The position numbers were made by a program, and so were the translations under genes. From assembly GCF_009914755.1 (NCBI RefSeq), contig NC_060941.1: 64,000 nucleotides of DNA; one strand, given 5' to 3'. The stretch is from the human T2T-CHM13v2.0 reference genome, Homo sapiens. Below, in pieces: positions 1 to 64,000 of the stretch (position 1 is its first letter; each line of letters starts with the position of its first letter). The notes beneath the pieces are model-generated. The model had not been told where the DNA came from. It worked only from the letters and a program-made list of their open reading frames with translations, and did no database searches.

Positions 1-288
1 AAAAAAAAAAAAAAAAAAAAAAATTGCTGAAGACTTGGCTTCCCTCCCCCATCTCACTGTGCCCCAGGAAAATTCCGTGGCAGTTAGGGGACCTGGCCTG
101 CTGAATGGGTTGGGGCCTTCTCTTGGATCAAGAGTCTCTTATTTGATCGAGGTCTGTTATTAGACTTCCTCATTCTTTCTCAGACCTCAGGCTGCATGGT
201 GGCAGCTGATGAAAATATCCAAAAGATGAGAAGAGACAATTGAGTCTGGTGAGGGAAAGGGGAGACAGAGGGTGAAGTGGTGCTCAAG

Positions 289-742
289 ATGGATGCAGAG
301 TACTCTGGGAATGAGTTCCCCAGGTCAGAAGGAGAAAGAGACCAACATCAGAGACCTGGAAAGGAAAGGAAGAGTGGGGAGGCAGGATGGGGCACAGGTG
401 AGCTGGGACAAGATGGGAGACTGCTGTCCTCCACCCTCTCCCTCAGTAGTAACAGGTCCTTGGGCCAGCGCCAGAACTCTCCGCTGCCCTTTCAATGGAG
501 AATCACACACAGCTTCCGCTGGATGGCCCAGGTGTTGGCCTCTGAGCTCAGCCTGGTTGCCTTTATCCTACTATTGGTCGTGGCCTTCTCCAAGAAATGG
601 CTGGACCTCTCTAGGAGCCTCTTCTACCAGCGCTGGCCCGTGGATGTCAGCAACAGAATCCACACATCAGCCCACGTTATGTCCATGGGGCTCCTGCACT
701 TTTACAAATCCAGGAGCTGTTCTGACTTAGAGAATGGGAAAG
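289..742 (+). CDS. ODF4: ODF4 coding exon 1 (outer dense fiber of sperm tails 4)
   Basis: ATG at 289 gives MDAEYSGNEFPRSEGERDQHQ...SDLENGK, recognised as the ODF4 N-terminus, with a hydrophobic helix (AQVLASELSLVAFILLLVVAF). Donor AAAG|GTGAGC after 742, phase 1. Confidence 0.95.
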
Positions 743-1239
743 GTGAGCCCCTCCACCCCCCATCCCAGCCCAGGCCGCCAGCCTGTCTTGGCCTCTGTAT
801 CTGCACCCTGGATGTATTCTTGTTCCCTCTTTCTGGTCATCTTTACTTTTTGGCCTGCAAGATGGTTCCACTGGCACTGAGACCTCCGATGATCGTTTCT
901 CATCCTGTAGCCTGGCTAAATAGATTTGATTGGTGCAATGGAAAATGTCACTGCTTTTGATAAAACCCAGAGCCAAATCTGTGCTTCTAAGAATGCTGTG
1001 AGAGAGTTGGGCATGGTGCTGCACACCTGTAGTCTCAGCTATCCAGGAGGCTGAGGTGGGAGGATTGCTTGGGCCCAAGAATTTGAGTCCAGCCTGGGCA
1101 ATTTAGTGAGACTCCTGTCTCAAAAAAAAAAAAAAAAAAATCAGGCTGGGCACTGCGTCTCACACCTGTAATCCCAGCACTTTGGGAGGCCAAAGCAGGC
1201 AGATCACCTAAGGTTGGGAGATCGAGACCATCCTGGCTA

Positions 1240-1459
<220 letters not shown>

Positions 1460-2300
1460 TCAGCACAAGAGAATCATTCATTAATCGCCTAATTTACCAG
1501 GGACAAGAGCCCCAGTGAGATGGGGGTTTCCTTAGTCTTGTGTACCCAGAGCTTTGAGAGGACTCCTTGCAATGTCCCCTCTCAGGCCCTGATCCCACAC
1601 ATTCTCCTTTCCTTCTGCCTCAGGCCTTGCTTTTCTGGATCATTTTCCTTTTTCCACATCTGGCTTCTGTGTTCCTTCTTTCCCTGAATTCTTGCAGCTG
1701 CTTCATTCCTCATCCTTGTTTTTTTCTGTTTGTTTCGCTGATTTTTTTAGAGACAAGGTCTCACTCTGTCACCCAGGCTGGAGTACAGTGGTGCAATCAT
1801 AGCTCACTGCAGCCTCGAACTTCCAGGCTCAAGGGATCCTCCTGCTTTAACTTCCGGAGAAGCTCAGACTACAGGCCGTGGCCACCACACCTGGTTCTTA
1901 TTGTTGTTAGTCTCTGGTTATGCTGTTCCCTCACCCCTCAGGAATTTGGAGTTCTTTCCCTGCTCCTGGGGAAAACCAGAGCTTTTGACCCTTATTTCCA
2001 TTTTTTCACTCTCCTTAGCATGAAAAAAATCACACAGCTATTATTTTCTGAAAGTATTATGTCCTTATCATATGAATATGAAAATATTCATATAATGAAT
2101 TATGAAAGCATTATGAAAATATTATGTCCTTATTATAATAAATTTGGGGAAACAAAAGCTATCCTTTATTGTACACTTACTCCATTTGTTCAATTTAGTC
2201 CTTAGTCAATCCTAAGGGATAGGGATAATTATCCCTATTTTAGAGATGAGAAAATTGGGACTCAGAGAGATTAAGTACCTTGCTCAGGGTCATAAAGCTA

Positions 2301-2381
2301 TTTAGATTGAACCAAATGACATGCTAATATTTGACTGCTTTTCACCTACAAAAGGAGAATTTCACATGGATCAACCTAATA
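2301..2381. mobile_element. MADE2-like mariner MITE inserted in a MIR
   Basis: About 80 bp with terminal inverted repeats ttagattgaacca...tggatcaacctaat. MIR-like flank (tattttagagatgagaaaattgggactcagagag). Confidence 0.6.
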
Positions 2382-3553
2382 ATGGCAGGGTTGGAATTGC
2401 AACTCAGGTGTGCCTGGCTCTAAAACTCACATAGGCGCCTTGCTCTACGGAGTTACTCAAAGACAGCCAGGCTTTTTATTTTTATTTATTTATTTATTTG
2501 AGACAGAGTCTTGCTTTGTTGCCCAGGCTGGAATGCAGTTGCGGTCTCAGGTCACTGCAACCTCTGCCTCCCGGTTTCAAGCGATTATCCTGCCTCAGCC
2601 TCCCAAGTAGATGGGATTACAGGCGCCCACCACCATGCCCAGCTAATTTTTGTATTTTTAGTAGAGACGGAGTTTCACCATGTTGGCCAGGCTGGTTTTG
2701 AACTCCTGACCTCAGATGATCCGCCTGCCTCGGCCTCCCAAAGTGCCTCGGCTCACGGATTACAGGCGTGAGCCACCGCATCCGGCCAAACATCACTGAT
2801 TTTTAAAATTTATTTAATTAGGATTAGGTGTGTATAAACAGTGAAAATTCAAAGAATACAAAAGATTGTATACTGAAGTGAGTCTGTTATCTCTTAGTAT
2901 CCAGTCTCCCTCCCTAGTTTCTCCTGTTTCTTTCCAGAGACACTCTATTCAGAGACAAGCATCTATTTTTATTTTTATTTTGAGACAGTGTCTCACTCCG
3001 TCACCCAGGATGGACTGCAGTGGTGTGATTGTAGTTTATTGCACTGCAGCCTCAAACTGCTGGGCCCAAGTGATCCTCCCACCTTGAAGCTCCCAAGTAG
3101 CTGGCACCACAGATGCCACCATGCCTGGCTACTTTTTTTTTTTTAATTTGTAGAGACCAGGGTCTCCCTCTGTTGCCCAGGCTGGTCTCCAACTCCTGGG
3201 CTCAAGTGATTCTCCTGCCTCCACCTCCCAAAGTGTTGGGATTACCGGTGTGAGCCATTGTGCCCAGTCTATCACCTATCACCATTTTAAATGAACACAC
3301 AATAACACAATGTATGGGGATAGTATAATTTATTTTACAAATCTCTTCTAAATCAAGGAGCTTATTGGACATTTTTTTTTTTTTTTGAGATGGAGTCTTG
3401 CTCTGTTGCCCAGGTTGGTGTGCAGTGGCATGATCTCGGCTCAGTGCAACCCCTGCTTCCTGGGCTCAAGTGATCCTTCCACCTCAGTTTCCCCAGTAGC
3501 TGAGACTACAGACAGGTGCCACTACACCTGGCTAATTTTTGTATTTTTAGTAG

Positions 3554-3676
<123 letters not shown>

Positions 3677-3990
3677 TAATATCTCTGCAAAGAAGATTCC
3701 TGTACTGAGATTTTGCTGCAGATCTCTGATTATTCCTTAACATAAATTCCAAGAAGAAGCATTGTAGGGTCAAAGAATGTAGATTTTCTGGATCTTTTGT
3801 ACCAGATCATTCACCACAAATGCTGCCCACCAGGAGCGTATGAGAGGACCTCTTTTCTCTACATACTCTCCTATACTAGGTGTTATCAATCTTATTTTGA
3901 TCTTTGCTAATTTGACAGTTTATATATATGTATGTAGAGATGGGGTTTCACCATGTTGGTCAGGATGGTCTCGATCTCCTGACCTCGTGA

Positions 3991-4485
<495 letters not shown>

Positions 4486-5109
4486 TAATTAGCAATTCTT
4501 TGTGTTGAGCTTTATATGTTTATCAGACATTTGTACTCCTTCTTTGGAGAATTGCAGTTTAAGTCCTCTGTACATTTTTTCTGTTGAGGTATTCATTTGC
4601 ATGTGGTTGAGGTTATCAAACAATATCCATATCAAGGATCTCGGATTGTTTAAGAAGTGAAAGCAATATTTCATTTTTATTTCAAATGTGCATTTCTCTG
4701 ATTATTAATGGGTCTGTACATTTTCTTTCTGTCTTTTTTGTTTTTTGTTTTTTGCAGGCGGCGTCTCGCTCTGTTGCCCAGGCTGGAGTGCAGTGGCTCA
4801 CCACAACCTCCGCTTCCCAGGTTCAAGCGATTCTCCTGCCTCAGCCTCCGGAGTAGCTGAGACTACAGGCATGCACCACCATGCCCAGCTAATTTTTGTA
4901 TTTTTAGTAGAGACGGGGTTTCGCTATGTTGGCCAGGCTGGTCTTGAACTCCTGACCTTGTGATCCACCTGCCTCGGCCTCCCAACGTGCTAGGATTACA
5001 GGCGTGAGTCACCGCGCCTGGCGGTACATTTTCTTGTATTTGCTCATTTGATTATGTTTCATCTTTTGTAAATCCTTAGTTGATCTTGTTTGTTTGTCAT
5101 TTTCCCCAG

Positions 5110-5279
5110 GCAGTTTTAAGCTGTGGACAATCAGCCCATGTTTAAGGTGGCTAAGTTAAGCTTCAACCTGACCCTGGGGCTGGGCCTCGTCCTCACCATC
5201 TGGTTGCACCTGCCCTACCTGCCCGCTGTTCAAAAATTGCCCTTTGTGGGCTTCGGGACCATCTTGAGCTTCTGTGAAG
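5110..5279 (+). pseudogene. ODF4: Frameshifted relic coding exon of ODF4 (pseudoexon)
   Basis: tttccccag acceptor, 170 nt, GAAG|GT donor. Reads GSFKLWT, then after a 1-nt slip at about 5129 NQPMFKVAKLSFNLTLGLGLVLTIWLHLPYLPAVQKLPFVGFGTILSFCE. Both ends are phase 1, like the flanking exons. Confidence 0.8.
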
Positions 5280-5579
5280 GTGCCTCCTAGCTCTGGAAAG
5301 GTCCTTTGTTTTCCTAACCCCCATCTTCCTGGGCACTTCTCCCTCTTCTTTGGGGGTGGTATGAGGGTTTTGTGGGTGGTGGGAGAACAGAACCGAGAAT
5401 CGAGTTACATCATTTCTTGGTCACAGGAGAGGTAGAAATGCAGGGGTTGACTCCTGGAACCTCAGGGCCAGTCACTCTGTGTGTGGTGATGTGGTTTGTG
5501 GCTGTAGCCTAGCAGATGAGGAAGAACCTCCTGTGGGACTCTTGTATGACAATGAGACCCTCTGCCTCCTGTCTCCTAG

Positions 5580-5714
5580 TCACCTTCATCTTCTCCACCC
5601 TCATGCTATTCCCCATTAACATCTGGATCTTCGAGTTGGAAAGGAATGTATCCATCCCCATAGGCTGGAGCTATTTCATTGGTTGGCTGGTGCTTATCCT
5701 ATACTTCACCTGCG
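5580..5714 (+). CDS. ODF4: ODF4 coding exon 2
   Basis: Acceptor tctcctag at 5579 and donor CG|GTGAGT. 135 nt, phase 1 to 1. Encodes (V)TFIFSTLMLFPINIWIFELERNVSIPIGWSYFIGWLVLILYFTC, including a claudin-like GWSY motif. Confidence 0.95.
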
Positions 5715-5904
5715 GTGAGTGGCCAGAGGGCCCTGGGGGAAGGAAGCGACATGGGTAGGGTAGGGCAGGGAAAGTGTGGAGGGAAGAGGCTGGCAATCCC
5801 CAGGGCTAGATTTTTAGGGTCTTATCTTCCCTTTGGTCTCACCCTACTTGTCACTTAACCTCCCAGTCACAACTTTCCTCTCCCCTGTCCCTGTCCTTTC
5901 CCAG

Positions 5905-6089
5905 CGATCCTTTGCTACTTCAACCATAAAAGTTTCTGGAGTCTGATTCTGAGCCACCCCAGTGGTGCCGTGTCCTGCAGCAGCAGTTTCGGCTCAGTAG
6001 AAGAATCTCCAAGGGCACAGACGATCACAGACACCCCCATCACCCAGGAGGGAGTCCTGGATCCTGAGCAGAAGGATACACATGTGTAA
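5905..6089 (+). CDS. ODF4: ODF4 coding exon 3 (to stop)
   Basis: Polypyrimidine tract plus cccag acceptor. Encodes (A)ILCYFNHKSFW...QKDTHV-TAA. 454+135+185 = 774 nt = 257 aa. Confidence 0.95.
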
Positions 6090-6256
6090 TCTTTTCTGAA
6101 CTCCTGGCACCAAGTTCTGTCCATTCATCTGACCCCATCTCCTCATCCTCCCCCAGCCCTTGAATAGGTTGGTCCTCATCATTGCAAGGAATGAGAAAGG
6201 GAGGATTTTGCACTCCTCTGCTTTCTCCCTGCCTTGATTGAGCTTGAGTGATGTGG

Positions 6257-6262
6257 AATAAA
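6257..6262 (+). terminator. ODF4: ODF4 polyadenylation signal AATAAA
   Basis: First AATAAA about 170 nt after the stop, followed by U/GU-rich sequence. Confidence 0.8.
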
Positions 6263-7004
6263 TTGTCCGTCTCTTCTTTCTCATATCTGGCTGTTGTTGA
6301 GGCAAGCTAGAGGAGGAGGGAGAGGAAGGGAGAAAGAACAAGTTTGTTTTCCAGTTCTTCCTGCCCAGGAGCCTTTTGGCACCCGTTAGTGCCTAAACCT
6401 GCCCAACCTCTACCAGAACATACTTGTACATGGGCAAACGCCTCTGGAGAGCTAAACCTCTTTTTACTTTGTTACCCCTGACCCAACATTTGCTAGTTAG
6501 TGGGTGGAGGAGGTAGAGCTGATTAGGAGACAGATATCACTTGCCAACTTGTTGGCTTAAGCATAGTGAAGGATTCAAAAGCCAAATGGCTCAAAGATAA
6601 GAGGCAGGTTAAACAAGGAGCACCACAGCACAAGTGGTCAGCCCAGGTGTGTGTCCTGGGCAGCAGTCCCACCCTCTGTGTCCAGCTCCGATGACAGAGC
6701 GCATAGAGCCTGTGCCCTGGAAACCACCACTACCACCATCCCCCCAGGCTGCTATAGCTTTCCACCCAAGCCTCCCACACCCTCCACCATGTAACAGCAG
6801 GAATAAAACATGGCAACAAAGGAAAGCATTAGGGTTAGGTCCTAAGACCAAAAGGTAAGTTGCATATTTGGGTTTTAAAGTTAGCTTGGGGAATGCTGGC
6901 AATGCCCATCAGGCTTTGGACATGTTGCCCAGAGAGGCCAGCCTCCTAGGAGAGCATCCATAGCTGATCTTGGTCATGTCTATCCCTCCAGATGAAACCA
7001 CAAT

Positions 7005-7917
7005 ACATCCTGCTGATTGGTAGAGCCCAGTGGTCTGTTTTGATAGGGCGCTGATTGGTGCGTTTACAATCCCTGAGCTAGACACAAAGGTTCTCCACGT
7101 CCCCACCAGAGCAGCTAGATACAGAGTGTTGATTGGTGCATTCACAAACCCTGAGCTAGACACAGGGTGCTGATCGGTGTGTTTACAAACCTTGAGCTAG
7201 ATACAGAGTGCCAATTGGTGCATTTACAATCCCTTAGCTAGACATAAAGGTTCTCCAAGTCCCCACCAGACTCAGGAGCCCAGCTGGCTTCACCCAGTGG
7301 ATCCCACACCGGGGCTGCAAGTGGAGCTGCCTGCCAGTCCCGCGCCGTGCGCCCGCACTCCTCAGCCCTTGGGTGGTCGATGGGACTGGGCGCTGTGGAG
7401 CAGGGGGTTGGCGCTCGTCAGGGAGGCTTGGGTCGCACAGGAGCCCACGGAGGGGGTGGGAGGCTCAGGCATGGCGGGCTGCAGGTCCCGAGCACTGCCC
7501 CGCGGGAAGGCAGCTAAGCCCCGGCGAGAAATGGAGCTCAGCGCCGGTGGGCTGGCACTGCTGGGGGACTCAGTACACCCTCCGCAGCCGCTGGTCCGGG
7601 TGCTAAGCCCCTCATTGCCCGGGGCCTGCAGGGTCGGCCGGCTGCTCCGAGTGCAGGGCCCGCCAAGCCCACGCCCACCCGGAACTCCAGCTGGCCCGCA
7701 AGCGCCGCGCGCAGCCCGGGTTCCCGCTCGCGCCTCTCCCTCCACACCTCCCTGCAAGCTGAGGGAGCCGACTCCGGCCTTGGCCAGCCCGGAAAGGGGC
7801 TCCCACAGTGCAGCGGTGGGCTGAAGGGCTCCTCAAGTGCCGCCAAAGTGGGAGCCCAGCCAGAGGAGGCGCCGAGAGCAAGGGCTGTGAGGACTGCCAG
7901 CACGCTGTCACCTCTCA
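7005..7917 (-). mobile_element. LTR12 family (HERV9, LTR12C-like) LTR, U3 portion only, 3'-truncated
   Basis: Minus strand starts TGAGAGGTGACAGCGTGCTGGCAGTCCTCACAGCCC, has a GC-rich body, then about 41-bp CCAAT/GATA tandem repeats. It stops at ccaatcagcaggatgt, before TATA/R/U5. Confidence 0.9.
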
Positions 7918-7960
7918 CAGGGACAAATTGTGAGTGGATCAGGTATGTTAAAAATATATG

Positions 7961-8280
<320 letters not shown>

Positions 8281-8293
8281 GTATATGATCGAC

Positions 8294-12575
<4,282 letters not shown>

Positions 12576-12593
12576 AAAATTTATTTTAATTGA

Positions 12594-12820
12594 ATGTCTT
12601 GGTCCATTTGTGCTCTATAACAAAGTACCTGAGATTGGATAATTTATAAAAAACAGAAATTTATTTTTCACAGTTCTAGAATCCGGGAACTTTAAGATCA
12701 AGGCACCAGCAGACTCAGTGTCTAGTGAGGGCTTGCTCTCTGTTTCCAAGATGGTGCCTTCTTGTTGTGTTTTCACATGGCGGAAGAGAGGGAAGGGCCA
12801 AGCAAGTCTCTGAAGCCTTA
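12594..12820. mobile_element. MaLR LTR fragment (MST/MLT1-type)
   Basis: ataacaaagtacctgagattggataatttataaaaaacagaaatttatttttcacagttctaga...aagatcaaggcaccagcag. Confidence 0.7.
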
Positions 12821-12834
12821 TTTTAAAAAATTAG

Positions 12835-13685
12835 GGCCAGGTGTGGTGGCTCACGCTTGTAATCCCAGCACTTTGGGAGGCCGAGGCAGGCAGATCACCT
12901 GACGTCAGGAGTTTGAGACCAGCCTGGCCAACATGGTGAAACCCCGTCTCTACTCCAACCCAGGCTGGAGTGCAATGGCGCGATCTTGACTCACCACAAC
13001 CTCCGCTTTCATGCGCGTCCGTGTGAAGAGACCACCAAATAGGCTTTGTGTGAGCAATAAAGCTGTTTATTTCACCTGGGTGCAGGTGGGCTGAGTCCGA
13101 AAAGAGTCAGCAAAGGGTGGTGGATTATCATTAGTTCTTATAGGTTTTGGGATAGGCAGTTAAGAAGTTAAGAGCAATGTTTTGCGGGCAGGGGTGGATC
13201 TCACAGAGTACATTCTCAAGGGTGGGGAAAATTACAAAGAACCTTCTTAAGGGTGGGGGAGATTACAAAGTACCTTCTTAAGGGTGGGGGAGATTACAAA
13301 GTACATTGATCAGTTAGGGTGGGGCAGGAACAAATCACAATGGTGGAATGTCATCAGTTAAAGCTATTTTTACTTCTTTTGTGGATCTTCAGTTACTTCA
13401 GGCCATCTGGATGTATACATGCAAGTCACAGGGGATGCGATGGCTTGGCTTGGGCTCAGAGGCCTGACACCGCCTCCTGGGTTCAAGTGATTCTCCTGCC
13501 TCAGCCTCCTGAGTAGCTGGGATTATAGGCATGTGCCACCACGCCCCGCTAATTTTGTATTTTTAGTAGAGACAGGGTTTCTCCATGTTGGTCAGGCTGG
13601 TCTCGAACTCCCGACCTCAGGTGATCCGCCCACCTTGGCCTTCCAAAGTGCTGGGATTACAGGCAGGAGCCACCGCACCCAGCCT
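12835..13685. mobile_element. Fused inverted Alu pair: + left arm 12835-12955 joined to - Alu 12959-13685 (split by the LTR)
   Basis: ...accccgtctctactccaacc|caggctggagtgcaatggcg... with neither poly(A) tail present. Confidence 0.8.
13007..13469 (-). mobile_element. HERV-H solo LTR (LTR7B-like, type II repeats) inserted in an Alu
   Basis: Minus strand runs TGTCAGGCCTCTGAGCCCAAGCC...ACACGGACGCGCATGAAA, with internal repeats of ctttgtaatctcccccacccttaagaagg. Flanking ccgc duplication. Confidence 0.92.
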
Positions 13686-13965
13686 AGGATTGGGTATTCT
13701 TTCTTCCTTACCTATTTGGTGTATTGTGTCAGCTTAGCTAAACTGCAACTATTTTCCAGAAGTCTCTTCCTGCAGTGTTTCAGGTTAGCTTGAGCCACAG
13801 AGATATTTGGTAGGAGATTTGGAAGTGGATGTGGAGCATTTAATTACTAGTGTTAATTCCCTGTGCCACAGTAACGACATTCAAGGTGGTGGCTGATCTG
13901 TCACCCTGGGTGCTGGAATGAGGAGACATGGAGAGGAGCCCACAGCAGATACTTGATGGATAGGT

Positions 13966-14360
13966 AGTGCTATGGACTAAACCGTTTCTCCCTGAAATTT
14001 GTATGTTGAAGCCTTTACTCCCAATGTGGCTGTATTTGGAGATAGGGCTTTTTAGGAGGTAATTAGGGTTAAATCACGTCATAAGGGTGGGAGCCCTATC
14101 CGATAGGATTAGTGGTTCTTTATAAGAGACACCAGAGCTGTTTCTTTCTCTCTGCAAACATGCACTGAAGAAAGGCCGTGTGAGGACATAGCTAGATGGC
14201 AGCTGTCTTTGAGCTAGGAAGGAAGCCCTCCCCAAAAACGGAATCAGCCAGAACCTGGATCTTGAATTTCTTGCCTCCAGAATTGTGAGAAAAATAATTC
14301 TGTTATTTAAGGCGCCCAGTCTATGGACTTTTGCAATGGCAGCCTGAGCAGACCAAGACA
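13966..14360 (+). mobile_element. MLT1A-like MaLR solo LTR
   Basis: tgctatggactaaa...tatgttgaagcc...ccaatgtggctgtatttggagataggg...gcctccagaattgtgag...ccaagaca. Confidence 0.8.
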
Positions 14361-15065
14361 CACGGTGTGGGTGAGAATTTAACCTGGTTATTGTAAGCAT
14401 CTAGGATTTTAGGGTTGCTTATTACCTTAGCATTACTGAGACTGCTGATGGACACAACTTCTTTGGCTAAAGGGAAGATAAAAATAGACTGAAACTAAAA
14501 TTGTTCTGCTTTACAAAGACAACTCCCGATCCGCAGACCTCAATTTGAATTACAATCAGACAGCAAGGCTTGAAGAGGCTGGCAATATTCCATCAGAGAG
14601 AACAATAAATGTATGAAGTCTGAATAATGAAGGAAACATTTACAAATACACTTGACAGAAGAAGAAGGGAGGCAGGGTGGTGGCTCACGCCTGGAAGCCC
14701 AGCACTTTCGGAACCCAGGACAGGCAGATTGGTTGAGCTGAGGAATTCGAGATCAGCCTGGGAAACATGGTGAAACCCCGACTCTACAAAAAATACAAAA
14801 ATTAGCCGGGCACGGTTGCACAGGCCTATAGTCCCAGCTACAAGGGAGACTGAGGTGAGAGGAGTGCCTGAGCCCAGGAGGTCAAAGCTTCAGTGAGCCA
14901 AGATCGCACCACTGCACTCCAGCCTGGGTGCCAGAGTAAGACCCTGTCTGAAAACAAACAAACAAACAAAAAAAAAAAAAGAAAAAGAATGTAAAGATTT
15001 TAAGATACAGCACAGTTATGCTTTTGATGATCATGTCTTCGTTCCTCAATATAGATTAGAATTTA

Positions 15066-15521
<456 letters not shown>

Positions 15522-15849
15522 TTAGGTTTTATTAGTTTCCTCAAGTGACTGAGTGCTAAGCATATTGATTTTGATTTTCACAGCACTGGAGTAAGTAAAC
15601 TTTTATCTTGAAAACAGCTTTTTTTTTTTCTTTTAAAAATCTCTATTGTTGTTAGTTCAATAGTTTGTAGTCTCTGGCTGTAGCCAAGATTAGCCAGCCA
15701 GCTCTGAAACAGAGACATAGAAATAGGGTAAATAAAAACCAAGTGTTGGGCCGAGCCCAGCCATGGGGCAGGCTGAGGCAGGAGGATTGCTTGTGGCCAG
15801 TAGTTCAAGATCAGCCTGGACAACATAGTGAGACACTCAAGTGTCTCAA

Positions 15850-17676
<1,827 letters not shown>

Positions 17677-17893
17677 TCAAAAATAAAAATAAAATAAAAA
17701 TAAAGTCCATTATTAAACAACAAAAAAGCACCCCAAAAACCAAGGGCCAAGAAAGAGGGAATATTATTTTTCTTTTCTTTTTTTTTTTTTGGAGACAGAG
17801 TCTCGCTCTGTTGCCCAGGCTGGAGTACAGTGGCGCAATCTCTGCAACCTCTGCCTCCCAGGTTGAAGCGATTCTCGTGCCTCAGCCTACTGA

Positions 17894-18076
<183 letters not shown>

Positions 18077-18553
18077 TAATGGAGAAAACACAAGGCTTAT
18101 GATTTTCTGCTTCCACAAAGCATTTGGCAGAAATAGGCCAGGAATCCCTATTTTGTAGCCAGGGGAAAGGAAGAATTGTTCTCGGTAGGGGACCACTCTC
18201 TAGGGTGAAGCCTGGTCAGTGCCATAGAAACTGTCCTTGGTATTTCTGAGAATTCTGGGTCCATGCTTGGTTAGCTGAGAAACTTGTCAGACACCATATT
18301 CTAGTGAGTGCCTGGAAGATACCTGTGAACAGAAGGGGAAACGACACAAGGCCTGGGGGCTTTCAGGCAGCTTTTGGGATCTGCTACATAAAATGCCAGG
18401 ACTTGAAGACAAGTGACTCTCACTCACATGAATACTGCCTTTGCAGGCCAAAGAGCAAACTGCCAAGTTACTGCCCTGTATTTCCATGTTCAAAGCTGTC
18501 TCTCCTCTTTGGTGGGACCTTGTCAATTCTTCTTTTTTTGGACGTAATTGTAG

Positions 18554-18837
<284 letters not shown>

Positions 18838-18965
18838 TAGGCTGGTCTCGAACTTCTGACCTCATGATCTGCCCACCCTGGCCTCCCAAAGTGCTGGGAT
18901 TACAGGCGTGAGCCACCGCACCCAGGTGCATTGGTTTTATATCTCTCTGTCCCTCTGTCCCTCCC

Positions 18966-18979
18966 TTCTCTCTCTCTCT

Positions 18980-19013
<34 letters not shown>
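18966..19013. repeat. (CT)n(CA)n microsatellite
   Basis: Seen directly. Confidence 0.9.
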
Positions 19014-19015
<2 letters not shown>

Positions 19016-22000
19016 ATTTTCCTGTACTATTTGATAATAAGTCGCCGACATAATGCTCTTTATCTCAAGATATTTCAACATCTATTTCCTAAAAACAAGG
19101 ACATTCTCTTACATAACCACAGTACAATCCTCAAGACCAGGAAATTAACTTTGATACAATATTATACTCTTCAGACAATATTCACATTTTACCAACTGTC
19201 CCAATGATGCTCATTGTAATAAAAGAATATCCTGGATCATGCATCACATTTGGTTCCCAGTGTCTCTAGCCTACTTTAACTGGAATAGCTCCTCAGTCTT
19301 TCTTTGTCTTTCTCAACATTGCCGTTTTTTAAAGAGTACAGGGCAATTATTTTGCTGAATGCCCCTCAATCTGGGTTTGTCTCTTGTCTCTTCATAATTA
19401 GATTCAAGTAGCGCATCTGTGGTAGAAATGACACAGAAATGTTCTCAGTGCATCCTTTCAGGGCAGCAGTAGTTGTACATGTACTGGGGAGGTTAACTTT
19501 GATCACTGGGTTAAGGTGGTGTCTGCCAGGTCTCTGAGCGAGGATCCTGCTGATTATATTTCTCCCTGCAAGAAGTCCTCTAATACAAAGTAGGCAGGAT
19601 GGAGAATGTTCAGCAGTGATCTGCAAATGGTCCTTGGAAACTTAGCTTGTGTGACTTCTCACTGAGCACTCCTTTACAGACTTACAAGTCTTTACTCTGT
19701 GCCTATTTTTCTGCATTTAGCAGTCTCTTTATTTGTTGGTACCACCAAAGGCCAGCATGATGCCTGGTACATACTTAGTGCTTATAAATGTCCAATGAAT
19801 GAGTGAAACTGACAGGCTAGAGAAGGGGGTAGGTAAGGAGAGCTGGTCCAGGAAAAGCCCAGAATGACAGTGGATTTCAGAGAGGCTCTCTTCCTGATAC
19901 AGAGGGCCCCTGCACCTACAGATGAAGAAGGGTGGCAGTTTCAGGTGTCTGGACTGGTTCTCTGCACCCCATTCAGGGCAGAAAGGCAGGGTTTCAGGAC
20001 TGGGAGCCAGCTGTGTTATTACAGGTGGCCTGGGTTCTGTGTTGAGCGAGATCCTAATGGTCCCTACATTTAAGGCAGCCATTTCCAGCATTTTGGCCAT
20101 TGCATCAGGAGAAAGAGAGGCAAAAACAAGAGGGGATGTCATTCAAAGAACAGTACACTGAATTGTGGGGGTAGAGTGGGGAGGAGGAAAGAGGCAAACA
20201 TCTGGCCACTGAATGACTCACCAAAGTTAGGAGTGAGCCATCTGTGTGAATCCCAGAGGAAAGGCTCACAAGCACTCATCTGCTACGTACTCACCCTGTA
20301 ATGTCGCGGGAAATGCATAAAAGTGAAAAGAACTCCTACGCCAAAGTTCCAGGTGTGGAAAAGTTATTCTGAGCAAGGAGCTAGTCAACAGAAAGGATGT
20401 AGCAATTCAAATTACATAGAACAATAAGATTTAACAAATTGAGACATGGGGAAGCAAAAAGCAAAATATCAGGACCAAATTTTAAATGGAAAAGGGAAAC
20501 TCTAACTAGATCCAAACCAAAATGATAATAATAATGATAATAATAATAATGAAGAAAAGTAAACATAAGAAAAATATGATTCTAAAAGGCAAAGTCTCAT
20601 ATTAAAACGGAAAGGCAATTTGCTCAGGAAGCTCACATTTCCTGCCTTCTTTGTTTGCTTGGAAAACACAGTAGAGTCGACCATCTGGGGTAATTAATTC
20701 TAGGGTAAAAATGTCAGAACCTGGGTAAACAAAGATTAGCACCATGATAAAAATAAGGAAGAACCAGGAACTAAAAAAGAAACCAAATTCAGTAAGTTCA
20801 AAGGGATAGAATTCTGAAGAAAATTCTGAAGATTCCAGGGACAAGCTTGTTTTGCCATCCGTCAACTTTTTGAATGAGAGTCCTGGGATAACTCTTGCTC
20901 TTTTATATTTCAAAGTATCTCAGGTTTCAAATCAATTTCTATAAAGCTTCCACAAAACAAATGGAAGGAAGAACTGTAAATCACAAACTAAAAAAAACAA
21001 ACAAAACAAAAAACCTTTCCCCCTTACAATTCAACAACCCAAAGTCACCAAATTGAAGAAGGGTAAAGTAATTGCAGAGGTAACGGGCTCATGCACTGAT
21101 TGAACCTAACCTTGGCAAACCATACTTCAATGGTCTGTTGTACTAATGTCCAGAAAGCATGCAAAATAATTTGGAAGCAAGAATGTAAGTCTGAGCTTCT
21201 CGGTTGCCTCCCCCACTGCCCTTCCTTCTCAGTGCTAATGACATTCCAATGCTTAGTCTCAAAAAAACCACTGGTAATAGGGATCTCAGAAATATCAGAA
21301 GAAAACGTTCCTTCTACCCCTAGAGCTGCAGACAAGCAGATTCTATTCCACAATATAAGGCCAAAGCTAGTTCTGAAAAAGTGGGTAAATAGAGAACATT
21401 CACAAAAGCATTCATCTCTAAGTCTCCTATCTTCTCTCCATCTCGGAAGTGGGGACATGTGCCCTGGCAGGAAGCTCAGGCTGGGGTTCTAGAAGAGGTA
21501 GGAAGTACAAAAGTAGAAGAGGACAGTCTTCATACTACACAGGGCAGAACTGGAAGAGAACTTTAAAACGAGTTGGTTCAATTGTCTGTCACCTTAGATG
21601 AGGAAGCCAAGTTCTGGAAAGAATAAGTGACTCTGGCAGTGCCTAGAGTAGCCGATGGCCTGAGTTTCTTCCTGCCACCCCACACAAAACAAGTGCAACC
21701 AGGAAATTCATGTGCCTAGACCTGATGCCTTAATTCCAAAGCTGCAAAGGTAGTTGGGACCATATGATAGTCCAACTTGGATGCCAGGTTTAAGTTGTTA
21801 TCCTGTGAGTGAGGAACCACTGCAGATTTCTTTTTTTCCCCTGAAGGGCTGTGGTGCAATCGTAGCTCACTGCAGCCTTGACCTCCTGGGCTCAAGAGAT
21901 CCTTCCACCTCAGCCACCCAAGTAGCTGGGCCTACAGTGTGAGCCACCAAACCTAATACCATGCCTCACTATGTTGCCCAGGCTGGTGTCGAACCCTGTG

Positions 22001-22382
22001 GCTCAAGCAATCCTCCTGCCTCAGCCTCCAAAGTGCTTGGATTACAGGCACGAGCCACTGCACCTGGCCCAATGGAGATTCTTGAGCAGGGAAGATGGTT
22101 ATAAGCATTGACCTTGGACTTGACACTTAGGTTTGAACCCTGGGCTAGTTATTACTTTCTGAGCTTTATTTCTTTCTTTATGAGAGGAAAATTAAGTCCT
22201 TAATACACCTATTTAAACTCATTTCTTCAGCTTCAACTGACTTTGTAGGATCGTAAGGATTACATAAGAAAATGAATTTAAGGCCAGGCGTGGTGGCTCA
22301 CGCCTGTAATCCCAGCACTTTGGGAGGCCAAGGTGGGTGGTGGATCACGAGGTCAGGAGATCAAGACCGACCGTCCTGGCTA

Positions 22383-22595
<213 letters not shown>

Positions 22596-22771
22596 TCAAT
22601 ACTAATACTGTAGGTAAATTAGTATTCAGTAGTGTTAACTATTATTCCAAGCAGAGCTTTACTTCTGGAAGATTCACTAGGTGGGTTGTCTCCAATCAAC
22701 AAAGGTAACAAGAGCCTGTCCTGGGGGAATGGAGAGATGGTAACAGATTTAAGACATTTCAGAGTTAGCCT

Positions 22772-23310
22772 ATCAGTTATGTACTGTTGCATAACAAACC
22801 ACCTCTAAACTCGGTGGCTTGAAACAACAACATTCATTTATTTTGCACATGACTCTGCAATTTGGCCAGGGCTTGTCTCTGTTCTATACAGTATTGAATG
22901 GACGATGAACTGGGGGCTGGGGAGTCTCCTTTTAAGATGGCTCACTCACATGGTTGGCAGGTTGGTTCTGTCTGTTGGCTAAGAGCTCAGCCAGGGCCGA
23001 GGGCCCAGGGCTTTGGCTCCTCTCAATGTGGGCCTCTCCACAGGCTGCCTGGGCTTCTTCACAACATGGTGACTGTGTTTCAAGAGTAAACCATTCCAAG
23101 AGAGTGAGGTGGCATTTTTATAACAGCCTCAGAAGCCACATATTATTACTGTTTTGTACTAGACTGGTCAAGGCAAGAACAAATTTCTGCCGAAGTTCAA
23201 GGAGGGGTGATAAAAACTCCATCTCTTGATAGGAAAGTGCAAAGTTCTCGAAGAACATGTGTTACAGATATACTGTTGCATTGACATTTGGAAAATATAA
23301 TCTGCTACTG
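22772..23310. mobile_element. Old MLT1-type MaLR LTR
   Basis: tatcagttatgtactgttgcataacaaaccacctctaaactcggtggcttgaaacaacaac...aagatggctcactcacatgg. Confidence 0.7.
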
Positions 23311-23578
23311 GTAGGGATGACATGATTTAGCAAATTGGCTAGGGGCAGTGAGGGAGAATGATACACTGATGACTCTGGGTTGGGTGACCCATGGTGCCAT
23401 TAATAGAACTAGTGGAATACAGAAGGAAGAATATGTTAGGGGAGATTATTGACTCTGAGAAGCCCATAGTAGTCAGAAGGCAGGAGCCTGGAAGAGGCAT
23501 AAGTGAGTCTTACACAGAAAAGTCACAGCTAAAACTAAGACTAGAAGAAATGGCCAAGGATGAGAAAGAAAATCATAA

Positions 23579-23719
<141 letters not shown>

Positions 23720-23939
23720 TAGGATTACAGGCACCTGCCACCATGCCTAATTTTTGTATTTTTAGTAGAGATGCGGTTTCGCCATTTTGGCCGGGTTGGT
23801 CTCAAACTCCTGACTTCAGGTGATCCGTCCATCTTGGCCTCCAAAGTGCTGGGATTACAGGCATGAGCCACTGCACCTAGCCTATTTTCTACTTTTTAAA
23901 TGGCATTATTTTTCCATACCAGTATTTATTTTTATGTAG

Positions 23940-24224
<285 letters not shown>

Positions 24225-24552
24225 TGAGTAGCTGGGATTACAGGCGCCTGCCACCACACCCAGCTAATTTTTGTATTTTTAGTAGAGACAGGGTTTTGCC
24301 AGGTTGGCCAGGCTGGTCTCGAACTCCTGACCTCAGGTGATCCACCCACCTTGGCCTTCCAAAGTGCTTGGATTACAGGCGTGAGCCACCGCACCCAGCC
24401 CCCCAATATTTTTATCATTATTTTTAAATGTTTAATGTTTAGGGGTCAGACTTCATTTTTGTCAAATGGACAGCCAATTGATCCAGCCCCATTAACTGAA
24501 TAATACAACCCTTCCCACTGATTGAAATGCCACTTCTATCATAAGTTCCTAG

Positions 24553-24792
<240 letters not shown>

Positions 24793-25159
24793 TGAGTGGC
24801 TGAGGGTGGCCACCTGGAGAGTGCCACATGCACTGCGTCTCCTCATTTGCTGCTGTGCAGAAATTGTGGACCCACTGTGGCCACATATGCCGAGTTCTCA
24901 AGAGGTGCTAGACATCCAGATTTTTATATGAACTCTCCAGTGTTTAAAGTGTTGGCAATTAATTAAAAAAAAAAAATTTAAAATGCCGGGCACCATGGCT
25001 CACGTCTGTAATCTCAGCACTTTGGGAGGCCAAGGTGGGTGGATCACCTGAGGTCAGGAGTTTGAAACCAACCTGGCCAAAATGACAAAACCCCGTCTCT
25101 ACTAAAAATACAAAAATTAGCCAGGCGTGGTGGCGGGCACCTGTAATCCCAGCTACTCA

Positions 25160-25279
<120 letters not shown>

Positions 25280-26924
25280 TTAAAAACATTATGTGGACAA
25301 AATACATTTGCAAGCTGAGACTAGCCTGTGGCACACCGGTTAGTGACCTCTATTCCACATGCTGAAATAATGCAGGCCAGACTGGGTCCAGGAATCCACC
25401 TCTAACTCTTTCCCACTGCCAACATTAAGATGCAAAAGAGGAAGAGTGATGTGGCAGCTCCTGGAAACCCAGGCATCTCTGGGAAAGCAAGCAGTGTTAT
25501 GGCTCATGTGTCACCTTTTACCCACAGGAGTTGATGATGTGGTTCCCGGTATGCCAAGTAACTAGGAGGGAGGAGGTCAGCACTGGGGAGGGGAAGGTAA
25601 CATCCTCAGTCAAAGTTGGACCTCCCAGACCTGTTAGGCAGAGTTACAAAGAAAGACAATGGGTTGGAAGGAGGATGGAAACTGAGGTGCTGGCCAAGAA
25701 CATAGCAAGATTTTGGCCCCCCAAAACAAGCTGGAAAGTGATGTCACTTCCTATGTAATAATAATGTGGCTTCCGTGGAAACCTTCCAACTTAACACTGC
25801 AGAATCTGAAAAGAAATGGCAATGAGCAGAGGTCTCCCACCCTCACGTGGAGGACAGGGTCCGCAAAGATGAGTCACATTGTAGAACTTCACTATTCAGA
25901 GAAAGACCCTTCACATGCAGAATCTCGCTGGTCTCTCAGGACAATCCTGTGAGGTAGGCAGCACCAGGGGTGTTACTGCCCCTTACAGAAGAGGGAACTG
26001 GCATTAGTGATGATCAGAATGGGTCTTAGATAGCTCTGGGATGTGCAGGAAGGACACTTGTATGAAGAATAAAAGACCGGCCGGGCGAGTGGCTCACGCC
26101 TGTAATCCCAGCACTTTGGGAGGCCAAGACAGGCGGATCATGAGGTCAGGCATTCGAGACCAGCCTGGCCAACATAGTGAAACCCCATCTCTACTAAAAA
26201 TACAAAAAATTAGCCGGGCGTGGTTGGCGGGCGCCTGTAATCCCAGCTACTTGGGAGGCTGAGGCAGGAGAATCGCTTTAACCTGGAAGGTGGAGGTTGC
26301 AGTGAGCCAAGATTGTGGCCACTGCACTCCAGCCCGGGCGACAGTGCGAGACTCCATCTCAAAAAAAAAAATAATAAAATAAAAATAAAAGACTGCAGGC
26401 CCTTTCTCCTTCCCCGTGCCCATTTCTGTAGAATCATTTATTCATTAAATTCACTGAACACTTTCCATGGGCTGGGCACTCTTAGGCATTGGGAACATAG
26501 GAGTACACAGGTCCTGGGCACTGTCCTCCCCTGTGGCTGGGTCAGTCATCCTTACTCTGAATCATGGCCCAGACTGGCCTTGCCCTACTCCTCTCTAGGT
26601 AGAGCAGTGATCTCAGGCCAACTCTTGCATTTTGTTCCAGAAACCTTGATTATTTCCCTGACTATTGGTCACTTCCCGAAATGCACTGAACCGTGCCAGG
26701 AATAGGATATGTTTTTAAGTGCTTGAGACACAGACAAGTGGCAGACGCATACCCAAATTCCAACCATACTTTACTTCTGACCTAATTTTAATATATGTTT
26801 CATGCAGTTACACAATTATCTGTGCATAATGCTCTGAGAAAAGGGATGGCACATACAGTTTCTCCTGAAGCGGGAAACAGAGCCCAGTTGGTAAGGTGGC
26901 CAGTCTCTAGGGCATCTTAGATGA

Positions 26925-27191
<267 letters not shown>

Positions 27192-27512
27192 TGATCGGCC
27201 GCCTAAGCCTCCAAAGTGCTGGGATTACAGGCATGAGCCACCGTGCCCAGCCTTCCTTCATCTACTTATTTTCCTGTGATGCCTCCATGTTTTAGAGTAT
27301 GTGTCTGAGGGGCAGGAATATGTATTAGATATATCTAGGGCAGTCCCACCAGCTTTACATTCTTGAGACCTCATCCATCAGTTCTTGTTTTGCAGACATA
27401 TACTTCTATTGACTACAATGAGAAGTGTGTCTCTTAAAAAGGTAAGTCTGGCCGCGCGTGGCGGCTCACGCCTGTAATCCCAGCACTTTGGGAGGCAGAG
27501 GCAGGTGGATCA

Positions 27513-28180
<668 letters not shown>

Positions 28181-28354
28181 GTTAAGAGCAAAAAAAAAAA
28201 AAAAAAGTCCTGGTTGGGTGTAGTGGCGTGTGCCTGTAATCCTAGCACTTTGGGAGGCCAATCCCTTGGGCCCAGGAGTTTGAGACCAGCCTGGGCAATA
28301 TAAGGAGACCCTATCTCTAAAAAAATGAAAAAAAAAATAAATAAATAAGTTCAA

Positions 28355-29255
<901 letters not shown>

Positions 29256-29364
29256 TGACCTGAGAGTGCAGCCTTCAATCTTTTCCTCTGGGGCCTCTGG
29301 CAACAGTTCTCAGATGACTATGCTCAGAGAGACACCTGTGACTGTCCACCCAGCAGCCATCTGT

Positions 29365-30617
29365 TCACCAGCAGAGGAGACCGGAAGTCCCTTGTGAGGT
29401 GCTGGGTTCTGAAGCTTCAGGAGTGGGATCCATGTCATCGTCCATATCAGATCTGTCTGCTCCAATCTCAGCCCTTTCTTCCTGCCTGATCCAAAGGCTA
29501 TTTTCTAGCTGTTCTTCAGCAATTTCTAGCTCTTCTTCCGTTTGTAAAGTAGCCACAGTTTCCCGGGGCAAGTTTGAGGAATATAGCCCAAATTTGGCTT
29601 TATAGCCAAACATTGCCTCAAATGGACTTTGCTGCAAGGAAACGTCGAAAGCCTGATTCCTCACCATCTGCATGAATCGGAGGCCTTTGGCCCAGTGACA
29701 TGAGTGGTTACTCTGCATCCAGGTACTTATCATGTTCTTTACATCACGGCTTGCTCCTTCCAGGGAGCCCTGGCTTTGGCCAGGGTGGTACTTACCAGAT
29801 ACAATCTTTAGGTCTGGCCACAACTCATTGAGCTCATGAACAACCTGGTTTGTGAACTCAACGCCACTGTCAGAGTCTAACACACTGGGTGTACCAAGAA
29901 TTGTGAAAATATCTAACAAGACACTGACCACCTCATGGGCCTGTTTGGTTCTTAATGGCCGTAAAATAATAAACTTGGTTGAGTGATCCTGGTAGTATAA
30001 AATGAACTTGAACTCACCATCGGCACTGGACTGCATGTCAAGTATTTCAACTTGGCATGTGGAGTCTATGTCCTTAAAAGTCATGGGCTTTGGTGCAAGG
30101 CCTCTCTTGGGTACTGGGTTCTTCTGGTGGCACTGTTTACACAGAGTCAGATATAAGACAATAACTTCTTTGGTGACATTCCCATATTTTCCTTGCAGCT
30201 CCTTGAGCATGCGTGTCCGCCCACCATGTCCAATACTGAGATGTGTATCATGAAGAATATCAAACAACTCTTCCTTATGTACATAATACCGTATTCGATC
30301 ACGTTCTCCATGAGTAGCCTCTATCAGTTTCTCTGTGCCCTGTACAGAGATCACATCATATTTTGCTGCACGGCGATAATCACGTGATGACTTCTTCCCT
30401 TTTTCTTTAGCTTCTTTAACTTCCTTTATTGTTTGAAAGTACTTTTCTTTGGAAAATACCTTGCTGTTGTAACTTTTGCTTTCTACTAACTTTGTTACAC
30501 TCATAAGAAACTTTTCTCTCATGTTACTTATCTCCATTTCCATTTCACTTGCATTTGAAACCCCAGGTGGATCATTTCCAGCTCTCTGAGGCATCATGGA
30601 GAGCTGTAAGAAGGATC
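29365..30617 (-). CDS. KRBA2: KRBA2 main coding exon: H2C2 zinc-binding motif plus rve-type DDE integrase core
   Basis: Acceptor ttcttag at 30618. Open frame to TGA with HDTH..GHGG..CKQC, QVEILDMQ, LDSDSGVEF and SQGSLE. An internal ATG at 30597 gives a 410-aa form. Confidence 0.95.
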
Positions 30618-31537
30618 CTAAGAAAGGAAGAAAAGAGAACAAAGTTAAATTCACTGACACTCCCACCTGGAAGACTTTCCCTCTAAAGTTCCTCATCAAT
30701 TCTTTCATCTAATTTTTGAAGATGATTATATGGAAGAATGATAATAGAATAATAGTTAAAAAGCAACTAGAAAGCCAACTAGCACCATCCAAAACCACAG
30801 CATAGCAACAGAATTTGACATCAGTAAAGATCACAAATATGTAGAGGTTTTAGACTTTAGGCAAACAGCAAAAACAATGAAGTCATTAGCTTATAGCAAG
30901 AAACCTAATCAACTGGTTTTTATTAACTGAATAGGAGAGGATAAACAGAAACTCCTAAGGCAGTAGGCTAAAATCTTACCCTCAGTACCCTTTAAAATAA
31001 TATAAATGGGAGAACGTTGCTAAAAGGTACCACATAATAACAGCAAACTCTTAAACTGAAATTTGTACCAGGGATTGCTTCTGAGCCTTCCCATGATCAA
31101 CAGAAACAATTTCTTGGCCAAGCACAGTGGCTCACGCCTGTAATCCCAGCACTTTGGGAGGGCGAGGTGGGCGGATCACTTGAGGTCAGGAGTTCAAGAA
31201 CAGCCTGGCCAACAGGGTGAAACCCCATCTCTACTAAAAATACAAAATTTAGCCAGGTGTAGTGGCAGGAGCCTGTAATCCCAGCTACTCGGGAGACTGA
31301 GGCAGGGAGAACTGCCTGAACCTGGAAGGTGGAGGTTGCAGTGAGCCGAGATTATACCACTGCACTCCAGCCTGGGCGACAAAGCGAGACTGTTTCAAAA
31401 AAAAAAAATTTCTTATGGCTGAGGAGTCTGTCCTTATCTTGGGGAATCGAGAAGAAAGCTGTGGGGATATTTTTAAATGACGGTTTCCCCTTGACAATTG
31501 TCCACAAGATTAATAAAGGAAGATTCTGAGCCCTTAC

Positions 31538-31763
31538 CCTGTGGGACCGTGTTCTCATAACTGTCCAGCATTGTGTCTCTGTAGCAATCCTTTTGAGAGC
31601 CTTCTAAATAATTCCAATCTTTGGTCATATTTTCAAATGCTGTTGCTTCCTGAAACAACATTGGCTGCTGCCACAGGGACCATATAGTCTTGGGGCCTGG
31701 GCTAAAGAGCAGCTTCAGCAGGACTGGGGAAGAGACAAGAGAGGGCACCAGGAATGAAGGCAT
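31538..31763 (-). CDS. KRBA2: KRBA2 first coding exon with degenerate KRAB-A box
   Basis: MPSFLVPSL...EATAFENMTKDWNYLEGSQKDCYRDTMLDSYENTVPQG. Donor CAGG|GTAAGG, phase 1. 226+1253 = 1479 nt = 492 aa. Confidence 0.88.
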
Positions 31764-33321
31764 GCAGCATAAAGGACTCTGAAAGCGAGTCAGGTGAATA
31801 AATGGAAGAAATAAGAAATAGGTCTCACATCTAACAAGATGAGTACAGCTTCATGGATGAGGGAAAGGAGTTTTGCTTTCCTGGGAGGTCTGTTGGTCTG
31901 GCCAGTTTTGATGCTGCCAGAGCTGTAGCCCATGTATTAATCTTTCCAGAATAAAGCAGAGTCCAAGTGAACTTGGGCGCAGGCTTGATGACTCCTAACA
32001 GGGGTGGCAGGATCTGTTTCCAATGGAAATATTATATCTGTGTACATAAAGATATGTCAGGAGATTATCCTGCAGAAAAGAGATACCCCAAATGGAGTCT
32101 ACCTGCCACTGTGATCAGATAATTCCTTAGGGAGAGAACTTGATACTCAGTTGTCTAAACTGGGATTCCTTAGTCAGAACAGCCGTAAGACAGGATGGTG
32201 ATGAGGCCAGGGGAGTTCACATGAGGACTGCAGGAATTCCAGCAAGCTTAGGAAAACAGGATCCCGAGATCCCAGCTGTCAGATGCAGAGCGGAGGGGCA
32301 GGGCAGAATCCTGAGAAGCAGAGAAAGATGGAAACTTTTAAAGGCTCTGAGCAAGAGTCTCAGTTAAGTGGGGCCTGCTTCCAGGTCCGGAAGGTCCTTC
32401 ACTAAAAGGGCTTCAAACTCCCTTCCTCAGCATTGCTAGTTAATCATGAATATTCCTGATTCTAAGACATTACTGATTGTAAATCACTAACTTAATAACA
32501 ACTTTCTTTTGAGAGGAAAAACAGTGTGTATTAAATGAATGTATTGATAAGACACATCCAAAATTTAAAATGTGAAAAATATGCATTTTCATTCTTTTTC
32601 TTTTTTTGTATTTTTTTATAGAGATGGGGTTTTGCCATGTTGCAAAAAACCCAGGCCGGTCTCGAACTCCTGGGCTCTAGTGATCCACCTGCCTCAGCCT
32701 CCCAAAGTGAGGTTTTGCCATGCTGGCCAGGCTGGTCCTCGAACTTCTAGCCTCAAGTGATCTGCTCGTTTTGGCCTCCCAAAGTGTTGGAATTACAGGT
32801 GTGAGCCAGCACACCCAGCCGGTCCTACTAGTTCTAACAGACTTGAAACCACAAGGTATTCAATGGAATCCAGAAAAAGCACCTTCCAGATTCCTTTCTG
32901 AAACCAGCGTCTCTCAGAACCTGAGTGCTGTGTTGGTTGTTATTTGAGTCCCTTCAGGGGACCGCAAAGGAAGGAAAAGCCTCATCTTCATTCTATAAAA
33001 TAATGAAGGCAACTGGGCATGGTGGCTCATGCCTGTAATCCTAACACTTTGGTAGGCCAAGGTGAGAGGATTGCTTGAGGCCAGGAGTTCAAGACCAACC
33101 TAGTCAACATAGTGAGACCCTGTCTCTAAAAATAAAAAAAAGAAAAAAAAGAATGAAGGCAACAGGCTAGAAACAATTTATAATCAAAAGATGTAGAATC
33201 TCAGTCTTTAGTAGAGGTACAGTCCTTACTATACCATGAAATTCTACAGTAGAGTCCAGGGTCTACAATTATCTAATAGACCTATTTTGGTTGGTCCATC
33301 TAGTGATTTTAAAAAAATTTG

Positions 33322-34876
33322 TCTCCCTCTTCCTCTCTCCATCTCCGTCTCCACGGTCTCCCTCTCCCTCTCTCCCTCTCTCCGTCTCCGTCTCCGTCTC
33401 CACGGTCTCCCTCTCCCTCTCTCTCCACGGTCTCCCTCTGATGCCAAGCCGAGGCTGGACTGTACTGCCGCCATCTCGGCTCACTGCAACCTCCCTGCCT
33501 GATTCTCCTGCCTCAGCCTGCCGAGTGCCTGGGATTGCCCGCAGGCGCCGCCATGCCTGACTGGTTTTTGTATTTTTTGGTGGAGATGGGGTTTCGCCGT
33601 GTTGGCCGGGCTGGTCTCCAGCTCCTGACCGCGAGTGGTCTGCCTGCCTCGGCCTCCCGAGGTGCCGGGATTGCAGATGGAGTCTCGCTCACTCAGTGCT
33701 CAATGTTGCCCAGGCTGGAGTGCAGTGGCGTGATCTCGGCTCCCTACAACCTCCACCTCCCAGCTGCCTGCCTTGGCCTCCCAAAGTGCCGAGATTGTAG
33801 CCTCTGCCCGGCTGCCACCCCGTCTGGGAAGTGAGGAGCGTCTCTGCCTGGCCGCCCATCGTCTGGGATGTGAGGAGCCCCTGTGCCCGGCCGCCCAGTC
33901 TGGGAAGTGAGGAGCCTCTTCCCGGCCGCCATCCCGTCTGGGAAGTGAGGAGGGTCTCTGCCCAGCCGCCCATCGTCTGAGATGTGGGGAGCGCCTCTGC
34001 CCCGCCGCCCCGTCTGGGATGTGAGGATCGCCTCTGCCCGGCCGTGACCCCGTCTGGGAACTGAGGAGTGTCTCTGCCCGACCGCCACCCCGTCTGGGAG
34101 GTGAGGAGCGTCTCTGCCCGGCCGCCCCGTCTGAGAAGTGAGGAGCCCCTCCGCCCGGCAGCCGCCCCGTCTGGGAAGTGAGGAGCATCTCCACCCTGCA
34201 GCCGCCCCATCCAGGAGGTGGGGGGCAGCCCCTGCCTGGCCAGCCGCCCCGTCCGGGAGGGAGGTGGGGGGCAGCCCCCGCCCGGCCGGCCGCCCCGTCT
34301 GGGAAGTGAGGGGCCCCTCTGCCGGGCCGCCACCCCGTCTGGGAGGTGTACCCAACAGCTCATTGAGGACGGGCCATGGTGACGATGGCGGTTGTGTCGA
34401 ATAGAAAAGGGAGAAATGTGGGGAAAAGAAAGAGAAATCAGATTGTTACTGTGTCTGTGTAGAAAGAAGTAGACATAGGAGACTCCATTTTGTTCTATAC
34501 TAAGAAAAATTCTTCTGCCTTGGGATGCTATTAATCTATAACCTTACCCCCAACCCCGTGCTCTCTGAAACATGTGCTGTGTCCACTCAGGGTTAAATGG
34601 ATTAAGGGCAGTGCAAGATGTGCTTTGTTAAACAGATGCTTGAAGGCAGCATGCTCGCTAAGAGTCATCACCACTCCCTAATCTCAAGTACCCAGGGACA
34701 CAAACACTGCGGAAGGCCGCAGGGTCCTCTGCCTAGGAAAACCAGAGACCCTTGTTCACATGTTTATCTGCTGACCTTCCCTCCACTATTGTCCTATGAC
34801 CGTGCCAAATCCCCCTCTCTGAGAAACACCCAAGAATGATCAATAAATACTAAAAAAAAAAAAAAAAAAAAAAAAA
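33322..34876 (+). mobile_element. Full-length SVA retrotransposon (older subfamily, B/C-like), antisense within the KRBA2 upstream intron
   Basis: CCCTCT-like hexamers, antisense Alu-like region, GC-rich VNTR (ccccgtctgggaagtgaggagc), SINE-R, AATAAA at 34842-34847 and poly(A). TTTT/AAAA site and aaaaaaatt target-site duplication. Confidence 0.95.
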
Positions 34877-35003
34877 TTGAATGATTCGGCCGGGCGTGGG
34901 GGCTCACACCTGTAACCCCAGCACTTTAGGAGGCGGAGGTGGGCGGATTACAAGGTCAGGAGATCGAGACCATCCTGGCTAACACGAGGAAACCCCGTCT
35001 CTA

Positions 35004-35438
<435 letters not shown>

Positions 35439-35907
35439 TAGCCAGGATGGTCTCGATCTCCTGACCTCGTGATCCACCCGCCTCTGCCTCCCAAAGTGCT
35501 GGGATTACAGGCGTGAGCCACTGCACCCAGCCTCGATTTCTGGCTTTCTTGAAAAGGCAACATTCTGGCTGCACTGGCGGCATTGCTGCCTGGCAATAAC
35601 TGGCTGTGATGGAGAGGCGGCATCTTCCTTTGGATCAAGCTTGTCCAACCTGTGGCCTGTGGGCTGCACGCAGCCCAGGACGTCGGGACCTACTAACCTA
35701 TTCATCTTACTTGCCCACTCCTGCAGATTTCTAAGCTTTCAATATCTTTTTTCTTTCATTTTTTTTTTTTGAGAGGGTAGGGTCTCACTTTGTCACCCAG
35801 GCTAGAGTACAGTGGCATGATCACGGCTCCCAGGGTCAAGGCATCCTCCTACCGCAGCCTCCCAAGTAGCTGGGACTACAGGCATGCGTCACCAGACCCA
35901 GCTAATT

Positions 35908-35938
<31 letters not shown>

Positions 35939-36120
35939 GTAGAGACGGGGTCTCATTATGTTGCCCGAGGCTTCAGTATCTTTTCCAAAGCAACATGAAA
36001 GAAATGTGACCGTAAATCAATCAGCTTCTTGGTGTGATCTATGTGACGGCTAGGTGATAAACGAGTTGGTCAGAGAAAACTGGAAATATTTCCAAAGCCA
36101 TGTTTACTCCCTTCACCCAC

Positions 36121-36325
36121 CTGTGAGTCTTCGCCTTGGCTGTTTCCGACTCGGAATGTCCTCGCATTGATCCTCCCAATCACAGCCAGCTGAAACCAGC
36201 CTCCTTCCTGACGTATTCAGTAACTTCAGCTGATTGCCATCTCTCCTTCATCTCAACAACCTGTACCACACTCACTGGAGCACTTCGCTTTGCATCTTTA
36301 GTCGACCAGTTCAGATATATACAAC
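36121..36325 (-). other. KRBA2: Candidate KRBA2 5'UTR exon
   Basis: Minus-strand acceptor ctaccttatag and donor CAG|GTGGGT in unique sequence. Inferred from splice signals only. Confidence 0.4.
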
Positions 36326-36649
36326 CTATAAGGTAGGGACGGAGGCTTCTACCTGCCTGTACCCCCTTTGGAGGGCCCACGAATACAGAGCTGAGCACAA
36401 AAGATGTTTAAAGGACATTTTGTCAAAAATGTCGCTTACAGGTAGGTCGTTATTAGCATGGTAGAGCAGCGGTACGGCCGAGTCTACGCTTGGGAATTCA
36501 TTTGCTGACTCTTATCATTTACTGACTAAAGCAAAGTTACTGAGGCCTCAGTTTCCTCATCTACAACCCGGGGAGATGACCAGTACCCATCACAATCGAT
36601 TGCTATGAAGATTCAATGATAATGCAGATAAGGCACTTAATACAGTGTC

Positions 36650-37020
36650 CCCTCACCGTCCACACCACACGGGCACGCCCGCTTATTCCTGAGGACCGGG
36701 CTGGGATGTCGCCTCCTTTGTGTAGCCTTCCTACCCTGACTTCGCAGACTGCTCCCACCGCCTGGATCCATGCCCGTCCACCCGCCAGCTCAGGGCTGAA
36801 CGGCTGAGGCGGGCGCGCGGTGGAGAAAAGAGCTGCAGACTGAGGAAGGTCAGGAAGGAGAAAGGGACACACCAGACGCGGCGTCTGAATCCCCCTCCAC
36901 CCAGAGGCCCCGGAGCAGCAACTCCGCCCCACCTCCCGCCCGCTCCGCCGGAAGCCGGTCAGCGCCAGCCGGAAGCCCCGCCCCCTAGAGGCACCGCGGA
37001 CACCGTGCAGCGCTGTTCAC
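36650..37020 (-). promoter_or_regulatory. KRBA2: CpG-rich KRBA2 upstream promoter and first non-coding exon (about 36735-36940)
   Basis: CpG-rich, with GC boxes, tandem ETS/GABP CCGGAAG at 36948 and 36969, a CTCF-like motif at 36979-36991, and donor AGG|GTAGGA at 36734. Confidence 0.7.
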
Positions 37021-37755
37021 CCAGATGCCAGCTGTGACCTTGGCTAAGCCAGTGACTTAACTCGGGCCCGTTCCCCATTCCCACGTTGTTGCCAAGTCTC
37101 CAGCCTGGAAAGTAAACGGGCTTCAGGTGTCCTGTTTAGATGCTTAAAATGAGGAACGGCAGGAGCACACACACTGCTGCCACCTCACACCTTTTCACTT
37201 CATCCTGACGAAGCTGCAGTTTAGTTTATATTTTAACTCAAAGACGTGTTAGGTTTTGGTTTGATGGCACTCATCCAGCACTTGTGCAGAAAACAAGGTA
37301 AAGGGGGCCCATGGGTCTATCAGATAACCTGAACCCGAGACCTCTCAATCTGGAGGAACAGCTTGAAGAAGTCATCTAGAAGCTATAAAGTCACAGAAGC
37401 TTCTTATCCTATTGAAAGCAAGACTTCCTATCCAATGGCAATACAAACTTTTACGCAGTAAGGTAAAAAATATAGCCTGTCCATATAGCAACCTATCCAT
37501 AGTAAGCAAGTTAAAAGACAGGTTCAAGAGGAAGTGTTTCCAACTAGCTTTTCTTGTAGGCCTTCTTCTTCTCAATGACACCCCTCCAGCTTCTGATATA
37601 TCCTCAAATGCTGCTGCCCACTATAAAAAAAATCTCATCAGTCCTGATTTCAGAAAAATTTTAGACCAACAAATCAGAGGTAAGAGACTGATCCACTGAA
37701 AACTAGGGAGTGTCCTAAATCACCACACACAAAACACAGGCTCTTTGTTTCAAGT

Positions 37756-37955
<200 letters not shown>

Positions 37956-39683
37956 TCACTAAAACACAAGGGAAAGCCCAACATTCAATACCATTTCCCA
38001 AACCTGGGGTAGGTGGATGCCTAATAAGAAAAGATTTTAACTTTTAAAAAACTCCAGAAATCACTCTTTAGCCATCAAACCTGGCTTATTTACTAATTTC
38101 CTACCAACAAAGGAGAAAAGGCAAGATGGTATCAGTAATTCTTAAAGCCTCTTCTGTGCTTCATTATAAGATTTGTTTCTTTTTCACTGAGAAATATATG
38201 ATTCTGCTCTTCTCACTACAGTTTTACAAGCTGTCATATACAAATATATTTGTTTCCAAAGTAACTTCAGGCTGGGTGCGGTGGTTCATGTCCCCAATCC
38301 CAGCACTTTGGGAGGCAGAGGCAGGCGGATCACCTGAGGTCAGGAGTTTGAGACCAGTCTGGCCAACACGGTGAAACCCCTTCTCTACTAAAAATACAAA
38401 AATTAGCTGGGTATGGTGGCACATGCCTGTAATCCCAGCTACCTGGGAGGCTGAGGCAGGAGAATCTCTGGAACCCTGGGGGGGCGGAGGCTGCAGTGAG
38501 CTGAGATGGTGCTATTATTGCACTCCAGCCTGGGCGATCAATCGAGACTCCATCTCAAAAAACAAACAAGTAACAAAACAGCAGGGTGTGGTGAATGCCT
38601 ACTCAGGAGGCTACTGCGGGAGAATCGCTTGAACCCAGGAAGCAGAGGTTGCAGTGAGCTGAGATCGCACCATTGCACTTCCAGGCTGGGCGACAAGAGC
38701 AAAACTCTGTCCAAAACAAAAAAAACCCCACCCCCAAACAGAAAAATAATAACTTCAGAATTTTAATGCTAGAAATTAAAGGTAGCATCCACACATAATT
38801 CCACCTGCAAAATCTTTAGTGAGAAGATGACAATACGATCTTACTCCAACAGTTCCAATCCTAAAAGACATCCAAATTATGATAAATTTTAGTCTTATGA
38901 ATGCGAGGAAAGGGTGAAAAGAGGTGCTGGAAATACAGCATGCAGACCAAACAAAAATCTCCACAGTCACTGAACTCATATTCTAGTATAGGGAGCCCGA
39001 AAACATTTACAAGTGAATCTACATCACTTTGATAGAGTAAGAAGGCAAGTGTGAGGAGGCCGAGGGGCTTTCTAGAGTGATCAAGCAAAGCCCTACATTT
39101 GAACAGAGACCTAAAGTGGTGAGCAATCTATCTATGCACAGGTATCTGGAAGAGAACAGCAAGTTGAAAGGTTCAAAGGCAGGAGATTATCAAGTTTCAT
39201 AGATGTGTTTCTCAAACTTGAGTAAGAATCAACTGGAGGGCTTATTAAAACATACACCTGGGTCATAAGCCCTAATTTTGCCTCAGTAGGCCTGGGCTCT
39301 TAGAATTTATAATTCTACCAAGTTGCTAGGAGGCGAGCAGACTAGAACATATAGAATGGAAAAAGATGTCAGAAGTAAGGGAAGATCAGTTAAGGTCTTT
39401 ATTTTTTTTCTTTTTTTTTTTTTGAGATGGCGTTTTCACTCGTTGCCTAGGCTGAAGTGCAATGGTGCGATCTCGGCTCACTGCAACCTCCGCCCAATAT
39501 ACATAATGGGACAGGCATGGTGGCTCATGCCTGTAATCCCAGCACTTTAGGAGGCTGAGGCAGGCAAATCACCTGAGGTCAGGAGTTCAAGACCAGCCTG
39601 GCCAACATGGTGAAACTTTGTACTAAGAAGTACAAAAATTAGCCGGGTGTAGTGGTGCACGCATGTAGTCACAGCTACACTCA

Positions 39684-39785
<102 letters not shown>

Positions 39786-39990
39786 TCAAAAACAAACTAA
39801 CAGAAACATAATGACCGTTAACACTTTGATGTCAGAAACATTTTAAATGGTATTAGAATTTTCAATACAAGTGCAGTAGTATTTACTTTAAAATGTTTTT
39901 TTCCAGCACATGTAAAATCAAGGACTATTTCTATGGCCTTGCTCTGTAAACAATCATGTCAACAATAATTGCCATAATTTCCTTCTCTCA

Positions 39991-40152
<162 letters not shown>

Positions 40153-40910
40153 CTAAGAGCAAATTCAAAAGTAACAAATATTTGAATAAAAGATTAACCT
40201 TGTAAATCAAGTAAACAAACTCATGCATACACCATTCACCCTATCATTATATTAAAAGGTTAAAAAAAAGAGCCCAGTTCGGCAACCTGTAAGAAGTTGA
40301 CAACAAGGAATCTGTTACTCCATCTCAAAAGCAGCAACAGACCAAGAGTATTTAAATCTGAACCCATTAATGTGTGCAACCTACTGCTAGTCAGAGGGCA
40401 GCAACAAATGCTTAACGGAACAAACCAATTCTTTCCCAAAGGTTAGTGGACAGGAATCCCAGTGGTCCTCAGTTTGTGAGGACAAGTATTTCTGAACAGA
40501 TTCTTCTTCCCAGTTTGTGACTTTCTTGCATTGGTATGTATTGAAAACAGAGATGACAGTTTTCAAGGTCTACTGGCAAGTTTAGCACTACTGCAGCAGG
40601 GACCAACGGCTGTTCTCAACCCACACTGCTTATTTGGGAACCCATTTCATCTTTTTGAAATAGGCATGAAAAAATATTGATGGTGTGTATGTAAATGGCT
40701 TTAGAGACTGCCTGAATTCTTTAATCACTAGCTGCACTACAGATTACACCTAAGGGTCATTTATAGAAACCTTCACCTAAATAGATGCAACAAATTATTT
40801 ACCTGTAAGTGCAAACGATAACGTGACTGTGCTTCAGTTACAGCTCCTGAATCTAGATTGGGAGCAATTCTGTTTACTGGTCCTCAACTGCCTCTTCAAT
40901 GACCAAACAT

Positions 40911-41607
40911 TGAAACCTCCTTTCCAAAAATTGCCAACAGTGAGAAAATTACAGCAGTTAAAGAGAACTGACCTAACTCCCATCTTGCTTCTAACCTCCA
41001 AGATGTCCTTGTTCATTCCTGGGCATAGACCAAACTAACTTTGGGAGGAACTTAGTCTACAGGTTAACTTTGAAACAAAGATGCTAACAGTGCTTTCCTG
41101 AAACAAACCCCCTTCTTGCCTGGGTACCAGACTGCCTTTGTAGGCTAACAAATTAGCTGCAAGACTAGAAATTACAGTTTAGGCAGCTAGAGGCTTCCCC
41201 AATTGCTCCTAGGGATAACACACTGTAAAGCCTAAGATTTGTGTGATTTTTTTTTTCAGACCCTGCACTGATGGATCCGCTGGTGCCACCCAGATCAATA
41301 AACTGGCTCATCTGATCTTGTGGCCCCCATCCAGGAACCAACTCAGAGCAAGAAGACAGCTTCAACTCCCTATGCCTTCATCTCTGATACGACCTGTCAA
41401 CACGCCCCACTCCCTGGCCCCCTACCTGCCAAATTATCCTTAAAAAAACTCCCATCCCTAAATTTTCCGGGAGAATGATTTGAGTAGTTAACTCTGGTCT
41501 CTCGTTCTGGCTCTGCATGAATTAAACTCTTTCTCTATTGCAATTCCTGTCTAGATAAATCGGCTCTATCTGGACAGCAGGCAAAATGAGCCTGTTGGGT
41601 AGTCACA
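40911..41607 (+). mobile_element. LTR8/LTR8A-like ERV1 solo LTR, antisense in an RPL26 intron
   Basis: TGAAACC...ctccatcttgcttctaacctccaag...gtccttgttcattcctgggc...CA terminus. Flanks acat/atat. Confidence 0.8.
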
Positions 41608-41923
41608 ATATATTGATAAAAGGATTAATCCCAAAGCAATGTTCTGATTATGTCACCTAATTATGGTCACATCATCTGACGTTTGAGGAAACTGATTTTC
41701 GGGCAGGATCCCCAGGAGTTGGAGACCAATCTGGGCAGTAAAGTGAGACCCCTCTCTACAGAAACAAAAAAAAGGTCCTACATGGGAGCATCACTTGAGC
41801 CCACAAGAGCCATGACCACGCAACTGCACTCCAGTCTGGGTAAGAGTGAGACCCCATCTCAGCCGGGCACGGTGGCTCACGCCTGTAATCCCAGCACTTT
41901 GGGAGGCTGAGGCGGGCTGATCA

Positions 41924-42167
<244 letters not shown>

Positions 42168-42301
42168 TCACCAAATAATACAATTAAAAACTGAAAAGCA
42201 GCTTACTTACTGTTTTTTGGTCCCTGGCTCAACTCATCTTGCCACTCTTTGGGAGCAAGAGTCTCAGAAGCATCTTTCTCAGGAATGCAATCCCTCTTCT
42301 A

Positions 42302-42568
<267 letters not shown>

Positions 42569-43179
42569 TCATCCAGCTTCCAAACAAATAACCGCAATGA
42601 TTTTATCTTGATAGTCTAGAATGATCATAGGCAGTGTCATGTTGTGCAACTTCAACAAAAACTGTTTGATCGGAAGGGCCTATCAACCGAAGCTCGAAAC
42701 TTTTTATTTTTTGTTTTATTCGGGTGTTTTCTGTATATGTTTACGGACTAAAGACTTTTGCATCAAAAACACTTGTCCTAGTTATAAGACCTTTTAGTTA
42801 CACTCTCCCAACTCCTCAAGTAGTGCCTGAGGAAATCAAGACTGGACTTACATCTCTGCTGAGCAGACCGACAACGCAATTCTCTTAACTATAACCTCAC
42901 GTTTTAGAAGGTACAATCAACGTTCATCTTCTACAGGCTTAAGAGTGAATACGTATAGCCCCGCCAAAATGAATAAGGCCCACCAACCCGAACCTGGAAA
43001 AGCCTGCACACGTCTCGGGTCCTAAAAGCCTCCCAGTGGGCAAGTGTGGTCTGGAAATTCCGTGAAGACTTTACCGAGAAGTTACTTCGAGACCATTCTC
43101 TAGGAAACGACACTACCCAGACTCCAGTCTATTTCCACAGGCTCCCTTCCCTCAGCTCGTTTTCGAGTTCCCAAATCCC

Positions 43180-44230
43180 CGGTCCCTCCATCCATCTCCG
43201 GCCCGGCGGCCCTTGATTTAAGAAAGCAACAGATAAAAAACCATCCCAGTCTCTCCTTCCTGGCTGCTACTCGGCCGACAAGAGACTCTCGGGGTCCCCG
43301 CGGTCGGAAGCCACCATGCCCAAGAACGGATGGCTGCTGATTACACCCGCTTGCCCGCCGAATCCTTACCCGCTCCCGCTTCGGTGATGGCCGCAAAAGG
43401 GAAGAGAACTACACGCTGCTTCCGGTTCTGTAAGTTTACCAAAGATCTCGCGAGACCTATGTCTCTCGGAGCGAGAGGGGCGCGGAGTTTGAGCGAGGGG
43501 AGTAAACTGGGAAATAAATTTATGGCTAGTGTCACCTAGTGGCTAGGAGGGGAACTGCGAGGGATTGCAAAACTCCCCTCCTCCAGGTCCTAGTGTCTCC
43601 CTTCCGAGACCCGGGTGCTGCCGCTGAATCCTCTGGGAAGGGTAGTCCCGGGGCTATTGGCTAAGGCTGCTCAGGGTCCAACTGCCCCTGGGGGTGATGA
43701 AGGAACGAGCGGCCCCAGGAGACCGCCCAGGAGACCCGCTGGTACCTTCACTCCCAGGTGCCGGGGCGGGGGCCGGCACCCCTTAGCCGGGGAAGCGCAG
43801 GCCCTGCTTCTGGCCGCCAGGAGGCGCGGGGACGCCGGCCGGCCGGTCGCCTGGGTCCCTGCACTCACCGTCCCCTCCCGCCCGTGGCGTGGGCGCGGCC
43901 AGCGTGCCGGTACTTTAACGAGCTCCACCGCGACGCCGGCCACCGCCCCTGCACCTGGGCGTCTGCTGACCGCACAGCAGGGCCCGCCAGAGATTCAGTT
44001 CTGGGTGGTGAGGGGCCTTGCGAGGACCAGGGCCACCGATCGCCGCCTGCCCCCGCGGAAATAGGTCCAAGGCCGCGTTTCCAAGGCGCCCCCAGTGCTG
44101 TGGGAGGTGCTGGTCCAGACCACGCTTCGAAGGAGCCAGGCGAGAGGAAGCCTCTCGGTGCGGGGAGCTGCGCGGGTTTCTAAATGCTCGGCCTGTTTGC
44201 GTCCAGTTCAGGACCAGACGGAAGCCGTGC
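43180..44230. promoter_or_regulatory. RPL26: RPL26 CpG-island promoter
   Basis: High CpG density. YY1-like GATGGCCGC at 43386-43394, ETS CTTCCGG at 43419-43425, palindrome TCTCGCGAGA at 43446-43455. Confidence 0.85.
43370..43406 (-). other. RPL26: RPL26 non-coding exon 1 with 5'TOP tract
   Basis: CTCTTCCCTTTTGCGGCCATCACCGAAGCGGGAGCGG|GTAAGG. Confidence 0.85.
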
Positions 44231-44261
44231 GCTCCCTGCAAATGGTTTCTTTTCTTCTTCT

Positions 44262-44263
<2 letters not shown>

Positions 44264-44312
<49 letters not shown>
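44264..44312. repeat. (GT)n microsatellite, about 24 units, at an Alu tail beside the RPL26 promoter
   Basis: Seen directly. Confidence 0.92.
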
Positions 44313-44314
<2 letters not shown>

Positions 44315-44330
44315 TTTTTCTTCTTTTTGA

Positions 44331-44615
<285 letters not shown>

Positions 44616-45914
44616 TGAGGCAGCGGCAGTGCAGCAGGCACCGGCGCTGAACGGCTTCTGCTGAATGAATGACACGGGTGTCACAGTGACAGAGGACAGG
44701 CGTTTCACAAGAATACCGAAGACGTAGTGAGCCTTCTGAGTGTGGGGACGCTCTTCTCTACACTTTACATCATGAATTCTTTTAATCCACAAAATGGCTC
44801 TGTTGTTGCTGGTATTATTGTCCCCATTTTACAGATTGGGCAACTCAGCCACAGAGAAATGAGAGGAACTTGGTGCAAGGTTATACAGGACCCATAAGTC
44901 ACAGCAGAACCCGTGCAGGCTGGCTCCCCGGCCTCTTCTGGGAACTGTATATGGCCCCAATTTGTGGGAACCTCATAGTCAGGACTGCCCAGAGGATGGT
45001 CAGCAACGAACATGCGTTTTCATGATTTAAAAATAGTTGTGTTCTTAAATATGCTGTGAAGGAAGTAGCCCTAGATTTTATTCATCACTGAAAAATTCAG
45101 CAAGAATTCCTCTGCTGCGACTCTTTTCAACAAATATTTATGAGGCTTCTTTCCTGGGCCAGCCCTGAAACTAGACACTGGCGATGCAAAATAGGTCAAA
45201 GTTTGTGCCTTCAGGAAGTTTACTGTCTACAAGAAAAGATAGACAAGGGAATCAACAGCTACGAGACCACAGGAAAAGTGCTCGCTGAGCCAGCTGCCCT
45301 TGCTGTCTCTGTGATTCAGGAGCAGAAGGGAGCTCTGGGGTCAGGGAAGACTTCTGAGGTGAGGTCAGCATTGACTGGAATTGGAAGAATGTTAGCATTC
45401 GCTCCACAAGGCAGTAGGAATTGCTTGAAGGAAGGCTTGGAGGTGTGAAGCAGCGTGACTCGTGTTTTCCAGGAACCAGGTCCTTGCCGCTGAAGAGAGG
45501 CATTTAGACGGGAGCCCAGGGGCTCTAGGGCTGAGCTGAGTGTGATTTGGGTCTGGAAGTCCTAGGGAGCTGCCGAAGGTGCCTGCCTTCCTTCCTTGCC
45601 TTGCCTTTCTGGCCTTCACGTTGTCACTCCTTCTCTTTCTTCCTACTGTCCTTACTAGTTTCCCAACTCCCTTCCTGTTCGGGTGTCCCCATCGTCTTCC
45701 TGTCTTCCCACCAAGGCCCTCTCTGTTTCCTCAGCCCTCACATCCTCTGCTGACACCCTACCCTCCCAGGCCTTCCTTTCTTTCTCCCTCTGTTCAATAC
45801 CGAGTCTCAAAATGAAACCTTCAGGCCGGGCATGGTGGCTCACGCCTGTAATCCTAGCACTTTGGGAGGCCGAGGCAGGCAGACTTGAGGTCAGAAGTTA
45901 AGGCCAGAAGTTTA

Positions 45915-46139
<225 letters not shown>

Positions 46140-46409
46140 TCAGCCCACCATCCATACAGCATGACACTTGATACAATGTGAAAATTTGCAGGGTACAAAT
46201 TGTCCATACAGATGCAAATGGCCAGTAGCCTAGTTAGAACGTCCCTATCTGTTTTTTTTTGTTTTTTGTTTTTTTTTTGAGGCGGAGTCTCGCTCTGTCA
46301 CCCAGGCTGGAGTACAGTGGCGCAATATCTGCTCACTGCAACCTCTGCCTCCTGGGTTCAAGCAATTCTCCTGCCTCAGCCTTCTGAGTAGCTGAGATTA
46401 CAGGCATGA

Positions 46410-46781
<372 letters not shown>

Positions 46782-47601
46782 TAGCCAGGATGGTCTCGAG
46801 CTCCTGACCTCGTGATCCGCCCGCCTTGGCGTCCCAAAGTGCTGGGATTACAGGCGTGAGCCACCGTGCCCGGCCCCCTTTCTCTTAACGTGTCTGTTGG
46901 GTGTCTTGCCTTCACCCTGCAGCCTAGTCTGACTGCACTCTCTCTCCCTCGCTGCCCACATTCCTCTTCCTGGATTTGAAAAAGGTCCCTTTAGGATCAT
47001 TTTGAAGCCTTCAGACATAGCAAAGCAGGGATTATAGCTAGATTCCACACCCAGAGTTGATTAGACTTAACTTTTTTCTAAACACCAAGCTGTCAGGTTT
47101 ATTCATTCATTCACTCATTCTCCAAATATTTCTCCAGCTCTTACTGTTTACTAAATTCTGTGTCAGGCACTGGAGATACCAAGATCTATAAGATCTAGCC
47201 TCCCCGGAAGGAGCACTTCGTTAAGGAGGAGACAGATGTGACCAGATAAGCATAATCAAGTGTCACCGATGGATGCTTTGTGGGGGATGGGGGGGCGGCG
47301 TAGGAGCTGGCAGTTCCCTTGAGCAAGGAAGTGGGCACGTCTTCAGAGGTAACCCTGGAACTATACTGTTTCTGAAAAGCTAGGTAGGAGTTTTCCAGGT
47401 AGATGGGGTGGAGTGGGGGTTGGGGTGGGGGGAGTGTGTTTCAGGCGGAGTGAGGCTCATAAGCAAAGGCCCAGGCCTGCACCCCACTGCATATTGGGAA
47501 CTGCAAGTGGTTTGTGCTGAGAATGAGCTGTGGAGTTAATTTATCCCGGTAGGAGGAGGAGTTGTAAGGGTGAGGCAAAGTTGTTTATTGTGTGTCCCTG
47601 A

Positions 47602-47727
<126 letters not shown>

Positions 47728-47818
47728 TGAGTAGCTGGGATTACAGGTGCACGCCATCATGCCTGGCTAATTTTTGTATTTTTAGTAGAGACAGGGTTTC
47801 ACCATGTTGGCCAGGCTA

Positions 47819-47914
<96 letters not shown>

Positions 47915-48260
47915 TTATACTGACAAGGAGGTCAAAAGGAGATAGCAGCTGAGTGGTCTTGTGAGTCACACAGGGTTCAGTGAGGGGAGAGGTTATGGAA
48001 CTGTTTCTGAGGGGCACAGAGGTCTCTAATATGCCTGTCCAGGATCCTGGCAACCCTCGTCAGGGCCCTGCTGGCAATGCTATGGATCCTTAAGCTTGAC
48101 TGGTAGGCTCAGACTGTGTAAGTGTGTATTACTGTTAAAGGTTATTATGATGGGAAGTGGCTGTGTGTGTGTGTGTGTGTGTGTGTTGCAGGGGTTGGGG
48201 TGCCTCTGGACAAGGGGAGGAAGAGAAAAGCAACTAAGTTTAACCCTAGGCATCCATCCC

Positions 48261-48304
<44 letters not shown>

Positions 48305-48357
48305 CTATCTATGTATCTATCTATCTATGTATCTATCTATCTATCTATCTGTCTATC
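48261..48357. repeat. (TCTA)n tetranucleotide STR; nearby (GT)n at 48162-48185 and (CTTC)n at 49187-49260
   Basis: Seen directly. Confidence 0.9.
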
Positions 48358-48919
48358 TCTGTCTGTGTAATGGTATTGTCCTGTAGTGCCCTCACTGCAT
48401 GATGGTTGCTTAAAACAAAAGATTTTATTTGAAAACAAAGAGGAAAAGAAGAGAAGGGGGAATCAAAATAAGCACATTCAATGACGGGGCCCAGAGTAAT
48501 GCTCAGGAACTCAGGAACACTGAGAACATTAAATTTTTAAACCTTACTCCTTGGGCGCCTGTTAGCATAAGATGTCACACCTCCAACCAGACAAACCAGC
48601 CCCACTAAACCAGTAGTTGACACTCTCGAACCACAGGACAGGTGGTTTGGCAGCTCTTGACTGTTCTTGGGGCAATCTTACTTGGCAACAGGCGTGTACA
48701 CTGAAGATATCTTTAGCTTCTAATAATTTTTCAATTCAGTTTTTGAATGTTAAATTTACTTGGTTCAAACATCAAAAGGGATAAATTTAAGGTAAAGTGA
48801 GGCCGGGCGCAGTGGCTCACGCCTGTAATCCCAGCACTTTGGGAGGTCAAGGTGGGTGGATCAAAAGGTCAGGAGATCAAGACCATCCTGGCTAACACGG
48901 TGAGATCCTGTCTCTACTA

Positions 48920-49153
<234 letters not shown>

Positions 49154-49446
49154 TCAGAATTATTAGTGTTTTGTACATCTTCCCAACTTCCTTCCTTCCT
49201 TCCTTCCTTCCTTCCTTCCTTCCTTCCTTCCTTCCTTCCTCCCTCCCTCCCTCCCTCCCTTCTGCCCTTCTTGTCTTTCTTTTCTTTCTGTCATCAAGGT
49301 CTTACTCTGTTGCTCAGGCTGGAGTACACTGGTGCAATCATAGCTCACTGCAGCCTCCTGGGCTCAAGGGACCCTCCCACCTCAACCCCCTGAGTAGCTG
49401 GGGCTACAGAGGTGCGCCACCACAAGGTAATTACAATTTTTTTTAA

Positions 49447-49572
<126 letters not shown>

Positions 49573-49586
49573 TGATGCATAAGTAA

Positions 49587-50075
<489 letters not shown>

Positions 50076-50463
50076 TGATATTCCCTGGACCTTAAGATAG
50101 ATAACCAGTACCCTATTGATTAGCATTTAGGGTTTTTCCAATCCTTTATTTTTATAAACAATGCTGCAATTATATAGCATCACATGTATGCTGCTGCCCA
50201 TACATGCAAGTATATCTGTAGGATGTTTCTAGAACAGGAATTGCTGGAGCAAAGCAGAAATTTTGGTAGATAATGTCACATTGCCCTTGATAGGGATTTT
50301 AATAATACACATTCCCACTAACCATTCCTCTGCCTCCCTCAGCTTCAGTAGCGGAGTGGGTTATGAGGCTTCCAGGTTTCGACAAGCTCATAGGTGAAAA
50401 ATGGCATGCCAGCCAAATTTTAATTTTAATTTCTTTTGCAACTGTGGTTGAATAGATGTGTAA

Positions 50464-50793
<330 letters not shown>

Positions 50794-50904
50794 TGAGACA
50801 CCGCATCAAACTTTTTCACCTAAAGTGAATTGTCCTTCAAGTCCAGGCTCGGAGCTTCCCACATAAATTGCAGAGTCTCTGGAATCTTTGAGAAAATATA
50901 TACC

Positions 50905-50910
50905 TTTATT
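50905..50910 (-). terminator. RNF222: Candidate RNF222 poly(A) signal (alternative at 51134-51139)
   Basis: AATAAA on the minus strand about 2 kb after the stop. Confidence 0.5.
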
Positions 50911-52981
50911 TTAAAAATAGCTTTTGGCATTCTCTGACAATAAAAGGAGTTGCAGCTACAGGTCACCATTGAACATACAAAAACACTGAGAGTATGTTGA
51001 AAGAAACTTTTGGCAAATACGACAGAATCTGAAAAGACTAGAACCAGGTTCCCAGAAATTCATGACACTGTTTAAAACAGCCTGGCTGAGGTTAAAAGAG
51101 ACTCATTGGAGTCTTTGCAAATTTAACATTATTTTTATTCCTATAATAAATATTTTCCCCATGGAATCCATCTGTATCCCTCCCCTCCAATAGCACCTGT
51201 GCTCTTCTGTAATTTTTTTTTTTTTTTAGACAGAGTCTCGCTCTGTCACCCAGGCTGGAGTGCAGTGGCGCGATCTCGGCTCACTGCAACCTCCGCCTCC
51301 CGGGTTCAAGCGAATCTTCTGTCTCTCCCAGGTAGCTGGGATTACAGGCACGTGCCACCACTCCTGGCTAATTTTTGTATTTTTAGTAGAGACGCGGTTT
51401 CACCATATTGGCCAGGCTGGTCTCGAACTCCTGACCTTGTGATCCACCCACCTCGGCCTCCCAAAGTGCTGGGATTACAGACATGAGCCACCGTGCCTGG
51501 CCACTTCTGTAATCTTGAAATGAGCACAGAGAAGCCCACAAGTGCTTTTAAAGCAGCCCTCTCTATGTCCCAAATATCCCCTGTAGTGGGGCCCAATTCC
51601 CCAGCGGTCCCCAAATGACCAGCACTGCAGGCATTTAGGAACTAGATAAAACGTAGACTGCTATTTCTTCCCTCCCCACCAAGACAGCAAATTGCCCAGA
51701 GGGGTATAGGTTGAGGGAGGTTGGGGGCTCAGCTGTGGGCACAGCTGGGTGCAGACCACCACTTAGTTGAGATAATTGCTGGAGGTTTTTGTTGTTTTCC
51801 ATTGAAAGGTGTTGGTTGACTTATGGACCTCAATAAACAGCCAATAGCTATCCCCGAATGACTCAGGCTAGACCCAACCTGAGGCTCTTCACAGTCCAAC
51901 GTGGGGGCCCCAGGCAAAGAGACCTTGAGGAGCAGCTGAGGGCACCTGGGCCTCAGCATTTCTCGGTTGAGATGGCGGCGTCCCTGACAAGCACAGCTGT
52001 TTTCCTCCCCACCCTTCCTCACCCAGCCCAGCCTGGCAATCCACCTAGGAAACTGGCCCAGCTGGTGTGGCCTCTAAATGAGTGGCTGGGTCATGAGGAG
52101 GAGGACTAGCTGGGAGGGAGGCGGGAGCCCCCAGGGGTTCGTTTGCCCACATAGTTCTCAGCTGACTCAAGGCTCGCCTGTCAGGCTTCCCCTCCACTCC
52201 CTGCCACCCTTGAGAACCCCAGGACTCAAAGTTTGGATCCCTCCTTTGGCCTGGAGGGCTCAGGGAGACCTCTGGCTCCGTTCGTGGGGCACTCTGCTGG
52301 GGTGGCCTCTATCAACCAACCCCTGTCTCTGGATCTGGCCTCAGCTCTGCAGGAAGAACAGTTTCTGTTCATTCTCCCAGAAATTCTGGGGCAGCCTCTG
52401 AGATCAGCTTCTCCTTCAGGGAAGCCCTTCTAAGCTGGCAGGTTGGGGACAGGGAGGGTTAGGGGATGGGGTGCTGTGGTGGAGGTCGGGGGTGAGTGCT
52501 GAGATTCTGGGCGCCCCTTCTGTCTGTTCCCGAGGGCAAGCCGCAAATCCTGGGTGGGAATTCTGGCCTGGAGGATCCTGCCATCGGCCAGCCCAGCAGG
52601 ACGTCTGCCTGCAGGACTTTCTTGTCCCTGGAGGGGCCCACCTGGCTTTGGGCAGGTCACCTGGCAGGTAAGGTCTGCCGCTCAGGGCTGGTGAGCCTGC
52701 AGGAGGGCAGTGACCACCCATCTTCCCAGCCTAGAGGAAGGGGAACGCATCTGCTGAGGATTCACGTGGGGAACACGCGCCGCGCGCATGGAGTCAGCTC
52801 CAGCCTCTCTGTCGAGCGGAAGCCCCTGCGGGGGTCGGGGAAGCCCAAGGCCCTCTCTGTGCCCAGCTCCTCCCCTCTGCCTGCCCGCGTGCCCCTCGGA
52901 GCTTGGTGGCACCAGGGCTGCCGTGGGCCTCCTGTCCCACCCCAGGCCACGGCTAGCCCGGCGGCCTCCCTGAGGTGCGGC

Positions 52982-53644
52982 TCACGCCTGCTTCCTCACC
53001 AGCAGCACCCAGGGCAGGATGGCGGCCACCACGGCCACCACAGCGATGAGCGTGATGAGCAGCAGGGCCCGCGATCGGCAGCAGAAGGCGCGGGCGGAGC
53101 GGGGCGCCAGGGAGGCCTCCGAGAGCTCTGCCAGGCTGCGGCGGGGCAGCACGCTGTCCTGCTCCCCCAGGGGCATCCCGTGGCGGCTGATGACAAAGAT
53201 CTGTGACTCCCGGGGCAGGCTGGGCAGCAGGTCCAGGGGGAGCTGGGTGCTCTGGCCCGGGCTGCCTGGCGGCCTGGCCTGGCCTGGAGGTGGCCTCCAG
53301 GCAGAGGAGGAGGCGGCCAGGGGGTTTGTGTGGCCCAGGCTGTCCAGTGGGGGCACGGAGGGCAGGCCCACGGGCACAGCCAGCGTCTGGGAGCTCTTGT
53401 CCAGCATGGAGGGCCAGCGGGAGCTCTTCTTGCTGAGGAATGTGACGTAGCGGCAGATGGGGCAGACCAGGGTCCTCTGGACCTGCCCATCCACGCGGGT
53501 GGACAGCAGGTACTTGACCAGGCAGTCATGGCAGAACACATGGCCACAGCTCAGCGTCCGGCTGGCGCCCTCCAGGTCCCGGAACTTCTCATAGCACACG
53601 GGGCACTCACTGCCCGAGCTGTCCTTGCTCTCCCCTTCTGACAT
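52982..53644 (-). CDS. RNF222: RNF222, RING finger protein 222 (single coding exon)
   Basis: ATG in gccATG context. C3HC4 RING (CPVC...CGHVFCHDC...CPIC), proline-rich linker and C-terminal hydrophobic helix [23 protein letters not shown]. 220 aa. Acceptor ccacag 25 nt upstream (exon starts 53669). Confidence 0.95.
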
Positions 53645-54360
53645 GGCCACTGGGAGATGGCACGCTCAGCTGTGGACGGGAAGGGTTGTGAATATTGGGG
53701 CATTTCCTCTTTCCCTCCCCCGTCCTAACTCCCACCTACACCTCTGCCTCCACTGCCCCTTATCCCCTCTCCCTGTCTTCTGCCTCCTCTCTCTTCCTCC
53801 TACTCTTGGCTCTTCTGCTGCTCCTCCTCTATGGCCCACCTGACTCAAACCTAGAACCCAGACCCTTAGGAGGAGAGGAGCAGATGCTTCTGGAAGGGAG
53901 AATCGGGAGACAGAGAACCAGAGAACCCAGTCACACTGGACCCCAGGAGGAGGTGTGTGGAGTTCCTGATGTCTCACCTCAATCATCATGTACACACATG
54001 GTGAGGTCACTGCCTCACCTCTTCCTGCTTCAGTGACGGAAGTGAAGAAAGGAAGTCCCTGTTACCAGGGGAAGCAGGTGGCTAAGAAGATGCATGCACA
54101 GCCCCAGTCCAGTCTCCAATTTGGACCTGCACCCAGAGTGGCCATTTTCCAGAAAAGCCCGTGCTAGTCTCAACCTCTGCCCTCACCTGGGGTTGGCGGG
54201 TCCATTGGATTTCCTCCAGCCATTGGATTGCATTCCTCTGTGCTAAGTGTGGCTATAAAGCAATGACTGTTTAAAAAAACAAAGCTTAGAACTTACACAT
54301 TCAAATGCCTGCTGGCCCTCCACATAGTCACGTCAGGGAGCTTTAGGTTCATTCCCTCAC

Positions 54361-54512
54361 CTGCCACAGCTCAGTCATTCTCCAAATTCTTCTTATGGGG
54401 CTGCCTGAGGCAGTGAGAGAAGCATCTGATTAACCGTGATGGAGACAGAATTTCATCCTTTGAGAATATGTCTGATACTTTGGAAATGCCCAGAAGTCAC
54501 TGGTAGCCAAGT
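54361..54512 (-). other. RNF222: Candidate RNF222 5'UTR exon
   Basis: Acceptor tttcctatcag and strong donor CAG|GTGAGG. Confidence 0.5.
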
Positions 54513-54587
54513 CTGATAGGAAAGTAAATGAGTGATCAAGTGGCATGATATTGTTTGAAATCAAAGCTATGGAGTAGCAAGATATAA

Positions 54588-54935
<348 letters not shown>

Positions 54936-56670
54936 TAAACAGAATCTGAGAGCAGATTTGTTTGATTAACTACATGGCTTCCCAAGTCGATGGCTTTGAA
55001 GGGAAACATCCACTGGGGTGTGTGGTGAGGTCCAAGTGTCCGCACTGAAAAGTTCCCAGTGTCACAACTGTGTAGCCTAAACTTATCTGGAACAGCTTCT
55101 TTAAAAAGAACCATGATTCCTTGTTATTGCTGCTTTCTTCCATCCATGACAGAGACAAAAGACCCCTGGACACACTGATAAAATAGAGTTGCATGGCAGC
55201 CCCCAGACCTGAGAGATGACATAGTGGGAACAAAATCAATGTGTAGGAAGGACAACTGTTAAGATCACAAATCTTTCAGAATCCCTCCCTCTCTTGGCTT
55301 GGCTCCAAATCTATTTTGCCGAGTTGAAAATGTCCCATAGTCAAAGAGCAAAAATATTTGGAGGTGGGATAAGGAATCTGGGATCCTGGAGGAGGCCCCC
55401 AAACCTCTTCGGGAGTTTCTAGCTTTGGTCTTTGAGATGGTCAATGTGGCCCCCAGGATGGGGGATGGGGGTTCAAATCTTTGATCTACCCATTACTGTC
55501 TGTATAAGCTTAGCCAAGTTGTTTAACCTCTCTGAGTCTCAGTTTCCTGTCCATAAGATGAAATTGATAATAATGGTACCATCTTCCTCGGAGAGTTGTT
55601 GGGGGAATTAAGTGAGCTAATGTGAGTGAAGAGTCTGGCTCAGAGTAAGTGCTCAGTAAATGGCAGTTGTCATTATTAAGACAGACCATGTCCTGTCCCC
55701 TCTTCTCCCAAAGGGGACTTGGAGACCCCTGTCACAGCTCTTGAGGCAGCCACAGCATTTGCCTTCCTTTCCTTCCCTCTCATCCCCAAATGTTCCTTAG
55801 TATGTGGATGATTAAAAAATCGCACCCACTTGACAGAGGGCAGCTCACCTCAAATTGGAATAACGGAACAAGATGACAATGGATAAGATAAGTGATGGGC
55901 AATGGATAATAATTTAAATGGTTATTCCAATCTTTCTTGGTAGTTATTTCATAACACATTTGCAAATGTTTATACCAAACAGCCATTATAATCAGGATGG
56001 GCATGATTTTCTTAAGCCAATCAACTATTAATATGTTTCCCTGCATTTCATAACTCCCCAGAGTGTATGATGGCAAGAGTTCCATCCTTCTATCCATCCA
56101 TCCATCTGTCTAATTATTCGACACATATTTATTGAGCACCTGCTATGTGCTAGGTACTGACTTACATATTGGGGATAAGTAGTGGCCAAGGAAGTTCTTA
56201 TAAAACTTTAGAGCCTAGTGGACATTTATAAGTTTTCTTGAAAAAGATATTTTTTTGAAAGGAGTATTGATGATCAATGGTTTAAGTTGTTTGGATAACT
56301 GAGAAGTAGAGACCAAGGCTGACAAGAAGAGCAAATAAGGAATACTAGAGGGAAAAAGGACTTTAGAGATCACTTAGTTGAAGCTCCTAGTTTCAGAGAT
56401 GAGCAGATCCATGTCTAGAGAGAGGGAAGTGAGTCACCTGAGGTGACCGGTGAAGGTGACGGAGAGGGAGTTAACCGAGACAGAGAAGATTCCGTAGATG
56501 GTAGAACATTGTTAGAATCAGCTGATAGATTGGGTGAGTAGGTATTAGCCAAGTTAGAAAGCACCGTCCTCCTTGAGACGAGCAGGGAAGGAGAAGGAGA
56601 GCCTCTACTTTTCATCCGAGTTAGAGGAAAAGTAAAAAGGACCCAGGGAGTGCAGAAGACATCCGAGGCC

Positions 56671-56843
56671 CCAATGATGGCCTCTCTGGGCAATCCTTCT
56701 CCCTTCCAACAATGGCCTCTCTGGGCAATCCTTCCCTCTTACAACGATGGCCTCTCCGGACAATCCTTCCCCCTTCCAATGATGGCCTCTCTGGACAGTC
56801 CTTCCCGCTTCCAACGATGGCCTCTCTGGGCAATCCTTCCCCC
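56671..56843. repeat. 35-36 bp minisatellite, about 5 copies
   Basis: Unit gatggcctctctgggcaatccttcccccttccaac. Confidence 0.92.
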
Positions 56844-57864
56844 GTCCCGTGCTTCCGGAGAGCCACGCCGTCAACACCTGGACGATGCTACCTCCTTCCC
56901 CACCTTCTTGCCTCCCTTTCTCAGTCTTTCCCTGACCCCTCCCTCTGCCTCTCTCGCTTTCTGAATCCCATTCCATTCCCCATCCTTGAGTTCCTCTTAT
57001 GGTATGATTCTGTTTGGATGCTGGGGTGAGGGAGAGGGCAACAGAAGAAATGCAAGGAACATACTCTAGTTTGAGCACAAACGAGTTGAAGAAGAATGCA
57101 GTAAGTGCCAAAGCATCCCTGTTGGTGCCTTAGGAAACTGAGGGGAGAGGAGGGCTGGAAAGTATTCCTAGGTGAAGTGGGACCAGTATTGAGCTAATAA
57201 TAAATAATTATTATTATTTACAACAGCGACCATTTATTGAATCCTAATTATATGCTTGGCATTTTGCATCCCTTCCTCTTCTGATCCTGACAACAAGGCT
57301 GGGGCGTAGGGATTATCTTCATTTTACAGATAAGGGACCTGAGGCTCAGAGCTTAAGACTTTGTCTTCAGACTTTGGTCAAAGGAATAGAAGAAATAGCA
57401 CTGTTAGAAAAGTGACTACCCAAAGTTCCTTCCTCTTTAGGTTTAGAGTGACCCTAAACAAGGATGCCCCTCTGGCCACCTGGGAGGCAGGGGGAAGGCA
57501 ATGGCTGGCCCAAGGGAGCTGACCTTGGGAAGCCCCAGTACTGAGCCTCCCCCACAGCAGTAGCCCATCTCCGGAACAGAGTGTGGGGGCAGGTGTCCCC
57601 ACCCCAGAGAAAACACCCCCCATCCCCACCTCAGCACAGGAGCCAGTGGGACAGAATGATACTTCCAGGCACCTGGGATTCCCTCCTGGAGCCCCAGTGC
57701 AAGGTCCTATAGCTTTAGCTGTGACTAGTTGCTCACCCACAGGTATCTCTTTCTCTCTCTCTCTCAATTTCTCTCTCCCTCATTCTCCTGCATCCTTCCA
57801 ATGTTGGCAACCTTCCAACATTGCCAAGCTCCTTCCCCACGCCCATCCAGGCCCCTAGACTCAC

Positions 57865-58070
57865 TTTAGCTGGGACCGGAGAGAGCAGCATCCACCTTCC
57901 CTCCTGGGGCCTCCAGCAGATCTGAGCCACCCCGAGGTGCTGAGCAGCAGCACGATCTCCTCCTGTTGCTGTTAGTGTGACCGCCACCGCCGAGGCAATT
58001 CCTAATGACAGAGCAGGTCGGGAGGACAGCTCGAGGAAGTGAATGTCGCCCAACCCGTTTGAGGCCAGGA
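57865..58070 (-). other. RNF222: Candidate RNF222 first (non-coding) exon
   Basis: Donor AAA|GTGAGT at 57864 in GC-rich unique sequence. The 5' end is approximate. Confidence 0.45.
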
Positions 58071-59427
58071 GGCTTTGGCGTTGCCCAGGGGGTTGGCAGC
58101 TGCTGGAGTCAGGTGATCTTGCTGAGGATGCCAGGAGAGGAACCCCCAGCTTGAGGAGGAGCCCAGGGGTGGGTGCTCAGGAGAGTCAGAGGGTCTCACA
58201 GTGGAGGCAGTGACCCAGGACCCCTTTGACTGAGGCTCCCCAGGCATGGGTCTCCCTATCAATAGGAAAGTCACCCACACTGTCCTTCCCACCCTCCTGG
58301 ACCCATTTCTGTGATCCCCATCTTCCCCCCACACCCCTATCCTCACACCATGCACAGGGTGAAGGGGTCAGTAGTAGATCAGCCTCGGGAAGTCTATGAC
58401 ACTCAGAGTCATATATTTGTGGGATCTGCCTGTGTGCATTTGTCATTCATGGAACACCCAAAGGCGCTTAGAACTCCAAAGACCCAGCACCACTGGCATA
58501 AAGAATGAGGTGAGTAAGACCAGTGAAGCAGGAATGCACACAGATATGGAAAGAAGTCCCCGGCATCATGATAAATGGAAGCAACTTTCAGAACAGCCTG
58601 TGTAATACAATTCTATTTATGAAGATAATAATACATGATCATATTCATAGAGGAAAAGCTGGAAGAAAACACATCAGACTGTTAATAGCAGTTATCTCTG
58701 GAGAGACTTTCTAAGTTTTATATTTCTGTGATGTTTGCATTTTCACCCTGAATGTATGTTTCTTTTGTGATTAGAGAAAAAGTCATCCACTGGGTATGGT
58801 GGCTCATGCCTGTAATCTCAGCACTTTGGGAGGTTGAGGCGGGCAGACTGCTTGAGGCCAGGAGTTCGAGACCAGCCTTGCCAACATGGTGAAACCCTGT
58901 TGCTACTAAAAATACAAAAATTAGCTGGGCAAGGTGGTGCAAGCCTGTAGTCTCAGCTACTCGGGAGGCTGAGGCACAAGAATTGCTTGAATCCAGAAGG
59001 TGGAGGTTGCAGTGAGTGAGCCAAGATTGCACCACTGCACTCCAGCCTGGATGACAGAGTGAGACTGTCTCAAAGAAAAAGAAAAAGTCATCAAGAATAA
59101 TGGAGGAATGAAGTTCGGGGAACTGGAAATCATTTTGGAGGATTCCCTCCCAGTCCTCTCAGGAGGTCCCCAAGAAACCAGTTTTCTTCTGAAAAAGTAA
59201 GTTACTGGGTCCAAGGCACAGCCCAGCATGTGTGTGACCCCATAGGATGACACAGGATGACCCCTCTTCTGTCCGATCAGTCATGGCCCTGGCTTAATGG
59301 ACACCTTGAAGCTGGTGGGGAGGACAGTCAGGCCAGTGCACTCGGCCACTTCACCATGGACAGAGATCTGTGAGTGCAAGCCGTCGTCACAGTCTCTCTT
59401 GTTCTTTCCCTGGGAGTTCCAGGTGGT

Positions 59428-59926
59428 CCTAGATTAGCAAATGAAAATGCAGTATGCCCAGGTAAATTAGAATTTCAGACAAACAACGAATGCTTTTTGG
59501 TATAAATATGTCCAGTACAATACAGTACAATATCTGGGATTTTTTTTTTTCTGAGACAGAGTCTCGATCTGTCACCCAGGCTGGAGTGCAGTGGCCACAA
59601 GCTCGGCTCACTGCAACCTCCACTTCCTGGGTTCAAGCGATTCTCCTGCCTCAGCCTCTCAAGTAGCTGGGGTTATAGGTGTGCACCACCACACCCCAGT
59701 AATTTTTTTGTATTTTTAGTAGAGATGGGGTTTCGCCATGTTGGCAAGGCTGGTTTTGAACTCCTGACTTTAGGTGATCCGCCCACCTTGGCCTCCCAAA
59801 GTGCTGGGATTACAGGCGTGAGCCACTGTGGCGGCCCTCTGGGACATATTTATACTAAAGAGTATTCCTTTTCTATCTGAGACTCAAATTTAAGTGGGCA
59901 TTCTGTATTTTCATCCAGCAAGTCTA
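59428..59926. mobile_element. MER33-like hAT MITE split by a - strand Alu (59539-59836)
   Basis: tagcaaatgaaaatgcagtatgcccaggtaaattagaatttcagacaaacaacgaat...aaatttaagtgggcattctgtattttcatccagcaa. tctggga is duplicated around the Alu. Confidence 0.65.
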
Positions 59927-60382
59927 ATCCCAGAGGGCTCTCCAAATTTCTCTCCTTCCACTGGCATCTCCAAGGGGCGCATTGCAAAGTTCTAAGCCCC
60001 TTCAACAATGTGGCTCATGACTCTGCCTAGGGCTTTCTGGGGATTCCTGAAAAGGTGCCCCAAATACCTCAGTATCAAGCCCTTGTGTGTCCCCCAGAGA
60101 GGAGACGGAGCCAGGCCCGGCCATCCTTAGACTTTTGTGATGTGATTTATGGGGTGATATAAAGTTCCTAAGGCACCAATATCTTTTCCACTGGCCCTGT
60201 CATGAAGCTTGACTATGAAAATTACCTTTAATATGTAAATATTTATTATCATTGTCTGTCTTGGTTTGTGTTCTAAAAAAAGAATTCTGGCCTGGCACAG
60301 TGGCTCAAGCCTGTAATCCCAGCACTTTGGGAGGCTGAGGCAGGTGGATAATGAAGTCAGGAGATCAAGACCATCCTGGCTA

Positions 60383-60668
<286 letters not shown>

Positions 60669-61149
60669 TTACCTGAGGAGGTAAATGCATCAGCCAGAGA
60701 CACTTTAACTTGAATTTATTTTTCAGGTCAGCTCTAGCCATCTAGCAAGTTTCTGGGAAAGTGGACTGTTGGATTTTGGCAGGAAGAAGGAATTAGTTAT
60801 CAGCAAAGGTTGAGAGCACAAGTATACTAGCCAGGAGGAACTACACTATAGGACTTGATGGTAGGGAGCTCTGGGAAATTAGACCAGTGCATGAGCATTC
60901 ACGAGTGCTCTATGTGTGTTTATGTGTGTTGGTGACTAAAGAGAAAATGCCATGTGCCTTTGGGTAGGTTACTTAATCCTTCCGTGCCTCAGTTGCTTCA
61001 TCTGTAGAAACTGCGCCTCAGTTGCTTCATCTGTAGAAAATGGGGATAATAGTACCTACTCTATAGGGTTGTTGTGACAATAAAATGAATGAATGCAAGT
61101 AATGTGCCTGGAACAACACCTGCTACACAGGAGGGGCTCTGTCAGTGTT

Positions 61150-61600
61150 TTCTATCTATATGTCTGTCTATCTGTCTATCAGTCAATCAATTCATCTGTC
61201 TATCTGGTTTCTCCATTGATCCACCTATCTCAATTGATCTATGTATCTATTGATCTATCTAATCTCTCTCTCTCTATCCTCTCCATCTATCCATCAATCA
61301 ACCTATCCATTGATCCATCCGTCCATCTGTCCATCTATCCATCTCTCTATCTAATCTCTATCTCTCCATTGATCCATCCATGTAATCTCTCCATCAATCA
61401 ATCATCTATCTTTCAATCAATCTATCTCTCCATTGATCTATCTACCTAATCTCTCCACTGATCCATCTCTGTGTATCTATGTATCTACCTATCTATCTCT
61501 CCATTAGTCTATCAATTCATCCATCCATCCATCCATCCATCCATCCATCCATCCATCTATCCATCTAATCTCTCTCTCCAATCTCTCCATAGATCGATCG

Positions 61601-61643
<43 letters not shown>

Positions 61644-61680
61644 ATCTATCCAATCTCTTCGTCTATCTAATATATATATA
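61150..61680. repeat. Long compound (TCTA)/(TCCA)/(TCAA) low-complexity tract
   Basis: Seen directly. Confidence 0.9.
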
Positions 61681-62674
61681 AATATATTTCTTCATTTATC
61701 TCTCTGTATCGATTATCATCGAAATCATCCTTATTATTATTATGGCAAGAAGAGAAGGCTAAAGGTGGGTAAGGAGATGCAAACACTTTCTGACTCAAGG
61801 GTCCTGGCCAATCTTGTCCTGATTTAGTGAATAAGGTGTCTGTTGCAAATACTGCCATGTCATTTTGGAGTGTTCTCCCCTTCTCAGCAGAAAGGACAAA
61901 TGCACGCTGAACCATGGAAGAATGGTTCCAGCTCAGGGACGGACGAGACCAGGGGTCCCTTCCCTGGGCAGGTCATGCTGTAGAGTTTTGTCTAGTTCTG
62001 GGGCCACATTGGAAGTGGTGTTGATGAGGCACCAAAGCGTGTCCTGGGGAAGAGCTTGGCCAGGATGGAGAAGAGTCTGGAGACCATTTTGGCCCAGTGA
62101 CATAAGATCTTCCTTAGAGAGACATTTTTGTGAGGCTAAGGGGCTTTTAGACAAGGGAAGAATCCCACCCCCGCTGACCACTGACTAACTGCAGGTGTGG
62201 TTTCTGCAAGGGGTGAGTAGCTGGACCAGGACAGAAGTTCCTAATGCCAGAATCACCTGGAGAACAGATTACAGAAACTGATTTCCAGGCCCCACTCATG
62301 ACTTGCCGGTCTTGGGAGAGGCCCAAGAAAGTACACTGTACTTATTTTTAATAATTGGATAGATGGATGGATAGATATATGATAATGTAAGAATAGTGCA
62401 TGCTAATGGTGGAATCTAGGTGGTGGATGTATGGATTCTTGTAAAATTCTTTCATCTTTGCTCTATGTTTGGAAATTTTCATAACACATGTTGGAAAAAC
62501 AAAGTACCTTCTTGAATAAGTAATATATTCAGATGATTCAAAAGTTAGAAAGTGGCCAGGTGCGGTGGCTGATGCCTGTAATCCCAGCACTTTGGGAGGC
62601 CGAGGTGGGTGGATCACCTGAGGTCAGGAGTTCGAGACCACCCTGGCCAAAATGGTGAAACCCCGTCTCTACTA

Positions 62675-62850
<176 letters not shown>

Positions 62851-63019
62851 TTAAATGACCTGCAGTGAATATTAATCTCCCTCCCTGTCCCTCATCTGCC
62901 CATTTCCTGTGCATCCCTTCAGAAGGTAACGATCCCTTCAAAAGGATAAACAAAAACAAGACCAAAACAAAAACAAAAACAAAAAACAAAAAACAAAACA
63001 AAACAAGAAAACCACACCA

Positions 63020-63977
<958 letters not shown>

Positions 63978-64000
63978 TTAAGATGGTAAATTTTGTTATA

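What the first reader, a model, noticed from the sequence alone, without database searches (positions are those of the whole stretch)
5110..5279. Fossil coding exon inside ODF4 intron 1: this ODF4 appears to have lost about 1.5 transmembrane helices
Seen: a non-repeat 170-nt block bounded by a good acceptor (tttccccag) and GAAG|GT, phase 1 at both ends like exons 1 and 2. It is exactly 1 nt short of in-frame. Restoring one A at ACA(A)AT gives a stop-free GSFKLWTNQPMFKVAKLSFNLTLGLGLVLTIWLHLPYLPAVQKLPFVGFGTILSFCE that runs into exon 2 (VTFIFSTLMLFP). That completes a four-helix PMP22/claudin-like layout ending in GWSY. As it stands, inclusion hits TAA 16 codons in, and the donor (GTGCCT) is weak. 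From memory, rodent Odf4 is longer and has a similar segment. Inference: after the frameshift, skipping rescued the frame, leaving a 3-helix protein with possibly flipped C-terminal topology. This would be a lineage-specific remodelling of a sperm membrane protein.
Basis: partly seen in the sequence, partly recalled or inferred. Interest (0 to 1): 0.82.

Follow-up and report, generated by a model that had tools for sequence, protein, structure and literature searches.

The report
Dead ODF4 exon in human intron
A stretch inside the first intron of the human sperm-tail gene ODF4 is the broken remnant of a coding exon that other mammals still use, so the human protein lacks one and a half of the four membrane helices of its claudin-like fold.

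Summary
Window 5110-5279 is a non-repeat, AG/GT-bounded, phase-1 block. Read in frame with ODF4 exon 1, it stops at a TAA after 16 codons. It is the orthologue of a 58-codon (174-nt) exon found between exons 1 and 2 in 71 of 126 mammalian ODF4 protein clusters. These include siamang, macaques, titi monkey and mouse lemur.

The human copy also has a 3-nt loss and a changed first codon, so it is 4 nt shorter than the ancestral exon.

The exon encodes the end of extracellular loop 1, TM2, the intracellular turn and the start of TM3. Forms that keep it match PMP22_Claudin (39 of 61), and the siamang one folds as four helices that resemble TARPs. The human-type short form has three hydrophobic segments and no confident fold.

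Exon-skipping isoforms are also annotated in species whose exon is intact. Skipping therefore probably predates the frameshift rather than rescuing it. The lesion postdates the gibbon split, but I could not date it more closely. Three of four human-only residues hit conserved columns, which hints at relaxed constraint. I found no paper describing the exon loss. This is a new case of a known kind of event.

The parts
289..742 (+). ODF4 exon 1 coding part: variable N-terminal tail, TM1 (about residues 82-100) and most of extracellular loop 1; ends in phase 1
   Evidence: Human-only residues Q62, V98, L111 and Y139 lie here.
395..403 (+). Alternative donor inside exon 1 (397|398), used by NM_001319953.2; also phase 1
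   Evidence: PWM score at the 89.5th percentile. The same donor is joined to the extra exon in Macaca thibetana isoform X7, P0045.
4662..5024 (-). Masked repeat with Alu-like (SRP-model) matches on the minus strand, ending about 86-88 nt before the block's acceptor
   Evidence: Any influence on splicing is speculation.
5090..5109 (+). Pyrimidine tract and AG acceptor of the dead exon
   Evidence: 76.5th percentile of 442 real acceptors, and rank 4 of 307 AG sites in intron 1.
5110..5279 (+). Dead copy of the ancestral second coding exon of ODF4 ('exon X', 58 codons in other mammals): end of ECL1, TM2, intracellular turn, first third of TM3
5130..5131 (+). Site of the 1-nt loss: two bases remain where orthologues have an Asn codon (LWT-N-QP)
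   Evidence: Placement is inferred from protein alignment only.
5157..5159 (+). TAA reached if the block is spliced to exon 1; it lies 120 nt before the block's 3' end
   Evidence: NMD is predicted from the 50-55-nt rule (established knowledge, not tested).
5252..5254 (+). Phe codon where the 23 aligned orthologues have two residues (for example Leu-Val or Leu-Ile): net 3-nt loss
5280..5285 (+). Weak donor GTGCCT of the dead exon
   Evidence: 18.7th percentile of 428 real GT donors, and rank 16 of 267 GT sites in intron 1.
5508..5579 (+). Upstream extension of exon 2 that macaque X1 and Papio X3 models translate; human has an in-frame TAG at 5510-5512
5580..5714 (+). ODF4 exon 2: rest of TM3, ECL2 with the conserved N-x-S sequon, TM4
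5905..6089 (+). ODF4 exon 3 coding part: C-terminal tail and stop

Best explanation
Window 5110-5279 is the disabled human copy of a constitutive-type coding exon of mammalian ODF4 (58 codons, 174 nt, phase 1 at both ends). In species that keep it, ODF4 is a four-helix membrane protein of the PMP22/claudin type. The exon supplies the end of extracellular loop 1, all of TM2, the short intracellular turn and the first third of TM3. On the lineage to humans, after the split from gibbons, the exon lost one base (frameshift, TAA 16 codons in) and three more bases, and its first codon changed. Its donor is weak today. Because the exon is symmetrical, transcripts that skip it stay in frame. Skip isoforms are annotated in several mammals whose exon is intact, so skipping was most probably an existing minor isoform. 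When the exon died, that isoform became the only productive one. Any transcript that still includes the block should be an NMD substrate. The human product (257 aa) keeps TM1, a shortened ECL1, an 18-residue remnant of TM3, and TM4. If all three segments span the membrane, the N- and C-termini lie on opposite sides, unlike in the ancestral form. Shown: orthology, lesions, absence from RefSeq mRNAs, claudin-type fold of the long form, three versus four hydrophobic segments. Inferred: order of events, NMD, topology, and whether the short protein still works.
For: Sequence and frames. Neither RefSeq mRNA uses the block, and it is not masked as a repeat. Orthology: aligned with 23 mammals, all with 58 codons, only the human row has a break and a one-codon gap. 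71 of 126 ODF4 clusters carry the full segment. Siamang P0063 hits the human genome at this place (E 7e-23, with stops inside) and otherwise convincingly only at the three annotated ODF4 coding exons. The exon is as conserved as the core exons in the 61 long forms. Fold: PMP22_Claudin is matched over nearly the whole model and above the curated cut-off in rat, guinea pig and gundi, and at E<=0.01 by 39 of 61 long forms against 5 of 44 short forms. The AlphaFold2 (AF2) model of the siamang long form has pLDDT 64.2 and pTM 0.50, with four long helices. Its best PDB fold matches are TARP gamma subunits (E 0.09, prob 0.99, TMt 0.56). The short form has pLDDT 48.3 and pTM 0.22, with three long helices (plus one short one), and gets 0 fold matches. 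Hydropathy gives four segments in long forms and three in human. Splice sites. Skip and exon-containing isoforms in the same species: names, classes.
Against: No DNA of other primates could be read here, so the lesions are placed from protein alignments alone. The timing within the 0-20 My since the gibbon split is open. Protein clusters are at 90% identity and their members cannot be listed, so a great-ape long form could be hidden in the siamang cluster (22 members). Many skip forms in other species may be projections of the human model rather than real transcripts. I recall, but did not check, that NCBI alternative isoforms need transcript support. No RNA data were available for human inclusion levels. 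The fold evidence is modest: Foldseek E-values are 0.09 or worse, siamang itself scores only 13.9 bits on PMP22_Claudin, and a profile of the long forms found no claudin in the PDB by sequence. The short model used bonobo P0001 as proxy, which differs from human at 5 of 257 residues.
Confidence: 0.85

Rival explanations
1. Human ODF4 as a whole is a decaying gene. Loss of the exon destroyed the claudin-like fold, and the remaining 257-aa reading frame is drifting without function. This overlaps with the best explanation and differs only on whether the short protein works.
For: Four residues of the human protein occur in none of 9 other anthropoid sequences. Three of them sit in columns at least 85% conserved among 96 non-primate sequences (M 93/96, R 91/96, C 85/96, the last being one of the two ECL1 cysteines). 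The 8 other catarrhines show 0 of 27 such unique residues (Fisher one-sided p 0.0009). The short form has no confident fold and no Pfam match for bonobo P0001 or the human exon pieces.
Against: The 257-aa frame is intact. Exon 2 is 100% identical between human and bonobo. Curated mRNAs exist. The counts are small. The three residues may be alleles of this assembly rather than fixed. Half of the short forms (22 of 44) still match the first part of Claudin_2.
Confidence: 0.3
2. The exon was constitutive, the frameshift came first, and skipping (through donor weakening) was then selected because it restored the frame.
For: The donor is weak today (18.7th percentile). Skipping does restore the frame.
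Against: Skip isoforms are annotated beside exon-containing ones in Talpa, Tupaia, Tamandua, Thomomys and Macaca thibetana. There are 46 skip clusters across many orders. A frameshifted constitutive exon would first give a null allele, which is hard to fix if the gene matters as it does in mice (PMC9941515, abstract and passages).
Confidence: 0.2
3. The block is still used: either as a poison exon that tunes ODF4 mRNA through NMD, or to make a truncated protein of about 167 aa (TM1, ECL1 and a 16-codon tail).
For: The acceptor is strong (76.5th percentile). The donor is within the range of real donors. The stop lies 120 nt before the next junction.
Against: No RefSeq transcript includes the block. 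No RNA data were available. Nothing indicates selection on the block since it broke: it has two deletions and one replacement against the siamang and macaque sequence.
Confidence: 0.1
4. The lesion is a variant of this assembly and not fixed in humans.
For: Only one human genome was readable here.
Against: RefSeq's curated mRNAs skip the block. PMC9941515 cites the human cDNA as encoding 257 aa, the skip length. No exon-containing cluster carries a human or other great-ape name among 33 clusters or 120 listed.
Confidence: 0.05
5. It is a chance open frame in an intron with no coding ancestry.
For: A 49-codon open frame alone is not rare.
Against: Homology at E 7e-23 at the exact exon boundaries and phase, and 48-94% identity to 71 clusters.
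Confidence: 0.01

Closest known systems
Mouse/rat ODF4 (OPPO1), 290/291 aa, four coding exons
   Same: Orthologous gene. Exon 1, exon 2 and exon 3 align. The rodent extra exon aligns residue for residue with the human block. PMC9941515 (passages read) gives mouse as 290 aa and 4 exons, and human as 257 aa.
   Different: Rodents translate the exon and have four hydrophobic segments. Rat scores above the PMP22_Claudin cut-off (27.5 vs 26.7) and Mus spicilegus just below it (26.4). Human cannot translate the exon. Mouse knockout males are infertile (PMC9941515), and nothing comparable is known to me for human.
PMP22/EMP/MP20/claudin superfamily, including TARP gamma subunits (best PDB fold matches) and TMEM225
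   Same: The long ODF4 forms have four helices and a long first loop. Pfam matches to PF00822, PF13903 and PF25452, TARP gamma-2/3/5/8 as top fold hits, and claudin-type neighbours in the Atlas at 0.88-0.91 all agree.
   Different: All matches are weak. ECL1 was modelled as helices at low confidence, not the claudin beta-sheet. The loop motif reads GLL, not GLW. The literature I saw treats ODF4 as an outer-dense-fibre protein and does not use the word 'transmembrane'. The human form lacks TM2.
Lineage-specific exon death with in-frame skipping (pseudoexonisation of a symmetrical cassette exon), a known kind of event (recalled; no specific paper read)
   Same: An ancestral coding exon carries disabling indels, is left out of all annotated mRNAs, and the shorter frame persists.
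   Different: Here the exon encodes buried transmembrane helices of a four-helix bundle, so skipping changes the helix count from even to odd rather than trimming a loop or a repeat.
Human CMAH exon loss (recalled from memory, not checked here)
   Same: Loss of a coding exon on the human lineage in a gene that is intact in other primates.
   Different: As I recall, CMAH lost the exon by an Alu-mediated deletion that shifts the frame and kills the enzyme. In ODF4 the exon is still present as a fossil and the skipped mRNA stays in frame.

Membership tests
Fossil (dead) exon of ODF4 | Orthologous, at the same intron position and phase, to a translated exon of other species | tested here: met
   The boundaries ...ENGK|(split codon) and ...SFCE|V match.
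Fossil (dead) exon of ODF4 | Carries lesions that prevent in-frame translation | tested here: met
   1-nt loss and TAA after 16 codons. Also a 3-nt loss.
Fossil (dead) exon of ODF4 | Not part of the species' mature coding transcripts | tested here: inconclusive
   Absent from both RefSeq mRNAs. No RNA-seq could be examined.
Fossil (dead) exon of ODF4 | Lesion fixed in the species and datable on the phylogeny | not testable with these tools
   No other human or ape DNA was available. The exon is intact in siamang, macaques, titi and mouse lemur proteins.
PMP22/EMP/MP20/claudin superfamily (ancestral long ODF4) | Pfam PF00822 match at or above the curated cut-off (26.7 bits) over the whole model | tested here: met
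   Rat 27.5, guinea pig 34.6 and gundi 28.6 bits, covering model positions 11-160 of 161. Mus spicilegus 26.4 and siamang 13.9 fall below. 39 of 61 long forms match at E<=0.01.
PMP22/EMP/MP20/claudin superfamily (ancestral long ODF4) | Four transmembrane helices | tested here: met
   Four hydrophobic segments. AF2 helices at 68-100, 161-188, 196-231 and 239-271.
PMP22/EMP/MP20/claudin superfamily (ancestral long ODF4) | Fold similar to solved members | tested here: inconclusive
   TARP gamma chains top the list, but with E 0.09-0.4 and TMt about 0.5-0.57. The profile search of PDB sequences found none.
PMP22/EMP/MP20/claudin superfamily (ancestral long ODF4) | ECL1 signature W...GLW...C...C (motif recalled from memory) | tested here: inconclusive
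   W104 and G134 are invariant, followed by GLL and then C-x4-C in most species. This is a partial fit.
PMP22/EMP/MP20/claudin superfamily (present human 257-aa ODF4) | Four transmembrane helices and a full-length family match | tested here: not met
   Three hydrophobic segments. No Pfam claudin match for the human exon pieces or bonobo P0001. The first ECL1 Cys is Tyr in the window.
NMD-coupled poison exon | Regulated inclusion that introduces a premature stop | not testable with these tools
   The stop and its distance fit. Inclusion is unknown.

The most novel reading that the evidence does not exclude
The exon died only on the human branch, after the split from chimpanzee and bonobo, and the rest of the claudin-like core has drifted since. 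Three of four human-only residues hit columns conserved across mammals, one of them an ECL1 cysteine, while bonobo keeps all three ancestral residues. On this reading, a gene required for male fertility in mice is being dismantled specifically in humans, or turned into a three-span protein whose C-terminal half sits inverted in the membrane. More broadly, ODF4 would exist in mammals in two architectures, four-span and three-span, through an old in-frame skip, and one of them has been lost in humans.
Probability: 0.25. Interest if true: 0.7.

Novelty: new member of a known kind. Interest (0 to 1): 0.45.

Why it matters
Odf4-null male mice are infertile, with hairpin flagella (PMC9941515, abstract and passages read). 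That result is carried over to human infertility genetics as if the two proteins were equivalent. They are not. The human protein lacks TM2 and the start of TM3 of a four-helix fold, so its membrane topology and partners may differ, or it may have little function left. This affects how ODF4 variants in infertile men are interpreted, the use of ODF4 as a cancer/testis antigen, and the choice of model species, since macaque keeps the exon. It is also a clean natural case for asking what happens to a claudin-type bundle when one and a half helices are removed in frame.

Tried and rejected
Chance ORF: rejected by homology.

Repeat-derived block: rejected. The masked repeats end at 5024, and the Rfam SRP/Alu-like hits end at 5022.

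RNA gene or minus-strand gene in the block: Rfam gave no hit in 5110-5279. There are only short ORFs on either strand, and the longest plus-strand one is the exon frame itself.

Paralogue or retrocopy elsewhere in the genome: none. Apart from the four ODF4-locus places, the 7 other matches have E of 0.15 or more.

Dating through great-ape proteins did not work. Three protein searches showed no cluster named for a great ape that carries the exon. Clusters are at 90% identity, their members cannot be listed, and the FASTA headers carry no names, so this says little.

PDB search by sequence with a profile of the long forms gave only STING at E 2.1, which I take as chance.

Fold search with the short model gave 0 hits, but that model has low confidence, so the blank is weak evidence.

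Atlas searches show claudin-type neighbours for both the long form (0.88-0.91) and the short form (0.86-0.89). These are leads only and do not separate the two.

Literature. ODF4+claudin gave 3 unrelated papers. ODF4/OPPO1 gave 106 papers, 25 listed. ODF4+transmembrane gave 31, 20 listed. ODF4+exon gave 31, 25 listed. By title and abstract start, none deals with ODF4 exon loss. One search was badly framed (any 2 of 6 terms) and returned nothing on ODF4. The two cloning papers (PubMed 12728016 and 12079992) are not held, so I could not see whether the missing segment was noted in 2003. Supplements were not consulted. PMC12203886 and PMC10875271 mention ODF4 only in passing.

A positive-inside count for the topology was considered and not run. 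The loop charges looked too balanced to decide.

Full report
**The observation.**
- A pyrimidine-rich acceptor ends at 5109. The block is 170 nt (5110-5279), followed by GTGCCT.
- Exon 1 coding is 454 nt and exon 2 is 135 nt, so both known junctions are phase 1, and the block would be entered and left in phase 1.
- Read in the frame of exon 1, the block gives a Gly split codon, 15 further codons, then TAA at 5157-5159.
- The frame one base over, 5132-5278, is open for 49 codons.
- The block is not masked as a repeat; the nearest masked stretch ends at 5024.
- Neither RefSeq ODF4 mRNA uses it.
- I built position-weight matrices from 428 GT donors and 442 AG acceptors of 'select' mRNAs. They came from 20 gene-dense 10-kb stretches of chromosome 17 plus the window, with ODF4's own sites left out. 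The block's acceptor lies at the 76.5th percentile of real acceptors and its donor at the 18.7th percentile of real donors. The donor is weak but not dead.

**What the block is.**
- A search with exon 1 (151 aa) could only see proteins up to 264 aa and returned mostly short ODF4 forms. Three of the 18 sequences I fetched (clouded leopard, Damaraland mole-rat, two-toed sloth) carried an extra segment between ...ENGK and VTFIF... that matches the block.
- A second search with the leopard protein found 135 proteins, 120 of them listed. They included long forms from most mammalian orders and from primates: siamang X1 (315 aa), rhesus X1 (326 aa), titi (297 aa) and mouse lemur X1 (320 aa).
- I classified all 126 stored clusters by BLASTP against the human 49-codon frame:

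| Class | Clusters |
|---|---|
| Full segment present (48-94% identity, mean 64%) | 71 |
| Part of the segment | 4 |
| Exon 1 joined directly to exon 2 | 46 |
| Skips the segment but has another insert | 1 |
| No segment; lack the exon-1 tail or exon 2 | 4 |

- In an alignment with 23 mammals, every orthologue has 58 codons with no gap. Only the human row has a break (at the Asn of LWT-N-QP) and a one-codon gap (GLVG/GLIG in the other primates, GFG in human). The first, split codon is Asp in 18 of the 23 and Gly in human.
- The ancestral exon was therefore 174 nt. The human copy has lost 1 + 3 nt.
- The siamang long form, searched against the whole human genome, matches four places convincingly, all in the ODF4 locus. 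The block region scores E 7e-23 with stops inside, and the other 7 matches have E of 0.15 or more. There is no paralogue or retrocopy.

**What the exon encodes.**
- In the 61 long forms the exon is as conserved as the neighbouring core. The mean share of sequences carrying each column's commonest residue is 0.77, against 0.73 for the TM1/ECL1 part of exon 1 and 0.83 for exon 2. Five columns are invariant, among them W183, L184 and L186 of the WLHLPYLP motif.
- Kyte-Doolittle windows give four hydrophobic segments in siamang and mouse-type proteins, and three in the human protein.
- The exon supplies the end of the first extracellular loop, the second helix, a short turn and the first third of the third helix.

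**Family placement.**

| Test | Forms with the exon | Short (skip) forms |
|---|---|---|
| PMP22_Claudin, E<=0.01 | 39 of 61 | 5 of 44 |
| TM225-like, E<=0.01 | 31 of 61 | 1 of 44 |
| Claudin_2, E<=0.01 | 16 of 61 | 22 of 44 (model positions 1-60 in the mouse-lemur example) |
| AF2 mean pLDDT / pTM | 64.2 / 0.50 (siamang) | 48.3 / 0.22 (bonobo proxy) |
| Long helices in the model | 4 | 3 (plus one short helix, 125-132) |
| PDB fold matches at E<=10 | at least 500, led by TARPs | 0 |

- Long forms match PMP22_Claudin over nearly the whole model. Rat (27.5 bits), guinea pig (34.6) and gundi (28.6) are above the curated cut-off of 26.7. Mus spicilegus (26.4) and siamang (13.9) are below it.
- Bonobo P0001 and the human exon pieces match no claudin family.
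- The four helices in the siamang model are 68-100, 161-188, 196-231 and 239-271, with block-mean pLDDT of 73-87 over most of them.
- The best PDB fold matches are TARP gamma-2/3/5/8, which belong to the claudin superfamily. They are weak: E 0.09-0.4, prob up to 0.99, TMt about 0.5-0.57.
- A sequence profile of the long forms finds no claudin in the PDB.
- Atlas neighbours are claudin-type for both the long and short forms. These are leads only.
- My reading is that ancestral ODF4 is a divergent member of the PMP22/claudin superfamily, and that the present human protein no longer meets the family's four-helix definition.

**How it most likely came about.**
- The exon is symmetrical, so skipping keeps the frame.
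- Skip isoforms are annotated next to exon-containing ones in the same species and annotation: Talpa X1/X2, Tupaia X3/X2, Tamandua X4/X3, Thomomys isoforms 1/2 and Macaca thibetana X7/X8. Skip forms occur in 46 clusters from many orders.
- I therefore think skipping is an old, probably minor, splice variant. The death of the exon left it as the only productive mRNA. The alternative order, frameshift first and rescue by skipping later, is less likely.
- Caveat: some skip models may be projections of the human protein. I recall, but did not verify, that NCBI's alternative isoforms require transcript support.
- Any human transcript that still includes the block would carry a stop 120 nt before the next junction. 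By the 50-55-nt rule it should be degraded (inference).

**Timing.** Siamang, macaques, titi and mouse lemur have the exon intact at the protein level. By parsimony the lesions arose after the split from gibbons. No cluster named for a great ape carries the exon. Cluster members cannot be listed, and the bonobo short form may be a projection, so the date within that interval is open.

**Consequence for the protein.** The human product keeps TM1, a shortened loop, an 18-residue remnant of TM3 at the hydropathy threshold (1.64), and TM4. If all three span the membrane, the two termini must lie on opposite sides. The ECL2 loop, with its conserved N-x-S sequon (invariant in the 44 short forms), would then face the cytoplasm. 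If the remnant does not insert, a two-span form with both termini inside is possible. Neither alternative was tested.

**A sign of relaxed constraint.**
- The human protein has four residues seen in none of 9 other anthropoid sequences: Q62, V98, L111 and Y139.
- Three of them lie in columns at least 85% conserved among 96 non-primate sequences: M 93/96, R 91/96 and C 85/96. The Cys is one of the two ECL1 cysteines.
- The eight other catarrhines together have 0 of 27 lineage-unique residues in such columns. With columns that could not be scored dropped, the figure is 0 of 19.
- The one-sided Fisher p is 0.0009 for the first count and 0.002 for the second.
- Bonobo keeps all three ancestral residues.
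- This fits drift of the claudin-like core on the human branch. The residues may also be alleles of this assembly, and the numbers are small.

**Literature.**
- PMC9941515 (abstract and passages read) states that mouse ODF4 has 290 aa from 4 exons and human has 257 aa. It reports that Odf4-null males are infertile, and it does not use the word 'transmembrane'.
- Searches for ODF4 with claudin, transmembrane, exon and OPPO1 listed no paper on this exon loss.
- The two cloning papers are not held, so an early remark there cannot be excluded.

**Verdict.** Two corrections apply: there is a second deletion, and the order of events is probably reversed. It is a new instance of a known kind of event, the death of a lineage-specific exon with in-frame skipping. 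It is of moderate interest because it removes buried helices from a protein that is essential for fertility in mice.

Noticed in passing
window 289-742 (residues 62, 98, 111, 139 of the encoded protein): Four residues of the human ODF4 protein occur in none of 9 other anthropoid sequences. Three of them replace residues at least 85% conserved among 96 non-primate sequences, including one of the two ECL1 cysteines. Eight other catarrhines have 0 of 27 such changes. This may reflect relaxed constraint or alleles of this assembly.
   Followed up: partly
window 5508-5579: The upstream extension of exon 2 that rhesus X1 (P0088) and Papio X3 (P0114) models translate as a 24-residue insert has an in-frame TAG at 5510-5512 in human.
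   Followed up: partly
window 4126-5022, minus strand: Sub-threshold SRP-RNA and mir-1268 model matches indicate antisense Alu elements. The last one ends about 88 nt before the dead exon's acceptor. Any effect on exon definition is speculation.
   Followed up: no
P0104, P0106, P0107 (Mastomys X3, Mus caroli X3, rat X5): These murid isoform models contain only the last ~34 residues of the extra exon, as if an internal acceptor were used.
   Followed up: no
P0062 (Trichechus inunguis), P0008 (Balaenoptera ricei), P0017 (Camelus ferus), P0113 (Carlito syrichta): These ODF4 models are flagged 'LOW QUALITY PROTEIN' by their source. Several lineages (lorises, Lemur catta, Saimiri, elephant, aardvark, shrews) are represented only by skip forms. 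The exon might have been damaged or lost more than once in mammals.
   Followed up: no
window 395-403: The alternative donor inside exon 1 (NM_001319953.2) is as strong as the main one (89.5th versus 88.6th percentile). The protein it yields lacks TM1 and ECL1; orangutan and macaque models of this type are 142 aa.
   Followed up: no
window 1-33: A poly-A run at the window start is the end of a masked repeat that begins upstream of the window.
   Followed up: no
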